Positions 1 through 64,000 of a stretch of DNA of 64,000 nt are shown here, piece after piece. Both the position numbers and the translations under genes were made by a program. The notes beneath the pieces are model-generated. The model made no database searches and was not told the origin of the DNA. It saw only the letters and a program-made list of their open reading frames with translations. Every line of letters starts with the position of its first letter. Positions within the stretch are counted from its first letter, which is position 1. Source of the DNA: Bacteroidota bacterium (GTDB lineage Bacteria > Bacteroidota > Bacteroidia > JABEUT01); contig JABCZW010000002.1 of assembly GCA_013289475.1 (NCBI GenBank), forward strand, positions 12,265 to 76,264, in the 5' to 3' direction.

Positions 1-156
1 TAAAATTGACGAACCTATTACGATCCTGTGTTTTACTTTTCTGATCCTTATTTTCTTTAGGTGCTTTATAGATAGTAGGTCTCTTTTTCATGTAGTAATT
101 TGGAGGCTTTTATTTTGACTATATCTTTTTAATGTGGTTGCTATGGTGATAAAATT

Positions 157-1428
157 CTACGTCTCCCTCTTCTTCTTCTTAGCCGCAGGGAACAACACAT
201 TGTTCAATATAAGTCTATAGCCCGGTGAGTTTGGGTGCAGGCTAAGGTCGGTAGGAGGGTCTCCTACGCGGTGTTGGTAGCATTCAGGGTCGTGGCCACC
301 GTAAAATGTCCAGGTACCTTTACCATAATCTCCATGTATATATTTGGCTTCGTGGGCGCCTTTATTCTCGCCCATAATAGTAACACCTGATTTAATATAA
401 CTTTCGTTAAATGCAGTTGTTTGTCCCCAGAAACCTTTAATTACTTTGGTATGATCCTGGCAAAGCATAGCAGGCACCGGGTCCCACTTAGCAGAGAAAT
501 CAAACAAGGTAAAGAAATCGTTTTCTTGTGTTATGCCATATTTTTGCACCCGGTAAGGTGTAACATCAATATTCGATTTTGAATATTCAGTTGCGTTAAG
601 GCTAACCGTAAAATTGGTAAAAGCAAAACAGTTGTCGTAATTAAGTTTTTTATTGCACTCCGGGTCGGCGGGGTCACCATCAAAAGGAGTAGGGCATATA
701 TCAATGCCGGCCGCTGCCAGGGCTATATCATATGAATCTGGTGCAGAGCACATGGCAAACAAAAATCCTCCACCAGAAACAAAGTCACGTATTTTTTGCG
801 CTACCGCCAGTTTCATTTGCGATACCTTTTGGAAGCCCAGTTCATGTGCCATTTCTTCATTCGTCTTTACATCTTGCTGGTACCAAAGGGCATTCATATA
901 TGCGCCATAGAATTTACCATACTGCCCGGTAAAGTCTTCGTGATGTAGGTGTAACCAATCATATTTTGGCAATACACCATTTACTATTTCCTTATCGTAA
1001 ATTATATCATATGGTATTTCAGCATAGGTCAGAGCTAATGTAACAGCATCATCCCAGGGCATTTTATTTTTTGGAGAATATACAGCGATCTTCGGCGGTT
1101 TTTCCAGTTTCACCGCATCCATATTTACTGATGGGTCAGCAATTTGCGCCAATATTGCTGATTCCTGTTCGTCGGCAATAATTTCGAATTTTACATTTCG
1201 AATTTTGCATTCAACTTCAAAAAGTGTAGCATCCGGAAAGCTAAAGCTACCACCGCGGTAGTTGAGCAGCCATTCAACACCAATGCCATTTTTGAGTGCC
1301 ATATAGGCAATGCCATAAGCCTTCAGGCAATTGGTCTGGCTTTCATCCATTGGTATGAAAATAAAACTTGCCTTTGCCTGAACAAATGCAAACAGAATAA
1401 AAAATATGGAGAAAAATTTCCGCTTCAT
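157..1428 (-). CDS. Secreted conserved protein, putative class-I glutamine-amidotransferase-like (ThuA/DJ-1-type) fold; function unknown
   Basis: 423-aa ORF. Signal peptide MKRKFFSIFFILFAFVQAKA. Motifs IPMDESQTN..KAYG, PKIAVYSP, DWLHLHHEDF, GGGFLFAMCSAPDS. The same domain recurs in the partial CDS at 62224-64000. Fold and family assignment is from memory only. Confidence 0.45.
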   Translation of the reverse strand: MKRKFFSIFFILFAFVQAKASFIFIPMDESQTNCLKAYGIAYMALKNGIGVEWLLNYRGGSFSFPDATLFEVECKIRNVKFEIIADEQESAILAQIADPSVNMDAVKLEKPPKIAVYSPKNKMPWDDAVTLALTYAEIPYDIIYDKEIVNGVLPKYDWLHLHHEDFTGQYGKFYGAYMNALWYQQDVKTNEEMAHELGFQKVSQMKLAVAQKIRDFVSGGGFLFAMCSAPDSYDIALAAAGIDICPTPFDGDPADPECNKKLNYDNCFAFTNFTVSLNATEYSKSNIDVTPYRVQKYGITQENDFFTLFDFSAKWDPVPAMLCQDHTKVIKGFWGQTTAFNESYIKSGVTIMGENKGAHEAKYIHGDYGKGTWTFYGGHDPECYQHRVGDPPTDLSLHPNSPGYRLILNNVLFPAAKKKKRET

Positions 1429-1544
1429 AAAGCACTAAAGTGCTGTGGTCTATTAGAGTTCTTTGATAAAGACTCTAAATTAAGCAAAAAAGCATCATAA
1501 GCTGACTAAGCTTCTGTTAATAAACCTAAAAAGATGGAAGGTTC

Positions 1545-3056
1545 TTAGAATGGAGTATCTTCTTCTATATCGTTCTTCTTATCATCCCAACCCCTCGACT
1601 GAACAATACGGGTTTCCACATCATCATGCGAAGTAGCTGAATGATAATTATCTAAAGAAGGCTCATACTCTGTAAACTTGGCAAGTTCTTTCTGGAACTT
1701 GAGGTGTACGCTATCCAACGGACCATTTCTATGCTTGGCAATAATAATTTCTGCTGAATCCGGTGGCAGGTCTTCCTGCCCACCTTCGGGTGCCTGACCA
1801 TAATAATCCTGGCGATAAACGAAAAGAACCATATCGGCATCCTGCTCAATAGCTCCCGATTCACGAAGATCGGAAAGTTGAGGCCTTTTTGCACCGCCAC
1901 GTTGTTCAACCGCACGGCTTAACTGTGATAAAGCTATAATTGGTACGTTTAATTCTTTAGCTAAACTTTTTAATGCACGTGATATCGAGCTGATTTCCTG
2001 TTCACGGTTACCTCTTATACCTTCTACACTGCTTGTCATTAACTGCAGGTAGTCGATCATAATCATCTTAATACCATGGTTTTCTTTCAAACGGCGTGCC
2101 TTTGCCCTGAGGTCAAATACCGAAAGACCGGCAGTATCGTCAATAAATATTGGTGCATCAGAGAACTTGGTAACGCCCTGTACCAACTGGTCCATATCGC
2201 GTGCGTCAACGGTACCTTTTCTCAGTTTCTCCATAGGTATCTCTGTCTCACTCGAAATGATACGAGTCGCCAATTGGAGGTTCGACATTTCTAAAGAGAA
2301 TAGAGCAACAGGCTCCTGGAATTTAATAGCGGCATTGCAGGCTAATGTAAGCGCCAATGCTGTTTTACCCATACTGGGACGAGCGGCCAATATAATAAGG
2401 TCGGAATTTTGCCAACCTGATGTAATACGGTCAAGCTCAGAGAATCCGCTGGGCACACCGGTAATACCCGTCTTACGGGTACGGGCAAGTTCAACTTGTT
2501 TTATAACTTCGTTAATAAGACTTCCAGCTCTTTCCGGGTCCTTCTTAATGTTTTCATCGGCAATAGAAAAAAGCCTTTTCTCTACCTTATCAAGTAGTTC
2601 AAATACGTCAAGGCTTCCGTCATATGCGTTCTCAATAGTCTCCGAAGAGAACATAATAAGTTCGCGCTGAATATATTTTTGAAGTACTATACGGGCATGG
2701 TATTCTATATTAGCTGATGAAGCAATTTTACTGGTAAGCTGAGAAATATAATAAGCTCCGCCAATTGATTCTAATTCTTCGCTTCTTTTAAGTTCATTGG
2801 TTACTGTTAAAATATCTATCGGCTCTGAGCGCTGGAACAAGCGTTTTATGGCCCCGAATATTTTACGGTGGCTGTCTTTATAAAAAGCTTCTTCTCTTAA
2901 TATGTCAATTACCTTTGTAAGCGCTTCTTTTTCAAGCATCAGTGCTCCGAGCACTGCCTCTTCCAGCTCTATAGCCTGTGGAGGGAGTTTCCCCATCTCC
3001 AGGTCGGCAAAATTTGGTGCCGGATTCTTTGTGTTTTTATATGGCTTTTTGTTCAT
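1545..3056 (-). CDS. dnaB: Replicative DNA helicase DnaB
   Basis: 503-aa ORF. N-terminal DnaB domain (PPQAIELEEAVLGALML), Walker A ARPSMGKTALAL, IMIDYLQLM, C-terminal RecA-like motifs (ALSQLSR, RESGAIEQDAD). Confidence 0.95.
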   Translation of the reverse strand: MNKKPYKNTKNPAPNFADLEMGKLPPQAIELEEAVLGALMLEKEALTKVIDILREEAFYKDSHRKIFGAIKRLFQRSEPIDILTVTNELKRSEELESIGGAYYISQLTSKIASSANIEYHARIVLQKYIQRELIMFSSETIENAYDGSLDVFELLDKVEKRLFSIADENIKKDPERAGSLINEVIKQVELARTRKTGITGVPSGFSELDRITSGWQNSDLIILAARPSMGKTALALTLACNAAIKFQEPVALFSLEMSNLQLATRIISSETEIPMEKLRKGTVDARDMDQLVQGVTKFSDAPIFIDDTAGLSVFDLRAKARRLKENHGIKMIMIDYLQLMTSSVEGIRGNREQEISSISRALKSLAKELNVPIIALSQLSRAVEQRGGAKRPQLSDLRESGAIEQDADMVLFVYRQDYYGQAPEGGQEDLPPDSAEIIIAKHRNGPLDSVHLKFQKELAKFTEYEPSLDNYHSATSHDDVETRIVQSRGWDDKKNDIEEDTPF

Positions 3057-3268
3057 CCCCTAATCAAAAAATTCCCCATGGTTAAAATTTGGGAAGCCAA
3101 AAATATAAAAATACGTTTCGGTACCCCCCTGTAATTTATTAACAACTGCTGAATCCCTTTTCAGTAGTGCAATATATTTTTTTAAACGGTAATTTTTACC
3201 ACAAGTTTTAAAAAAACAGGAAAATATTTATTTATATTTTAAACAATAAAAACTTGCAGAATAGAAAA

Positions 3269-5230
3269 CTATTCCTTTGTGATTTTAGTGGTAAAGGTTT
3301 GATTCATTGTTTTTAGAGAAACAAAATATACGGAAGGCGATAATTCACCTATATCAATACGAGTATTTATAGTTTCATTATTAATACTAATAGTTTTCTC
3401 CAGCAAAATTCTGCCCGTAATATCAGTAATGCTTAGCGTTGCACTATGTCCGCTAAGGTTGTTTGCCGTAATTTGTATGTTATCGGTTGCCGGGTTGGGA
3501 TAAACTGCAACCACAGGCTTAGCATGTGAAATGTTTTGTACTGCCAAAGGACAACCGGCAACATCTAAAGCCTTTTCTAATACCTCGTCCCTATTATGCC
3601 TTATTCCTGTTGCTGTGGGGTAGCAAACACTATCTGGCCTTATGCCGAGACGCTCAGTACTGTCTCCATTGGCATAATATGTTCCCAATGTTGTAAATCC
3701 TGTCTGCATATCCGTGCTTGTTCTATAATAAGTAATGTTGCCATCTGTACCTGCGGTTTGACTTCCTATTTTCACAACATTAGGCATAGCACCTAATATC
3801 ATGCAGGTAAATTCAGCCTGGCTTTGAGTTTGTTCATTAAATAAAAGAATAACCGTGCCTTTGTATGAGTTAGAATTTCCATTAGTACCAAGATAATCGG
3901 GTGACCAATAAAATGTTCCGGGGTAAGTAACATCGGGTACAGTAAAGTTTGCAAAAGTTGTTTGATTAGGATACATGAGATTGGCTATGGGCCATGCTGT
4001 ACCATTAGGGTAATTACGTATATCAAAAATAATAGCGCTGGTATATTGCAAAGTGTTGTACATGGCACTTACATCAGCCTGTTGCAGTATTCCCATATTT
4101 ACGTAACCAATGTTGCAATTGCTCCAGTACGTATAGTTTACATTGGCAAGGGTATCATTAGGATAATAACTGTAAAACCAGTTTGTATAATACAAGCTAT
4201 CGCTTCTCACTGAAACTGTATGGCTGTTGCCTAGACTATCTAAATAACCTACAGGTATTGATGTATTATAATTACCATAAAGCATATAAGAAGCCACCGT
4301 TCTTCTGAATACCGCCGTATCTCCTGCAGAAATATAGGGCTTAAGGCTATCTTCCCATTTAGTTGTTGTAAGACCATTAACCGATGTAATCATATCTCCT
4401 GCATGTATGGAACTTACTGCAGATTTTTCAACAACATAACCGCCCGGAATGTATTTAATTATAAGCGGAATGCTATACCAGGCATTGGCCCCGGGGAAAT
4501 TATAATAACCATTTCCTGTTAATCCTTCTGTATGAGCATCATCATTATCGGAGGTTATTTTCCTGAAAGCAACGTAAAATGCATCATCTGTAGATGCTTT
4601 ATCAATTGGTATAATGTTGTGATATAAAGTACTATCCCACGGAATATCATGGTTATATTTATATGGATTAAAATAATTAATGATATTCCAATGTTTATAT
4701 ACTAACAGTAACCTGTGCCATTCGTCGGGAAAATTTGAATATAATGTGTTGTTTCGCATCAGGCTATCATGCGGAAGCACCAACCATCCTGTATAACTAT
4801 TGGTATAAGCATTGTTTTGCACCCAACATTCAGCATGTGGCCTGAAATTATTTTTTATAGTGTCAAGTATAACTTGCACATCGGTGCGGAGCAAAGTATC
4901 ATTTATCCAACCGAAATTTAAATTACGTTTTAATTCAGGGCCCATAGTATCTGCAGTTGGTGAAGTGGCAATTGCCATCGACCCGGCTGCGTGAAGCATC
5001 GTATCTAATGCATTATTAAAATCGTTTTTTGTAATCGCGTTTTTTACCAATGGCAGGCAATGTATCAGCACACTGTCCCAATTTACTCCGCAAACAGATA
5101 CATTAGAATGGAAATACTTTACAAAGCCCCATACTTTGCAGGTGTAATAAAGTTTTTGCTGGTATGTTGGGTTTTGAGCACTTGAGCCAATGCAAAATAT
5201 AATTGCAAAAAAGAGTAAGATCCTTTTCAT
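3269..5230 (-). CDS. Secreted S41-family peptidase with T9SS type-A C-terminal sorting domain
   Basis: 653-aa ORF. Signal peptide MKRILLFFAIIFCIGSSAQ. S41-like core strings IIFDIRNYPNGTAW, LLFNEQTQSQAEF, GSQTAGTDGN. C-terminus VYPNPATDNIQI...VYFVSLKTMNQTFTTKITKE is typical of a Por/T9SS CTD. Confidence 0.7.
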   Translation of the reverse strand: MKRILLFFAIIFCIGSSAQNPTYQQKLYYTCKVWGFVKYFHSNVSVCGVNWDSVLIHCLPLVKNAITKNDFNNALDTMLHAAGSMAIATSPTADTMGPELKRNLNFGWINDTLLRTDVQVILDTIKNNFRPHAECWVQNNAYTNSYTGWLVLPHDSLMRNNTLYSNFPDEWHRLLLVYKHWNIINYFNPYKYNHDIPWDSTLYHNIIPIDKASTDDAFYVAFRKITSDNDDAHTEGLTGNGYYNFPGANAWYSIPLIIKYIPGGYVVEKSAVSSIHAGDMITSVNGLTTTKWEDSLKPYISAGDTAVFRRTVASYMLYGNYNTSIPVGYLDSLGNSHTVSVRSDSLYYTNWFYSYYPNDTLANVNYTYWSNCNIGYVNMGILQQADVSAMYNTLQYTSAIIFDIRNYPNGTAWPIANLMYPNQTTFANFTVPDVTYPGTFYWSPDYLGTNGNSNSYKGTVILLFNEQTQSQAEFTCMILGAMPNVVKIGSQTAGTDGNITYYRTSTDMQTGFTTLGTYYANGDSTERLGIRPDSVCYPTATGIRHNRDEVLEKALDVAGCPLAVQNISHAKPVVAVYPNPATDNIQITANNLSGHSATLSITDITGRILLEKTISINNETINTRIDIGELSPSVYFVSLKTMNQTFTTKITKE

Positions 5231-5394
5231 TTAGTGGGGTTTATGCTGCAAATATCAATAATATTGGAGACTTTATCAATGCCATTTAGTAAACTGCCGA
5301 ATTCTTTGAGCGAACAACATGGTTTTGAAGTAGAATTAATGTTTTGGCCCTGTATTGCAAAACATAGATATTAATTAATTCGTAAATTTATTGA

Positions 5395-6690
5395 ATGGCT
5401 TGGAGGAATATATTGTTTGTTTTAATAACCGTCTCAGTTCTCGACTCTTGTAAAAAGGATGGGAATACGGGTTCACCCACTGTGCAAATTATTGCCCCCG
5501 CAGGTAATGCTGCATTTAAGGTTTTCGATACTATTGTAATAAAAGCACATGCGAGCGATGCTGTAAGCCTGCAATCGGTAACAGTATATATAGTTAATAA
5601 CCAGAACATACCTGTTTTACCTACAGCTGCAATACCCATAACAAGTAATAATATGTCGTTTGCCTGTCCTTATTTATTGAATGATGTGCATCTTGCCACC
5701 GGCTACTACACCATTGTGGTAAGAGCATATAATGGGACGAATGCAACATTGGCATACCAGCAGATTTATATTAATGCGGCACCACTCGTCAGGGAAGGGA
5801 TTTTTGTCTTAACACGAAACAACAGCGGAGTGCATGTGTTGAAAATTGATACCGGGAGTTTTAATGTTTCAAACTTATATACTTATGGCGCAGATTACTC
5901 CTCATCCGATATCAGTTCCTATTATCAGCAACTTTATATTAGTGCAGCAGACTCCGGAAGTGCTAATACATTGGAACTACCTGCCGGGTCACCAGCATGG
6001 AATATACCGGGGCTTATCTCACCAACCCCTTATTTCACCAATGTATATAGTTATGGAGATGCTGTATATGTGTCGGAATATTTAGGTTTTATTAAATACT
6101 ATACCCATTTGGGAATAATGACTAATTCAATTACGGTTACTACGGGTAATTATCCTATTAAGACATATGTATGGGGTAGTTATTTATTGGCGGAAGAAAA
6201 AAATATAGGTTCATTATCACGAAACCTGGTTTTATATTACACCGGTTCAGGCAAAGGTTTTGAGCAGGCAGCTATACCCGGCCCGGTAGTGGCTATATAT
6301 GGCATGGACAATGATGATATATATATTTTCGGCAACCAAAATACAGGAGGAGCTTATTTGCAACTATTTAAAATTTCGGGTAATATATTTTATTCTCCCA
6401 TTACTTTACCTGCGGGTAACTTGTTATCTGTTACACAAATTAATGCCCAAACATATTTGCTTGGTTTCGATAATGGTACTATTTATAAATATACCTATAA
6501 CCCTAACAGCATTGTACCCTTCATTAATGGTGTAACGGCATCGCACATGGTTTACGATTCGGCAGATAATGAAGTAATAGCTTCCTCAGGTAAGTATGTA
6601 TATGAATATAATTATGCCTCGCTTGCATTAATGCATACTGCCAACGCACAGGACAGCGTACTGAATGTGCACGTTTTGTATAATAAATAA
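5395..6690 (+). CDS. Lipoprotein of unknown function (Ig-like N-terminal domain followed by beta-propeller-like repeats)
   Basis: 431-aa ORF. Lipobox-type signal MAWRNILFVLITVSVLDSC. Repetitive Y/G-rich beta-strand pattern. I recognise no catalytic motif. Confidence 0.55.
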   Translation: MAWRNILFVLITVSVLDSCKKDGNTGSPTVQIIAPAGNAAFKVFDTIVIKAHASDAVSLQSVTVYIVNNQNIPVLPTAAIPITSNNMSFACPYLLNDVHLATGYYTIVVRAYNGTNATLAYQQIYINAAPLVREGIFVLTRNNSGVHVLKIDTGSFNVSNLYTYGADYSSSDISSYYQQLYISAADSGSANTLELPAGSPAWNIPGLISPTPYFTNVYSYGDAVYVSEYLGFIKYYTHLGIMTNSITVTTGNYPIKTYVWGSYLLAEEKNIGSLSRNLVLYYTGSGKGFEQAAIPGPVVAIYGMDNDDIYIFGNQNTGGAYLQLFKISGNIFYSPITLPAGNLLSVTQINAQTYLLGFDNGTIYKYTYNPNSIVPFINGVTASHMVYDSADNEVIASSGKYVYEYNYASLALMHTANAQDSVLNVHVLYNK

Positions 6691-6693
6691 AAA

Positions 6694-7275
6694 TTATTTC
6701 GATTTAGACCTCGCAATCGAATCGGCTGCAGCTAAAGATTTTCTGAAATCTTCGTAGGTCATAGTCTTGTACTTATCTTCTGCAAAGAATTTCAAAATAG
6801 GTTTAAGGTCTGAAGTCTGAACATAACCGGGATATACAGTAAGCCGGTTAAACTTCTCATCCATATAAACAGTAGTAGGGTAGCTCATTTTACCATCTAG
6901 TAAGGAATAGGCCAACTCATTCACTGAACCTTTTTGTGTAGCGTTGGAGTTTACAAACTGGTGCTCATTAAAGTGAAAAGTATCCTTGGTTTCGGCATCA
7001 AGGCGCACAGCATAAAAGTATTTGTTCATGTAATCTATAATCTCCTTATCCTGGTAAGTGCTTGCGTCCATTCTTTTGCACCAGCCACACCATTGCGTAT
7101 ATACGTCAATAAATATCTTTTTAGGATGTTCCTTATTCAGTTTTACTGCACGGTCAAAATCCATCCAATTAATAGATTGTGCCCCCGGTTTTTTTGCAGG
7201 CATAAAACTTACAACAGCAAAACCTATAACACCAAGTAAAAGAAAAATGAACCCTTTGCTCTTCATAATGTTCAA
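6694..7275 (-). CDS. Thioredoxin-fold protein (DUF255/TlpA-like thiol:disulfide oxidoreductase), membrane-anchored or secreted
   Basis: 193-aa ORF. N-terminal hydrophobic anchor FIFLLLGVIGFAVVSF. CxxC active site in FIDVYTQWCGWCKRMD. Confidence 0.75.
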   Translation of the reverse strand: MNIMKSKGFIFLLLGVIGFAVVSFMPAKKPGAQSINWMDFDRAVKLNKEHPKKIFIDVYTQWCGWCKRMDASTYQDKEIIDYMNKYFYAVRLDAETKDTFHFNEHQFVNSNATQKGSVNELAYSLLDGKMSYPTTVYMDEKFNRLTVYPGYVQTSDLKPILKFFAEDKYKTMTYEDFRKSLAAADSIARSKSK

Positions 7276-7336
7276 AGTTAAGCCAAAATTTGTTTTAGCC
7301 CAATTTTTTGACCAGCCAATGTTGTATTGGTTTAAA

Positions 7337-8047
7337 CTAAGACTGCAAATTATTCTTAAAGAATGCCATGCTCATGGCCCATGCTTCACCGGCTGCCTGC
7401 TTGTTATAGCTGGGGCGATCATCGCAATGGAAGGCATGATCGGCATAAGAAATTACTACATTGGTATACGGTTTATTGGCTTTTTTAACTGCATTAATCA
7501 CCGTGTCAATATTCTCCGGTAGTATATGCTTGTCAAGTCCTCCCCAGAAAAATAGATGCGGTGCATGTAAATCTTTTGCCCTGTCTGCCAGTGCATCGGT
7601 GCGGCCTCCGTAAAAAGATACCGCTGCCGATAACGGAAGCGTGGCATTGGCCAAGAATGATGCCCTTCCGCCAAGGCAAAATCCTATGCTTCCTATTTTA
7701 TCATGCTTAACATTGGTTTGTGTTTGTAACCAGTCATAGGCAGCCTTCATATCTGCCGACATACCCTCGGGTGTCATAGCCTGAAAATGTGGCATTATCA
7801 AAGAAAAATCTGTATTGTACGGTATTTCTAATCCAACCTCCGCGGTACGGTGAAATAATTCTGGAGCAATGGCAACATAACCTTCCTTTGCAACGCGGTC
7901 GGCTACGTTTCTTATGTGGCCATTAACACCAAATGCTTCCTGTAATACAATAACTCCCGGAAACGGACCTTTACCTTCGGGCATTGAAACATAAGCTTGC
8001 ATGGTTGTGCCATCGCTTACTTTTAGTAATACTTTTTGTGTTGACAT
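7337..8047 (-). CDS. Dienelactone hydrolase family alpha/beta hydrolase
   Basis: 236-aa ORF. PGVIVLQEAFGVN, nucleophile elbow GSIGFCLGGRASF, C-terminal ADHAFHCD. This is the classical DLH layout. Confidence 0.85.
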   Translation of the reverse strand: MSTQKVLLKVSDGTTMQAYVSMPEGKGPFPGVIVLQEAFGVNGHIRNVADRVAKEGYVAIAPELFHRTAEVGLEIPYNTDFSLIMPHFQAMTPEGMSADMKAAYDWLQTQTNVKHDKIGSIGFCLGGRASFLANATLPLSAAVSFYGGRTDALADRAKDLHAPHLFFWGGLDKHILPENIDTVINAVKKANKPYTNVVISYADHAFHCDDRPSYNKQAAGEAWAMSMAFFKNNLQS

Positions 8048-8079
8048 AATATGGGGTATTTATAATTTGCGAAAATGAT

Positions 8080-8514
8080 TTATAACTTATGCATAACAGT
8101 TACATCAGCAGTTTGTACCATTTTTCCTTTAGGATTAAAAAACTGATAGTTCCATGTAATTACAACATGCTTTTCTGCTTCGTTTCTTTTTAAATGAATA
8201 ATGGTAACCTTGCATGTAATGGGTTGGTTAGCATATATGGGGGCTAAAAATTTCCAGTTATTCAGTTCAAGGCCGCAAATTACTGTATCACCCAAACGGG
8301 GCACCCATTCTTTAATGTACGATGTATTGAACATTTGAGGCCCGCTTGAAACAAGCCCTTTAAAAATACTTGCGTCAGCTATTTTTTTGTCAATATGAAA
8401 GGGCAGTGGGTCATATCGTTTGGCATAATTAATAATATCATCTTCTGATAATGTTATTGAGCCAAAATCGAAAACCTGGTTCAGTGTGAGATCTTTTGCA
8501 AATAGCTTTTCCAC
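8080..8514 (-). CDS. MaoC-like (R-specific enoyl-CoA hydratase type) hotdog-fold protein
   Basis: 144-aa ORF. YAKRYDPLPFHIDKKIADASIFKGLVSSGPQ matches the MaoC dehydratase N-terminal signature. Confidence 0.7.
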   Translation of the reverse strand: MEKLFAKDLTLNQVFDFGSITLSEDDIINYAKRYDPLPFHIDKKIADASIFKGLVSSGPQMFNTSYIKEWVPRLGDTVICGLELNNWKFLAPIYANQPITCKVTIIHLKRNEAEKHVVITWNYQFFNPKGKMVQTADVTVMHKL

Positions 8515-8519
8515 AATCT

Positions 8520-10538
8520 TTATTTTAATTCCTCTTGTTTGCTTGTTGCAAATTTATAAAGTATATAACCCAGCAGCATAAAAACTCCTAACGCCCAAAG
8601 GTCGGCCCATTGGCCAATACCTTCTCCAAATGTTTTGGTAAGCCATATGCCTACATTACCACCAATATGGTTGTTAAGCCATTCAATAACAGAAACTGTA
8701 CTGCCGTCGGCATGCGTTTCGGCTGCAGTACCCATAAGTATAGAAATAATAATACCTGTTATAGCGCCACCTGCAATTAAACCCGAACTGAATAATGCTC
8801 CCGGGCCAATATCTGATTCTGCTTCTTTGGCTTTATTCTTTTTATCTACCAGCCATTTTACAACGCCGCCCACAAAAATTGGTGTAGTGCTTGATAATGG
8901 AAGATATGCACCAACAGCAAATGCAAGTGAGCTTACGTCGCAAAGTTCCATTACGGCAGAGATTCCCATTCCTACAAGTACTAATCCCCAAGGTAAATTA
9001 TGGCTGAGTAACCCTTTTATAATAGTGGCCATTAGCACCGCCTGTGGTGCGGGTAATGGATGCTGGTGAGATGCAGTTTTAGTAACAATACCAATGTTAT
9101 GTTCTAATAAAGTTATGGTGAACCCTATGGCGACGGTGGAAACCAATACACCAATTATTAAACCTAATTGTTGCTTAATAGGTGTTGCACCTAAAATATA
9201 CCCTGTCTTTAAATCCTGAGATGTAGCACCTGCATTTGCCGATGCAATGCATACTATAGACCCTACTACCAAAGCAATGGGTTGGTATGCATCGCCCGAC
9301 CATCCTATGCCTACAAATATTAAGGATGTAGCCATAAGTGTTGCAATGGTCATGCCCGAAATAGGATTAGATGAAGAGCCAATTAACCCAACAATACGTG
9401 ATGATACGGTAACAAAGAAAAACCCAAACACAACTATCATTATAGAAGATAATAATGCAGAACCACCCTTAGAAGGCAAAACATTAGGAATAAATGCCAT
9501 AAAAGCGATAAGCACAATACTTCCTATTAATACATATATAAGTGGCAAGTCTCTTTCGGTCCTGAGTTTTTCTTTAGATGAATCGGCATCTTTTTTTCTC
9601 AGGTCTTTAAACGAATCTCGGAAAGCACTGATAATAGTGGGGAAAGTTTTTATAAGTGTCATTATGCCACCAAAGGTTACCGCACCGGCTCCTATATATC
9701 TTATGTAATGATCCCAGATATCATCGGCACTCATTTGCGAAATAAGCTGGTGCGTTTCAGGAGGGAAAACCGTGGTTAATCCTGCTCCCAGCATAGTTAT
9801 TAAAGGAATAAGCACCAGGGATGAAAGTACACCACCAGCAACCATTATACCTGAGATTTTTGGGCCTATTATGTATCCTACACCCAAAAGCTCAGGTGTT
9901 ATTTCACCGTTAACAGCAGCATTAGGTAATGCTGATTTATTGCTGAAAAGATATTGTGGAGTGTCCTTCCAGAAACCCAGTATTGACATGAATAATTTAT
10001 ATACAAAGGCTATGCCCAAACCATAATAAACTTTTTGGGCAAGTTTGCCGCCTTTTTCGCCTGCAATTAATACATCGGCACAAGCCGTGCCTTCAGGGTA
10101 GGGTAGGTTGCCATGTTCTTTTACTATAAGTGAACGCCTGAGCGGTACCATAAATAACACACCTAAAATACCACCTGCAAGGGCCAATACAAAAATCTGG
10201 AAGTAGTGAAAATAATCTTGTCCGCCTGAAAGGAATAATAAAGCCGGGACTGTGAAAACTACACCTGCCGCAACTGATTCTCCGGCCGAGCCAATGGTTT
10301 GTACAATATTACTCTCTAATATGCTGGCATTACCCAGTTTTTTAAATACCGAAATAGCTAATACGGCAATAGGTATAGACGCACTGACAGTAAGGCCTAT
10401 CTTAAGCCCCAGGTAAACAGAAGCAGCCCCGAAAATGACACCAAATATGGAGCCCATAATAATAGCACGCAGCGAAAATTCAGGCAGAAAATCAGAAGCG
10501 GCAATAAATGGCTTGAACTTTTTTTCTTTTTCTTCCAT
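8520..10538 (-). CDS. OPT-family oligopeptide transporter
   Basis: 672-aa polytopic membrane ORF. N-terminus FIAASDFLPEFSLRAIIMGSIFGVIFGAASVYLGLKIGLTVSASIP and its length are typical of bacterial OPT transporters. Confidence 0.85.
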   Translation of the reverse strand: MEEKEKKFKPFIAASDFLPEFSLRAIIMGSIFGVIFGAASVYLGLKIGLTVSASIPIAVLAISVFKKLGNASILESNIVQTIGSAGESVAAGVVFTVPALLFLSGGQDYFHYFQIFVLALAGGILGVLFMVPLRRSLIVKEHGNLPYPEGTACADVLIAGEKGGKLAQKVYYGLGIAFVYKLFMSILGFWKDTPQYLFSNKSALPNAAVNGEITPELLGVGYIIGPKISGIMVAGGVLSSLVLIPLITMLGAGLTTVFPPETHQLISQMSADDIWDHYIRYIGAGAVTFGGIMTLIKTFPTIISAFRDSFKDLRKKDADSSKEKLRTERDLPLIYVLIGSIVLIAFMAFIPNVLPSKGGSALLSSIMIVVFGFFFVTVSSRIVGLIGSSSNPISGMTIATLMATSLIFVGIGWSGDAYQPIALVVGSIVCIASANAGATSQDLKTGYILGATPIKQQLGLIIGVLVSTVAIGFTITLLEHNIGIVTKTASHQHPLPAPQAVLMATIIKGLLSHNLPWGLVLVGMGISAVMELCDVSSLAFAVGAYLPLSSTTPIFVGGVVKWLVDKKNKAKEAESDIGPGALFSSGLIAGGAITGIIISILMGTAAETHADGSTVSVIEWLNNHIGGNVGIWLTKTFGEGIGQWADLWALGVFMLLGYILYKFATSKQEELK

Positions 10539-10590
10539 GGGGCTTTAAATATATATGGACGGGGTAAATATACAATTAGTTAGAAAACTT

Positions 10591-10598
10591 TATATTTG
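10591..10598 (+). promoter_or_regulatory. Candidate Bacteroidota sigma-A -7 box (TATATTTG) for the POT transporter gene
   Basis: Perfect match to TAnnTTTG, 22 nt upstream of the ATG at 10620. It overlaps the TTG (10596) that the ORF track used as start, which supports the downstream ATG. Confidence 0.4.
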
Positions 10599-10619
10599 AC
10601 CATAACTAAACCTATAACT

Positions 10620-12485
10620 ATGTCAGATACTCCTGTTAGAAAAGGTCACCCAAGAGCATTATACATATTGTTCTTTACCGAAATGTGGGAACGTTTTGGC
10701 TATTACCTGATGGTCGGTATATTTTTGTTATACCTTATAGGGCCTGCTATACATGGCGGTAAAGGTTTCGATACTGCAACTGCTACCGACATTGTTGGTT
10801 CGTACCTGGCGCTGGTTTATTTAACTCCTTTTATAGGCGGTCTATTGGCTGACCGAATTTTAGGTTACAGGCGGTCTATTATAATAGGTGGTTTATTAAT
10901 GGCACTTGGTTATTTTGGACTTGCACTTCCCGGAGATATGGCCATGTATATTTCACTGGCACTTATAATTATTGGTAATGGCTTTTTTAAACCCAATATA
11001 AGTACGCTATTGGGTAACATTTATAATGCAGATGATTTAAAACCTAAGAAAGACGTTGCCTACAATATCTTTTACATGGGTATAAATATAGGAGCGTTCT
11101 TTTGCAATTTTGTTGCTGCCATTCTTCGTCACAAATATGGCTGGGGATATGCATTTGCGGCAGCAGGTGTGGGAATGATAATAGGCCTCATTACCTTCAT
11201 TGTTGGAATGCGGGACGAAAACATTAAAAAAAGTGATGTGGTTAAACCTGCCCAGAAAGAAGATATGTCGCTGGGGAAAGTGTTTGGTTCCGTATTTATA
11301 CCCGCCATTGTTTTTGCCATTATAGGATGGCACATGAAGGGTTGGATAGGCCACCCGGTTTTTGCTAAGGTTTCAAATGATGCATTCTTTTTTGCCTGTA
11401 TACCTATCATTATATTTTACCTGGGTATTCTTTTTAAAGCGAATAAGGAAGATAAAAGAGGGTTGGGGGCATTGCTTGCTTTTTTTGCAGCTTCAATTGT
11501 TTTCTGGGTTATATATAACCAGAATAGTACTGCGCTTACCATCTGGGCCGATCAGTACACCAAGCGTGATATGCCCAAGGCTATGGAAAATGTAGCCAAG
11601 CCTTTAGATATTTTGCAAACTGTTACACTCGATTCGTCGACCATTGCCAAAATAGATAATCATTTTGTGCAACAATCTATTTCAAGTGACATGGTTGGAA
11701 AGATTGATTCAACCATGAAATTAGATACAACCACAAAGAAAATGTACCCGGTATATACAGTTACCATACATTCAAAAAAGGATAATACGTATGTGGGCAG
11801 AGGAATATTTGATGCCGTTAGTGATCAGAAAAATATGAAGGAGGAACGCCAGAATGCCATGGATGACATGAAGGAAGGCAAGGCGCTGAATATTCTTTCG
11901 CAAGATCCATATCTTCAAAACTTGCCTAAAGACAAGTGGCCTAAGAAGGATGAAAAATTGGGCCTATTCTCGCCTGAGCTTTACCAGTCGGCTAACCCTA
12001 TAGATATAGTTATACTTACACCTCTTATTTTGGGTATTATAAGCTTCTTTAGTATGCGAAAGAGGACTCCTTCTACAGTAGGTAAAGTTGCTATTGGTAT
12101 GATAATTGCCGGACTTTCATCATTGCTTATGGTATTTGCTGCCAAGAGCTGCAATATTTATTTAGACAAAACAAGTATGGGCTGGCTGCTTGGTACATAT
12201 GCCATATTTTCGGCGGGTGAGTTGCTGATAAGCCCTATCGGATTATCGATGGTGTCTAAACTTGCGCCTGCGCGGTTAACAGCATTAATGATGGGCGCAT
12301 GGTTCCTTATTAATTCTATGGCAGGAAAAATAGCCGGTATGATGGCTGGGTACTGGGATAATTTCCAGGATAAGAGCAGTTATTTCATGATTTTATTCGT
12401 TGCTTCATTAGTTGCAGCAGCCATAATATTTATGATGTCGAAATGGTTAAGCGCTGTAGTAAAAGAAAAGACAGGCAGTAAATAA
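10620..12485 (+). CDS. Proton-dependent oligopeptide transporter (POT/PTR2, di-/tripeptide permease) with a large hydrophilic insertion
   Basis: Start moved to the ATG at 10620 (MSDTPVRKGHPRALYILFFTEMWERFGYYLM carries the POT ExxERFxYY motif). FYMGINIGAF is present. An insertion of about 150 aa lies between the two transmembrane halves. Confidence 0.9.
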   Translation: MSDTPVRKGHPRALYILFFTEMWERFGYYLMVGIFLLYLIGPAIHGGKGFDTATATDIVGSYLALVYLTPFIGGLLADRILGYRRSIIIGGLLMALGYFGLALPGDMAMYISLALIIIGNGFFKPNISTLLGNIYNADDLKPKKDVAYNIFYMGINIGAFFCNFVAAILRHKYGWGYAFAAAGVGMIIGLITFIVGMRDENIKKSDVVKPAQKEDMSLGKVFGSVFIPAIVFAIIGWHMKGWIGHPVFAKVSNDAFFFACIPIIIFYLGILFKANKEDKRGLGALLAFFAASIVFWVIYNQNSTALTIWADQYTKRDMPKAMENVAKPLDILQTVTLDSSTIAKIDNHFVQQSISSDMVGKIDSTMKLDTTTKKMYPVYTVTIHSKKDNTYVGRGIFDAVSDQKNMKEERQNAMDDMKEGKALNILSQDPYLQNLPKDKWPKKDEKLGLFSPELYQSANPIDIVILTPLILGIISFFSMRKRTPSTVGKVAIGMIIAGLSSLLMVFAAKSCNIYLDKTSMGWLLGTYAIFSAGELLISPIGLSMVSKLAPARLTALMMGAWFLINSMAGKIAGMMAGYWDNFQDKSSYFMILFVASLVAAAIIFMMSKWLSAVVKEKTGSK

Positions 12486-12505
12486 TTCATCACCATATAT
12501 CAATT

Positions 12506-12545
12506 AAAAAGCCCCACCCCGAGCATTCGGGGCGAGGCTTTTTTA
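12506..12545. terminator. Bidirectional-looking rho-independent terminator after the POT gene
   Basis: aaaaaGCCCCACCCCGAgcatTCGGGGCGAGGCtttttt. A GC-rich imperfect hairpin flanked by an A-run and a T-run. Confidence 0.65.
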
Positions 12546-12572
12546 TTAACACCACCTGCATTAACTTGTTTA

Positions 12573-12646
12573 CCCCAAACCCCTAAAGGGCTTTGAAACA
12601 AGAATAGTCCTGTGTAAAGTTCTCAAAGCCCTTTAGGGGTTTGGGG
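12573..12646. repeat. Perfect 24-bp inverted repeat (ccccaaacccctaaagggctttga / tcaaagccctttaggggtttgggg) with a 26-nt spacer
   Basis: Arms at 12573-12596 and 12623-12646 are exact reverse complements. A third solo copy lies at 12905-12929. Confidence 0.9.
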
Positions 12647-12681
12647 CTGGCCGAATGAAGGGTGCACTTCTTTTAAGTATA

Positions 12682-12822
12682 GATTCCTCACTGCGTTCGG
12701 AATGACAATGGTTTTGCATGGGATAATAAAAGTAGAGGGTGCAGGCGAAGCCTGCACCCTCTACTTTTCAATAAACTAAATAATACTGTCATTCCGAATG
12801 TAGCGAAGCGAAATGAGGAATC
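12682..12822. repeat. Composite palindromic element: outer imperfect inverted repeat enclosing a perfect 15-bp-stem hairpin
   Basis: The outer arms share gattcctca...ttcggaatgaca (12682-12707) with tgtcattccgaa...tgaggaatc (12787-12822). The inner hairpin is gtagagggtgcaggc-gaa-gcctgcaccctctac (12732-12764), extendable by flanking aaaa/tttt. Confidence 0.85.
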
Positions 12823-12851
12823 CCGTCTTGTTAGTAGAGTAAGTAGAAACT

Positions 12852-12889
12852 AAAAAGCCCCGCCCCAAGTACTCGGGGCAGGGCTTTTT
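12852..12889. terminator. Bidirectional-looking rho-independent terminator serving the minus-strand gene 12943-14025
   Basis: aaaaaGCCCCGCCCCaagtactCGGGGCAGGGCttttt. Near-twin of the hairpin at 12506-12545. Confidence 0.6.
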
Positions 12890-12904
12890 ATAAAATATAT
12901 TGCC

Positions 12905-12929
12905 TCAAAGCCCCTTTAGGGGTTTGGGG
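12905..12929. repeat. Solo third copy of the tcaaagccc(c)tttaggggtttgggg repeat arm
   Basis: Identical to 12623-12646 except for one extra c. It lies 14 nt from the stop codon of the 12943 gene. Confidence 0.85.
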
Positions 12930-12942
12930 TTAATGAATGTCT

Positions 12943-14025
12943 TTACTGAACAACCGTGAATTTACCGTTACCAATTACATTGCCCGAATTATCGGCAATA
13001 TGGTAGAGGTACATACCGGCTGAATAAGCTGAGGCATTTATAACAGCAGCACCATTTTTCATTTCAGCATTTGTTATTTCCCTGCCTGTAATGTCAAATA
13101 CAAAAATGGTTGCAGCATTTTGCTGAGTATAGCGGAAAGTTACCTGGTTAGTACAAGGGTTAGGATAAACCAATGTGTTATTTTGTTTGCTTAACTCATT
13201 AATACTATTAGGTAAACCGGCATACCATTGCATCGATTGTACTTTTTTATTAGTACTATCTACTGTCATATTACCAACTAAATTTCCAATGCCATTAGCA
13301 TACCACCTGTATTGATACATTTTGGTAACTTGTCTTTGAAAAAAGGCCCATGTATGTGTTCCACTGTTATGTACCCATAAGCTATCAATATCATATTCAT
13401 AATGCTTTTGACATAATGTATTATATGTCTGCCCTGCCCATAACGGAGTAGTTAATGTGCCCCAGCCTGCAATTGTATCAGTGTAGGTAACATGAATAAC
13501 TCCTTTAGCTGAATCATAAATAATATAAGTTATTGCAATAGGCGCAATTGTGGCCATTGTTGTTCCTCCGCCAATATCACCAAAATGAGCAGGCAAATTC
13601 AGTTCAAGTACTGCAGGGCTGAATGGTATAATTGCGGTAGCGCCAGCTATATTTTGCACCGTACCTTCAATTGAAAATGAGCTGCCTGTTCCATTCCAAT
13701 AATTATAGCCTGCGTTTCCATAAGTGCTATCTGCCAGGTTTGCAGAAGGAAAAGAAGATGCATAAGGAGTAGATGAAGGATTAACAAATGAATCGGTATC
13801 CTGATAAGTAGTTGGCAAAAAGTTATAATTCCAGCTCATACTGGCCCCCATTGTTGGAACACTTATTTTAGAAGTTGAGGTTTTAACAGTATCGTGGTCA
13901 TTTACAAACTTATTGCCTATGGCAGGCATATCGGCAGAGGTAACGGTAATTTGGGCGCTTGAATTGCCTGAAAAGGCAAAAAGACTTACAACTACCAGGT
14001 TGAATAATAAGTAAATTTTTTTCAT
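12943..14025 (-). CDS. Secreted protein of unknown function with T9SS type-A C-terminal sorting domain
   Basis: Start moved to MKKIYLLFNLVVVSLFAFSGNSSAQ (ATG at 14025), because the 23 upstream codons lack signal-peptide character. C-terminus VYPNPCTNQVTFRY...GMYLYHIADNSGNVIGNGKFTVVQ. Confidence 0.65.
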   Translation of the reverse strand: MKKIYLLFNLVVVSLFAFSGNSSAQITVTSADMPAIGNKFVNDHDTVKTSTSKISVPTMGASMSWNYNFLPTTYQDTDSFVNPSSTPYASSFPSANLADSTYGNAGYNYWNGTGSSFSIEGTVQNIAGATAIIPFSPAVLELNLPAHFGDIGGGTTMATIAPIAITYIIYDSAKGVIHVTYTDTIAGWGTLTTPLWAGQTYNTLCQKHYEYDIDSLWVHNSGTHTWAFFQRQVTKMYQYRWYANGIGNLVGNMTVDSTNKKVQSMQWYAGLPNSINELSKQNNTLVYPNPCTNQVTFRYTQQNAATIFVFDITGREITNAEMKNGAAVINASAYSAGMYLYHIADNSGNVIGNGKFTVVQ

Positions 14026-14117
14026 GATATAAAGATTGCGTTGGTTATTAGATGGCAAATATAGGAAACCAAGCGGAACTTGGCGAATAGCCACTTAGAT
14101 TTACCTACTTTTGTATA

Positions 14118-14891
14118 ATGGTTAATAGCGTAAGGGCAAAAAAAAGACTAGGACAGCATTTCCTTAAAGATGAGGGGATTTGCGCTAAAGTAGCTGAGGC
14201 TGTTACTGCTAAGGATGGTGTTTTGCTGGAAATTGGCCCGGGTATGGGTGCGCTTACCAAACACTTAATGCCAAGCTGGGGTGAAAAGCTCTGGCTGGTT
14301 GAAATTGATGATGAGTCTATACCTTATTTAATAAACAACTTTCCTGCATTAAAAGAAAGAATACTGCATGCTGATTTTCTTAGATTGGATTTGGAGGACT
14401 TTTTTAAGGGTGAAAGATTCTCTATCGTTGGAAATTTCCCGTATAACATTTCCACCCAAATACTTTTTAAAGCTATTGAATATCGTAGTAAGGTAATTGA
14501 AGTTGTGGGTATGTTTCAGAAAGAAGTTGCAAAACGTATTTGTTCGCCCCCTGGTAACCGTGATTACGGAATACTTAGTGTATTGGTGCAGGCATATTTC
14601 GATACAAGTTATTTGTTTGATGTACCTCCAACTGTATTTATACCACCCCCGGCAGTTAACTCAGGCGTAATCAAACTTGTGCGGAAGGAAAACTTTGCAC
14701 TTGCCTGTAATGATGATGTATTTAAGCAGGTAGTGAAAATGGCATTCAACCAGCGCCGGAAAAAACTTTCTAACGCCTTATCTGCTATGCTGACTGATAA
14801 AGGTATAAAAGGTGAAATGTTAGATAAGAGGGCAGAACAACTGTCGTGGAAAGATTTTGAGAAACTTACTCAATTAATAGAAGGCGTTTAA
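14118..14891 (+). CDS. rsmA: 16S rRNA (adenine1518/1519-N6)-dimethyltransferase RsmA/KsgA
   Basis: 257-aa ORF. RAKKRLGQHFL N-terminus, SAM motif LLEIGPGMGALT, FSIVGNFPYNISTQILF. Confidence 0.92.
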   Translation: MVNSVRAKKRLGQHFLKDEGICAKVAEAVTAKDGVLLEIGPGMGALTKHLMPSWGEKLWLVEIDDESIPYLINNFPALKERILHADFLRLDLEDFFKGERFSIVGNFPYNISTQILFKAIEYRSKVIEVVGMFQKEVAKRICSPPGNRDYGILSVLVQAYFDTSYLFDVPPTVFIPPPAVNSGVIKLVRKENFALACNDDVFKQVVKMAFNQRRKKLSNALSAMLTDKGIKGEMLDKRAEQLSWKDFEKLTQLIEGV

Positions 14892-15268
14892 ACAGGCTGT
14901 TCTACAAATTGTAATTTTATTCCAACCACTTTTTCATACTCTTCACCAATTTCTTTTATATCAATGTCTGTAGGGTCGTAATGCCAAAGCACCTCAATAT
15001 TGGCCCCGGTTTCGTTCATGGCTTTTATCTTGGCAAGCAATTGTTTTAAACTAATTACCGAAGATGAGCTGATATAATCGAGCATGAATGACATCCGTAT
15101 TTTATCGGGGTTTGATTTTGGAATGTCCCCTACCCAATCAAGTACCGGCTGATAAAACGACCTTGCATTTTCAGGGAATGATTTGCCCGATATTTCATAC
15201 CTCTTTTTTCCCGGGTCAAAAATAACCTTGGGGCTGTTAAGCGTTTCTTTAATAAATAGTTTTTCCAT
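14888..15268 (-). CDS. SiaC-like regulatory phosphoprotein (DUF1987)
   Basis: 126-aa ORF. TLNSPKVIFDPGKKRYEISGKSFPENARSFYQPVLDWV matches my recollection of the DUF1987/SiaC N-terminus. It follows the kinase-like gene after a 7-nt gap. Confidence 0.6.
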   Translation of the reverse strand: MEKLFIKETLNSPKVIFDPGKKRYEISGKSFPENARSFYQPVLDWVGDIPKSNPDKIRMSFMLDYISSSSVISLKQLLAKIKAMNETGANIEVLWHYDPTDIDIKEIGEEYEKVVGIKLQFVEQPV

Positions 15269-15275
15269 AGATGAG

Positions 15276-15830
15276 TTATTTGTCGGAGATTATAGCAGTC
15301 ATCTCAAAAAGAGATACCTGTTCATCCAGAGGAATGCAATTAAAAGTAAAATTGTTGTTGCATTTTAGTGCTACAGTAATAAGCCCGAGCCCGGCACCAC
15401 CCTTAGCGGAATATTGGTCGTTACTCAATACTTCCATGTAGTGGTTTTTCAACTGCCGTTCATTCATTTTCTTAATATCGTCCAATGTCTCTTGTATTTT
15501 TTTTGCTGCCTGATTACTTACAACATTGGCACAAATAGCAACATAATCCTGCATGTTCTCGGCAAGCACAAAATAAAATGGTTTGCCATGCGTGGGCGAT
15601 GCGCTGTGTAAAAGCACATTTTGCAATAATTCAATAAGGATGTTGAAGGTCTTTTTTATAGTGCTTCTGCGGGCGCCTTGTGTTTCAAGCTGGTGCTCCG
15701 CCGTGTATGACAACATACTAACCCTGTCCTGGTCCATTTCGCCATGGTACGATACAATAATTCTCTTCCCCGGCCCTGTATAGCGGTTAAGTAGGTCAGA
15801 ATAACGGTTTTCGAGAACGGCCAGATTCAT
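15276..15830 (-). CDS. SiaB-like small GHKL-type protein kinase (anti-sigma-factor-like ATPase)
   Basis: 184-aa ORF. NILIELLQNVLLHS (N-box-like) and KGGAGLGLITVALK (G-box-like). Gene order is kinase then DUF1987, as in siaB-siaC. Confidence 0.55.
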   Translation of the reverse strand: MNLAVLENRYSDLLNRYTGPGKRIIVSYHGEMDQDRVSMLSYTAEHQLETQGARRSTIKKTFNILIELLQNVLLHSASPTHGKPFYFVLAENMQDYVAICANVVSNQAAKKIQETLDDIKKMNERQLKNHYMEVLSNDQYSAKGGAGLGLITVALKCNNNFTFNCIPLDEQVSLFEMTAIISDK

Positions 15831-15966
15831 TACAGGGGGTTAAAATAAAATGGGCATAACTTATTAAACGGCAAAATAGCACTATTCACCCTACAAAAAT
15901 AAAAATTCTTCTTAAATAATAGGCAATTGGTCTTTCTGTGCTATTTCGTTTTATCTTCGCAGACTT

Positions 15967-17997
15967 ATGAAAACGTTTAAGCGGTATACGGTTACAGCGG
16001 CTTTACCCTATGCTAATGGGCCTTTGCATATTGGCCATATAGCTGGCTGTTACCTGCCGGCAGATATTTATGTGCGATACCTACGCTCAAAAGGCAGAGA
16101 TGTGGTATTTATTTGTGGTTCGGATGAGCATGGTGTGCCAATAACTATAAGGGCGCGCAAAGAGAATATAACTCCCCAGCAGGTAGTAGACAAGTACCAC
16201 AACCAAATGAAGCAAACCTTTGAGGAAATGGGAATTGCTTTCAGCATTTATTCGCGTACATCGTCACCTGTCCATCATAAAACGGCATCCGATATTTTTA
16301 TGAAACTGTATAATAAGGGTATCTTCCAGGAATCGGTAACAGAACAATACTATGATGAAAAGGTAGGCCAGTTTTTGGCCGATAGATATATAACGGGTAC
16401 TTGTCCCAATTGTGGTAATCCTAATGCTTACGGCGACCAATGCGAAAAGTGCGGTACTTCTCTTAGTCCGCTCGATCTGAAGAATCCTGTATCGGCATTA
16501 AGTGGCGAAAAGCCTGTGTTGAGAGAAACAAAGAATTGGTTTTTGCCATTAGATAAACTTCAACCTCAAATTGAGGCATACATTAATAAGCATAGTGACT
16601 GGAAACCCAATGTTTTTGGTCAATGTAAATCGTGGCTGAGCCAGGGGTTACAACCCCGTGCTATGACCCGTGACTTAGACTGGGGCGTAAAAGTTCCGCT
16701 TAAAGGAGCTGAGAATAAAGTATTGTATGTGTGGTTTGATGCGCCAATTGGCTATATATCTGCCACTAAAGAGTTGACTAAAGATTGGGAGAAGTATTGG
16801 AAAGATGAAGATACCCGCCTTATACATTTTATCGGTAAGGATAATATAGTGTTCCATTGTATAATTTTCCCTTCTGTGTTAATGTGCGATGGTGATTATA
16901 TACTGCCCGACAATGTTCCGGCTAATGAGTTTTTGAATTTAGAAGGAGAAAAAATATCTACCTCGCGCAACTGGGCAGTATGGGTACACGAATACCTTTT
17001 AGATTTTCCCGGAAAGCAAGATGTGATGCGTTATGCATTATGTGCTAATGCACCGGAAGCAAAGGATAATGATTTTACCTGGAAGGATTTTCAGGCACGT
17101 AATAATAATGAACTGGTAGCGATACTTGGGAATTTTGTACACCGTACACAAGTACTTACGTGGAAATATTTTGATGGCAAGATTCCGCATGCAGAAGCTT
17201 ATGAAAAAAGTGATTTATTTGTAATGGAAGAACTGTCAAGGTTTCCACAAAAAATTGCTGACTCAATTGAGACCTTTCATTTCCGTGAAGCGCTTTCGGA
17301 GTTGATGAACCTGGCACGTATGGGGAATAAATACCTGGCTGATAATGAGCCATGGAAAGCGATTACTCATAACCCTAAAAGGGTGCAAACAGTATTAAAT
17401 ATATCGCAACAGATTTGTGCAAACCTTGCAGTATTGATGAAGCCCTTTATGCCGTTTACATCAGATAAGCTAAGCAAATTATTGAATGTTGCACCCCTGA
17501 ATTGGGATGCAGCAGGCAAAGCAACTATGCTGCCCGATGGGCATAAACTATCTGAAGCTACGATGCTTTTTGAACGTATTGAAGATGAAACTGTACAAAA
17601 GCAGGTGGATAAATTACATGCGAGTAAAACAGTTTCTGAAACTACAAAAACTGTTGCCCCTTCAAAAAACACTATTGCCTTTGAAGATTTTGAGAAAATG
17701 GACCTGCGTGTTGGAACTATTGTTAATGCTGAGAAGGTTTCAGGAGCAGATAAACTTTTAAAGCTTACAGTAAATACCGGAATAGATACCCGTACTGTAG
17801 TTTCGGGCATTGCAAAATATTATAAGCCCGAACAAATTATTGGCAAGCAAGTATGTTTATTAGTAAATTTGACGCCCCGTAAATTAAGGGGTATAGAATC
17901 TCAGGGAATGATATTAATGGCGGAAAATGCAGATGGAGAATTGATATTTGTGTCGCCTGTAAAAACTGAAACAGATAATGGAGCAATAGTGAAATAA
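15967..17997 (+). CDS. metG: Methionine--tRNA ligase with C-terminal tRNA-binding (Trbp111/EMAP-like) domain
   Basis: 676-aa ORF. HIGH motif [13 protein letters not shown], zinc knuckle CPNCGN...CEKCG, KMSKS variant KISTSRN, C-terminal [27 protein letters not shown]. Confidence 0.95.
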
Positions 17998-18003
17998 ATA
18001 ATT

Positions 18004-18075
18004 GGCGCCGTAGTTCAATGGATAGAATAGAAGTTTCCTAAACTTTTGATATAGGTTCGATTCCTATCGGAGCCA
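18004..18075 (+). tRNA. tRNA-Arg (anticodon CCT)
   Basis: Hand-folded 72-nt cloverleaf. Acceptor GGCGCCG/CGGAGCC has one G4:A69 mismatch. D arm GTTC-AATGGATA-GAAT. Anticodon arm GAAGT-TTCCTAA-ACTTT. 4-nt variable loop. T arm ATAGG-TTCGATT-CCTAT. Discriminator A, no encoded CCA. Confidence 0.85.
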
Positions 18076-18096
18076 CTGGGTAAATAAACCCTTTTG

Positions 18097-18120
18097 AAAG
18101 CCTTATTTAATAAGGCTTTT
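18097..18120 (+). terminator. Hairpin terminator downstream of tRNA-Arg
   Basis: aaagccttat-ttaa-taaggctttt followed by a T-rich tract. Confidence 0.5.
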
Positions 18121-18274
18121 CACTTTTATGGCTTTTGTTTTTTTTTACTATAGAGTCGATGTTACACTACGCGGTTTTGAAGGACTCATAACATTGGCTT
18201 TATATATTTCATTTTCAATTAACATATTGTTAAACTGAAGCGGGTACTTTCGACCCCAATATATTAAAAATAAT

Positions 18275-19312
18275 ATGAAAAGAATCTCTTTAATGACTGT
18301 AGTTTCGGCTATAATAATGGCAATAGTTAGTAGCGGCTGTAAAGACAGGTATGTTGAAAAAATGAATTATACTTTTGTGGTTGCTGGCGATGACAGGGTT
18401 GCTCCTGAAGATACCGCAGGGAATCCGAGTACCATAAATATATACCATTTCAAACGCCTACTTGCAGAAGTAGCTCAACTCAGCCCTTTACCTAAATATT
18501 TGTTCTTTAATGGCGATTTGGTGTTGGGCTATACAGGCCATGATACTGTTAAACTGGCAAACGAACTAAGGGCTTGGATAAAGTTGTATAAAGAATCCCC
18601 TTTAGCTTCAAGTGGTGTGGAGCTGGTTGCCATACCCGGTAACCATGAGATTGTAGAAAAAGAAGGTTCAGGGAAAATAGCATTTGTAACAAATGAGAGA
18701 ATATTTGTGAGAGAGATGCATGATTACATACGGGGCGATAATGGCCCAAAAGCTACAGGCTTTGTTCCGGGAACAGATAGCTTATGGACAGATCAAAGCA
18801 GATTATCTTATTCATTTGACTTTGGAGGAGATCATTTTGTTATACTTAGCACCGATGCAGTAGCCCGTGAGAGCCGTATATCATGGCACTGGTTAAAAAA
18901 TGATTTAAAAGATGCTCATGAGAATGGTGCAAGGCATATATTCCTTTTTGGGCATAAACCTCCATTCCCGTCTCATTACGAATCTGAATCAGGTATGGAA
19001 GAGTTTAAAGCCAGTCGGGATAGTATGTGGGCCGTAATTGAAAAATATAATTGCGATGCTTATTTTGGATCTCATTTCCATTTATGGGATTCTGTGCAGA
19101 TGCACAAAGGCAAAACATGGGAAATAGTTTGCGGTAATTCGGGTGCACCAATGGGAAAAGACTGGCCACAAAGTTATTATGGTTATACAATTGTTGGTGT
19201 TTCTGATAAAGTTGATATTACAAGCATGGGCCATGATGTGGATAAGGAGCATTATACGGCTCCTACGCCTGATAAACCAACCACAGTACGCGCCAAGTTT
19301 ACTATTCAATAA
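18275..19312 (+). CDS. Calcineurin-like metallophosphoesterase lipoprotein
   Basis: 345-aa ORF. Lipobox AIVSSGC. MPE motifs VVAGDDRV, NGDLVLG, IPGNHE, LFGHKPP, GSHFHLW. Confidence 0.8.
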   Translation: MKRISLMTVVSAIIMAIVSSGCKDRYVEKMNYTFVVAGDDRVAPEDTAGNPSTINIYHFKRLLAEVAQLSPLPKYLFFNGDLVLGYTGHDTVKLANELRAWIKLYKESPLASSGVELVAIPGNHEIVEKEGSGKIAFVTNERIFVREMHDYIRGDNGPKATGFVPGTDSLWTDQSRLSYSFDFGGDHFVILSTDAVARESRISWHWLKNDLKDAHENGARHIFLFGHKPPFPSHYESESGMEEFKASRDSMWAVIEKYNCDAYFGSHFHLWDSVQMHKGKTWEIVCGNSGAPMGKDWPQSYYGYTIVGVSDKVDITSMGHDVDKEHYTAPTPDKPTTVRAKFTIQ

Positions 19313-19677
19313 CTTGGTTGTTGAGGTGCAACTGAATAGTGCTAACCCTATTTAAGGATTGTTAATACACGAATTTCTTTATCCTTATAAGGATATTATA
19401 TGAATGTTCTTTCATGAATATCTTATATGTCCTTATAAATTTTTCAATCAATATAAGGCGACAGATCACTTCGTCGTAGTTTCTATTAACTGATAGAAAG
19501 CCTTTATTTGTAGGATGCATTTAGATAAGAGACTGTAGTGTATTGAAAATAATATTTCACCCCTTATATAGTCACAGTAATGACTTAACAATAAATAACT
19601 GCCATCCTTTACATAAATAATTAACCCCTGCTCTTTGAGCAAGGGTTAATATGATTCAATAAAAGAGGTTAAATATA

Positions 19678-21168
19678 CTAGTGTGCGTTACCTGTACCGC
19701 TGCTTTGGTAACAGCCAATATCAACACCTGGTTGAGTTATGGTAGGGGCGAAATTTGGATTAGTCACATCATTTTTAACAGGGTTAGGTATATTTTGGAA
19801 TGGACTGAAGCCAACATATCCGGCACCAATTGCAGGAGAACCTGGTTTTAAATGAAAATCGTAGTTGCTTCCGGTAACAGATACGCCTGTTTCAAGAGAA
19901 CTTATGGCCGATAATGTTTGCCCGCCTGGAATGGGTTCAGGAAGCGGGAAATTAACAAACATTGGATTGTTTACACCGGCTAAACTTGGGTCGTTGTAAG
20001 CAAGGTCATCCCCACCATTTACAGTGCTGTTCGGGCTATAAAAACCCGCTGGCAGGTTAAGCTGGGCTGCGGAAGGAATAATGTATGCATTAGGCCTTGT
20101 CCATGTTCCTGCAGTAACCGGGAAAAACTGATTAACTTCAGATACTGAGTCAGAATAAATATAGTTGTTGGTATAAATTGTATTTGTTGTATCAGGCATA
20201 GGAATAGAGTTCTGTCCATCTCCAATACGAATACCATTACGACAATTTACAATAAGGTTATTGTAACATAAACCTCTTCCGCCTTGTTCATAGTCAATAT
20301 CTGAGCCACGGCTTGAAGGAGATGCTTGTCTGTAACCGCAATCTATATATGTATTGTTATACATATTAATGTTACACTGAACAAAAGACCCCGAACCTTT
20401 GTCTGAGCATTTAGTTGAGTTGGTGGCATTGCCTACACATAGGTTATAACACATGTCTCCTTGTGTTCCATGCTTTGCATTAACTCCATCCCCACCTAAA
20501 TAACCCATTTTTTCAAGAGTGTTACGAGCAATATAAATACGCCCCTGCTGAATGCGTATGCAATCATCCACAGAACCATATATCCAGCTATCAGTTATTA
20601 TTAAATCACCTTTAGGGTTTTGGAATAACACGCTAAATGAAGTTCCGCCTGAAGTGCCGCCAACAAATGGTTCAGTTGTGGCAAAGGTTCCGCCTGTAAA
20701 TTCAACATGTGTCCATTGCAGTTCGCATAAGGTGCATGATGTATCACAGTTGATTCCTGTCCACTTGCCTGAGTATGCAGGGTCGCTGGTAACAGGGTTG
20801 CCTATCTGATCAATTTTTGTAACTCCGCAAGCTGTAAACGAGTTAGGAGCAGCTTGCGTTCCGAGAGATATAAGAACACCTTTCACAATAATGGTTACAC
20901 CCGCACCTACACAAACGGTTACACCGGATTGAAGTAAAACGGTATCCCCTTTATTGATAGTAAAATCGCCGGTAAGTGTGTAGGTATTTCCAGAGGTCAT
21001 AGTTCCTTTGTATGAACCTGCCGATAAATTACCTGGGCTTATAGTTTGGCCTACCTGGAATGGAGGCGTGGAAACTACCGTTTTTTCAGTAGTGGCATTC
21101 TTTTTACAAGAAGGCAGCAGTGCAATTGCAGCTGCCAGCAATCCAAGAAGTAGAGAGTTCTTTTTCAT
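19678..21168 (-). CDS. Lipoprotein with right-handed parallel beta-helix-like repeats, partner of the upstream TonB-dependent receptor
   Basis: Start moved to MKKNSLLLGLLAAAIALLPSC (ATG at 21168), because a -7 promoter box lies inside the longer ORF. Repeated N/G/C-rich turns (CYNLCVGNATN, CNINMYNNTYIDCG, CYNNLIVNCRNGIRIGDG). Confidence 0.55.
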   Translation of the reverse strand: MKKNSLLLGLLAAAIALLPSCKKNATTEKTVVSTPPFQVGQTISPGNLSAGSYKGTMTSGNTYTLTGDFTINKGDTVLLQSGVTVCVGAGVTIIVKGVLISLGTQAAPNSFTACGVTKIDQIGNPVTSDPAYSGKWTGINCDTSCTLCELQWTHVEFTGGTFATTEPFVGGTSGGTSFSVLFQNPKGDLIITDSWIYGSVDDCIRIQQGRIYIARNTLEKMGYLGGDGVNAKHGTQGDMCYNLCVGNATNSTKCSDKGSGSFVQCNINMYNNTYIDCGYRQASPSSRGSDIDYEQGGRGLCYNNLIVNCRNGIRIGDGQNSIPMPDTTNTIYTNNYIYSDSVSEVNQFFPVTAGTWTRPNAYIIPSAAQLNLPAGFYSPNSTVNGGDDLAYNDPSLAGVNNPMFVNFPLPEPIPGGQTLSAISSLETGVSVTGSNYDFHLKPGSPAIGAGYVGFSPFQNIPNPVKNDVTNPNFAPTITQPGVDIGCYQSSGTGNAH

Positions 21169-21194
21169 TTTTTTAATTCGATTTAGATTTTGCG

Positions 21195-21202
21195 CAAAAC
21201 TA
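21195..21202 (-). promoter_or_regulatory. Candidate -7 box TAGTTTTG inside the shared motif AAAATAGTTTTGCGCAAA
   Basis: Minus-strand TAGTTTTG is a perfect TAnnTTTG, 26 nt upstream of the ATG at 21168. An almost identical motif lies upstream of the TBDR gene at 24195-24202. Confidence 0.45.
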
Positions 21203-21360
21203 TTTTCCACGTAACACGCGAGTATTATCGGCTGATTAAATAATCGTTAAAATAAATTGGCGGGATTAAGAGAATGTTAAGACCGAACATTTAATTATCT
21301 TTTATAGTATTAAGGCCACCGCAAGTGGTGCATTGTTACTTTTTATAAGATATAAAAACT

Positions 21361-24177
21361 TTAAAATTTATATCTTAAGCCCATCAAATATGTTTGACCA
21401 TAGTATTCCTTTTGCACCACTATACTATTTAAACTGGTGTTGTTGTCTTGATTCGGAAGCCATGCTGAAGTGCCGGGTATATTGGCATAGTTACTGGGTG
21501 GAAACATACGAATTACCAGCGGTGTATTTAGTATATTATTTACTTTTCCATACAGACTTAAGTTTATTTTCTTACTCAATCTTTTTTGAAAAGAGAATCC
21601 CATTGTAGTCATAGGCATCTGCCATTCATCAAGGCCATAATATTGGGCAATAAGGTAGACTGATTTACCTGTATAAACTAATGAAAGTTGTGCTTCAAAG
21701 CCTATGTTTGGGTTTTTATATATAAAAGAAAGATTTGCTATATTATCTACTTGTCCTTGTATTGGCCTTGTTTCAGTTGTATCAAAAGTTTTTGGCTGCC
21801 CGGTACCAACCGTATTGCGGTATATTAATTCAGGAGCGACAAGGCTGGAATGGGTGTAGGTGTAATTAGCAGATATTCCAAAATGCTTGATGTATTTAGT
21901 AATTGTGAATTCAAAACCATAGTTAATGGCAGGAACTGTATCACCGCCTATATTTATAGGTTGCTGAATTACAGCAGAAGGGCCGCCTGATGGAGAATGG
22001 ATTACTGCTTGCTCAATAGGGCCATATATTTGTTTGTAAAATACTCCAATCAATATTTGGTCTGAAGGTTTTGGGAAAAATTCATAACGCAAATCATAAT
22101 TATTGGCTGTTGTATGGAGTAAATAAGGGTTCCCATATTGATTGAATTGGTCCCCGCTTAGTTGATACGGCACTATATCAATAAAACTTGGTCGTGATAT
22201 AGATGCAAAGTAACTTGCATGTATAGCTTGTTTATCTGTTATATTATATTTAACCTCAACACTGGGCAGGTAGTCTGTATATTGTTTGGTTCCATTTTGG
22301 GCCACTACATTAATTGATTCGCCATCTACATAAGCTTGAGATGTGTTTTCAATTCGCATTCCACCGGCTAATTCTATTTTAGACAATAACTGTAACTTAA
22401 TCATACCATAATAAGCCGTTATATCTTCACCAACGCTGTACGAGTTATTGCTCATGGGTGTACCCAGTGGATTTACGAACACATAATAAGAAGGATTAGC
22501 CAAAATAGCATCTATGCCAGGATAATTTGGCTGAAAGGGAGTGGCTGCAAAATCATATTCATTTGAATAAGCATTTCTTGTTTTATCTCTATTCATTGCT
22601 CCTGTTTTTAATTCAACTTTTTGTCCGAATAAGTTAAAATGATAGGATAGATTAATATAGCCACTAAAATCCTGATCGGTACTTTGCATCCATACTCTTG
22701 AAAGTGAAGAAAAAACTGCTGTTGGCTGGCCCATGGTACCAAGAAGCGAAATGTCGTCCCAGTCAGGTATGTTTTCCCATGCGCGTGAATATGCGCCCGT
22801 CCAGTCAAGAAATAAATTATGGGCAAGCGTATCCTTACCTTTTAAAGTGGCATTAAATATATATTGTGAAGTAACCTTAGATTGATAATGAGGATTCATC
22901 TCACTGCCAGGTAATGAATTAGCCGTATCCTGTTCAATGCGCGAACGAATATCATTCATTTGGGTATAAACAGCATAAAAATCCATCCTGTGTTTAGGGC
23001 TAAATACATAATCAATTTTTAAATGTCCGGCCCCTCTAGTTTGCTGCTCCCAATAATCGCGGTTTGATACATAATCCCAAATTGGAGTATTTGGGTGCGG
23101 ACCGGGGTTTGGTTCTGATTGCTGTTTTATCCAAAATCCTTCGGTAGCGCTATAAATATTTTGAAAATTAGCCGATAACAATATACCTAGTCTTCCACCC
23201 AAAAATCTGTCGCCAAGAGTAAAGCCCGCAACCAGGTTTGGCGGAACAGCAACATCCTTATAGTTAATGTTTCCTGTTGGGAAATCAGAAACTTTTGCTG
23301 CATAATCTGAGCCATTTGTTTGAGCCGGACTATTGGTTTGTATGACACTCGAATTAAATTTCTCATATCCCTGGTTAAGTAAAGTTTGGTTAAACCCGGT
23401 CGCAAAGTCGGCAGAGAGATAAAATCTGTCAGGTGCATCTTTTAATACAAGGTTCATAGCTCCGCCAATGGCATTGGCTTCCATATCAGGTGTAAGGGTT
23501 TTGAAAACTTCCAGGCGTTCTACCATTTCGGCAGGAAATAGATCCATAGGTATATACCTGTTCCCATAGTCGGGGCTGGGTATCTGTACTCCGTCAATAG
23601 TTGTGTAATTATAATTTTTGTCCATTCCTCGTATGGTGGCATATTTTCCCCCTCCTGTTGTTGATTTTTCGACACTTACGCCAGATACCCGCTGTAATAC
23701 ATCTCCTATTGTCAAATCAGGCAACAATTGTATTGTCTTTGCCGACATTACGTTCATTAAAATATCTGAATTTTTTTCCTCACTTCTGGCATAGTTATCT
23801 GATTCTTTGGTATAGTTACTTGTTATAGTTACATTGCTTAAATTAATATGTGCCTCATTCATCTGGAAGTCTATTGTTATTACCTGGCTCTCATCTGATA
23901 TAGTAATTGTTTTTTCCTGTGTGGTATAACCGAAAAATTGGGCAACAAGTATATACGTGCCACGTTTTAAATTTTTTATGGAATAAGAACCATCCAGCCC
24001 TGCACCATCATGAATGCTGATACTATCTTTAACATAAACAGTAGCTCCTATAAGCCCTTCTTTACTTGCCGAATCTGCAACTTTACCTTTTACTGTGCCC
24101 GCTTGCACCAGCGATACAGAAACTATAAGTGTAATGAAACTCAGCAGGAAGCAGAATGAATATTTTTTACTTGTCAT
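21361..24177 (-). CDS. TonB-dependent outer-membrane receptor with N-terminal carboxypeptidase-regulatory-like domain
   Basis: Start moved to MTSKKYSFCFLLSFITLIVSVSLVQA (ATG at 24177). GTVKGKVADSASKEGLIGATVYV (CarbopepD_reg-like), plug region DVLQRVSGVSV...ATIRGMD, long beta-barrel ending ...MGLRYKF (terminal aromatic). Confidence 0.85.
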   Translation of the reverse strand: MTSKKYSFCFLLSFITLIVSVSLVQAGTVKGKVADSASKEGLIGATVYVKDSISIHDGAGLDGSYSIKNLKRGTYILVAQFFGYTTQEKTITISDESQVITIDFQMNEAHINLSNVTITSNYTKESDNYARSEEKNSDILMNVMSAKTIQLLPDLTIGDVLQRVSGVSVEKSTTGGGKYATIRGMDKNYNYTTIDGVQIPSPDYGNRYIPMDLFPAEMVERLEVFKTLTPDMEANAIGGAMNLVLKDAPDRFYLSADFATGFNQTLLNQGYEKFNSSVIQTNSPAQTNGSDYAAKVSDFPTGNINYKDVAVPPNLVAGFTLGDRFLGGRLGILLSANFQNIYSATEGFWIKQQSEPNPGPHPNTPIWDYVSNRDYWEQQTRGAGHLKIDYVFSPKHRMDFYAVYTQMNDIRSRIEQDTANSLPGSEMNPHYQSKVTSQYIFNATLKGKDTLAHNLFLDWTGAYSRAWENIPDWDDISLLGTMGQPTAVFSSLSRVWMQSTDQDFSGYINLSYHFNLFGQKVELKTGAMNRDKTRNAYSNEYDFAATPFQPNYPGIDAILANPSYYVFVNPLGTPMSNNSYSVGEDITAYYGMIKLQLLSKIELAGGMRIENTSQAYVDGESINVVAQNGTKQYTDYLPSVEVKYNITDKQAIHASYFASISRPSFIDIVPYQLSGDQFNQYGNPYLLHTTANNYDLRYEFFPKPSDQILIGVFYKQIYGPIEQAVIHSPSGGPSAVIQQPINIGGDTVPAINYGFEFTITKYIKHFGISANYTYTHSSLVAPELIYRNTVGTGQPKTFDTTETRPIQGQVDNIANLSFIYKNPNIGFEAQLSLVYTGKSVYLIAQYYGLDEWQMPMTTMGFSFQKRLSKKINLSLYGKVNNILNTPLVIRMFPPSNYANIPGTSAWLPNQDNNTSLNSIVVQKEYYGQTYLMGLRYKF

Positions 24178-24194
24178 ATAAACTAATTTGCGCG

Positions 24195-24202
24195 CAAAAC
24201 TA
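24195..24202 (-). promoter_or_regulatory. Candidate -7 box TAGTTTTG inside the shared motif AAAATAGTTTTGCGCGCAAA
   Basis: Minus-strand TAGTTTTG, 17 nt upstream of the ATG at 24177. It lies within the N-terminal extension of the ORF-track call, which supports the shorter start. Confidence 0.45.
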
Positions 24203-24332
24203 TTTTTATATGGTACTGTAAATAAGAATGAGTAGTTGATATAATAATTAAATAACAATTTTAACCTTTACTTAACTCCAACTGCACGGTAATCAGAAAT
24301 AATTAACCATGAAATAAGATTGTATTCATAAA

Positions 24333-25703
24333 TTATTCCTTTACAATTTTCCTGGTTACAGAAAATGTACCTGACCGGATGTTTAACATATATATGCCCG
24401 GGGCAAAATGAATTTCTATATTCATTAAGCTGGTTATGATGCTGAATTCTTTACTATTCACTAATCTTCCGCTAATATCGTACCAATGTATACTTGCTTT
24501 TTGCCCAATTAATTCGGGTGGAAAATGAATGTCGGCAAAATCATGTACCGGATTATTTACTTCTATTTTATCTTGCAGAGCGATGATTTTATTTATCCCG
24601 TTCACTACAGGGTCTGCGGGGCCATTACCCAAACTATCGTATGTAACGGCAAGTTTAACCATTATAGGATATTTATCTGAAAGTTGAAAAAGAGCATTAA
24701 TAACGTTTGAAGGTGCAGAAGTATTTTTCGGATCTCCTGTACTGTCGTTTATAGATGAATTAAAGTGTTTGCCATCGTTACCAATTGTTTGGTATGAATT
24801 AGTCACATATTTCATGAAGTCAATATTACCCGTAATCCACTTTGATAAAAAAATGTGCTCATACCAATCTTTAGCGCCTCCGCTTGCACCACAGCCATTG
24901 GGTATATTGGTGGCGCGTGTGGAAGTATTAAGATAACCGGAGCATGATATTTTATTGCTCCAGGCTTGTGGGTAGGTGAATTTGCCATCAGGATAAAAAG
25001 GTGGATCGTCAAAAATAAAACTAGTATCTGAAGTTGCCGTATATAATTCATACCCATTTTCAGTGCTGGTGTGGGTATTAAAGTCGCCCATACTTATTAA
25101 ATTAGGTAGGTGGTAAAAAAACGTTTTAAGTGATTTTATAACAGTAGTGTCCTGGTTATCCCGATCAGTGGTTGATGACCCGGAAACGGTATGGTTGAGG
25201 ACTATGTATATAAATGTAGTATCGTGTGTTGAGGAAACATAAGGGTCTTTGTAATATAATTTATAAAGGTCAAAGTCTTCTTGGTATGAGCATAAATTGG
25301 TTACAGAAACAAAACCCAACTTGCTTTGGTTATAAAACAATATGTCCATATCTCCATCAGCATCATTCGATACTCTTGTGAGTGTGCAATAAGCGTATTT
25401 GCCTTTATAAGTTGCTGAGTCAAGAGCAAACTTTATGATGGAATCTGCAAAGCCAATATGAGATATTCCGTCAAAATCAGATGCGTTAATTCTTATTGCC
25501 TGTGCTTTAACAAGACCTAATACATCGGGACTCGTATATTGTATAATAGCTTTAAGATTTTTGTGTAAAAATGTGTTTGAACCCTGGCATCCATCACCAT
25601 AATGAAGAACATTATAAGCCATTACTTTCAGCGTGTCCTGCTGCGCAAAAAGTAAATTGATAAAAAAAGTAAGTAATACAATAAGTGAATATCTGTACTT
25701 CAT
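24333..25703 (-). CDS. Secreted endonuclease/exonuclease/phosphatase (EEP) family protein with T9SS type-A CTD
   Basis: 456-aa ORF. Signal peptide, then LKVMAYNVLHYG (EEP N-terminal motif). ISMGDFNTHT, DWYEHIFLS. C-terminus IHWYDISGRLV...GIYMLNIRSGTFSVTRKIVKE. Confidence 0.7.
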   Translation of the reverse strand: MKYRYSLIVLLTFFINLLFAQQDTLKVMAYNVLHYGDGCQGSNTFLHKNLKAIIQYTSPDVLGLVKAQAIRINASDFDGISHIGFADSIIKFALDSATYKGKYAYCTLTRVSNDADGDMDILFYNQSKLGFVSVTNLCSYQEDFDLYKLYYKDPYVSSTHDTTFIYIVLNHTVSGSSTTDRDNQDTTVIKSLKTFFYHLPNLISMGDFNTHTSTENGYELYTATSDTSFIFDDPPFYPDGKFTYPQAWSNKISCSGYLNTSTRATNIPNGCGASGGAKDWYEHIFLSKWITGNIDFMKYVTNSYQTIGNDGKHFNSSINDSTGDPKNTSAPSNVINALFQLSDKYPIMVKLAVTYDSLGNGPADPVVNGINKIIALQDKIEVNNPVHDFADIHFPPELIGQKASIHWYDISGRLVNSKEFSIITSLMNIEIHFAPGIYMLNIRSGTFSVTRKIVKE

Positions 25704-25931
25704 AGGTTGGATTTATTGCCTCGTCATTTGTTTTGAGATACAAACATAATTTCCTGGTAACCATGTAACGCGTGTAGTTTATTTTCTTAACGGAAATTTA
25801 ATAAACCGGAAGATAATTCTTCATATATCAATTGAATTAATAGATCGATGTGAGGATTATTTAACAAGCGAATAACATTAAGCTAATGGTATAATAATAT
25901 TATTGTTCCTTTAAAAAATAGGGCATTTTAA

Positions 25932-28900
25932 ATGAGAATAATTTTTAGTACGAGAGCTATCTTTTTTCTGATTCTCTTTGGACTATCTTCTTTATACAGT
26001 GGGGCGCAGCCGAGAAAACTTATTCATTTTTGGGATTTTAATAGTACTACTCCGTTAACTGGTGTTGGAGATGCCGGAGGTAATGGCGATAGTCTCGGAA
26101 ATAGTAAGCATGGCTTACCGGTGCAGTATACTACCTTACCGCTAAGTGGAGCTAAAATAGTTTATGTGCGTCCTGCCACTAAACAAGGTGTTGCAACAAA
26201 AGTTGATAGTGTTTTAGATAATGATATTTCAGGTTCATTTTACTACGATTTCAGCAGTGTTAACTATCCTTATTTTAAAACCAGTGATAGTTCTGCTGCC
26301 GCAGCTGCATGTTCCTGCAATGGTAATTTAAGCATAAGGGCACGTAATCCTTCGCTTAATTCATACTTATATATGTATGTTCCTACTACAGGGTATATGA
26401 ATGTTTCGTTATCATACGCAGCAAGTGTGTCAAGTATAAAAGGTGCCCAGTATAATATATTTTCATACAGCACCAATGGTGGTGCTACATGGAACAACCT
26501 TACCCAGGCTATGGATACTTTTAATATAGGTGGTATACGTAGGCCTGATACATTACTTGTATTAAATTCTGTAACCAGCACAAGGGCATGGTACCCGGTA
26601 AATATTAATTTTTCGCCAGACAATAGTGCTAATAACAATAATAGTTTTATTATAAGATTCTATTTGGCAGGTTCTAACTCAACTACAAATACCGGAAGCG
26701 ACAGGTATGATAATATTGCAATACGCGGAGATAGTGTATGCCCTGTACTCTGGGTGCAACCTGTTAATTCGGCAATTTGCCCCGGATCAAATACCAGTTT
26801 TGTTACACATGTGGCCGGCGGGCTAAGTAATTTGTTTCAATGGCAAGTAAATAATGGAGGTGGATTTACTAATATCAGTAATGGAGGGGTATATAGTGGA
26901 GCCATTACCGATAGCCTTGCTTTAAGCAATGTTCCTGTTTCCATGAGTGGATATCAATACCGCTGTATAATATCATGCCCTACTTGTAATAATGATACAT
27001 CGGTCGCTGCAACTTTATCATTTAAACCGGCCCCAGTTGTTAAGGCTAACACTACCACAGATACTATTTGTATTGGCAATAATATTACCCTTACCGGAAG
27101 TGGTGCCATAAGTTATACATGGACAGGAGGGGTAAATAATGGAATTGCATTTGTGCCTGCCTTAACCAACACTTACACGGTTACAGGAATGGCAGCTGAC
27201 GGATGCACAGATACAGCAAGTATAAGGATAAAGGTCAATACACTGCCCCCGGTAAAAGCTAGTACTACAAATGATTCTGCATGTGCTGGCAATGCCGTTA
27301 CGTTAACCGGAAGCGGAGCAAAAACCTATGTTTGGACAGGAGGCATAACGGATGGTATAGCATTTGTTCCTGCTATTACGCAAACATACACGGTTATTGG
27401 GAAGGATAGTAATGGTTGTGTTAATAAGGATAGTATTAAGATTATAGTAAATCCGTTACCCGTTATTAGCATATCTCCTTCTTCCGCTAATATTTGTTAT
27501 GGAAATAATACCTCTTTAACTGCATCAGGTACAAATACTTTTTTATGGTCTCCGTCAGTAGGGTTAAGCTGCACCAATTGCCCCAATCCTATTGCTGATC
27601 CTGTTATTACAACAACGTATACAATTACAGGTATAAGTAAATCGGGCTGCCCCGACTCCACCACAGTGGTCATAAACGTGGCTCCTAAAATAAATGCATC
27701 AATTAGTGGAAAGGATACAATTTGTTTAGGTACATATACTACACTCATTGCCTCGGGCGGAAATACCTATTTATGGAATACCGGTGCAACGTCGACATCT
27801 GTTAATGTCAGTCCGGCAATAGATACAATATACAGCATAAAAGCTATTGTGGGCGGTTGCTCTGATAGTGCTAAAGTGTTTGTAACCGTTAATCCGGTTC
27901 CTGTTGCAGTAATAACCGGAAATAATTCAATATGTTTTGGCAACAATTCATTACTTACCGCATCAGGTGGTAGCAATTATGTTTGGAATACAGGTGTATC
28001 AACGGACACGGTATCCGTAATGCCTTTAGTAACAACAACATATTCTGTAAATGTAAGTAATGGACTATGCACAAAAGATACAAGTATAATTGTTGTAGTG
28101 CATCCAATACCTATAGTTACCATTACCCGACCTCAGGCTATTTGCTTTAACGATTCAATAATAATTAACGCAAGCGGCGGAAATAGTTATTTGTGGAATA
28201 CAGGAAACACTAATTCGGATTTTGGTGTCAGCCCTATGGTTACTACTACTTATACTGTTACAGTAAGTAATGGATTTTGTAGTAAAGATACGACCACCGT
28301 AATAAGTGTGAATCCATTGCCTGCAACAAACATAATGGGTAATAATGCAATATGTTCAGGTGACACTACGTTACTGACTGGCGGAGGCGGTGTAAGTTAT
28401 AAATGGAATACGGGCAGTACAAGTACTTCAATTTCTGTTTCACCTAACATAACAACTACGTATACTTTGCAGGCAAGTAATGGGGTATGTACTAAAAATG
28501 CAACCATAACAGTTAATGTAACACCTACACCGGTTCCTGATGTTAGCGCAGAGCAATCAATTTGTATTGGTGGTTCTGCTAAGCTTTCAGCTTCGGGTGC
28601 AACATCATATACATGGACTCCCGCGGTTGGGCTTAGTTCTTCAACTATTTCCAATCCTTTTGCAAGCCCTGGTATAAGCACAACTTACACGGTTGTTGAG
28701 GCTAATGGCCTTTGCACTGCTAAGGATAGTATAATTGTAATTGTAAACCCGTTGCCTGTCGAAGCGGCTTCTCCGAATACAAGTATTGTAATCGGGCAAT
28801 CAACTCCACTATCTGTTGCACCTCAAACAAGTGGCAGTATATATGAATGGTCTCCTTCTTCAACGTTAAGTTGTTCTAATTGCCCTGATCCAATTGCAAG

Positions 28901-29267
28901 CCCTTTGGTAACTACAACATATTATTTAATTACCATTAACGGATTTGGTTGTACAACAGAAGATACTGTTACTATTGATGTAAGTGACGATTGTGGGCAC
29001 ATATTTGTTCCCAATATGTTTTCGCCCAATGGCGATGGGCATAATGATGAATTGTTGGTATTTGGGTATTGCGTTAAAGAAATGGATTTTATAATATATG
29101 ACAGGTGGGGGAATAAGATTTTTGAATCGACGAAACAAAGTGATGGATGGGATGGAACATATAAGGGCGAAAGGATGAATCCGGGAGTATATGCGTATTA
29201 CCTGAGTGCTGATTTGTTAGATGGAACCAAAATAAATAAAAGTGGCAATGTTGCTTTGGTCAGATAA
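25932..29267 (+). CDS. Large surface protein: unnamed N-terminal module, Ig-like domain, about 9 cysteine-bracketed Ig-like repeats, and a gliding-motility-associated (CHU_C, T9SS type-B) C-terminal domain
   Basis: 1111-aa ORF. Signal peptide ...SLYSGAQP. Module LIHFWDFN...DRYDNIAIRG (aa ~25-270). Repeats of the form C.G....L.ASGG..Y.WNTG.....I.V.P...TTY.V.....C..D....V.V.P.P. C-terminus FVPNMFSPNGDGHNDELLVFG...WDGTYKGERMNPGVYAYYL is the type-B CTD. Confidence 0.85.
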   Translation: MRIIFSTRAIFFLILFGLSSLYSGAQPRKLIHFWDFNSTTPLTGVGDAGGNGDSLGNSKHGLPVQYTTLPLSGAKIVYVRPATKQGVATKVDSVLDNDISGSFYYDFSSVNYPYFKTSDSSAAAAACSCNGNLSIRARNPSLNSYLYMYVPTTGYMNVSLSYAASVSSIKGAQYNIFSYSTNGGATWNNLTQAMDTFNIGGIRRPDTLLVLNSVTSTRAWYPVNINFSPDNSANNNNSFIIRFYLAGSNSTTNTGSDRYDNIAIRGDSVCPVLWVQPVNSAICPGSNTSFVTHVAGGLSNLFQWQVNNGGGFTNISNGGVYSGAITDSLALSNVPVSMSGYQYRCIISCPTCNNDTSVAATLSFKPAPVVKANTTTDTICIGNNITLTGSGAISYTWTGGVNNGIAFVPALTNTYTVTGMAADGCTDTASIRIKVNTLPPVKASTTNDSACAGNAVTLTGSGAKTYVWTGGITDGIAFVPAITQTYTVIGKDSNGCVNKDSIKIIVNPLPVISISPSSANICYGNNTSLTASGTNTFLWSPSVGLSCTNCPNPIADPVITTTYTITGISKSGCPDSTTVVINVAPKINASISGKDTICLGTYTTLIASGGNTYLWNTGATSTSVNVSPAIDTIYSIKAIVGGCSDSAKVFVTVNPVPVAVITGNNSICFGNNSLLTASGGSNYVWNTGVSTDTVSVMPLVTTTYSVNVSNGLCTKDTSIIVVVHPIPIVTITRPQAICFNDSIIINASGGNSYLWNTGNTNSDFGVSPMVTTTYTVTVSNGFCSKDTTTVISVNPLPATNIMGNNAICSGDTTLLTGGGGVSYKWNTGSTSTSISVSPNITTTYTLQASNGVCTKNATITVNVTPTPVPDVSAEQSICIGGSAKLSASGATSYTWTPAVGLSSSTISNPFASPGISTTYTVVEANGLCTAKDSIIVIVNPLPVEAASPNTSIVIGQSTPLSVAPQTSGSIYEWSPSSTLSCSNCPDPIASPLVTTTYYLITINGFGCTTEDTVTIDVSDDCGHIFVPNMFSPNGDGHNDELLVFGYCVKEMDFIIYDRWGNKIFESTKQSDGWDGTYKGERMNPGVYAYYLSADLLDGTKINKSGNVALVR

Positions 29268-29288
29268 ATAATATTATAAAAATTGAAA

Positions 29289-30344
29289 ATGCAGATCGTT
29301 AGTTCATATTTCGAAAAGTTACTTTGCAGGTTGACAATAGTATTGTTTTGGTTATCTATGGGTAATAAAACAAATGCACAGGATTTACATTTTTCGCAAT
29401 TTACTGAATCACCGCTTACCTTAAACCCAGCGTTATGTGGAACATTCAATGGTAATGTTTTAGCTGAAATTAATTATCGTAATCAATGGTCGAGTGTAAT
29501 GGGTAGTGGAAATGGGTTTAATACTATGGGTGCAACAGCAGAGTTTCATAATATATTTAAAAATTGGACAAAGGGTTATCTTTCTCCGGGTCTTTCTTTT
29601 TTTAGCGATAAATCTGGTGACGTAAAAATGGGAACAACTGAAGTTGCCCTTACATTATCAAGTGGAATATTTTTAAGTAGTAAGAGTAATGTTTCTGTCG
29701 GTTTGCAGGGTGCCTGGGCTCAGCAGAGTATAAATAATGGGGCAGGGCAGTGGGGCGAACAATTCTTAGATGGTAGCTATGACCCAAGTGCTTCTACAGG
29801 AGAACCTTCAATTGGAAATTCAATTTCTTATGCAGATTTTTCCGGTGGAGTGAACTATAAATATAGCTCCGGTGAAGTAGACTTAAAAAATAATAATGAA
29901 TTTAAAATGGATTTTGGCGCAGCCATATTTCACATCAATCAACCCAACATATCATATTACAGAACAAGTTCTCAGGGGTCATTGTTATATATGCGTTATA
30001 TTATTCATGGCAACTTTCAGTGTGGCGTGCAACGGTTACCTATAAGTCTTATACCCGGTTTTGTATACTATATGCAGGGCCCGTCTCAAGAATTAAACAC
30101 AGGTATAAAGATCAGGTATTATGTGCTACAGGCTGATGAAAGCAAATACACCGGCTTTAAAAAAGGCGGTAATGCTTTTGACCTTGGCGTGTATTATCGT
30201 TGGAATGATTCAATGATATTTTTATTAGGCATGAAAATGAGAGATTATACAATGGGAATAAGCTACGATATAAATGTATCTGAGCTAAACGTTGCTTCTT
30301 CCGGTAGGGGTGCAATTGAATTGTCGCTGAAATATATTCAGTAG
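29289..30344 (+). CDS. PorP/SprF-family type IX secretion system membrane protein
   Basis: AQDLHFSQFTESPLTLNPALCG is the family's N-terminal signature. The rest has beta-barrel-like composition. It sits immediately downstream of a type-B CTD cargo gene. The ATG at 29289 is preferred over the TTG at 29283. Confidence 0.85.
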   Translation: MQIVSSYFEKLLCRLTIVLFWLSMGNKTNAQDLHFSQFTESPLTLNPALCGTFNGNVLAEINYRNQWSSVMGSGNGFNTMGATAEFHNIFKNWTKGYLSPGLSFFSDKSGDVKMGTTEVALTLSSGIFLSSKSNVSVGLQGAWAQQSINNGAGQWGEQFLDGSYDPSASTGEPSIGNSISYADFSGGVNYKYSSGEVDLKNNNEFKMDFGAAIFHINQPNISYYRTSSQGSLLYMRYIIHGNFQCGVQRLPISLIPGFVYYMQGPSQELNTGIKIRYYVLQADESKYTGFKKGGNAFDLGVYYRWNDSMIFLLGMKMRDYTMGISYDINVSELNVASSGRGAIELSLKYIQ

Positions 30345-30504
30345 TCATAGGGTATTTATAAATAAATTACCATTCCCTTTACTTGAATTTAACATTGTCA
30401 TGGAATTTGGTTTCAAGTATTAGTAATTAATTAACGTGGCAGTAATATTTTGCTAAAAATGCAAGCGTACTCTTGCACCAAATTAATTTAATACTATTCC
30501 GATA

Positions 30505-33500
30505 ATGAAAACAAAACTTACTCAAGTAGCAATTGTTTTACTTGCCTTTCTCTTTACTTTACAGGAAAGTAAAGCCCAACAACAATTAATCCATTTTTGG
30601 GATTTTAATCAAACTTACCCATCGGGCGGTGCCGGTGATAGTTTGGGTACCCCATACGCATATGCAAATAGCGGTGCAACATCATGGGGCAATAGCCAGG
30701 TAACATCTGCTGCCGATGCTGCTAAAAAAACGAGTACACTTTTTGCAAATTACTCAAGGTTGCCATTTTCAGCTACCTACGCAAACGATGCAAGGATTTT
30801 GTTTTTACGCCCTACCGCAAAACAAACTGTGCCTTACGCTGCTACCGCAAGGGATAGTATGATAGATAATGGAGCAACTACCGGTTCCTTTATTTATGAC
30901 TACAGTGCCTATAATTATGTTTATAATAATACTTCAGACAGTGCAAGCTCTAATATGTTTGTGAGGACACGTAACCCGGTTGAAAATGCTTATATGTATA
31001 TATATGCGCCAACAACAGGTTTTAATAATGTGAATTTTAATTTTGCCCTTACAGCATCAAGTGCCAGCGGAGCGCAATACCTGCTTTTTAATTATAGTAC
31101 CGATGGGGGCACTACATGGAAAAACTTAACTACTGCCATGGATACATTTAATATAGGCGGTGTAAAAAGGCCTGATACACTTCTTGCTACAAATCCAACA
31201 ACTATTGTAAGCGCATGGTATCCTGTTCAAATGAATTTTACTTCCGATATCTCTGTAAATAACAATCCTAATTTCATCATCAGGGTGGGATTTGGTGGTA
31301 ACAATTCGGCAAAAGGCAGTGGCAATAACCGCTTCGATAATTTTGCAATTCTTGGCGATAGTAATACATCAAATATAGTTTCTTATTTTGTTAACCGTAC
31401 TAATATTCCAAAATGCTACGGAGATAGTACCGGTAGTGCAACTGTGATTACAAAAGGTGGCCTTACTCCTTATACATATTCATGGTCAAATAACGTAAAT
31501 GTAACAGCAACAGGTAAAACTTCAGCTACATGTACTGGTTTAAGTGCTGGTACGTATACAGTAACTGTAACTGACTTTAATGATATTGCCTCAACGGCTG
31601 TTGTTACAATATTACAACCTACCAAAGTTATTCCAACCCTTTCTACTCAAACCAATGTTTTGTGTTATGGTAATACTACCGGTAGTGCTAAGGCTGTTGG
31701 CGCTGGTGGTACCGGGCCATATACTTATTCTTGGTCGTCAGGCGGGGGAACCAGCCAAACAGTAAGTAACCTGGGCCAAGGTGCATATACATGTACTGTA
31801 ACAGATAAACTTGGATGCCCAGGAACTGTAATTGCTAATATAACCCAACCTGCTACGGCAATTACTGCCACTGTAACTACCTCTCCGGTTACATGTTCAA
31901 CTTTTGGCTCTGCAAATACAATTGTTAGCGGAGGTACCCCATATAAAATAGGAAATAGTTATGTATATCATTGGTCAAATGGTGCAGCTACTGCTTCTAT
32001 AGGTGGTCTTGGTACAGGTATAGTGAGCGATACGATTAAAGACTCAAATAAATGTCTTGTTATTGCTACCGGAACAGTTACCACTAGCGGTGCAATTATT
32101 AACCTAACACCTACAGATATTACATGCAATGGTTCAAGTAATGGCGCTATAACATCATCTGTTAGCGGTGGAACTACTCCGTATACATATAGCTGGTCTA
32201 ATTCTGCAACTACAACTTCAGTAAGCGGGTTGGCACCAGGAGGTTATACATTGACCATTACAGAAGGTAATAGCTGTGTATCAAGCGCAAGTACAGTTAT
32301 ATCACAACCTAATGTTTTAAATGATACTGTAGAAAGTGTTACACCTTTAGTTAAGCTTATACATTACTGGGATTTTAACAGCACTCAGCCTATAGGTGGT
32401 GCCGGTGGCGATAGCCTTGGCAATATTGCTAATCCTTTAATTCCTGAGTTTACCACCTTAAGTAGCGCAAACCCGCACATGATTTATTCGCATCCTATTT
32501 CAGGCGGAATTACTGATAATGTTGGCGGCCCTCCATATGCATTTATTAATGATTTACATGCAGCGGGTAACGATACTAATAGCCAATCAACAAATAACGT
32601 GGGTGTGCGTACACGTAACCCTGTGCAGAATTCTTCATTTGTTTGGTATATACCTACTACAGGTTACCAGAATATTATGTTAGACTGGGCACTTTCAGCT
32701 TCCAGTTCGAAAGGAGCACAGTATCTTGTGTTCCATTATAGTACCGACGGTGGCACTTCATGGAACAAACTTACTTCGGTTATGGATACTTTTAATACAG
32801 GAGGTAAAATTCATCCTGATTCTGTTAATGCAATTAACCCTACCACGTCAGCAAGCAATTGGTATCCGGTACATATAGATCTTTCTTCGGTTGCTGCGGC
32901 TAATAATAATCCTAACCTGGTGTTTATGATAAACTATGCAGGTAGCAATGTTACTAACACTAGTGGCAATAATAGGTTTGATAATATCTCTGTTAAAGGC
33001 TCTGAGATACCAAGAGTAACTTGTAACGGCAGTAATAACGGAAGTGGTATTGTAGTAGCGTCAGGCGGAACTACTCCATATGCATTTAGCTGGTCTACCG
33101 GAGAAACCACTGCAACAGTTACTGATCTGCCTCCGGGTACAAGTAGTGTTACGGTTACCGACAAAAATGGCTGCAGCATGATGGCGACGGTTAATGTTAT
33201 TAACCCACCGGTATTAACTAATAGCTTAGTTGTAAATAATGGTTGTAATAATTCAAATAACGGAACTATTACTTCAGTTCCGAGTGGTGGAACAGGGCCA
33301 TATTCTTGGAGTTGGTCTAATACAAGTGCAGGAAGTATGGTTTCCGGCCTTACTCCCGGAAGTTATTCTGTAACTGTAACTGATATTCATGGGTGTATTG
33401 CAACTTCGAGTGTTACCTTAACTAACCCAGCCCTTTTAACAGTAACTCCTGCACCAACAAATATAACTTGCAATGGATTAAATAATGGTCAGGCTGTTGC

Positions 33501-35097
33501 AAACGTTTCAGGAGGCACAACAGGATATACATATAAATGGTATACAACTCCAAGTCAAACTACCCAAACAGCTACTGGGCTCATACCTGGTTTAGATTCT
33601 GTAAAGGTTACCGATGCGGATGGTTGTATTGCAAAGGGCTTTTATACAATTACTCAGCCTGGCCAATTCAGGGATTCTATCAGCTCATCTTCAAATGCGC
33701 TATGTAATGGAGCTAGCGGTAATGCCACTGTAGGAACAAAAGGCGGAACAACACCTTATGCATATTCCTGGTCCGATGGTAATACCAATGCAACTGATAA
33801 TAGTTTAACAGCAGGCACTTATACTGTAACTGTTAATGATGTAAATTTATGCGGACTGCTTACAAGTACTGTGACAATCACCGAGCCTACTGCTATTAGA
33901 GATTCTATAAGCACATCTATAAATGTAATATGTTATGGAGGAATGGGTAATGCAACTGCAGGAATAAAGGGTGGGGTATCACCATATTCATATTCATGGT
34001 CTGATGGTAATTCACAAACAACTGCAACCGCTACCAATCTTACCGCAGGCACATACACTGTAACTATGAGTGATGCAAATTTGTGTGGACCGGTTACATC
34101 GACAGTAACTATTACACAACCTGCCCAATTGAGAGACTCCATTAGTTCATTTGGAAATGTGCTTTGTAACGGGGGGACCGGAAATGCAACTGCGGCTATA
34201 AAGGGTGGCGTATCTCCATACACCTATGCATGGTCTAACGGGGCGTCAACAGCTTCGGTAAGCAGCGTTGCAGCAGGCACTTATACAGTAAGTATAAACG
34301 ATGCAAACTTATGCGGTCCACTTACTTCTACTGTAACTATTACACAACCTGCGCAATTGAGGGATTCTGTTACAGCTGTAGATATTACTGAAGGATGCGT
34401 TGGACAGAATGATGGAAGTGCTTCTGTAAGTATTAAAGGTGGTACAACCGCGTATTCTTATTCATGGAATACAACTCCGGTTCAAACAGCTTCAATAGCT
34501 TCAAACCTTGGTGCAGGTAACTATACAGTGGTAGTAACTGATGCAAATAATTGCGTTGCCAGCGCTAATTTTACAATAAGACCTGATAGTGTTCCTGTAA
34601 TTAATTTTAATTTGGCAGCTGATTCTGTTCAGTGCGATACAGTTAAAGCTGTTTCATTAATTTCCACGGCTACTCCTGCTGGCGGTTCATTTAGCGGCCC
34701 GGGTGTTTCGGCAAATAATTTCCATCCTAAATCGTTGGGGGTTGGTAAATACCTTATTACATACACCTATAGTAATAAGTATGGTTGTCAAAGTTCTGCA
34801 ACACAGGCTATGATAGTAAAATCATGTGTTTTTACGGGCATAGCACAATCAGCAGTAGCAGACAATATTGTTGTATTTCCTAATCCAACCACAGGACAGG
34901 TTAGTATAAATGGGCTTACCATTGGTACAACATTAGAGTTGTATAATGATATTGGTATGCTTGTAAAAACAACAACAGTTAATAGTGAAACTATGCTGCT
35001 CAATATTGCTGACCTGTCTAATGGAGTATATATGATGAGAGTTATTTATAAAGATGGAGCTTCTGTGATTCAGAAAAAGATAATAAAACTCCAATAA
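30505..35097 (+). CDS. Giant SprB-repeat adhesin-like protein with two copies of the unnamed module and a T9SS type-A CTD
   Basis: 1530-aa ORF. Signal peptide ...QESKAQQQ. Module copy 1 at aa ~24-288 and copy 2 encoded at nt 32350-33006. About 15 SprB repeats (C.G..(T/N)G.A......GG..PY.YSWS......GL..G.Y.VTV.D.N.C). C-terminus VFPNPTTGQVSINGL...GVYMMRVIYKDGASVIQKKIIKLQ. Confidence 0.85.
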   Translation: MKTKLTQVAIVLLAFLFTLQESKAQQQLIHFWDFNQTYPSGGAGDSLGTPYAYANSGATSWGNSQVTSAADAAKKTSTLFANYSRLPFSATYANDARILFLRPTAKQTVPYAATARDSMIDNGATTGSFIYDYSAYNYVYNNTSDSASSNMFVRTRNPVENAYMYIYAPTTGFNNVNFNFALTASSASGAQYLLFNYSTDGGTTWKNLTTAMDTFNIGGVKRPDTLLATNPTTIVSAWYPVQMNFTSDISVNNNPNFIIRVGFGGNNSAKGSGNNRFDNFAILGDSNTSNIVSYFVNRTNIPKCYGDSTGSATVITKGGLTPYTYSWSNNVNVTATGKTSATCTGLSAGTYTVTVTDFNDIASTAVVTILQPTKVIPTLSTQTNVLCYGNTTGSAKAVGAGGTGPYTYSWSSGGGTSQTVSNLGQGAYTCTVTDKLGCPGTVIANITQPATAITATVTTSPVTCSTFGSANTIVSGGTPYKIGNSYVYHWSNGAATASIGGLGTGIVSDTIKDSNKCLVIATGTVTTSGAIINLTPTDITCNGSSNGAITSSVSGGTTPYTYSWSNSATTTSVSGLAPGGYTLTITEGNSCVSSASTVISQPNVLNDTVESVTPLVKLIHYWDFNSTQPIGGAGGDSLGNIANPLIPEFTTLSSANPHMIYSHPISGGITDNVGGPPYAFINDLHAAGNDTNSQSTNNVGVRTRNPVQNSSFVWYIPTTGYQNIMLDWALSASSSKGAQYLVFHYSTDGGTSWNKLTSVMDTFNTGGKIHPDSVNAINPTTSASNWYPVHIDLSSVAAANNNPNLVFMINYAGSNVTNTSGNNRFDNISVKGSEIPRVTCNGSNNGSGIVVASGGTTPYAFSWSTGETTATVTDLPPGTSSVTVTDKNGCSMMATVNVINPPVLTNSLVVNNGCNNSNNGTITSVPSGGTGPYSWSWSNTSAGSMVSGLTPGSYSVTVTDIHGCIATSSVTLTNPALLTVTPAPTNITCNGLNNGQAVANVSGGTTGYTYKWYTTPSQTTQTATGLIPGLDSVKVTDADGCIAKGFYTITQPGQFRDSISSSSNALCNGASGNATVGTKGGTTPYAYSWSDGNTNATDNSLTAGTYTVTVNDVNLCGLLTSTVTITEPTAIRDSISTSINVICYGGMGNATAGIKGGVSPYSYSWSDGNSQTTATATNLTAGTYTVTMSDANLCGPVTSTVTITQPAQLRDSISSFGNVLCNGGTGNATAAIKGGVSPYTYAWSNGASTASVSSVAAGTYTVSINDANLCGPLTSTVTITQPAQLRDSVTAVDITEGCVGQNDGSASVSIKGGTTAYSYSWNTTPVQTASIASNLGAGNYTVVVTDANNCVASANFTIRPDSVPVINFNLAADSVQCDTVKAVSLISTATPAGGSFSGPGVSANNFHPKSLGVGKYLITYTYSNKYGCQSSATQAMIVKSCVFTGIAQSAVADNIVVFPNPTTGQVSINGLTIGTTLELYNDIGMLVKTTTVNSETMLLNIADLSNGVYMMRVIYKDGASVIQKKIIKLQ

Positions 35098-35107
35098 GTA
35101 CAAAGTA

Positions 35108-35151
35108 TTAACCGCCCGGTTACCAGCTATAATTTGTAACCGGGTGGTTAA
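35108..35151 (+). terminator. Rho-independent terminator after the SprB-repeat gene
   Basis: ttaaccgcccggttac-N12-gtaaccgggtggttaa. A 16-bp stem with one G:T, followed by ttaatttta. Confidence 0.6.
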
Positions 35152-35250
35152 TTAATTTTAGATTTATTAACATACCACTAATAATGTAATAATATCAATA
35201 CCCTATTCTTGCAGCTTTAATTAACATTCACCTAACAAAAAATCAATTAT

Positions 35251-36264
35251 ATGAAAACAAAAATTACCATCCCTTTAGTATGCGCATTTATTTTATTATT
35301 TTCTTTAAGAGAAGTTAAAGCTCAAACATTAATTCAATATTGGGATTTTAATAATACCCCCCCTGCCGGTGGCGGTGCACACGATAGTCTTGGTAACGTT
35401 ACCAATGCCTTAGTTGCCAACCAGGTATTTGCAGGGCTAACTCCAGGGCATATCATTTATTCACGCCCAAGCGCTCATTTTGGTTCAACCGGTTTGAGAG
35501 ACAGTATATTAGATAATGGTTCAGGTGGTGCTGCATTTTATGATTACAGCAACAGCAACGATACCGGGAGCAGTGCAGCCGGAAACCTGTTTATAAGAGC
35601 GCGTAATCCGTCTGACAGTTGTACGTTTACTATATATGCTCCAACTACAGGGTTTAAGAATATTTCAATGCAATATGCCATTTCTACTTCAAGCTCAGCA
35701 GCAGCTCAATATAATATACTTTCATACAGTACCGATGGAGGTAGTACCTGGAAGAAATTAACTACTGCAATGGATACATTTAATATTGGTGGTGTACGTT
35801 ACCCAGATACATTACAAGTAGAAAATCCAGTTACTGCTGCCAGTGGATGGTATCCTGTTCAAATAAACTTTACAAGCGATCCTGCAGTAAATAATAACCC
35901 AAATTTTGTTTTAAGCTGGATCATTGCGGGTTCTAATTCATCAATAGGCAGCCATAATGACAGGTATGATAATATCGCTGTATGGGGCACTTCTGTAAAT
36001 GGTATTAATGAGTTACCAGCTGAGGCTGCAGGCTATAATGCTTATCCTAACCCGGCAGGAGATATAGTAACCATTGATGGAACATACATAGGTAAAAAAC
36101 TGGTTACAATCTATAACATTCTTGGACAGTCAGTTGTTTCTGTTGCAGATGATAAAAAACAAGTGCCTGTGAATATTTCAAGTTTAACTTCAGGAGTGTA
36201 TTTTGTAAACATTAAAGAAGTAACAACCGGGATAAATTATACACTTAAGCTGGTAAAGAATTGA
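35251..36264 (+). CDS. Minimal member of the module family: signal peptide, unnamed module and T9SS type-A CTD
   Basis: 337-aa ORF. MKTKITIPLVCAFILLFSLREVKAQT. LIQYWDFNNTPP...DRYDNIAVWG. C-terminus AYPNPAGDIVTIDG...GVYFVNIKEVTTGINYTLKLVKN. Confidence 0.75.
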   Translation: MKTKITIPLVCAFILLFSLREVKAQTLIQYWDFNNTPPAGGGAHDSLGNVTNALVANQVFAGLTPGHIIYSRPSAHFGSTGLRDSILDNGSGGAAFYDYSNSNDTGSSAAGNLFIRARNPSDSCTFTIYAPTTGFKNISMQYAISTSSSAAAQYNILSYSTDGGSTWKKLTTAMDTFNIGGVRYPDTLQVENPVTAASGWYPVQINFTSDPAVNNNPNFVLSWIIAGSNSSIGSHNDRYDNIAVWGTSVNGINELPAEAAGYNAYPNPAGDIVTIDGTYIGKKLVTIYNILGQSVVSVADDKKQVPVNISSLTSGVYFVNIKEVTTGINYTLKLVKN

Positions 36265-36412
36265 TTTTTATACTTCCCGTTTATGAATAAAGCGTATAGT
36301 GTATTGGTTATTCAAATGCTTTAGCCTACATTGCATGTCAGTATAAATCTAAGCAAGTACCATAAGGCGCTTAAATGAATCAGATGATAATTAACCATAA
36401 AAATAACCGCAT

Positions 36413-37636
36413 ATGAATTTTATAGATATTCATTGTCATCCTTCAATGAAAATTAACTTATTCAATCGCCACATTTATGATGTGGCTCATCCTGGAGGTA
36501 CCGGGCTTGAATTCAGCACTAATATGTTTGTCAATCTTCCTAATATGAAAACAGGAGGAGTTAATGCCGCTATTTCAGTGCATCATATACCTGAAATTGA
36601 ACTACAGGATGATGTGAAAAGAAGAGCCATCGGGAATTTGTTGGTTGATACACTTGATGGAGCTTGTGGCCCTTATATGAGCAGAAGATTTCAGGATATT
36701 TCTACTCCTACTGCTGCATTTGGACAAATGAAGGCAATAATTAACAAATTCGAAGATGATGTTGAAGCTGCAACGAGGATGCCGCATAATTTCAAAGCGG
36801 CCGTAGCAAAGAGCCTTACTGAATTTAATCACTTAATCAGCAATGGGTATACAGTATTTCTTCATAGCATAGAAGGAGCTCATTGTCTTGGCATTAATAG
36901 TTTAGATTACAATACTGTTGAACCAGAAATAATAGCATTATTTAATGCAGGCGTTTGCCAGTTTACATTAGGTCATTTTTTTGAAAATGTTCTTGTTTCT
37001 TCTTCGGGTGGTATTCCGCCAAAAATAGCTGATTTAATAGACTATAACACTGGAAATAATTACCCGGCTGGATATAATCCAGCAACAGCACAACAAGCAA
37101 TAGCTAAAATGTTAGACCTCGGTATAATTATTGATCTTGTCCATACTCATAGTTCTGCCAAACAAATGATTTATACTCTAAACAAAAATAGGGGTGTTGA
37201 TAAAAGACCGCTTGTATTTTCTCATACAGGAATACAGGAAATTGCGTTAAAGTATAACCCCAAAATGCCTCAACAATATTATGAGTATTTACCCAATGCC
37301 ACAGATATTGCCGAAATACGCGATTGTGGAGGTGTGCTTGGAATTATTTTTATGGATTATTGGCTTGAAGGTAATGAAAGCACCCAAGCGGCAATAGATA
37401 TAGTAATTGAAACAATTCAGTTTATTGCTGCTAAGTGCGGCAGCAAGTACGATAATATTGCAATAGGATCAGATTTGGATGGATTTACAGAGGTTCCTAG
37501 AGATCTTTCTGGTTCTGATAAAATGCCTGCTTTGATTGATGCAATGTCGAGAAGTGGTATACAGATGAGTGACATTGAAAATATCTGTTTCAATAATTAT
37601 ATGCGAGTGCTGAAAAACGGCTGGGGTAAGCAATAA
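36413..37636 (+). CDS. Peptidase M19 (membrane/renal dipeptidase-like) family metallohydrolase, divergent, no signal peptide
   Basis: 407-aa ORF. The motif series IDIHCHP, SIEGAHCL, TLGHFFEN, IIDLVHT, VFSHTG, IGSDLDGF follows the M19 metal-ligand order (DGHND / EG / L.HF / D.SH / SHS / G.DFDG). Confidence 0.7.
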   Translation: MNFIDIHCHPSMKINLFNRHIYDVAHPGGTGLEFSTNMFVNLPNMKTGGVNAAISVHHIPEIELQDDVKRRAIGNLLVDTLDGACGPYMSRRFQDISTPTAAFGQMKAIINKFEDDVEAATRMPHNFKAAVAKSLTEFNHLISNGYTVFLHSIEGAHCLGINSLDYNTVEPEIIALFNAGVCQFTLGHFFENVLVSSSGGIPPKIADLIDYNTGNNYPAGYNPATAQQAIAKMLDLGIIIDLVHTHSSAKQMIYTLNKNRGVDKRPLVFSHTGIQEIALKYNPKMPQQYYEYLPNATDIAEIRDCGGVLGIIFMDYWLEGNESTQAAIDIVIETIQFIAAKCGSKYDNIAIGSDLDGFTEVPRDLSGSDKMPALIDAMSRSGIQMSDIENICFNNYMRVLKNGWGKQ

Positions 37637-37646
37637 ATAAAATTCT

Positions 37647-39026
37647 ATGGCAAAAAGAGATAGTAAAGATCTTATTGGGCTTAGTCGCTCTCCATTGATA
37701 AACAGATATTTGTCTGATCAGGAAGCCAAAACTGGTGCTATTCCCGCACCACCTAAAAATAAATTTTCAGGCTTACTTGATACAAACGTAATAAGCTGGA
37801 TTGTGCAGAATCTTCCAGCCCTATTCCGCGATCATGCACCATATCAAACATACAAACAAGGGGAAGGTGTTTTTTCTATGACAACTACTAAAGGGCGGAA
37901 TAAAGCAAATATTGCATTACTTGCCGATTGGGCTTCATGCACTAGTGAATCCGAAAGAGTAGCAGGACTTGTTGGAAAGAAGCACCCCGATTATTCTATT
38001 CACTTGGGTGACACTTATTTTATTGGTAATGAAACACAGGTAGAGGAAAATTTCGGGAAAGATGGGGCATGGCCCAAAGCACCTTACGGGAATTTTGCAC
38101 TGATTGGCAACCACGAAATGTATTCAGGTGGTGATGCATATTTTAAAACTCTGCTTCCATATATGGGCATATTGGAAGGGGGAAAAATTACAAGTCCACA
38201 AAAGGCCCCTTTCTTCTGTTTAGAAAATGATTATTGGCGTGTGATAGGTATAGATACAGGTTATGATTGCCTTTCAGGTCCATTTAGTAATAATACTTCA
38301 CTACAACTGCCACCCCAGCTTATGGAGTGGCTATGGCACACTGCTAAGTTAAATAATGATAAGAAAGGGCTTATCTTTCTGTCACATCATCAATATTGCT
38401 CAGCATTTAAACAATTACCCAATGCTAAATTTGATTGGTTCAATGAAGAAGAGTTTCAGGAACCAGCGAAACAATTAGCAGCACTGATTGGCCAGGACCG
38501 CCCTGTAATATGGTTATGGGGGCATGAGCACAGATTGGCAATATATGGTTGCTACCAGGTTGCCAACGGTATAAAAGCATTTGGTCGGTGTATAGGTAAT
38601 GGCGGTATGCCATGCGACTTGGTTTATAACCCATCCAAAGCATTTGGCCTTGATACCTCAACTGATAATAATGATATTATCCAATACTCACTAGATCAGG
38701 TCAAAGCGAGAAAAATACAGGCACAAACCAGTAAGTTGGTTTTGCAGGATAACCGATATGTGCAGGAAATATCGGGCGTAAGATTAGGTCATAATGGATA
38801 CACCATGCTCTCCTTTGATAATGAAGCATTAACTATAGATTATTATGACGATGCTTTGTCGTATCCAATTATTACTGAAAAATGGACTATCAATCTCGCA
38901 AATGGACAGTTGAGAGGAATAAATATTGTAGATGCGACCAAAGGCAACTATCCGAATAATGATTCTGATATAACCAAGTTGTTTCATTTTTCATCTGATA
39001 TAAATGATGCAATAACAATAAAATAA
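37647..39026 (+). CDS. Calcineurin-like metallophosphoesterase, cytoplasmic type (no signal peptide)
   Basis: 459-aa ORF, 10 nt after the dipeptidase gene. Motifs ALLADWAS, IHLGDTYF, LIGNHEMY, IFLSHHQ, WLWGHEHR. Confidence 0.8.
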   Translation: MAKRDSKDLIGLSRSPLINRYLSDQEAKTGAIPAPPKNKFSGLLDTNVISWIVQNLPALFRDHAPYQTYKQGEGVFSMTTTKGRNKANIALLADWASCTSESERVAGLVGKKHPDYSIHLGDTYFIGNETQVEENFGKDGAWPKAPYGNFALIGNHEMYSGGDAYFKTLLPYMGILEGGKITSPQKAPFFCLENDYWRVIGIDTGYDCLSGPFSNNTSLQLPPQLMEWLWHTAKLNNDKKGLIFLSHHQYCSAFKQLPNAKFDWFNEEEFQEPAKQLAALIGQDRPVIWLWGHEHRLAIYGCYQVANGIKAFGRCIGNGGMPCDLVYNPSKAFGLDTSTDNNDIIQYSLDQVKARKIQAQTSKLVLQDNRYVQEISGVRLGHNGYTMLSFDNEALTIDYYDDALSYPIITEKWTINLANGQLRGINIVDATKGNYPNNDSDITKLFHFSSDINDAITIK

Positions 39027-39081
39027 CTATGGAGCTAGCCGAAAATCCAATTAAGAGTAGGCATATTTAATTATAAATAAT

Positions 39082-39738
39082 ATGGAGCCCTTTCTTTCTC
39101 ATCCCTCTTTGACGTTCTGGGTAATTTATATAGCCCTCTTAACTTGTTTTTATTTCTGTGATAAAAAATTTGAGATGCTTCGTGATATAAGTATGGCTGA
39201 TCCTAAGCCATATAGTTTTTCACGTGTTCAACTGGCTTGGTGGACTGCTATAGTTCTGGCTGCATTTATAAGCACTGCGCTTATACAAAACCACGTACCT
39301 ACTTTATTGGATTCTACTCTGTATTTAATTGGCATATCAGGTGCCACAACAGCAGCAGGCAAAGTGATAGATTCTTCTGATAAACGGAATCCAGATATTT
39401 CCCGTCACCAGGATTCAAAGGGTGATAACTTTCTTCTTGATATACTTTCAGATGAGAATGGTATAAGTATTCACCGGTTTCAAACAGTAGTTTTCAATTT
39501 TGCCTTCGGTATTGGGTTCATTATTCATGTATTAAGACAGCTAAATATCCATGATAATGTTGTTAAGCTTCTTAATCCTATGTTAGATATCACACCCAAT
39601 AATCTTATATTACTAGGTCTTAGTTCGGCAACTTATATAGGATTGAAAACAACTGAAAACTCTACAAGTACTCAGCCACCAGTTAATGAGTTTATTAAGG
39701 ATGAAGGAAAAAGTGATTCGACAATTCCAAAAGGATAA
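39082..39738 (+). CDS. Multi-pass membrane protein of unknown function (4-5 predicted TM segments)
   Basis: 218-aa ORF. Hydrophobic segments LTFWVIYIALLTCFYF, LAWWTAIVLAAFISTALI, LYLIGISGATTAAG, FQTVVFNFAFGIGFIIHVL, LILLGLSSATYIGL. Its stop lies 3 nt before the amidase start. Confidence 0.55.
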   Translation: MEPFLSHPSLTFWVIYIALLTCFYFCDKKFEMLRDISMADPKPYSFSRVQLAWWTAIVLAAFISTALIQNHVPTLLDSTLYLIGISGATTAAGKVIDSSDKRNPDISRHQDSKGDNFLLDILSDENGISIHRFQTVVFNFAFGIGFIIHVLRQLNIHDNVVKLLNPMLDITPNNLILLGLSSATYIGLKTTENSTSTQPPVNEFIKDEGKSDSTIPKG

Positions 39739-39741
39739 CTT

Positions 39742-40518
39742 ATGGGAAACATGAATATAATTAAAAAGACCTGCCCCAATTATTCTACTGGCAGAACAGG
39801 CTACCGGCCGGAAGCTATTGTAATACATGTTATGGATGGCACTTTAGTTGGTACCGATAGCTGGTTTGCGAATCCACAGTCAAATGTTTCTGCTCACTAC
39901 GGTATTGGAAAAATAGGGGAAATACATAACTACGTTGTTGAGGAAAATACAGCATGGCATGCCGGAAGAATTAATACTCCATCTTGGAAATTGATTAAAC
40001 GGACAATCAATGGCGATTATATTAATCCTAACCTCTATACTATAGGTATTGAACACGAAGGTACTGTTGACAGTGACTGGCCAGAAACTATGTATCAATC
40101 AAGTGGTAATTTAATAGCCCAGATTGCTGCAAAATGGAATATTCCTATCGACAGACAACATGTTATAGGACATCATGAAATTTATGCCTTAAAGCCATGC
40201 CCAGGTAATAAAGTTGACATGAGTAAATTAATTGCAGTGGCTATAGGAGATATAAAGACACACCTGGATGCAATTGCTAATCCAACCCCTTTGCAAGGAT
40301 CAGGACTAACTATATGCGCGTTAAATATGCGATTTAAACCTAACAGAGATATAGCACCTGTCTATACTGTTAACAAAGGGACAGTTTTAAATTATGTAGG
40401 CTATAGTGACCAAGGTGAAAATATAAATAAGGTTAGCAAGTGGTATTGCACCGAAGATGGTTTTTGGTTTTGGGGTGGTGGAGTTGAAAATAATTCAACA
40501 GTAGATCAGAAACATTAG
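39742..40518 (+). CDS. N-acetylmuramoyl-L-alanine amidase (Amidase_2/PGRP type) with C-terminal SH3-like wall-binding domain, no signal peptide
   Basis: 258-aa ORF. IVIHVMDGTL..SAHYGIGKIGEIHNYV..NTAWHAG, IGIEHEG, HVIGHHEI...CPG (zinc-amidase signature). The C-terminal ~90 aa (ALNMRFKPNRDIAPVYTVNKGTVLNYVGY...WY) is SH3b-like. Confidence 0.85.
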   Translation: MGNMNIIKKTCPNYSTGRTGYRPEAIVIHVMDGTLVGTDSWFANPQSNVSAHYGIGKIGEIHNYVVEENTAWHAGRINTPSWKLIKRTINGDYINPNLYTIGIEHEGTVDSDWPETMYQSSGNLIAQIAAKWNIPIDRQHVIGHHEIYALKPCPGNKVDMSKLIAVAIGDIKTHLDAIANPTPLQGSGLTICALNMRFKPNRDIAPVYTVNKGTVLNYVGYSDQGENINKVSKWYCTEDGFWFWGGGVENNSTVDQKH

Positions 40519-40535
40519 TAAAAAAACCAAATCAA

Positions 40536-40626
40536 AATGCATCACTTTTGCTTCACCATGAAGGAAGCATAATAGTAAACTCTTTATTAATGGCGACTCT
40601 TAGAAAGGGTTCGATTCGGGAGTCTC
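40536..40626 (+). repeat. Intergenic repeat unit A (aatgcatcac block, 73 nt, then gttcgattc tRNA-T-loop-like block)
   Basis: It shares 22 of 26 nt at its 5' end and the gttcgattc block, at nearly the same spacing, with unit B at 41435-41531. Confidence 0.6.
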
Positions 40627-40666
40627 TTAAATATCAGCACTTAAAATCTAGTATATTTGTTTTCCT

Positions 40667-41209
40667 ATGAGTACTGAATTTAATACCGGTTCACGTGTTG
40701 AACATCCCGGCTTTGGTAAGGGAGTTATTGTGTCTGTAGAAGCTGAATATTATGTGATATGGTTTAAGTCCCAGCAAGGCACTAAGATTGTAAACAAGAA
40801 TGAAAACTTGCAGTTACTCACAGTCTCTGACAATGGGCCAATTAATATAACTGTAACGCTCGGTGATATTGAAGATGCACTTGAACGAATACTGAACAGA
40901 AGAATAGATACTTCAGAGACTATTCCTATGGCTATAAAATGGAACAAAGGCACATTAGTATTTAAACCGGCTGAAGCCGAAGTTCAATCAAAGGAGATAC
41001 CTATCGAGACTTTCTTCCACAAAATTGTGATGGTGCGCGATAAACTACGGGTAATGGAACAGAAAATTAATGCCCATAAAATGCTGACTGATTATGAAAA
41101 GGTGGAATTGCAGCAATATATAACTGGCATTTATGGCTCACTTACTACATTTAATATACTATTTAAAGACAGCGACCACCATTTTAAAGGTGTAGTTGGG
41201 AAGGAATAG
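40667..41209 (+). CDS. Hypothetical protein with N-terminal DUF3553-like (UvrD C-terminal Tudor/SH3-like) segment
   Basis: 180-aa ORF. GSRVEHPGFGKGVIVSVE resembles the G..V.H..FG.G.V signature. The remainder is predicted helical and unassigned. Confidence 0.45.
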   Translation: MSTEFNTGSRVEHPGFGKGVIVSVEAEYYVIWFKSQQGTKIVNKNENLQLLTVSDNGPINITVTLGDIEDALERILNRRIDTSETIPMAIKWNKGTLVFKPAEAEVQSKEIPIETFFHKIVMVRDKLRVMEQKINAHKMLTDYEKVELQQYITGIYGSLTTFNILFKDSDHHFKGVVGKE

Positions 41210-41434
41210 GGTTTATATGTGCCTTTATTAGAATTAACTACTTACATATAAGTTATAATGTAAAACTATAACTGCAAATTCACTTTTAATCGCTGCAATA
41301 TCTCCTGTTTTTTCTACGTGCCACCTCAGATTGTTATTGTCAGACATAACAACAAAATAAGGTTCGCCTTTACTGTACTCTTTTGGCCAAACGCCTTATG
41401 CTTTTAAATTGTTTTATTTCAATCTAATTTAAAG

Positions 41435-41531
41435 AATGCATCACCTTTGTATCACCTTGATTAGGGTGTTGATTATAATGTATTGATAAACAATGAATTG
41501 TATTAAAAAGTTCGATTCCTATCGGAGCCAC
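41435..41531 (+). repeat. Intergenic repeat unit B, ending in a perfect 22-nt copy of the tRNA-Arg 3' end (candidate attR)
   Basis: 41510-41531 gttcgattcctatcggagccac is identical to 18054-18076 minus its first base, that is T-loop through discriminator plus 1 nt. The 5' block contains the direct repeat atcacctt-N3-atcacctt. Confidence 0.8.
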
Positions 41532-41532
41532 G

Positions 41533-41560
41533 AGGGGGTTTTCACCCCCTTTTTCATTTT
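41533..41560 (+). terminator. Hairpin terminator immediately after the tRNA-3'-end copy
   Basis: aggggg-ttttca-ccccct followed by ttttcatttttt. Its position fits an original tRNA terminator. Confidence 0.5.
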
Positions 41561-41790
41561 TTCATATTTATTCAAGTGCCTGAAAATCAACACTAATTTT
41601 TTTATACAGATTCGATTCCTTTCAGGAATCGCCGGAAAATGTTTCACCTCTGGGTAGATTCCTCTTCTACTTTCCATGAACGGCATAACATTCTACAAAG
41701 TAGTTCTTTCATTATAAGGATAAATAATGACGCCTAAATATATAAAAGGAAACAGGAAAATGAAATAATTATAAGATTAATCTCATGTGT

Positions 41791-44700
41791 TTATTGCACT
41801 ACCACCTTCTGCACCACAGCATATATATGTTCCGCATCGAATGCTTTTATAAAATATACACCAGCAGCCAAATTATTGCGTTGTAATCCGTATTGTTTGC
41901 CTGAGCATTCTATGCTTTCAATTTTTCTGCCTGCTACATCATCCAGTTCTAAGTAATGAACTCCGCCTGTGTTGAAAACTATACTGGTTGTTGTTGTGAA
42001 CGGATTTGGGAACACAGCAATGTTCAATTGATTTGAAACATGCTGAACTGATAATGGGCCACCTACGATAGGGCTCTTTGTTGTGTTGGTTATTACAACG
42101 GCATTGGCATCGAAGTAAATGCCTGCACCATTATAAATCACATCTCCAGGTGCTGCACTTGCAGCAGGATTAATTGTGTATTTAAACACACCAATACTTG
42201 TTGTCTTGCTGGTTTCCGTATCAGGCAGGTTAATATTGGTGAAGGTAAATTTTGCAATATTACCTGATACAATTGTTGTAACCACATCGCTACTTGCCGA
42301 TGTTACTTTTAATGTAGTGGGGTCAACATACTGGCTGAGTGTATCTAGCACTACCACATTTTTTGCAATAGCAGTTCCTGTATTCTGGAAGTGAATAGTA
42401 TAATTGAGTTGTTGTGTAGGAGAAATATTTCCTTCAGGCAATACACTCTTTTCGTTGGGGTCAAATGGGAAACCGATACAGTATTGTGACAATGGTTTTA
42501 CCCAATAGGTAACAAAATTATTAGCAGGAACTGAATCGCCAAAGGTAGGGGTGATAAGCATGGTAACGGATACACTATCATCTGCAGGTAACAAATCAAC
42601 CGAACCTGTTAACGACACACATTGTGTTTTACCAATATCAGAAAGGCTGTCATAATTCCATATTAAAGTATCTCCGCTTACGTGCGCAATACTATCTGAT
42701 ATTATACTTGTAATATGAAAAGCAGTATCTAAGATCAGTTTCAATGTTCCGTTTGTTGGCATGCACCTATTGTTATATATACAAGCCTGAATAGATGCGT
42801 TGGAGTTCTTTGGGGTATCAATACAGACATATAAATTACCTGTAAGATCGAAGCCATTTGATTTAGCTACAACTATTGACTGAGTAATAGAACTACTGCA
42901 TTTATTTTGGGTTCCCACCAAAGTATAAGTAGTAGTAACGGTTGGGCTTGCGGTAATGTTAGCACAGCTATAGCAACTTATACCTGAAAACGGCGCCCAT
43001 ATATATGTTGAGGCTCCACTTGCTTTTAGCTTAGTTGAGTTTCCATCACAAATAGATGTATTACCTGATATGGTTAACGAAGGTAGATGGGTAACCACAA
43101 CTGCAATACTTGTATCAGCTGAACAAATACCAAGGTTTGTACTTACAGTGTAGGTTGTATTTAGGGCCGGGCTAACAATAATAGTAGTTGAAGTATCTCC
43201 TGTATTCCAGGTAAAAGGCTTGGTGCCACTTGCTATTAATGTGTCTGCAATGCCTGCGCATATGGTTGTCTTTCCGGTAAGGTGAACTGTTGGCAATTTA
43301 TCTATAGTAATAGCGTAGGAAGTGTCTTTTAAACAACCTCCTTTAATTATGGCAACAGTGTATGTGGTAGTTAAAGGGGGGCTCACTAAAATTGTATTTA
43401 GTGTATCTCCATTATTCCAATGATATGTTGCGCCACCTGTTACAGATATAGTGTCAATAGCTCCGGTACAAATTTCATTTTTTCCTGAGAAGGTAATTGT
43501 ACCCAAAGAGTTTACATTTATAGCAATAGTGGTATCGGCGCTGCAACCTGCTTTTGTCCCTATAACTGTATATGTAATATTTGAAGCCGGGCTTACTACA
43601 ATTGTGTGTGTGGTATCTGTTGTATTCCATATATAGCTTGTTCCGCCTGTAGCTGTAAGAGTATCTGTATTGCCTGCACATAATGCTGTTTTACCGGAAA
43701 CTTTAATTACGGGCAGTTGTGTAACATTTATAGAAAATGATGTGTCGTTGGTACATGTGTTCAAAGTTGCCGTTACGCTAAATGTACTGGTTGTTGATGG
43801 GGTAACTATAATACTATCTGCAGTGCTTCCCGTACTCCAGGCATAGGCTGTGCCTCCGCTAATTGTAACTGTATCAGCACCACCTCTGCATAAACCTCCG
43901 GCTCCTTTTATTGTTATATGCGCTAATGGCTTTACAGTAACAGTAAATGAACTATCTCTTGTGCAACTTCCGGTTACACCAATCAATATATATGTATGTG
44001 TTGCAATCGGCGCAACAATAATATTGTTTGTTGTTTTTCCATTACTCCAGGCATATGTATTAGCACCACTGGCATTAAGGGTGTCAGGTACCCCTGAGCA
44101 TATTGTATCGGTGTATGTAACGAAAAAATGAGGCATGGAATCAACTTTTATAACCACCGATGTATCGAGCGTACAGGTAGTGTTTTGTACACTAACGGTA
44201 TACGTGCTTGCAACGGACGGTGCGGCAATTAAGGTGTTTGTTGTACTACCATTGCTCCATGCATAATGTATTCCGCCCGATATTAGTATTGTATCATTAG
44301 TTCCTCTGCAAACTGTACTATTACCTTTTATGGTAACAGGAAAAGGTACAACACCAACAAACATTGTATCGGTAGATTTACAAGTGTTCGCATCAGTTAC
44401 GGTTAATACATACTGTCCTTCTGCAAGACCACTGATGGATGAAGTGGTACTTCCGTTTGACCATGCATAACTATAAGGTGCCTGTGCCGAGCCTGCGCTT
44501 ATACTTACCGCTCCATCAGCATATCCTCGGCAAGTTACCAGTGTTAATGATTGAGTTGTTTCCACAGGATTTGGTAATACTGTTATGTAATTTGTTTTAG
44601 TTATGGAATCAATATCGGTTGTATTGATTACTATCATTTTTACGGAATATTTGCCTGGCGTCGAATAGGTAACAACAGGGTTGCGCGCTGTTGAATTAGC

Positions 44701-46014
44701 AGGTGTGCCACCGGGAAATGTCCATGCCCAGTTTGTTGGTTTGTTGGTCGATGAATCTTTAAACTGAACGCTTAAGCCGGCGCAAATTGTGGTAGGTGAT
44801 GCAGTAATGTGTGCAACGGGTGGTGTGCGGTGTATCAGTATTAAGCCACCGCCAGGGTAAGCACCAATTCCGCTATTGCCACCGGTTCCATACCTTTGTA
44901 GGCTTGCTAACGCTTTTTCTGCGTTAGTAGATGGGTTAAAACTGAAAATAACTCCAACTCCATAAGCCCCACCTGTCTGAGCTATTCCATACATTAAGCC
45001 TGTAGCTGAATCCTGAACCAACTTGTCAATGGGTCCGCCGCCATCAGCCCCGCCGGTAAAATTATACCGTATCGAATCTTTATTTGTTGTAGGATCAAAA
45101 CTGAATATTATTCCTCCGCCATGGGTTCCACCCTGAACAGCCATACCATATATCAATCCATCTTTTCCCTGTATAAATGTACAATCAGGGTAAGCGCCAA
45201 TTGTTCCTCCTGTAAAGTTTATGAGGAGACTATCCTCAGTGCCATTAGATGGATTGTAACTGAAAGCAGCACCTTCGTCAGCGCTACCACCTTGCGAAGA
45301 CGTACCATACATTATGTTGCTTTTTGCCTGAAGCAATGTATATTCAGGATTGTCTGCACCCCGTGCAGTACCTTTAAAACATATCCTTATACTATCTTTA
45401 CCGGTAACCGGATCGTAGCTGAACAAGACACCGTAATTAAATATACCACCACCCTGAGTTAAACCATAAAGTAGCCCGTTAGTACCTTGTATTAAACTAC
45501 CTAAAGGGGCTGAACCATTAGTAACATTAAAATTAATGAGCACACTATCTTTACCTGTAACCGGGTCGAGACTGAAAAGAGTACCCTTGGAATGTGATCC
45601 TCCACCATATGTCATTCCATATATCAGACCGTTAGTAGCCTGTATTAAACCTCCATTCGGAGAATCTCCATTAGGGCCGGTGAAGCTGAAAATGGCACTA
45701 TCCTGCCGTGTTACAATATCAAAACAAAACAATACTCCTTCAGCTGCAGAGCCACCTACCGGGCTCATACCATAAAGCAAACCATTAGATGCCTGCATAA
45801 GTTCACCTTCAGGATTTTCACCTTCCACATTTTTAAAGATATGCATTAAAGAATCTTTGCCTGACACAGGGTCGAACGCAATTATTGTACCATGATCATA
45901 GGTTCCGCCATATTGTGTCATACCATAATAATTACTGCCGTAGTAATTAAATTTTTGGGCATGAATGCTTAATGTAATTATAAATAACACGGAGAGTAGC
46001 AGGTGTTTTTTCAT
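41791..46014 (-). CDS. Giant secreted GloVer (Gloeo_Verruco) repeat protein with PKD, SprB-repeat, Ig-like repeats, DUF11-like domain and T9SS type-A CTD
   Basis: The ATG at 46014 (MKKHLLLSVLFIITLSIHAQ) is preferred over the GTG at 46020. About 7 repeats of GG..G.G..F.(F/Y)....G.......F.G..G..P.G.L.Q...G..YG.T. PKD (WAWTFPGGTPANSTARNPVVTYSTPGKYSV). About 9 Ig-like repeats. PFDPNEKSV...IHFQNTG. C-terminus VFPNPFTTTTSIVFN...GVYFIKAFDAEHIYAVVQKVVVQ. Confidence 0.8.
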   Translation of the reverse strand: MKKHLLLSVLFIITLSIHAQKFNYYGSNYYGMTQYGGTYDHGTIIAFDPVSGKDSLMHIFKNVEGENPEGELMQASNGLLYGMSPVGGSAAEGVLFCFDIVTRQDSAIFSFTGPNGDSPNGGLIQATNGLIYGMTYGGGSHSKGTLFSLDPVTGKDSVLINFNVTNGSAPLGSLIQGTNGLLYGLTQGGGIFNYGVLFSYDPVTGKDSIRICFKGTARGADNPEYTLLQAKSNIMYGTSSQGGSADEGAAFSYNPSNGTEDSLLINFTGGTIGAYPDCTFIQGKDGLIYGMAVQGGTHGGGIIFSFDPTTNKDSIRYNFTGGADGGGPIDKLVQDSATGLMYGIAQTGGAYGVGVIFSFNPSTNAEKALASLQRYGTGGNSGIGAYPGGGLILIHRTPPVAHITASPTTICAGLSVQFKDSSTNKPTNWAWTFPGGTPANSTARNPVVTYSTPGKYSVKMIVINTTDIDSITKTNYITVLPNPVETTQSLTLVTCRGYADGAVSISAGSAQAPYSYAWSNGSTTSSISGLAEGQYVLTVTDANTCKSTDTMFVGVVPFPVTIKGNSTVCRGTNDTILISGGIHYAWSNGSTTNTLIAAPSVASTYTVSVQNTTCTLDTSVVIKVDSMPHFFVTYTDTICSGVPDTLNASGANTYAWSNGKTTNNIIVAPIATHTYILIGVTGSCTRDSSFTVTVKPLAHITIKGAGGLCRGGADTVTISGGTAYAWSTGSTADSIIVTPSTTSTFSVTATLNTCTNDTSFSINVTQLPVIKVSGKTALCAGNTDTLTATGGTSYIWNTTDTTHTIVVSPASNITYTVIGTKAGCSADTTIAINVNSLGTITFSGKNEICTGAIDTISVTGGATYHWNNGDTLNTILVSPPLTTTYTVAIIKGGCLKDTSYAITIDKLPTVHLTGKTTICAGIADTLIASGTKPFTWNTGDTSTTIIVSPALNTTYTVSTNLGICSADTSIAVVVTHLPSLTISGNTSICDGNSTKLKASGASTYIWAPFSGISCYSCANITASPTVTTTYTLVGTQNKCSSSITQSIVVAKSNGFDLTGNLYVCIDTPKNSNASIQACIYNNRCMPTNGTLKLILDTAFHITSIISDSIAHVSGDTLIWNYDSLSDIGKTQCVSLTGSVDLLPADDSVSVTMLITPTFGDSVPANNFVTYWVKPLSQYCIGFPFDPNEKSVLPEGNISPTQQLNYTIHFQNTGTAIAKNVVVLDTLSQYVDPTTLKVTSASSDVVTTIVSGNIAKFTFTNINLPDTETSKTTSIGVFKYTINPAASAAPGDVIYNGAGIYFDANAVVITNTTKSPIVGGPLSVQHVSNQLNIAVFPNPFTTTTSIVFNTGGVHYLELDDVAGRKIESIECSGKQYGLQRNNLAAGVYFIKAFDAEHIYAVVQKVVVQ

Positions 46015-46024
46015 TTGCACCTAT

Positions 46025-49000
46025 TTATTGTACAACGACCTTCTGTACAGCAATGTATTTATGTTCGGCATCATAAGCCTTTATAAAGTATATACCGTCG
46101 GCTAAGTTCTTGCGGTTAAGCTCATATTGTTTGCCGTTACATTCAATATTTTCTAATTTACGACCTGTGACATCATCTACTTCTAAATAATGCAATCCGT
46201 CTACGTTAAATACAATACTTGTGGTACTGTTAAAAGGATTAGGGAAGGCCGCAATATTTAACGCAGTTGAAATGTTTTGTACAAACAATGGCGCACCCGG
46301 AATTGTATTTACTGTAGTATTGGTCATTATTTCAGGGTTAGCATCAAAATAAATACCTGCATGGTTCTTTATTTGTGTGCCTGCAACATCCGTGCTGAGT
46401 GGTAATATAGTATACTTCACAATACCTATGCTCAGTGTTTTACTCATGGCGGTGTCGGGTAAGTTAATAGCATTGAATGTAAAGTTTACAGTATTGCCAG
46501 AACTAATAGTAGTAACTACTTCAGCACTGCTGGATGTTACTTTAAGTGTAGTAGGGTCAACAAACTGGCTTAGCGTATCCATAACTACTACATTTCTAGC
46601 CACTGCCTTTCCAGTATTCTGAAAGTGAATGGTGTAGTTAAGTAATGTTGTTGCTGTTATATCTCCCTGCGGAATCACACTCTTTTCATTCGGATCAAAA
46701 GGTAGGCCTTGGCATTTAAACTCGGTAGGTTTTACCCAATATGTAACAGAATTATTTGCAGGAACCGAGTCGCCGAGGGTAGGTGTAATGAGTAGGGTTA
46801 CAAAAGCACTATCGCCCGCCGGTATATTACTTATACTTCCGTTCAACGATACACAATGTGATTTGCCAATATCAGAAAGACTATCATAATTCCATATCAG
46901 GGTATCTCCGCTAACATGCGCAACACTGTCAGCCGTCATGCTAGTAATATGCAATGCAGTATCCAGAATCAATTTTAACTTACCGTTAACGGGCATACAA
47001 CGGTTATTGAATATACAGGCTTGTATAGATGCATTTGAAAAGGATGGAGTGTCAATACACACAGTCAGGTTACTTGCCAGGTCGAAGCCATTCGATGGAG
47101 CCACGTTAACTGTCCTTGTTGCAGTACCATTACATCCGTTTGTTGTGCCAATAATAGTATACGTAGTAGTAACAGCAGGAGAAACTGATAAATTGGCTGC
47201 CGTAATTACACCTGGAAACCAAAGATAGCTATTGGCTCCTGTAGCTGTAAGCTTGGTAGAACTTCCGGAGCAAATAGTCGAATCGCCTGTAATTATTATT
47301 AACGGAATAGGATTAACAGTTAAAACTACTGAAGTGTCTTTCAGGCAAATACCATTATTTGCAATTAATGTATATGTTGTAGTTGTGGCCGGGTTTATTA
47401 TTATAGTATCATTTGTAGAGCCATTACTCCACTTGTAATTATTTACTGAACTTACCCTTATTGTATCGTAGCTGCCATTACAAATTGCAATATTGTAGTT
47501 TGCACTTATAACAGGTAGCGGATTAATAGCAACACTAATTGATGTATCGAGTATACAAGCGCCTTTTTTTACAGTTACTGAATATGTGCTGGCAGAAACA
47601 GGGGCAACTATAATTCTGTTCGTTGTTGCTCCTGTATTCCAGGCATAGCTTGCCCCTCCCGATAAAGTAATGGTGTCCTTCAAACCAGGGCATACCATAG
47701 TTTTGCCAATAATGCTCAGTGATGCAAGAGAATTTACAGTTACAGAGAATGTTGTATCTTTTGTACAGGTTGAACTGCTTACATTAACAGTATATGTTGT
47801 GGTTGATAAAGGGTTCACAATTATACTGTTATTTGTAGTTCCGTTGCTCCACACGTAACTTATGCCTCCGCCAGCTATTATTGTATCACTTATGCCGGAA
47901 CAAATTGAATTAACGCCTTTTATTGTTGCAACCGGTAATGAAAGAATAGTAATTGTTATAGATGTATCTTTTATACAGCCTGCCTTGTTTTTTATTGCCA
48001 CAGAATAAGTACTTGTTGAGGCAGGTGTAATAATTATATTGTTCTTTATTGAACCTGTATTCCATATATAAGAAGAGCCGCCGCTTGCAAAAACAGTATC
48101 AGGTATTCCCCTGCAGATTGTACTCTTATCAATTATTCCCGCTATGGGTAATGTAGCCAGCACAAGATTTACAGTATCGTAATTGGTACATGTGTATTTG
48201 TCAATAGCGTATACTATATATTGGCCCGAAGCAGCAAGTTTGAATGAAGTACTGTTAGTAATACCATTATTCCAGGTATATGTGCCGCCGCCCGGGATTG
48301 ATGTTGCTGTAAGGGTTGCTTTACCGCCTGTACATACCGTATCATTAGTAGGAATTGAGGTGATTGTTATTTTAGGTAAATCAACAGTAAGTTTAACTGT
48401 GTCGGTAATAGATTTAAGCACGCAACCGTTCGATACTACACATCTATATGTATAGCCACTCATTTTTACCCCGGCTCCGGTTATATTAAGTGTAGTTGAA
48501 GTAGTTCCTGAATATAATCCGCCGTTTATTATATTGGTAAATACATTAGTATTTGTGTCCACCTGCCATTGATAGGTTACAGGGCTACCTGCGCTGGCCA
48601 GTACAGTAAAAGAAGTATCTCCACCGGGACAGATAATTGCATTTTTTGGTTCCCTGTTAATGAATGCAGGTACACACACTTCCAATAAACGGGTCCATTG
48701 TGGCGCTTGGCCATTGCTGCCTGTAAAATCAAGTATTTTAGTAAATACATTAGTTGCCGGATTTATTTTAAAAAGAGTTCCATAATTAACAGAACCACCA
48801 TTCATCGCCATGCCATATATCATTCCATTTGTAGCCTGTGTTAAGGTACAATAAGGGGTTGCCCCTAAAGTGTCATTGAAATCAAAGATATCAGTGTAGG
48901 TATTTGTGTTGGTATCAAATGTAAATATGGCACCATAACCATGAGCGCCGCCTGAGCCTGCTGTGCCATAAAATAAACCATTCGATGCCATCATAAGAGA

Positions 49001-49813
49001 AGCGGCCGGCCCGCTACCAGTGGGTATAGAAAAAGCATAGAGGTCAGTAAGTTTATTAGTAATCGGGTTAAATTTGAAAATAGTTCCATGTTTATTGGCA
49101 CCACCTCCTGATGTCATACCATAAAGCATTCCATTTGGCATTTGCAATAAATTACCATACGGGTTTGCCCCAAGGGTATCGTTAAAATTTAAAACGTCAG
49201 TATAACTATTCGTGGAAGTATCGAAACTGAAAATAACGCCATTACCGGAATAGTACCCTCCATATTCGGTCATTCCGTATAACTTTCCGTTTGTGGCTTG
49301 TATCAACGAGCCATATGGATACGCGCCATTACCAGTATTAAAATTGTGCAATACTTTATACAACTGTGTGTGAATATTAAAACTGAAAAGCACCCCATAT
49401 ACTGATGTTCCTCCCCTGTAATCCATACCATACATAAGGCCATTTGCAGCTTGCAAAAGATCTCCGTAAGGCGAATTACCATCTATGGTATAACCAATAT
49501 TATAGAGAGTAGGACATGCACCGGTGGCAAAACTATACCTGAACACTGTACCATTATCTTCATTTCCTGCATTCTCAGTTAATCCATAAAGATGGCCATC
49601 CGATCCCAGAATAAGTGATCCTAACGGAAGCCCACCTCCGTAAAAGTTATTAGTAAAATTGTATAGGGTAATTAAGGTATCTTTTGTAAGGTCGTATTTA
49701 AATATGTTTCCACCGCCACCACCTTGTGATGTCATTCCTAAAAGAGCATTCTGCGCATTTGAACTAGTAAAAGCAAGTACCAATACACATAAAAGGGAAA
49801 GTAGTTTTTTCAT
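46025..49813 (-). CDS. Giant secreted GloVer-repeat protein, tandem paralog of 41791-46014
   Basis: 1262-aa ORF. Signal peptide MKKLLSLLCVLVLAFTSSNAQ. GloVer repeats, Ig-like domain (YQWQVDTNTN...SGYTYRCVV), Ig-like repeats. The C-terminal ~330 aa is largely identical by eye to the neighbouring paralog, including the T9SS CTD. Confidence 0.8.
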   Translation of the reverse strand: MKKLLSLLCVLVLAFTSSNAQNALLGMTSQGGGGGNIFKYDLTKDTLITLYNFTNNFYGGGLPLGSLILGSDGHLYGLTENAGNEDNGTVFRYSFATGACPTLYNIGYTIDGNSPYGDLLQAANGLMYGMDYRGGTSVYGVLFSFNIHTQLYKVLHNFNTGNGAYPYGSLIQATNGKLYGMTEYGGYYSGNGVIFSFDTSTNSYTDVLNFNDTLGANPYGNLLQMPNGMLYGMTSGGGANKHGTIFKFNPITNKLTDLYAFSIPTGSGPAASLMMASNGLFYGTAGSGGAHGYGAIFTFDTNTNTYTDIFDFNDTLGATPYCTLTQATNGMIYGMAMNGGSVNYGTLFKINPATNVFTKILDFTGSNGQAPQWTRLLEVCVPAFINREPKNAIICPGGDTSFTVLASAGSPVTYQWQVDTNTNVFTNIINGGLYSGTTSTTLNITGAGVKMSGYTYRCVVSNGCVLKSITDTVKLTVDLPKITITSIPTNDTVCTGGKATLTATSIPGGGTYTWNNGITNSTSFKLAASGQYIVYAIDKYTCTNYDTVNLVLATLPIAGIIDKSTICRGIPDTVFASGGSSYIWNTGSIKNNIIITPASTSTYSVAIKNKAGCIKDTSITITILSLPVATIKGVNSICSGISDTIIAGGGISYVWSNGTTNNSIIVNPLSTTTYTVNVSSSTCTKDTTFSVTVNSLASLSIIGKTMVCPGLKDTITLSGGASYAWNTGATTNRIIVAPVSASTYSVTVKKGACILDTSISVAINPLPVISANYNIAICNGSYDTIRVSSVNNYKWSNGSTNDTIIINPATTTTYTLIANNGICLKDTSVVLTVNPIPLIIITGDSTICSGSSTKLTATGANSYLWFPGVITAANLSVSPAVTTTYTIIGTTNGCNGTATRTVNVAPSNGFDLASNLTVCIDTPSFSNASIQACIFNNRCMPVNGKLKLILDTALHITSMTADSVAHVSGDTLIWNYDSLSDIGKSHCVSLNGSISNIPAGDSAFVTLLITPTLGDSVPANNSVTYWVKPTEFKCQGLPFDPNEKSVIPQGDITATTLLNYTIHFQNTGKAVARNVVVMDTLSQFVDPTTLKVTSSSAEVVTTISSGNTVNFTFNAINLPDTAMSKTLSIGIVKYTILPLSTDVAGTQIKNHAGIYFDANPEIMTNTTVNTIPGAPLFVQNISTALNIAAFPNPFNSTTSIVFNVDGLHYLEVDDVTGRKLENIECNGKQYELNRKNLADGIYFIKAYDAEHKYIAVQKVVVQ

Positions 49814-49892
49814 TATTAGAGTTTACTGATACTCAAATATAGTAAAGAAAAAACGTAAATAATGCAGATGTTCTTAAGCTTTGAAAACCAGT

Positions 49893-50103
49893 TTATTGCA
49901 CCACTACCTTCCGCACAACCATGTACTTATATTTCAGCATCGAATATTTTTATAAAGTACATACCTACAGCTAAGGTACTACCTTGCAGTTCATATTGCT
50001 TGTCTGTGCATTCCATACTTTCAATTTTTTTGCCCGTTACATCATTTAGCTCTAAATAATGGACTCCGCCTGTGTTGAATACCACAATTGTTGTTGTAAA
50101 CGC
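49893..50103 (-). pseudogene. Decayed fragment of a third paralog: T9SS CTD remnant only
   Basis: The DNA aligns by eye with the 3' ends of both giant genes (ttattgcac.ac.accttc.gcac...ttcaatttttt.tgcc.g.tacatcat..agctctaa.taatg.actccgcctgtgttgaa.ac.a). The minus-frame translation ...NTGGVHYLELNDVTGKKIESMECTDKQYELQG... is interrupted by a stop and has no upstream body. Confidence 0.7.
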
Positions 50104-50223
50104 GTTATTGCTGCTCTGTTCTAATTTCCTTCTGCTCCCTTATAATAGGGGAATAGAAGTTTTTTTACTCAGTTATTTCATTAGTGATGGTACAAAAGAG
50201 AAAACAAGGTTAACTTGTGTAAA

Positions 50224-51621
50224 TCAATTAATAAATTTCTTCATTCCATGAATTATTCCTTTGCAATTGGACATGCCACAGAAACATTTAAATGGTTTCA
50301 TGGTTTCATCATAAATAGAAGAATAATCGAAGGTTAATTCTTCTTCTTTATTAATATCTGTTTTTGCATGGACATTTAAACCCACATATTCTGTGTTTGG
50401 GTTACAGGAATGGTTTTGTGGAGCCCAATTGTCCGGGTTCTCATTCCAGATAATATAAACTTCATTGCTAATTGGAACAGCATAACGCGCAAAAACATCC
50501 TGCTCTTCTTTGCTCCAATTTTCCTGAATCCATTTTCTTGTTACAATCCTGTGCGGTTTTTCTTCTCCACGAAAAATAATCTCTCCCTTAGCTATATCTT
50601 TAGTGGAATAAATCCCATATCCGGAAATACTGTTCCCTTGTCTTTTATACACTATTTGATTTCTCTGAAACCTTGCTATCCCTTCTTCAATAATATGCTT
50701 TAAGAAACCTGATTGACCAACACCATCAAAATCTAATATATAATCGGCTGTGCCTTTATGAATGCCAGTATAAAAAACTGAACAAGCAAAGTTAATTTCA
50801 AGAAAATAAAGATTATCATTGGTGTCTAACCGAAAGTCTAGTCTTGCATAACCATGCCCATTAAAAGCTTCAAAAATACATTTGCTGTATTCCTTCAACT
50901 GATTTTCGAATTTTGATTCGCAGGGAATGTTTGCATTGGAGGAGAGAAAAGAAGTTTTCAAGTCGTATGACTTATATTCATATCCTTTGGGAAATATATA
51001 TTCAACGGGTTTATATACTGTACTCGTTTTCCCATCAGCATTAGCGGCAACCAATACTGAAAATTCCCTACCTGCAATATATTCTTCGATAATGAGAGAA
51101 GCATAACTTTTAAAGAGTAGCTCGGCTTTTTTCTTTAAATCAGATTGATTTGTTATAAGCGAATCTTTATCAATACCTAAACTATCACCGGCATGAGCAG
51201 GTTTAATAAATAAAGGGTAATTCATTGCTCCAACCTTATTCTCGATATTGTCTCCTGTTTGAATAACCACAAAAGACGGTGTTTTAATATTTGCTGCATA
51301 AGCAACATATTTCATTAATTCTTTGGAAGGGTCGTACAAAAATGAAGCCGGCCCCGTGTGCGGTAACTTCAAAGTCTCAAGAAAGTACACTACATCAATG
51401 GACGGAATGTCCCAATCGAGGTAACCCTCGCATAAATTTACAAAAATGTCATAGCTTTTATTTGATAATGATTGTAGCTGCTTAAATGTAGTAAGTTTAT
51501 TTATAAAAACATAGTCAATATGACTTCCTGGAAATAAGTCGTCCAAATTTCTTGGAGGATCATAGTTTCTGTAATCTACTTTACTTGCCGAATAATCAGG
51601 CTGGAGTATACATATTTTCAT
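50224..51621 (-). CDS. Fusion protein: D-Ala-D-Ala-ligase-like ATP-grasp domain plus C-terminal SET / post-SET methyltransferase domain
   Basis: 465-aa ORF. ATP-grasp strings YPLFIKPAHAGDSLGI, LIIEEYIAGREFSV, GYARLDFRLDTNDNLYFLEINF. SET strings GYGIYSTKDIAKGEIIF, APQNHSCNPN, ELTFDYS. Post-SET CFCGMSNCKG (CxCxxxxC). Confidence 0.75.
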   Translation of the reverse strand: MKICILQPDYSASKVDYRNYDPPRNLDDLFPGSHIDYVFINKLTTFKQLQSLSNKSYDIFVNLCEGYLDWDIPSIDVVYFLETLKLPHTGPASFLYDPSKELMKYVAYAANIKTPSFVVIQTGDNIENKVGAMNYPLFIKPAHAGDSLGIDKDSLITNQSDLKKKAELLFKSYASLIIEEYIAGREFSVLVAANADGKTSTVYKPVEYIFPKGYEYKSYDLKTSFLSSNANIPCESKFENQLKEYSKCIFEAFNGHGYARLDFRLDTNDNLYFLEINFACSVFYTGIHKGTADYILDFDGVGQSGFLKHIIEEGIARFQRNQIVYKRQGNSISGYGIYSTKDIAKGEIIFRGEEKPHRIVTRKWIQENWSKEEQDVFARYAVPISNEVYIIWNENPDNWAPQNHSCNPNTEYVGLNVHAKTDINKEEELTFDYSSIYDETMKPFKCFCGMSNCKGIIHGMKKFIN

Positions 51622-51775
51622 TATTTTTAAGTAAACTTTAGGCTTGCTTTGACTTGTATTAAGTAGGGTAAATCACTTGGCCAATGATTCCTTCGCAATA
51701 CAAGAGTAAAACTAACATTTTAATATAACATCCTTACACGTCATATTTATAATTTCTATTCGTTATAAACAAGCC

Positions 51776-52126
51776 ATGAAAAAAGTATATCATCTTTCAA
51801 GCTGCTCCACGTGCCAAAAAATCATTAAAGATCTGCAACTGAGAGAAAAAGGTTTTGTATTGCAAGATATAAAGACGGAAAAGATAACTTCGCCGCAGTT
51901 AGATAAGATGATAGAAATGGCCGGCTCTGTTGACCCTTTATTTAGTACCAAGGCCATTAAGTACAGAGAGCTTGGATTAAAGGACAAAAAATTAACTGAT
52001 AGGGAAAAGAAGGACTATATTCTGAGTGAATATACTTTTCTTAAAAGGCCAGTTATAATTGTGAGCTTAAAAATATTTGCGGGTAGCTCATCTGAAACAA
52101 TCTCTCGGGTTAAATCTATACTATGA
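51776..52126 (+). CDS. ArsC/Spx-family (glutaredoxin-fold) protein
   Basis: 116-aa ORF. MKKVYHLSSCSTCQKIIKDL (CxxC-type N-terminus of the ArsC family) and FLKRPVII. Confidence 0.7.
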   Translation: MKKVYHLSSCSTCQKIIKDLQLREKGFVLQDIKTEKITSPQLDKMIEMAGSVDPLFSTKAIKYRELGLKDKKLTDREKKDYILSEYTFLKRPVIIVSLKIFAGSSSETISRVKSIL

Positions 52127-52174
52127 TGGTACTATCAGCTTTTGGAGTGCTTTAAGTAAATAAAATCATAAAAA

Positions 52175-52774
52175 ATGACAGATTTAAAATCAATTTATAA
52201 TGGTACTATGAAATACACATATAATGGTGTATTATGTTTAAAAAACCCATTCGATTTTGCTATTTACCAGCAAATCATATTCAATATTGCTCCTGATTTA
52301 ATACTTGAAATAGGTACTAATCATGGTGGATCGGCGTTGTATTTGGCTGATTTATTAAATGTAACTAGTAACGGAATAGTCTATTCTATAGATATTACCG
52401 ACAATGACATCGACAAAAAAGTAATGTTACATCCAAGAATAAAACTTTTTTCTAGCGGTTGGCAGAATTTTGATGTGGGTCTTATGAAGAAATTCAAAAA
52501 AGTTATTGTTATAGATGATGGCTCACATCAATATAAAGATGTTTTAGGAGCGTTAAATAAATTCAGCTCTTTTGTCACTAATGATTCGTATTATATTGTT
52601 GAAGATGGGGTTATTAATCAATTGGGGTTAGAATCTCAATATGATAGAGGGCCTTTAAGAGCTATAAATGATTTTTTAAAAGGTAATAAGAACTTTATGG
52701 TAGATAGATACTTATGTAATTATTTCGGAGAAAGTACCACATTTAATACTGATGGCTATTTGAAAAGGTTATAG
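52175..52774 (+). CDS. CmcI / cephalosporin-hydroxylase-family class-I SAM-dependent methyltransferase
   Basis: 199-aa ORF. KNPFDFAIYQQIIFNIAPDLILEIGTNHGGSALYLADL and VIVIDDGSH match the CmcI-family pattern as I recall it. Confidence 0.65.
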   Translation: MTDLKSIYNGTMKYTYNGVLCLKNPFDFAIYQQIIFNIAPDLILEIGTNHGGSALYLADLLNVTSNGIVYSIDITDNDIDKKVMLHPRIKLFSSGWQNFDVGLMKKFKKVIVIDDGSHQYKDVLGALNKFSSFVTNDSYYIVEDGVINQLGLESQYDRGPLRAINDFLKGNKNFMVDRYLCNYFGESTTFNTDGYLKRL

Positions 52775-52781
52775 AAATACT

Positions 52782-52789
52782 TATATTTG
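52782..52789 (+). promoter_or_regulatory. Candidate -7 box TATATTTG for the 52828 GloVer gene
   Basis: Perfect TAnnTTTG, 38 nt upstream of the ATG. Confidence 0.35.
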
Positions 52790-52827
52790 AAAAGCAAGGT
52801 TCAGTTGTTGAAAAAAACCGATGTAAT

Positions 52828-54219
52828 ATGAAAAACAATACCTTTCTGATTATTGCATTATTTTGTTTGAAATTAGTAGCAGTAAATGCACAAGATACAG
52901 TCCTATTCAATTTTAATGGAACAAACGGAAAAAATCCTCATGCTTCATTAACACTTAGTGGAAATGTGCTATACGGTATGACAGAAAATGGAGGGTTAAA
53001 TGATAGTGGTTGTATATTTTCCATCAATACTAATAGTAAAGCATTTCAAGACCTTTACGATTTTAAGGGACCTCAGGGGAAACTGCCCTATGGCTCATTA
53101 ACTATTGCGGGGCGAAAATTATATGGAATGACTTATTCAGGAGGAGCTAAAGGTGATGGGGTCATTTTTTCTGTAGATACAAATGGCAAAGGATATAAGG
53201 ACCTGCTTGATTTTAATGGAATAAATGGGCAAAATTCTACCGGCTCATTAGTTATTGCCGGAAACAAATTATATGGAATGTCACAATTTGGAGGTTCAAA
53301 ATCTGAAGGGCTTGTTTTCTGCATAGATACGAATGGTAATGGTTTTAAGGATTTGCTTGATTTTAATAATTCAAATGGATTATATCCTACCGGCTCATTA
53401 ATTATAGCGGGAAACAAACTATACGGAATGACTTATTTTGGTGGTACGAGTGCCGATGGAGTTGTTTTTTATATAGATACTAATGGCAGCGGATATAAAA
53501 AATTGCTTGATTTTAATGGAACAAATGGTAAAGAACCGTATGGCGCATTAACCATTGCGGGCAATAAATTATATGGTATGACATATGCAGGAGGTGCAAG
53601 CTCAGATGGGGTAATTTTTTCGGTAGATACGGGTGGAGGCGGATACAAAGATCTACTTGATTTTAGTGGACCAAACGGGCAAAACCCTTTAGGCTCATTA
53701 ACTATTGCAGGGGATATTTTATATGGAATGACAGCCAGCGGTGGTAGTATTGCCGGAAATATTTTTTCAATTGATTCAAATGGTACCGGATATAAAGACC
53801 TGCTAAATTTTAATGGAACAGATGGCCAAGGGCCGGCAGGCGATATCTTGATTTCAGGAAACCTGCTTTATGGATTGGCATGGCAAGGTGGAAGTAGTTC
53901 TGACGGAGTTATTTTCAGATATAAAGACACTAATATAATAACATCGACTAATAATATAAATACAACTACCGAACAGGTAAAACTATTTCCAGATCCTACA
54001 AACGGTGATATTACAATTGAATTAAAGGGAGCAATAAATATGGCACATATTGAAATATACAATATACTTGGAGAAGTTATTTATACCGCACAACTAAAAG
54101 CATCCATCACCCAAATAAATTTAAATAATAATGCTTCGGGGGTATATTTATACCGGGTACTCACAGAATCTGGTGGGTTAATTTCACAGGGAAGGCTGTT
54201 ACTTCAAAAAGTTAAATAA
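52828..54219 (+). CDS. Secreted GloVer (Gloeo_Verruco) repeat protein with T9SS type-A CTD
   Basis: 463-aa ORF. Signal peptide ...KLVAVNAQ. Seven or eight very regular ~48-aa repeats (GG...DGVIFS.DTNG.GYKDLLDFNG.NG..P.GSL.IAGNKLYGMT). C-terminus LFPDPTNGDITIELK...GVYLYRVLTESGGLISQGRLLLQKVK. Confidence 0.8.
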   Translation: MKNNTFLIIALFCLKLVAVNAQDTVLFNFNGTNGKNPHASLTLSGNVLYGMTENGGLNDSGCIFSINTNSKAFQDLYDFKGPQGKLPYGSLTIAGRKLYGMTYSGGAKGDGVIFSVDTNGKGYKDLLDFNGINGQNSTGSLVIAGNKLYGMSQFGGSKSEGLVFCIDTNGNGFKDLLDFNNSNGLYPTGSLIIAGNKLYGMTYFGGTSADGVVFYIDTNGSGYKKLLDFNGTNGKEPYGALTIAGNKLYGMTYAGGASSDGVIFSVDTGGGGYKDLLDFSGPNGQNPLGSLTIAGDILYGMTASGGSIAGNIFSIDSNGTGYKDLLNFNGTDGQGPAGDILISGNLLYGLAWQGGSSSDGVIFRYKDTNIITSTNNINTTTEQVKLFPDPTNGDITIELKGAINMAHIEIYNILGEVIYTAQLKASITQINLNNNASGVYLYRVLTESGGLISQGRLLLQKVK

Positions 54220-54351
54220 CCACAATAAGAGGGTTACTATTAAGTTTTTGTTTATCGCCGAAAATATTATATTTGCCGCGTACAATACTGCTCTTATCGC
54301 AATTAATATTTATTGTAAATTTTAATACAAATCTCTTTTGCAGATTACCAC

Positions 54352-55083
54352 ATGGCAACAAGACTAAATGTAATAACTGTCGATGATGATCCGGCAATAC
54401 ATGAAACTGTTAAAAAGTTTTGCTCCGGTTCGCAGTCAATAAATATTGTTGACGGATATATTTCTCCAAAAGCATTTCTTGAAGCCCTGCCGGTGCTGAA
54501 TTTCGATTTATGCCTGCTTGATATATATATGCCCGAAATTAATGGCTTTGATGTTGCTGACATATTAAAAGAAAAAAATAAAGGCGTTGTTTTCTTTTCG
54601 GGGGTAGACAAAAAACTATTAAAAGCATTAGAATTAGATTTCCCGATAGATGTAATTCCTAAGCCAATTAAAAAAAACAGGTTATTTGCTGCACTTGAAA
54701 AGGCCCGAAAAATTGGCACGAAATTGCCCCTGTTTAAGGAATATGAGGTTTTTCATTGCATATCTCCCAAAGGAAAAGTTCATTTAAAATTGAACGATAT
54801 TGTTCATGTAAGAGTAGATAATACTGATTGCCGCAACAAACAAGTAGCCATGAAAGATGGCAACTTGTACGTAATTGGTAGTTGTACCTTAGAGAAACTT
54901 CTTAACCTTTCTCCAACACTCATACAGGTAAATAAAACAGAATTAATTTCGGTTGATTATATACATACATTTGATTTTGATAAAGTTTTAATGAAAGGAA
55001 TTTTGGTGAACGGAAAAAACAAAGAAGTATCTATAAACAGAAGTTATAGAAAAATTTTCCAGGCTCGCTTAGAATCTATTTAG
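54352..55083 (+). CDS. LytTR-family response regulator (receiver plus LytTR DNA-binding domain), orphan
   Basis: 243-aa ORF. Receiver ITVDDDPAIHE...DLCLLDIYMPEINGFDV...IPKP. C-terminal LytTR-like LKLNDIVHVRVDNTDC...IQVNKTELISVDYI. No histidine kinase gene in the window. Confidence 0.85.
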   Translation: MATRLNVITVDDDPAIHETVKKFCSGSQSINIVDGYISPKAFLEALPVLNFDLCLLDIYMPEINGFDVADILKEKNKGVVFFSGVDKKLLKALELDFPIDVIPKPIKKNRLFAALEKARKIGTKLPLFKEYEVFHCISPKGKVHLKLNDIVHVRVDNTDCRNKQVAMKDGNLYVIGSCTLEKLLNLSPTLIQVNKTELISVDYIHTFDFDKVLMKGILVNGKNKEVSINRSYRKIFQARLESI

Positions 55084-55146
55084 TGCATTTCACTACATAA
55101 AAAGTGCAACTCACTACATAAAAGTTGCCACTCGCTACAACTTCAC
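55084..55146 (+). promoter_or_regulatory. Three direct repeats at exact 21-bp phasing (candidate LytTR operator)
   Basis: TGCATTTCACTACATAAAAAG / TGCAACTCACTACATAAAAGT / TGCCACTCGCTACAACTTCAC start at 55084, 55105 and 55126. They begin right after the regulator's stop codon and lie ~100 nt upstream of the 55243 start. The palindrome tttcgca-tatat-tgcgaaa follows at 55161-55179. Confidence 0.55.
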
Positions 55147-55242
55147 ATTTGGTTTAAATCTTTCGCATATATTGCGAAACTGAATTCATATACTTTAATA
55201 CTACTTGTTTCGTTATTATTTATGAACAGATACTGCTGACAA

Positions 55243-56172
55243 ATGCTAACATACAAAAAACCACTACTCTTAACACTACTACTAATTTCGCAAATGACAA
55301 TCTCTCAGAAAAAAATTGCAAGACAAAAAACAGAGAAAAGTTTTTCGATCGTACTTTTCAACAGCGAAATGCAGAGAGTAGCTGGAGCAACGGTTATTAT
55401 AAATAATAAGAAAGCAGTTTTTAATGAAGTTAAGAGCGAGTATATAATTGACACCACTGCCAAAGGTTTTATATTAATAGAAATAGTAAAGGAAGGGTAT
55501 GAGCCATATAAGGAAAAAGTATTTGTAAAAAACAATGAAGATAGCAAAGTTGTTTATCTTTTAAAAAAAGGAGAATCTTATTACTACACTGATGATGTTA
55601 AGGTTCCGTACTTGGAAAATAAACGCCTTATCCTAGTTTCCTTTCAAGGTAAGGAATTGGAAACATATCTTAACACAACACATTTAAAGTACAAGAAATA
55701 TCCTGATTATTTAATAGGAGGTAAGGGATATAGCGATTCTTCATGTAGAGGGCCTAGAAATACCCTTGTTATTTACAAACAAGATTCAAGCGATTTCCCA
55801 ATGAATAATTGCACTGAATTAAAAGAGATACGGGAAATTAAAGGTGTCCATTTTGCCGGCCCATTTATTTATTATCGAGGAAACCCACATCCTCCATTTA
55901 CATACTCAAATAGCTTTACTGTTCAAATCTCGCCCGATAATTCTTCTCAAGAGGTTGCCGAGAAGGCTATGTATCATAAATTACTGAAGTGTCTGTCAGA
56001 TTTGGGGATTAAAGAAGATGAAGTTAAACATCATTATGAAAATCAGTATATAATTACACTTTCTGACAAATCTGTTAACCAAGGGATAATTCAAATCATG
56101 GAGCATGTAAGAGATTGTAATGTTGTTGAAGAGTTAAATTCAGACATATTACTATATACAGGGATTGATTAA
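55243..56172 (+). CDS. Secreted protein of unknown function (N-terminal carboxypeptidase-regulatory-like beta-sandwich)
   Basis: 309-aa ORF. Signal-like MLTYKKPLLLTLLLISQMTISQ. VAGATVIINNK...FILIEIVKEGYEPYKEKVFV resembles CarbopepD_reg. The rest is unassigned. Confidence 0.5.
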   Translation: MLTYKKPLLLTLLLISQMTISQKKIARQKTEKSFSIVLFNSEMQRVAGATVIINNKKAVFNEVKSEYIIDTTAKGFILIEIVKEGYEPYKEKVFVKNNEDSKVVYLLKKGESYYYTDDVKVPYLENKRLILVSFQGKELETYLNTTHLKYKKYPDYLIGGKGYSDSSCRGPRNTLVIYKQDSSDFPMNNCTELKEIREIKGVHFAGPFIYYRGNPHPPFTYSNSFTVQISPDNSSQEVAEKAMYHKLLKCLSDLGIKEDEVKHHYENQYIITLSDKSVNQGIIQIMEHVRDCNVVEELNSDILLYTGID

Positions 56173-56184
56173 AAACAAATTATT

Positions 56185-56478
56185 ATGCCCCACTCTTATT
56201 TAAGCAGCATTAATGTAATGCTTGATGAGGGAAAATTAACACAGTATAAAAAGCGGTTTGTAATTTTTGGGACAGAGGATGACTCGAAGTTATGGGCAGA
56301 AGTTAAAAAACAGACAGCAAGTACTAACAAGGCTGTTACTGATCGGGCAGATAGTTTACACATACTTCAAAAGGCGGACTCTGAAGCAATTTCTTATATA
56401 CAATCCATGTTAGATTCTATAAGATATAAGCGGGTCCCCATTACATTTCAAGATACTGCTAAGCATAAATTGAATTAA
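56185..56478 (+). CDS. Small hypothetical protein, probably co-transcribed with 55243-56172
   Basis: 97-aa ORF, 12 nt downstream of the previous stop. No recognisable motif. Confidence 0.4.
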   Translation: MPHSYLSSINVMLDEGKLTQYKKRFVIFGTEDDSKLWAEVKKQTASTNKAVTDRADSLHILQKADSEAISYIQSMLDSIRYKRVPITFQDTAKHKLN

Positions 56479-56679
56479 AATTTTGCAAGGCAGCCAAATT
56501 AAAGCTGTTTATAAAAGATAGGGACATTATTAGAGTATGCTACAACATTGGCATATAATTGGGTTGATACCCCGATGGAGCCGTATAGTGCTTAGGTTGC
56601 AGATATATTTAAAGACAAATCTATTTGTCTTTCGTATCAAGATACGACCTTTGGCGATTATGCTAAAAACGGCAGTTAT

Positions 56680-57027
56680 TTGTATGAAATAATTGATTCT
56701 AAAGATGGAAAAGATTCCATGAAAGATTCAATTACTTCTACTTTTCTTGTGTTTTTTGTTTATGCTTTATTCAATTTATTGATAACCATTATATCATTCC
56801 CAAAATTGTTGCATCAAGAGTTCAAATTAACGCCCTTGTTTCAGTTATTGTTGTTCTGGCAGGTGGTGCAATATGAGGTGTTCCAGGCATGTTTCTTTCC
56901 ATTCTGTTAACGGCAATTATTAAAGTTATTTTTTGACCATATGGAGCCTTTAAAGCCTGTGGGGTTTCTTCTGGGGAATATCGTTCCTACAGCGTCAAGG
57001 TTTGCCTTCGTTAAAAAGAAGAAATAG
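56680..57027 (+). pseudogene. 5'-truncated, disrupted AI-2E (PerM/YhhT) family transporter gene remnant
   Basis: Stitching frames gives ...FIQFIDNHYIIPKIVASRVQINALVSVIVVLAGGAI*GVPGMFLSILLTAIIKVIF(fs)DHMEPLKPVGFLLGNIVP...KKKK*, the canonical C-terminal third of AI-2E transporters. There is an in-frame TGA at 56874-56876 (expected Trp). There is a frameshift in the T-run at ~56928-56934 and probably another near 56760. Only ~550 nt are available, whereas a full gene needs ~1 kb. The 5' boundary is uncertain. Confidence 0.7.
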
Positions 57028-57060
57028 TAATTATTACTTATGGGTCAGAGGAGAGCTGAG

Positions 57061-59406
57061 TTAAATAGCTTTGATTTTCTTACGGTCTTTCTTGTATTCC
57101 TCCCTGGGCGCTTCGTCATTCAACTCTCCAATATCCTTGTATGCCTTTAGGAGGAAGTCCGGGAGTTCTCCTTTATAATCTATCTTGTAGAATGAAAACC
57201 CGTTGTATGGAATTGTGTTCTGTGCCGTTTTAAATACTATTTGATGACCAATTCCTTTGCTCTTAAAATAAGCAGTAAAAGCATCCTTTCTTGCTTCACC
57301 AAGCTGCCGGAATCTTGAGTTGATAAGGGCGCTACCAACCAAACTGGTGCATTTGTCCTGTATGGTAAACAGCAAGCCATTAGTAACATACTTGTTTAGA
57401 TACTTTATGAATAAAGTATCCCGTATAGACATTTTATCCACCTTTTCGGAATCGCTTTCAGAAAATGTTTTAGCAGTTTCCTGGTTAGCTTGCAAATAGT
57501 ATTTCTTCTTGCTTTCGAAGAACAAAATGTATTCTTTCTCTTTTACGGCAAATTGTTCAGGGTAAACGGAGATAGAAGCTTCAGGGTTTTTGGTTAAGTA
57601 CTCTGCTAATTTTTTGAGGAATCTTTTCTGGCTATGAGGCATAGAACTTTCCCGCATAGCCCATTTCATTGTCAGCGATTTCTCGATAGTGTTTTCTTTG
57701 GTTTTTACCGCGACGCCGTATGCAGTGGTGGGTGGTTTTGTAAATATGTTATTGAGGGTGCTGAAAAGAACATCATGTAAATGGAATTTAGGGTTTTTCA
57801 AGCTGCCTGTAATAGGAACAGTATAGTCTATAACATTGCTTCGTTCTCTTATAAATGCCATAACCAGCCATACTGGAATCCAACGGTCGGCTTTGTTTTT
57901 TACGCGTTTTGCTACCCTCGGGTCAATTATCAATAAGTGGTTTTCACTTTGAATAAGCCCTTTTCTTACCCTCCAAATCCCATCGAATTCTATTGTGCCC
58001 CTGTCTAATGGAAAAGATGTATATGTAACCAGGTAAGGATTAAACATAGATATAGGAATTTTGCCAAAGTGGAGATTCACATCAAAATCCTGGCTATCTC
58101 TGGGATTAATGCTGGCTTTCAGGCTAGCCTCACCGTAAGGGCTAATTCCTGATTTCATGGAAAAATTTATTCTTCCTTTGACTTGGTTTACTGAATCAGC
58201 AGTGAAAGATAGTGGATTGGCACCTATAGAGAATTTTTCGTTTTTTGAATAATCATTGAATTGTATGTTGCCCTGGTTTATTGCCATTTTATTAATGGTA
58301 TAAGCACTTTGAAAGAAATTTTTTGAGATGTTTATCAAATAATGAGCTAATTCAAGTACTAGGTTGTATTGTGTAGCATCGGCATCCGTAATGGTAACAT
58401 TGGCACCTTTCTCACCAAACATGGTTTCAATATTATCTAAGCGGTCATATTTTTCATATTTGAAATAGGGATGTGTAAGGGTTACCGAATCAAGATGATA
58501 TATGTGTTGTTTTGGGTTTACTTCATTAATGGTCATTATAAATTTGTCAAACGAGGCATAATCATCAGAAGCAGTTTTTCCAAAATGAAAATCGTTAATT
58601 GCAAACCGGCCTTTAGTATCCTGATTTTCTTCATCGCTAAAATTTCCTGTGGTTTTTAAGTCAGCATCTAAATTGGCTGAAAAGGTCCCGTAATTTATCA
58701 TTTGTTGAAGGTATTGCTGCACAATGGCCAGGTTAAACCGGTTAGCAACAATTGCATACTTATAATCGAGTGTTTTTATGTTAATATTGAAATTGGCTTT
58801 CATATCACCGGTACCTATTCCTGCCGAAAAGGAAAATTTCCCTATAATAGTATCATTATTCCACCGTTTGCCTGAACTTTCGAAACTTACGTTTTTTATA
58901 AAGTAATTTATATTTATCAGTGTGTCATGGAAATAGAATATCCCATCATTAATCTTAATATTTAAAATATTAAAATGAAGCGGCGGACTAATTGTATCTT
59001 GTGGTGAAGGTGAAAACCGGGTTATAAGGTCGGTAAAGTTGAAGTCATTTCGCTTATTCAAAATAATTATACCCTTTGGATTATCCAATACAAGCTCCGA
59101 TATCTCATAGGTTTTTGAAAGCATTTTGCGTAAGGCAAAACTTATGCTTAGGCCATCTGCTGAAAAGAAAACACTATCGTTATTTGCTTCATATATTCTC
59201 AGGTTGCTGAAATGAACGTAACCTGTAAATGGATTTACATAGGCCCTGTCCATTTTAATTTGCCTTCCTGTGTACTTAACGCTATATTTTTCAACCAGGT
59301 ACTTGGTAATAGGAGAAATGAAAATAATAATAAGCACAGGTATAATAATCAATATACCTACTGTTATAAGTAACCTTTTTCTAAACTTTCCTGGTTTTGA
59401 TTTCAT
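57061..59406 (-). CDS. DUF748 / AsmA-like membrane-anchored protein
   Basis: 781-aa ORF. N-terminal anchor LLITVGILIIIPVLIIIFI followed by ITKYLVEKYSVKYTGRQIKMDRAYVNPFTGYVHFSNLRIYE, typical of DUF748/AsmA-type N-termini (from memory). It is the last gene of the Mla-like operon. Confidence 0.5.
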   Translation of the reverse strand: MKSKPGKFRKRLLITVGILIIIPVLIIIFISPITKYLVEKYSVKYTGRQIKMDRAYVNPFTGYVHFSNLRIYEANNDSVFFSADGLSISFALRKMLSKTYEISELVLDNPKGIIILNKRNDFNFTDLITRFSPSPQDTISPPLHFNILNIKINDGIFYFHDTLININYFIKNVSFESSGKRWNNDTIIGKFSFSAGIGTGDMKANFNINIKTLDYKYAIVANRFNLAIVQQYLQQMINYGTFSANLDADLKTTGNFSDEENQDTKGRFAINDFHFGKTASDDYASFDKFIMTINEVNPKQHIYHLDSVTLTHPYFKYEKYDRLDNIETMFGEKGANVTITDADATQYNLVLELAHYLINISKNFFQSAYTINKMAINQGNIQFNDYSKNEKFSIGANPLSFTADSVNQVKGRINFSMKSGISPYGEASLKASINPRDSQDFDVNLHFGKIPISMFNPYLVTYTSFPLDRGTIEFDGIWRVRKGLIQSENHLLIIDPRVAKRVKNKADRWIPVWLVMAFIRERSNVIDYTVPITGSLKNPKFHLHDVLFSTLNNIFTKPPTTAYGVAVKTKENTIEKSLTMKWAMRESSMPHSQKRFLKKLAEYLTKNPEASISVYPEQFAVKEKEYILFFESKKKYYLQANQETAKTFSESDSEKVDKMSIRDTLFIKYLNKYVTNGLLFTIQDKCTSLVGSALINSRFRQLGEARKDAFTAYFKSKGIGHQIVFKTAQNTIPYNGFSFYKIDYKGELPDFLLKAYKDIGELNDEAPREEYKKDRKKIKAI

Positions 59407-59444
59407 ACTAAAATATGCCTGTTAATGGATAATGTAGGAACTTC

Positions 59445-60143
59445 TTATTTTCGTTCTTTTTTAGCCTTGTCTTTCTCTTTTTCATTCTTCTTAATATAGC
59501 CTCTTAAGAGAAAATTATGCCCTGCCGCATCCATGTTTTGTTTAAAGCCACCGGCTCCCTGTTTAATATTTATCATAGCCTGGTATACATTTTGAGCCAA
59601 CACGCTATCCATAATTAATTTGCCTATAGTCCCTTTGCCTTCGCTTACATTTTGAGTAATAATGGAAAGATTACCGGTGATAGAGGCTAAATTATTGCTG
59701 GTTGTTTTTACACTCAGTAAAATCTCATCAATGTTTACCGGTTGAGTTGTTTCAATAATATCATTATTTGATAATTCAGGCATGCCGGGTGAACCGGGAA
59801 GGATGGATATTATTTTATTGCCGATAAATCCATCTGAGCCAACTATGGCTTTTGCATTTTTCTTCATGAATTTTCTTGCGCGCTCATCAACCATCATATC
59901 TACCTTTACTGTCGAATCGGTAATTTGTTGAATGTTTTGGACGATACCGACATTTATGCCTGAGAAACGTACATTATTGCCGACCTGCAGGCCGCTTATA
60001 TCTTTAAACACTCCGCTTACCTGGAACGTGGTGCTGAATAACTGTTGCCTTTGGCCTATAGAGTATATGGCTGCAATAAAGAATGCTATGCTTGCTGTAA
60101 CAATTATTCCAAGCTTTATTTTATTTCCTGCTGTTTTTTTCAT
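59445..60143 (-). CDS. MlaD/MCE-family substrate-binding protein
   Basis: Start moved to MKKTAGNKIKLGIIVTASIAFFIAAIY (ATG at 60143), because the longer ORF would overlap the upstream ATPase gene. MCE core FKDISGLQVGNNVRFSGINVGIV. Confidence 0.8.
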   Translation of the reverse strand: MKKTAGNKIKLGIIVTASIAFFIAAIYSIGQRQQLFSTTFQVSGVFKDISGLQVGNNVRFSGINVGIVQNIQQITDSTVKVDMMVDERARKFMKKNAKAIVGSDGFIGNKIISILPGSPGMPELSNNDIIETTQPVNIDEILLSVKTTSNNLASITGNLSIITQNVSEGKGTIGKLIMDSVLAQNVYQAMINIKQGAGGFKQNMDAAGHNFLLRGYIKKNEKEKDKAKKERK

Positions 60144-60156
60144 GATTAATTTTATA

Positions 60157-60885
60157 TTATTTAAAGAATGAGCGTACCCATTCATCTGTTGATTCTGCCA
60201 ATTCTTTAAAAGTGCCTTCGGCAATTGCTGTGCCATTTTTTATTATTATCATTCGGTTTGAAGTAATGCGGGCGCATTCTACATCGTGCGTAATTATAAT
60301 AGAGGCCGTGTTATATTTTTTCTGGATATCTAATATTAAATGGCTTATTTCTTTCGATGTAATAGGGTCTAAGCCCGTAGTTGGTTCATCATAGAGTATT
60401 AATTCCGGTTTCAATATTAATGTGCGCGCCAGGCCAACCCGTTTTCTCATTCCGCCCGAAAGCTCCGATGGCATTTTATCAATGGCATCCGCCAGCCCGA
60501 CATTTGTTAGTGCTTCAATAATCAATGCATCTGTTTCTTCATTCGTTTTTGGCTTTAGGTCGCGTAGCGGAAATTCAAGATTTTCCCTTACAGTCATAGA
60601 GTCGTATAAGGCAGCACTTTGAAAGAGGAACCCGACTTTTTTCCGTACAAGGTTTAATTCCCTTTCTTTTAATTCGCTGACGTTTTCTCCAAATAATATG
60701 GCGGTTCCTTCATCTGGTTCAAGTAATCCTACAAGGCATTTTATAAGTACAGATTTGCCGCTACCCGATTTACCAAATACAACAAGGTTTTCCCCGCTCT
60801 CAACCTTTAAATTCAAACCGGCTAACACATTATTACTGCCAAATGATTTCTTAATATCTTTTATTTCCGCTACTGTAGTTCCCAT
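60157..60885 (-). CDS. ABC transporter ATP-binding protein (MlaF-like)
   Basis: 242-aa ORF. Walker A GKSGSGKS, signature LSGGMRKRV, Walker B LILYDEPTTGLD, H-loop ITHD. Confidence 0.88.
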   Translation of the reverse strand: MGTTVAEIKDIKKSFGSNNVLAGLNLKVESGENLVVFGKSGSGKSVLIKCLVGLLEPDEGTAILFGENVSELKERELNLVRKKVGFLFQSAALYDSMTVRENLEFPLRDLKPKTNEETDALIIEALTNVGLADAIDKMPSELSGGMRKRVGLARTLILKPELILYDEPTTGLDPITSKEISHLILDIQKKYNTASIIITHDVECARITSNRMIIIKNGTAIAEGTFKELAESTDEWVRSFFK

Positions 60886-60891
60886 ACCCGG

Positions 60892-61707
60892 TTAAATAAA
60901 AAAGCTTGTTATTTGAACTGCCATCATATCAAGCACAAATATTGAAATTGACCCATATACAAAAGATTGATTAGCAGCTTTCCCGACTCCTTCAGTACCA
61001 TGGGCAGAATTGTAACCATAATAGCATCCTATAAGGCCAACTGCAAAACCAAAGAATATTGTTTTTATAAAGGCAGGAAATATATCGGTAAAAGCTAAGG
61101 CTTGGAAAACTTGCGAAAAGTAAAGGTGAAGACTTATGTCGCCCTTTAAATTAACGGCCAAAAAACCACCATAAAGTGAAATGGCATCGGATAATATTAC
61201 CAAAACAGGTAACATAATAGTAGCGGCAATAATTCTTGTAACCACTATATATTTAAAAGGATTAATGCCTGAAACTTCCATTGCATCTATCTGCTCTGTC
61301 ACTTTCATGGAAGCAAGTTCCGCAGCAATGCCCGAACCTACTTTACCGGCAAATATTAAAGCGGCAATAGCCGGCCCCATTTCTCTTATTATTGATACCG
61401 AGACCATGGCAGGCAACCACGATTCCGCCCCGAAGGAGGCAAGTGTTGGCCTTGATTGTATGATTAAAACAATACCCATTATAAAACCGGTAACTGCTAT
61501 TAAGGGTAATGATTTGTACCCCAAAAGATACGATTGCCTGATCAGCTCTTTAAGCTCATACCTGGGCATGAATAATTCTTTGAAAAACCGGAATGCGAAA
61601 CGTGTAATTGCGGTAACTTCTTCAAAAAAAGCTTTGACCGGCTTCAAAAAATATGCGCTTGAAGAAACAGCTACTGTTTCACTTTTATTTTCTAAACCGG
61701 TTGGCAT
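60892..61707 (-). CDS. MlaE-family ABC transporter permease
   Basis: 271-aa ORF. LIRQSYLLGYKSLPLIAVTGFIMGIVL, REMGPAIAALIFAGKVGS, EQIDAMEVSGINP are typical MlaE/YrbE strings. Confidence 0.85.
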   Translation of the reverse strand: MPTGLENKSETVAVSSSAYFLKPVKAFFEEVTAITRFAFRFFKELFMPRYELKELIRQSYLLGYKSLPLIAVTGFIMGIVLIIQSRPTLASFGAESWLPAMVSVSIIREMGPAIAALIFAGKVGSGIAAELASMKVTEQIDAMEVSGINPFKYIVVTRIIAATIMLPVLVILSDAISLYGGFLAVNLKGDISLHLYFSQVFQALAFTDIFPAFIKTIFFGFAVGLIGCYYGYNSAHGTEGVGKAANQSFVYGSISIFVLDMMAVQITSFFI

Positions 61708-61960
61708 TTCAAAACATTTAATTTGTCCAGGCTGTAAAAGTGGCGGTATCGGGCTTTTTAGTTGTTACATGTTTTCAAGGAAACCTTACATGTTTTACAT
61801 TTCAATTCTCATTAAGTAATGTTGCGGTGTAATAATACCCGAATGTATTGCATAAGATTACTTGGGCCTGAATTATTACTTGAGTAGCGAGAAATTAATT
61901 ATTGAAAAAGATAAAAACTTCTTTAAATAATTTAAATATATAATGCAACAAATAATGAAA

Positions 61961-62029
61961 CTATTTTCTACGTATTTCTACGTATTTTTTTGCTGTATTT
62001 CTACGTATTTTTACGTAGAAGCAAAATAG
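61961..62029. promoter_or_regulatory. Operator-like cluster of four TCTACGTA/TACGTAGA motifs within an imperfect larger palindrome
   Basis: TCTACGTA at 61967, 61977 and 62000, and inverted TACGTAGA at 62012. The outer arms are ctattttctacgta (61961-61974) and tacgtagaagcaaaatag (62012-62029). It lies in the divergent region between mlaE (-) and the 62224 gene (+). Confidence 0.4.
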
Positions 62030-62223
62030 CTCAATAATATTTTTTTGTTTTTTTATGCTCGTTTTTTATTACCATATGTTTATTGATTATCAGATACATA
62101 TATGTGCTATGGCTCTCTTCTAAATCATATAGATTTTGGCTAAAAGCCAAACATCTTGTATCTTTTAATCTAAACTTCCGTAAATGGTTCTTAGATATAC
62201 CTCATATTTGCTAAAATCTTGCT

Positions 62224-64000
62224 ATGAAGAAATTTTACACGCTGTTTATTTTGCTTTGTTCTCTGTTTTTAACGGAGAATGTTTTGGGGGCAAAGGTTTT
62301 TAACATAACCTCTGAAAGTTCGTTTAGCGGGAGTGGAATTTATTGTCAGGGAGCGATTGCAAACAAATTAACTGCAGTTTTCAACACATGTAATTCAGGT
62401 GGCGGTTTTAACACTGCAACTAATGTTACCATTACCTGGTATTCAAATACCACTAATTCAACAACAATTGCAGGTGCCACAATACAATCGGGCCCTACAG
62501 TCGTAAGCACTGGTACTTCCGGTACAAATTTAGTTACTTATACATTTACACCTTCAACAGCAGCAATAGGAACTTTATATTATTTTGCGGTTCTGTCATC
62601 ACCTACCAGTACTGTATGCGGCTTTACAAGTACTTTAACAACCAGTGCAGCGATGGAGGTTGTCGTTACTACAGCCATGACTTATGGTTCAAGTGCCGTA
62701 TCTCAATATTCACCAATGAATTCGCCGCTTAATTGTACTGATGTTACCAACCCAATATTAGTATTTACGGTTAGCGTTACTGGAGGTTGCACCCCGGACA
62801 GTATAACTCAGTTTAATTTTACAACAGCAGGTTCTACAAATGCCGGTGATATTACCAAAGCGCGTTTGTATTACACACATCAAACAGCAGGATATAATGC
62901 TTTTTACTTTTTTGGTTCAGTTAATAATCCCAGTGGGGCATTTACCATTAATGGGGCACAAGCGCTCCTGGATGGATCTGGCACGTATTATTTTTACTTG
63001 TGTTATGATATTTCGTCAGCGGCCCCCAGTGCCGATGTTGTAGATGCTACTTTGAGTTCTTTTGTTTTTAGTGGCGTTACAGAAAATAATATGTCACCTA
63101 ACCCAACTTGTACAGGTACAGTTGGTAGCGGTACCTGTAGTAAAACACCAGATTTGGCAGGTCAAACTTCAAATATTCAAACTATTTCGGCAGGCTCCTA
63201 TATAATACCAATGGATAATTCACACCAGGATCTGTGGATGGGAAGACCGTTTAATACTAAAGCTTACGGATTAGTGCGTGCATTGCTTATGCAGGATATA
63301 CCGGTTAAATGGGTTATAAAAACCGGCAAAACAAAAGATAGCTCTGATTTTGTAGCCTCAGTTTCCAGGGTATATCCTACCGTAACAGGAACAACTAATG
63401 AATATTTTAAGTCAGGTGAGTTTATAGTTGATCCTGCTTATTTGAATACATCTGTTTATCCCGGTGAAAAAACGGCTATACAAGTTATGTCGGCATTTGC
63501 AACAGAATGGGATGTTGCAGTCTATCAATTAAATACTGCTGTAACAGCCGATGTGAGATATACGCTTAGCCATAGGCCTAAAATTGCATTGTTCAATAAT
63601 GGAGGGTTCCAGGCGGTTCAGTTGGCGATGTTAGATTCAGCAAAAGTATGGACTACCGGTACCGATACTGCGTTAAGTGCCGGTGCTTTTGACGGACTTG
63701 CATCTTGTTTTACATTTTGTTCCGAAGCACACTGGTCGACGGGGTCACAGTCAGCCGATAGTGCCACTATGGCTCCTGTATGGCAATTTGTAGAAGAAGG
63801 TGGAAATTTCTTGGCGCAATGTGCCGGTATTGAAAAATATGAGAACGAGATGCAGATTAACAGGCATTTTCAATCTAGCCGGGGAGTTACTGACCAAAAT
63901 GTAACTAAAGCCAATACCTATCATAATCCCGATATGGCATTCTCTCAATTTCAGGGAACAATAACTTCAAGAAGTGGTACGGTAGCAAGTTTTGAACTTC
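62224..64000 (+). CDS. Large surface protein, 5' part only (open to the window end): signal peptide, Ig/BNR-neuraminidase-N-terminal-like domains, then a GATase1-like domain related to the gene at 157-1428
   Basis: Not in the ORF track because no stop occurs. My translation from the ATG at 62224 stays open for 592 codons. MKKFYTLFILLCSLFLTENVLG. GDITKARLYYTHQ...YYFYLCYDIS. SYIIPMDNSHQD...KAYGLVRALLMQDIPVKWVI, RPKIALFNNGG, FVEEGGNFLAQCAG. Confidence 0.7.
   Translation, partial: MKKFYTLFILLCSLFLTENVLGAKVFNITSESSFSGSGIYCQGAIANKLTAVFNTCNSGGGFNTATNVTITWYSNTTNSTTIAGATIQSGPTVVSTGTSGTNLVTYTFTPSTAAIGTLYYFAVLSSPTSTVCGFTSTLTTSAAMEVVVTTAMTYGSSAVSQYSPMNSPLNCTDVTNPILVFTVSVTGGCTPDSITQFNFTTAGSTNAGDITKARLYYTHQTAGYNAFYFFGSVNNPSGAFTINGAQALLDGSGTYYFYLCYDISSAAPSADVVDATLSSFVFSGVTENNMSPNPTCTGTVGSGTCSKTPDLAGQTSNIQTISAGSYIIPMDNSHQDLWMGRPFNTKAYGLVRALLMQDIPVKWVIKTGKTKDSSDFVASVSRVYPTVTGTTNEYFKSGEFIVDPAYLNTSVYPGEKTAIQVMSAFATEWDVAVYQLNTAVTADVRYTLSHRPKIALFNNGGFQAVQLAMLDSAKVWTTGTDTALSAGAFDGLASCFTFCSEAHWSTGSQSADSATMAPVWQFVEEGGNFLAQCAGIEKYENEMQINRHFQSSRGVTDQNVTKANTYHNPDMAFSQFQGTITSRSGTVASFEL

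What the first reader, a model, noticed from the sequence alone, without database searches (positions are those of the whole stretch)
50224..51621. ATP-grasp (Ddl-like) domain fused to a SET / post-SET methyltransferase domain
The N-terminal ~320 aa has the ATP-grasp ligase core (PLFIKPAHAGDSLGI, IEEYIAGREFSV, LDFRLD...LYFLEINF). The C-terminal ~145 aa (nt 50227-50664) has all the SET hallmarks (GYGIYS, NHSCNPN, ELTFDYS) plus a CxCxxxxC post-SET motif.

Bacterial SET domains are uncommon. Fusion to an amino-acid or peptide ligase implies an enzyme that both ligates and methylates a target. Analogies would be RimK or TTL-like protein tailing combined with lysine methylation.

The gene is monocistronic and sits among surface-protein genes, with no obvious substrate gene nearby.
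Basis: partly seen in the sequence, partly recalled or inferred. Interest (0 to 1): 0.65.

Follow-up and report, generated by a model that had tools for sequence, protein, structure and literature searches.

The report
Ddl-like ligase fused to SET methyltransferase
This is a real, intact gene for a two-in-one enzyme (an ATP-dependent amino-acid ligase joined to a SET methyltransferase) from a large uncharacterised family of soil and freshwater Bacteroidota, which most likely helps build a small methylated peptide-like metabolite rather than tagging proteins.

Summary
ORF 50224-51621 (-) encodes a 465-aa protein with a complete Ddl-type ATP-grasp (Pfam E=5.8e-24) joined by a short linker to a SET/post-SET domain (E=1.4e-12). 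All catalytic motifs of both domains are invariant across the family.

It is not an assembly error. The same architecture occurs in thousands of proteins and in at least 582 species genomes, almost all Chitinophagales. dN/dS is about 0.10 for both domains.

It is not a true D-Ala-D-Ala ligase. The ATP/Mg residues are kept, but every D-Ala-specific residue is replaced, and Ddl NCBIfam scores fall far below the cut-offs.

A BurB-like stand-alone SET comes first (BurB methylates free methionine), then a second Ddl-like ATP-grasp that usually overlaps the fusion by 4 bp, then the fusion, then an ABC-type membrane or exporter gene. Gene fusions in other lineages confirm these links. The window copy and its nearest relatives are "orphans" with altered ligase substrate loops.

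Best reading (about 0.55): a ligase-methyltransferase acting on a small-molecule amino acid or short peptide. The product is unknown. The rival, RimK/TTL-like protein tailing plus lysine methylation, is less supported.

The parts
50224..51621 (-). Complete gene for the 465-aa ATP-grasp/SET fusion protein (stop codon included)
   Evidence: ORF listing. Full-length homologues at 56-85% identity. dN/dS is about 0.10 against L081.
50662..51621 (-). Residues 1-320: a three-domain Ddl-type ATP-grasp ligase module. The ATP/Mg/catalytic residues K100, K140, E179, K222, R260, D262, E275 and N277 are retained. The D-Ala specificity residues are replaced.
   Evidence: Pfam Dala_Dala_lig_C covers residues 110-277, nt 50791-51294. 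Foldseek matches Ddl/VanA over 330-370 columns. Residue mapping onto E. coli DdlB.
50227..50661 (-). Residues 321-465: SET domain plus post-SET. It carries GxG (G334/G336), NHSC (N403-C406), ELTFDY (Y433) and the Zn-cluster cysteines C406, C446, C448 and C453.
   Evidence: Pfam SET covers residues 334-433, nt 50323-50622. Invariant columns are listed. The family profile hits KMT2A at 1e-12 and BurB at 1.1e-12.
50263..50286 (-). Post-SET CxCxxxxC motif (C446-F-C448-G-M-S-N-C453)
   Evidence: Read from the sequence. The three cysteines are invariant in 72 sequences.

Best explanation
The gene encodes a cytoplasmic, bifunctional enzyme.

The two halves:
- The N-terminal Ddl-type ATP-grasp module activates a carboxylate as an acyl-phosphate and forms an amide bond with an amine. 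The substrates are not D-alanine. The site has gained two invariant acidic residues (E65, D146), and I suggest it handles a cationic, possibly 'onium', amino acid.
- The rigidly attached SET module transfers methyl groups from SAM to the same molecule, either before or after ligation.

The substrate is most likely a free amino acid or short non-ribosomal peptide, not a protein.

In most family members the enzyme works in a four-gene operon:
- a BurB-like stand-alone SET methyltransferase;
- a second, translationally coupled Ddl-like ligase;
- the fusion itself;
- an ABC-type membrane or exporter protein.
This set would make and export a small, doubly ligated and methylated peptide-like metabolite.

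The window's copy belongs to a divergent 'orphan' lineage. It has lost or relocated these partners and has changed residues in the ligase lid and substrate loops, so it probably uses a somewhat different substrate.

Shown: the gene is real, the fusion is real, the catalytic residues are conserved, it is not a Ddl, the operon and Rosetta-stone linkages exist, the orphan status holds, and selection is purifying.
Inferred: the substrate class is a small molecule, the product is exported, and the substrate is cationic.
Unknown: the actual substrates and product.
For: Domains and motifs.

Ddl subfamily and fold. All 50 top structural matches are Ddl or VanA, which are small-molecule ligases. There is no RimK or TTL Pfam hit.

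Residue mapping: the catalytic residues are kept. The D-Ala residues change as E15->S/T, H63->E, S150->D, Y216->T, G276->S, S281->E/K and L282->S/T.

Conserved operon in Chitinophagales:
- second ATP-grasp upstream in 73/75 loci, with a modal 4-bp overlap;
- small SET in 66/72 loci;
- ABC_membrane_3 in 50/69 loci.
The ligase pairing holds in a more diverse metagenome set.

The small SET partner is a BurB homologue (E=9.4e-14 over nearly its full length). BurB methylates free Met to S-methylmethionine (PMC12542666).

Rosetta-stone support:
- In Streptomyces the fusion is followed by an overlapping small SET gene of that type (E=3e-29).
- A marine 647-aa protein fuses it onto the C-terminus (E=3e-41).
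- P0160 fuses a second ATP-grasp.

Export link: a full ABC exporter (TMD+NBD) is embedded in the variant operons L110 and L112, and an ABC_membrane gene is present in L087.

No conserved precursor-peptide ORF was found.

The fusion SET's C-terminal third closely resembles BurB, including the segment whose backbone binds Met in BurB (50.7 bits in 56 residues).

Orphan lineage. Clade-specific changes K143H, E225F/V, H227S, G287I and E289K. dN/dS about 0.10.
Against: - No substrate or product has been identified, and no member of the family has been characterised.
- Over its whole length the fusion's own SET domain is as similar to histone lysine methyltransferases (KMT2A E=1e-12; NSD2, MLL4 and SETD2 by Foldseek) as to BurB. 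A protein or peptide lysine target is therefore not excluded.
- The window copy has none of the operon partners within 64 kb, so inference from the operon may not transfer fully to this lineage.
- The operon sits among syntenic housekeeping genes (SSB, RecQ, a helicase) in Chitinophagaceae. This fits a core cellular function as well as a secreted metabolite.
- ABC_membrane_3 lacks an ATPase domain, and its role as an exporter is assumed.
- The 'cationic substrate' idea rests only on two acidic replacements and conserved aromatic residues.
Confidence: 0.55

Rival explanations
1. Protein- or peptide-tailing enzyme. The ATP-grasp adds amino acids to a carboxylate of a cellular protein, as RimK or the TTLs do. 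The SET domain methylates a lysine of the same target, for example a ribosomal or nucleoid protein.
For: - Over its full length the SET domain resembles protein lysine methyltransferases (KMT2A 1e-12; NSD2, MLL4 and SETD2 by Foldseek).
- It keeps the catalytic Tyr and the post-SET Zn site.
- The orphan copies work without adjacent partners, as expected if the target is a conserved cellular protein.
- The gene is vertically inherited in a housekeeping neighbourhood.
- TTLL12 shows that SET-like plus ATP-grasp domains can coexist in a protein linked to protein modification (PMC3520985).
Against: - The ligase is Ddl-type. It gives no RimK or TTL Pfam hit, and all top structural matches are small-molecule ligases.
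- The conserved partner SET is a homologue of BurB, which methylates a free amino acid.
- The operons recurrently include ABC exporter components.
- No candidate target gene is conserved next to it.
- TTLL12 itself is catalytically inactive and of a different ATP-grasp family.
Confidence: 0.22
2. The SET domain is non-catalytic. It would act as a regulatory, SAM-sensing or substrate-holding module that controls a Ddl-like ligase, so only ligation chemistry occurs.
For: - Pseudo-enzyme precedent: both TTLL12 domains are inactive.
- The rigid packing of the two domains (pTM 0.85) would suit allosteric coupling.
Against: - All SAM-binding and catalytic SET motifs (GxG, NHSC, ELTxDY, Zn cysteines) are invariant across 72 sequences.
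- The SET half is under the same purifying selection as the ligase half (dN/dS about 0.09).
Confidence: 0.07
3. It is the organism's cell-wall D-Ala-D-Ala (or D-Ala-D-X) ligase carrying an accessory domain.
For: The best sequence and structure matches are Ddl and VanA. JGI annotates many members as 'D-alanine-D-alanine ligase'.
Against: - NCBIfam Ddl models score about 91 bits against cut-offs of 243-246 and above.
- All D-Ala1 and D-Ala2 binding residues (E15, H63, S150, Y216, G276, S281, L282) are replaced.
- The taxonomic range is narrow, and there is no mur/ftsQ context.
Confidence: 0.03
4. Artefact: two separate genes joined by a sequencing or assembly error.
For: None found.
Against: - The same full-length architecture occurs in the top 120 homologous clusters from independent NCBI, JGI, ENA and Logan assemblies, in 80+57 fetched loci, and in complete chromosomes such as OZ257253.1.
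- The linker is only about 4 residues between helix 302-320 and strand 325.
Confidence: 0.01

Closest known systems
D-alanine-D-alanine ligase / VanA family (Ddl; Pfam PF07478, PF01820)
   Same: Complete three-domain ATP-grasp fold (Foldseek TM up to 0.78). The ATP/Mg/catalytic residues K97, K144, E180, K215, R255, D257, E270 and N272 are conserved. An omega-loop-like lid is present.
   Different: All D-Ala-binding residues are replaced. NCBIfam scores are far below the cut-offs. The protein is fused to a SET domain. It is not in a cell-wall gene context.
BurB / MSMT: SET-domain methionine S-methyltransferase of the DMSP and malleicyprol pathway (PDB 9l4t; PMC12542666)
   Same: A minimal bacterial SET with a post-SET motif. 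The fusion's SET-C/post-SET third is very similar (50.7 bits in 56 residues). BurB gives the highest structural TM-score (0.64/0.59). The family's usual operon partner is a true BurB homologue (E=9.4e-14).
   Different: The N-terminal two-thirds of the fusion's SET domain does not align with BurB at the sequence level and carries its own conserved insert (W369, F377, Y380, W392, W399-A-P-Q). There are no BurI/BurD/BurE-type DMSP genes nearby. The substrate is unknown.
Eukaryotic SET-domain protein lysine methyltransferases (KMT2/MLL, SETD2, NSD, ASH1L)
   Same: Whole-domain sequence and structure similarity. GxG, NHSC, ELxFDY and the post-SET Zn cluster are all present.
   Different: There are no flanking AWS/SET-N or reader domains. 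The protein is bacterial and cytoplasmic, and is fused to a small-molecule-type ligase. A lysine or protein substrate has not been demonstrated.
TTLL12 (eukaryotic SET-like + TTL-like protein; PMC3520985)
   Same: It is the only SET + ATP-grasp single polypeptide that I found described in the searched literature.
   Different: The domain order is opposite (SET-like at the N-terminus). Its ATP-grasp is TTL-type, not Ddl-type. Critical catalytic residues are lost and no activity is seen in vitro. It is found only in eukaryotes.
Ddl-like and L-amino-acid ligases of secondary metabolism (MysD of mycosporine-like amino-acid synthesis; BacD/YwfE, RizA, TabS). Recalled from my own knowledge, not tested here.
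   Same: ATP-grasp ligases that build small, non-ribosomal amide-linked metabolites. They often work in pairs and are encoded with tailoring enzymes and exporters.
   Different: None of these is fused to a SET domain or linked to one. The scaffold-forming genes of those pathways (for example DDGS/EEVS) are absent here.

Membership tests
ATP-grasp superfamily, Ddl subfamily (fold level) | Three-domain ATP-grasp fold matching Pfam Dala_Dala_lig_C above the gathering score | tested here: met
   85.2 bits against a cut-off of 24. Foldseek Ddl hits have E down to 3.9e-20 and cover 330-370 columns.
ATP-grasp superfamily, Ddl subfamily (fold level) | ATP/Mg2+ and catalytic residues (DdlB K97, K144, E180, K215, R255, D257, E270, N272) | tested here: met
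   They map to K100, K140, E179, K222, R260, D262, E275 and N277, invariant in 25/25 family members aligned. The DdlB sequence was recalled from memory, and all 15 check positions matched.
D-alanine-D-alanine ligase proper (EC 6.3.2.4) | D-Ala1/D-Ala2 binding residues (E15, H63, S150, Y216, G276, S281, L282) | tested here: not met
   They are replaced by S13, E65, D146, T223, S281, K289 and T291.
D-alanine-D-alanine ligase proper (EC 6.3.2.4) | Score above the NCBIfam Ddl, VanA or VanG cut-offs | tested here: not met
   The best hit, TIGR01205, scores 90.9 bits against a cut-off of 245.65. All others are also far below their cut-offs.
SET-domain methyltransferase (class V, PF00856) | Pfam SET above the gathering score, with GxG, NHxC and the ELxFDY tyrosine | tested here: met
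   48.4 bits against a cut-off of 22.4. G334, G336, H404, C406, E428 and Y433 are invariant in 72 sequences, and N403 is conserved in at least 90%.
SET-domain methyltransferase (class V, PF00856) | Post-SET Zn cluster (CxCx4C plus the Cys of NHSC) | tested here: met
   C406, C446, C448 and C453 are invariant.
Protein lysine N-methyltransferase (the name NCBI gives to members) | The methyl acceptor is a protein lysine | not testable with these tools
   Sequence and structure similarity to KMTs and to the small-molecule enzyme BurB is equal. No model coordinates were available to inspect the substrate channel.
BurB/MSMT methionine S-methyltransferase | Full-length homology to BurB | tested here: inconclusive
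   The window SET matches BurB only over residues 404-463 (E=8.3e-7; family profile 1.1e-12). The operon partner c1 matches nearly full-length (9.4e-14), but it is absent from the window.
BurB/MSMT methionine S-methyltransferase | Linked SMM decarboxylase, aminotransferase and dehydrogenase genes (BurI/D/E) | tested here: not met
   No such genes were seen in the window neighbourhood or in the conserved operon.
RimK / TTL protein-tailing ATP-grasp ligases | Match to the RimK (PF08443) or TTL (PF03133) profiles | tested here: not met
   Neither is among the six Pfam families hit at E<=0.01.
ATP-grasp RiPP (graspetide/microviridin-type) systems | A conserved precursor-peptide gene next to the ligase | tested here: not met
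   All conserved small ORFs (18-90 aa) in 8-kb operon regions lie in alternate frames inside the conserved genes. None is intergenic.
Known anti-phage defence systems | Match to a PADLOC model | tested here: not met
   There were no hits for the fusion or for its three operon partners.

The most novel reading that the evidence does not exclude
The fusion family, together with its BurB-like SET, second Ddl-like ligase and ABC exporter partners, is an undescribed and widespread Chitinophagales pathway. It would make an exported di- or tripeptide-like metabolite carrying SET-installed methyl groups, possibly a sulfonium or quaternary-ammonium ('onium') amino acid. This would make it the second known case, after BurB, of SET domains acting in small-molecule biosynthesis, and the first in which a SET domain is physically coupled to an amide-bond-forming enzyme.
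Probability: 0.4. Interest if true: 0.72.

Novelty: new variant of a known kind. Interest (0 to 1): 0.52.

Why it matters
SET domains are known almost entirely as protein (histone) lysine methyltransferases. BurB, characterised only recently, showed that a bacterial SET can methylate a free amino acid.

This family is present in hundreds of Bacteroidota species. In it, a catalytically intact SET is hard-wired to a Ddl-type ligase and is genetically linked to a BurB homologue, a second ligase and exporter components.

If the pathway works as proposed, it would widen SET chemistry in metabolism and define a new ATP-grasp peptide pathway. It may also reveal a new methylated or onium metabolite (an osmolyte, signal or antibiotic) in abundant soil and freshwater bacteria.

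It also bears on the idea that eukaryotic protein-modifying enzymes descend from bacterial metabolite-tailoring enzymes. In addition, it would correct the automatic database names now in use ('D-alanine-D-alanine ligase', 'protein-lysine N-methyltransferase').

Tried and rejected
- Assembly or fusion artefact: rejected.
- True Ddl: rejected on residues and NCBIfam cut-offs.
- RiPP/graspetide system: no conserved precursor ORF.
- Defence system: no PADLOC hits.
- Partner genes elsewhere in the window: tblastn of 45 partner sequences found only the fusion gene itself. The wider window neighbourhood holds nothing related, only an M19 dipeptidase, the Mla system, AsmA-like and amidase genes.
- Context of the nearest relatives (84-85% identity): the contigs are short, and at least one (L081) is an orphan with a different upstream neighbour; P0002 has an unannotated 153-aa same-strand upstream ORF for which no DNA was available.
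- Unfused homologues of the ligase (P0173, P0238): their contexts were uninformative.
- Using structure to decide the SET substrate class: the SET-only model is mediocre (pLDDT 73), and Foldseek ranks BurB and the histone KMTs equally, so this is inconclusive.
- Geometry of the two active sites: model coordinates cannot be reached from the scripting machine.
- Literature: no paper in the held library describes this architecture. The Iyer et al. 2009 amidoligase survey (PMC3268129), which might mention it, is not held.
- Promoter and terminator scan: at chance level, and not designed for Bacteroidota promoters.
Full report
OBSERVATION

ORF 50224..51621 on the minus strand is a single uninterrupted 465-codon frame with an ATG start. 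Its N-terminus (MKICILQPDYS...) coincides with the conserved N-terminus of the family.

Pfam-A gives two hits above the curated cut-offs:
- Dala_Dala_lig_C, residues 110-277, E=5.8e-24, 85.2 bits against a cut-off of 24.
- SET, residues 334-433, E=1.4e-12, 48.4 bits against 22.4.

Against PDB sequences, the N-terminal part matches D-Ala-D-Ala ligases (3k3p, E=8.6e-15). The C-terminal part matches BurB, KMT2D, SETD2, NSD2 and ASH1L.

An AlphaFold2 model built on 72 homologues is confident (pLDDT 86.3, pTM 0.85). Helix 302-320 of the ligase runs almost directly into the first SET strand at residue 325, so the two modules are tightly joined. Foldseek aligns 330-370 columns to Ddl and VanA structures (E down to 3.9e-20, TM normalised to target up to 0.78). 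This shows that the whole three-domain Ddl fold is present. No solved structure covers both modules.

IS THE FUSION REAL AND FUNCTIONAL?

The evidence says yes.
- The 120 best homologous clusters all have the same full-length architecture. They come from independent NCBI, JGI, ENA and Logan assemblies. Two are 84-85% identical to the query and the rest 56-62%.
Nearly all are Chitinophagales, such as Ferruginibacter, Sediminibacterium, Terrimonas and Chitinophaga. A few are Saprospiraceae, Ohtaekwangia and Sphingobacteriales.
- An exhaustive search of 50%-identity representatives finds 204 clusters at E<1e-30, including full-length fusions down to about 27-35% identity. Among them are a Streptomyces protein (WP_325748279.1) and sequences from eukaryotic data sets (Mesostigma viride, Vermamoeba vermiformis).
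- Across 72 aligned sequences the catalytic sets of both domains are invariant.
- Between the window gene and its 84%-identical relative L081, dN/dS is about 0.10 overall (dN 0.087, dS 0.905) and about 0.09 for each half.

WHAT THE LIGASE HALF IS AND IS NOT

I mapped E. coli DdlB onto the family. The DdlB sequence was recalled from memory, and all 15 landmark positions checked out.
- The ATP/Mg/catalytic residues are conserved: K97, K144, E180, K215, R255, D257, E270 and N272 correspond to K100, K140, E179, K222, R260, D262, E275 and N277.
- All residues that bind the two D-alanines are replaced: E15->S/T, H63->E, S150->D, Y216->T, G276->S, S281->E (K in the window) and L282->S (T in the window).
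- NCBIfam Ddl and Van models score 37-91 bits against cut-offs of at least 243.

So this is an active-looking Ddl-type ligase with a different substrate. Two replacements introduce invariant acids (E65, D146), and the N-domain is rich in invariant aromatic residues. I read this only as a hint of a cationic substrate. No RimK or TTL profile is matched.

WHAT THE SET HALF IS

- GxG, NHSC, the ELTxDY tyrosine and the four Zn cysteines are conserved.
- A profile of the family's SET region hits KMT2A over the whole domain (E=1e-12). It hits BurB equally strongly (1.1e-12), but only over the SET-C/post-SET third: 50.7 bits in 56 residues. That stretch includes the segment that corresponds to BurB V130-M132, whose backbone binds the methionine substrate.
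- A SET-only model is of lower quality (pLDDT 73). Foldseek ranks NSD2, MLL4 and SETD2 slightly ahead by E-value, while BurB has the highest TM-scores (0.64/0.59).

The methyl acceptor class therefore cannot be decided from the domain itself.

GENOMIC CONTEXT: THE MAIN NEW INFORMATION

I called and clustered ORFs in the 80 genome loci. The fusion is normally the third gene of an operon:
1. A roughly 167-aa stand-alone SET protein, present in 66 of 72 loci with enough flank.
2. A roughly 380-aa second Ddl-like ATP-grasp, present in 73 of 75 loci. The modal spacing to the fusion is a 4-bp overlap.
3. The fusion.
4. A roughly 310-aa ABC_membrane_3 (PF13748) protein, present in 50 of 69 loci.

The small SET protein is a clear homologue of BurB (E=9.4e-14 over residues 35-144; the next hit is KMT2C at 1e-5). 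BurB is the Burkholderia SET enzyme that S-methylates free methionine (PMC12542666).

The linkage recurs in other lineages:
- In Streptomyces the fusion is followed by an overlapping 157-aa SET of the same type (E=3e-29).
- A marine lineage carries it fused to the C-terminus of a 647-aa protein (E=3e-41).
- P0160 fuses a second ATP-grasp.
- A more diverse set of 57 metagenome loci (45-66% identity) keeps the upstream ATP-grasp almost universally.
- Variant operons embed a complete ABC exporter (TMD+NBD, 564-570 aa) between the small SET and the ligases. Another variant has an ABC_membrane gene.

No conserved intergenic small ORF that could encode a precursor peptide exists, and there are no PADLOC hits.

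THE WINDOW COPY IS AN ORPHAN

- None of the three partners is found anywhere in the 64 kb.
- The upstream gene is a divergent ArsC/Spx-like ORF, followed by a CmcI-like methyltransferase. Downstream are T9SS-tailed surface proteins.
- Of the closest relatives (84-85%), L081 clearly lacks a same-strand upstream ligase, while P0002 has an uncharacterised 153-aa same-strand ORF 55 nt upstream, too short to be the ~380-aa ligase. The next closest (L088, 66%) has ligase-fusion-ABC_membrane_3. The partners were therefore lost or moved recently.
- The window clade is an outlier: 57.5% identity to the rest, against 70% among the rest. It carries non-conservative changes at positions that are about 100% invariant elsewhere. 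In the ligase lid and substrate loops these are K143H, E225F/V, H227S, G287I, E289K and S291T. In the SET domain they are Q357H, Y382V/L/I and L437Y. This suggests a shifted specificity rather than decay, given the dN/dS value.
- Other orphan copies exist in other lineages (L119-L121, L117, L126, L127).

MECHANISM

Most likely (about 0.55), the protein is a bifunctional ligase-methyltransferase acting on a small-molecule amino acid or short non-ribosomal peptide. In the full operon, two ligases would form two amide bonds, two SET enzymes would add methyl groups, and the product would be exported.

The steps shown are the domain identities, the catalytic competence inferred from conservation, the status as not a Ddl, and the genetic linkages. 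The steps inferred are the substrate class, the export and the cationic nature of the substrate. The actual substrates and product are unknown.

The KMT-like SET and the stand-alone orphan copies keep it alive. It has no positive support from the type of ligase, the partners or the exporter linkage.

Minor rivals are a non-catalytic SET (about 0.07), a true Ddl (about 0.03) and an artefact (about 0.01).

COMPARISON AND NOVELTY

Each domain belongs to a well-known superfamily, and public databases already hold thousands of members. These carry generic or misleading names ('D-alanine-D-alanine ligase', 'SET domain-containing protein-lysine N-methyltransferase').

I found no description of the architecture or the operon in the searchable literature. 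The only SET + ATP-grasp protein discussed there is eukaryotic TTLL12. It has the opposite domain order, a TTL-type ligase and no catalytic activity. A 2009 survey of amidoligases that might mention the family could not be read.

I rate this a new variant of a known kind and moderately interesting. Its value lies in the conserved but unstudied pathway it points to, and in extending the BurB precedent for SET domains in small-molecule metabolism.

Noticed in passing
window 49893-50100 (minus strand), in the 410-nt spacer between the fusion gene and ORF 46025-49813: A stop-interrupted remnant of a T9SS C-terminal sorting domain ('..IVVFNTGGVHYLELNDVTGKKIESMECTDKQYELQGSTLAVGMYFIKIFDAEI*'). It is paralogous to the C-termini of the two large neighbouring ORFs. 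It suggests a deletion or rearrangement among tandem surface-protein paralogues right next to the orphan fusion gene.
   Followed up: partly
window 41791-46020 (-), 46025-49813 (-), 52828-54219 (+), 35251-36264 (+): A cluster of T9SS-sorted (Por_Secre_tail) proteins. Two are tandem giants of 1409 and 1262 aa that share an N-terminal 'LYGMT..GG..G.IF' repeat region, many Cys-containing Ig-like repeats and near-identical C-termini. The 463-aa protein carries the same N-terminal repeat.
   Followed up: partly
window 51776-52126 (+) and 52175-52774 (+): Two genes lie divergently upstream of the fusion gene: an ArsC/Spx-family protein (below the NCBIfam cut-offs) and a CmcI/rhamnosyl O-methyltransferase-like protein (Pfam E=3.5e-36). 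This neighbourhood is not conserved in relatives, so there is probably no functional link.
   Followed up: partly
L136:880-3946 (minus strand): Besides the main fusion gene on the plus strand of this metagenome contig (6001-7380), there is a second, very divergent cluster on the minus strand. It holds a BurB-like SET, a 324-aa protein 26% identical to the fusion and a 333-aa ATP-grasp (27%). This may be a paralogous version of the pathway.
   Followed up: no
L091, L094 (about 1 kb between the upstream ATP-grasp and the fusion): In these loci a 340-aa minus-strand gene is inserted between the normally overlapping ATP-grasp and fusion genes. It may be a mobile element disrupting the operon.
   Followed up: no
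L084:1-1795 (TARA marine contig, about 8 kb from the 647-aa fusion): An aspartate decarboxylase (PanD) gene lies next to an 849-aa ATPgrasp_N/ATP-grasp_4 protein, which resembles a carnosine synthase. This may be a beta-alanyl-dipeptide module. Unrelated genes separate it from the fusion, so no linkage is established.
   Followed up: no
P0141 (Mesostigma viride, 1415 aa), P0270 (6220 aa, EukProt), P0293 (Vermamoeba vermiformis): Homologues of the ATP-grasp/SET module occur in eukaryotic data sets, some inside very large multi-SET proteins. Whether these are true eukaryotic genes, horizontal transfers or contamination was not examined.
   Followed up: no
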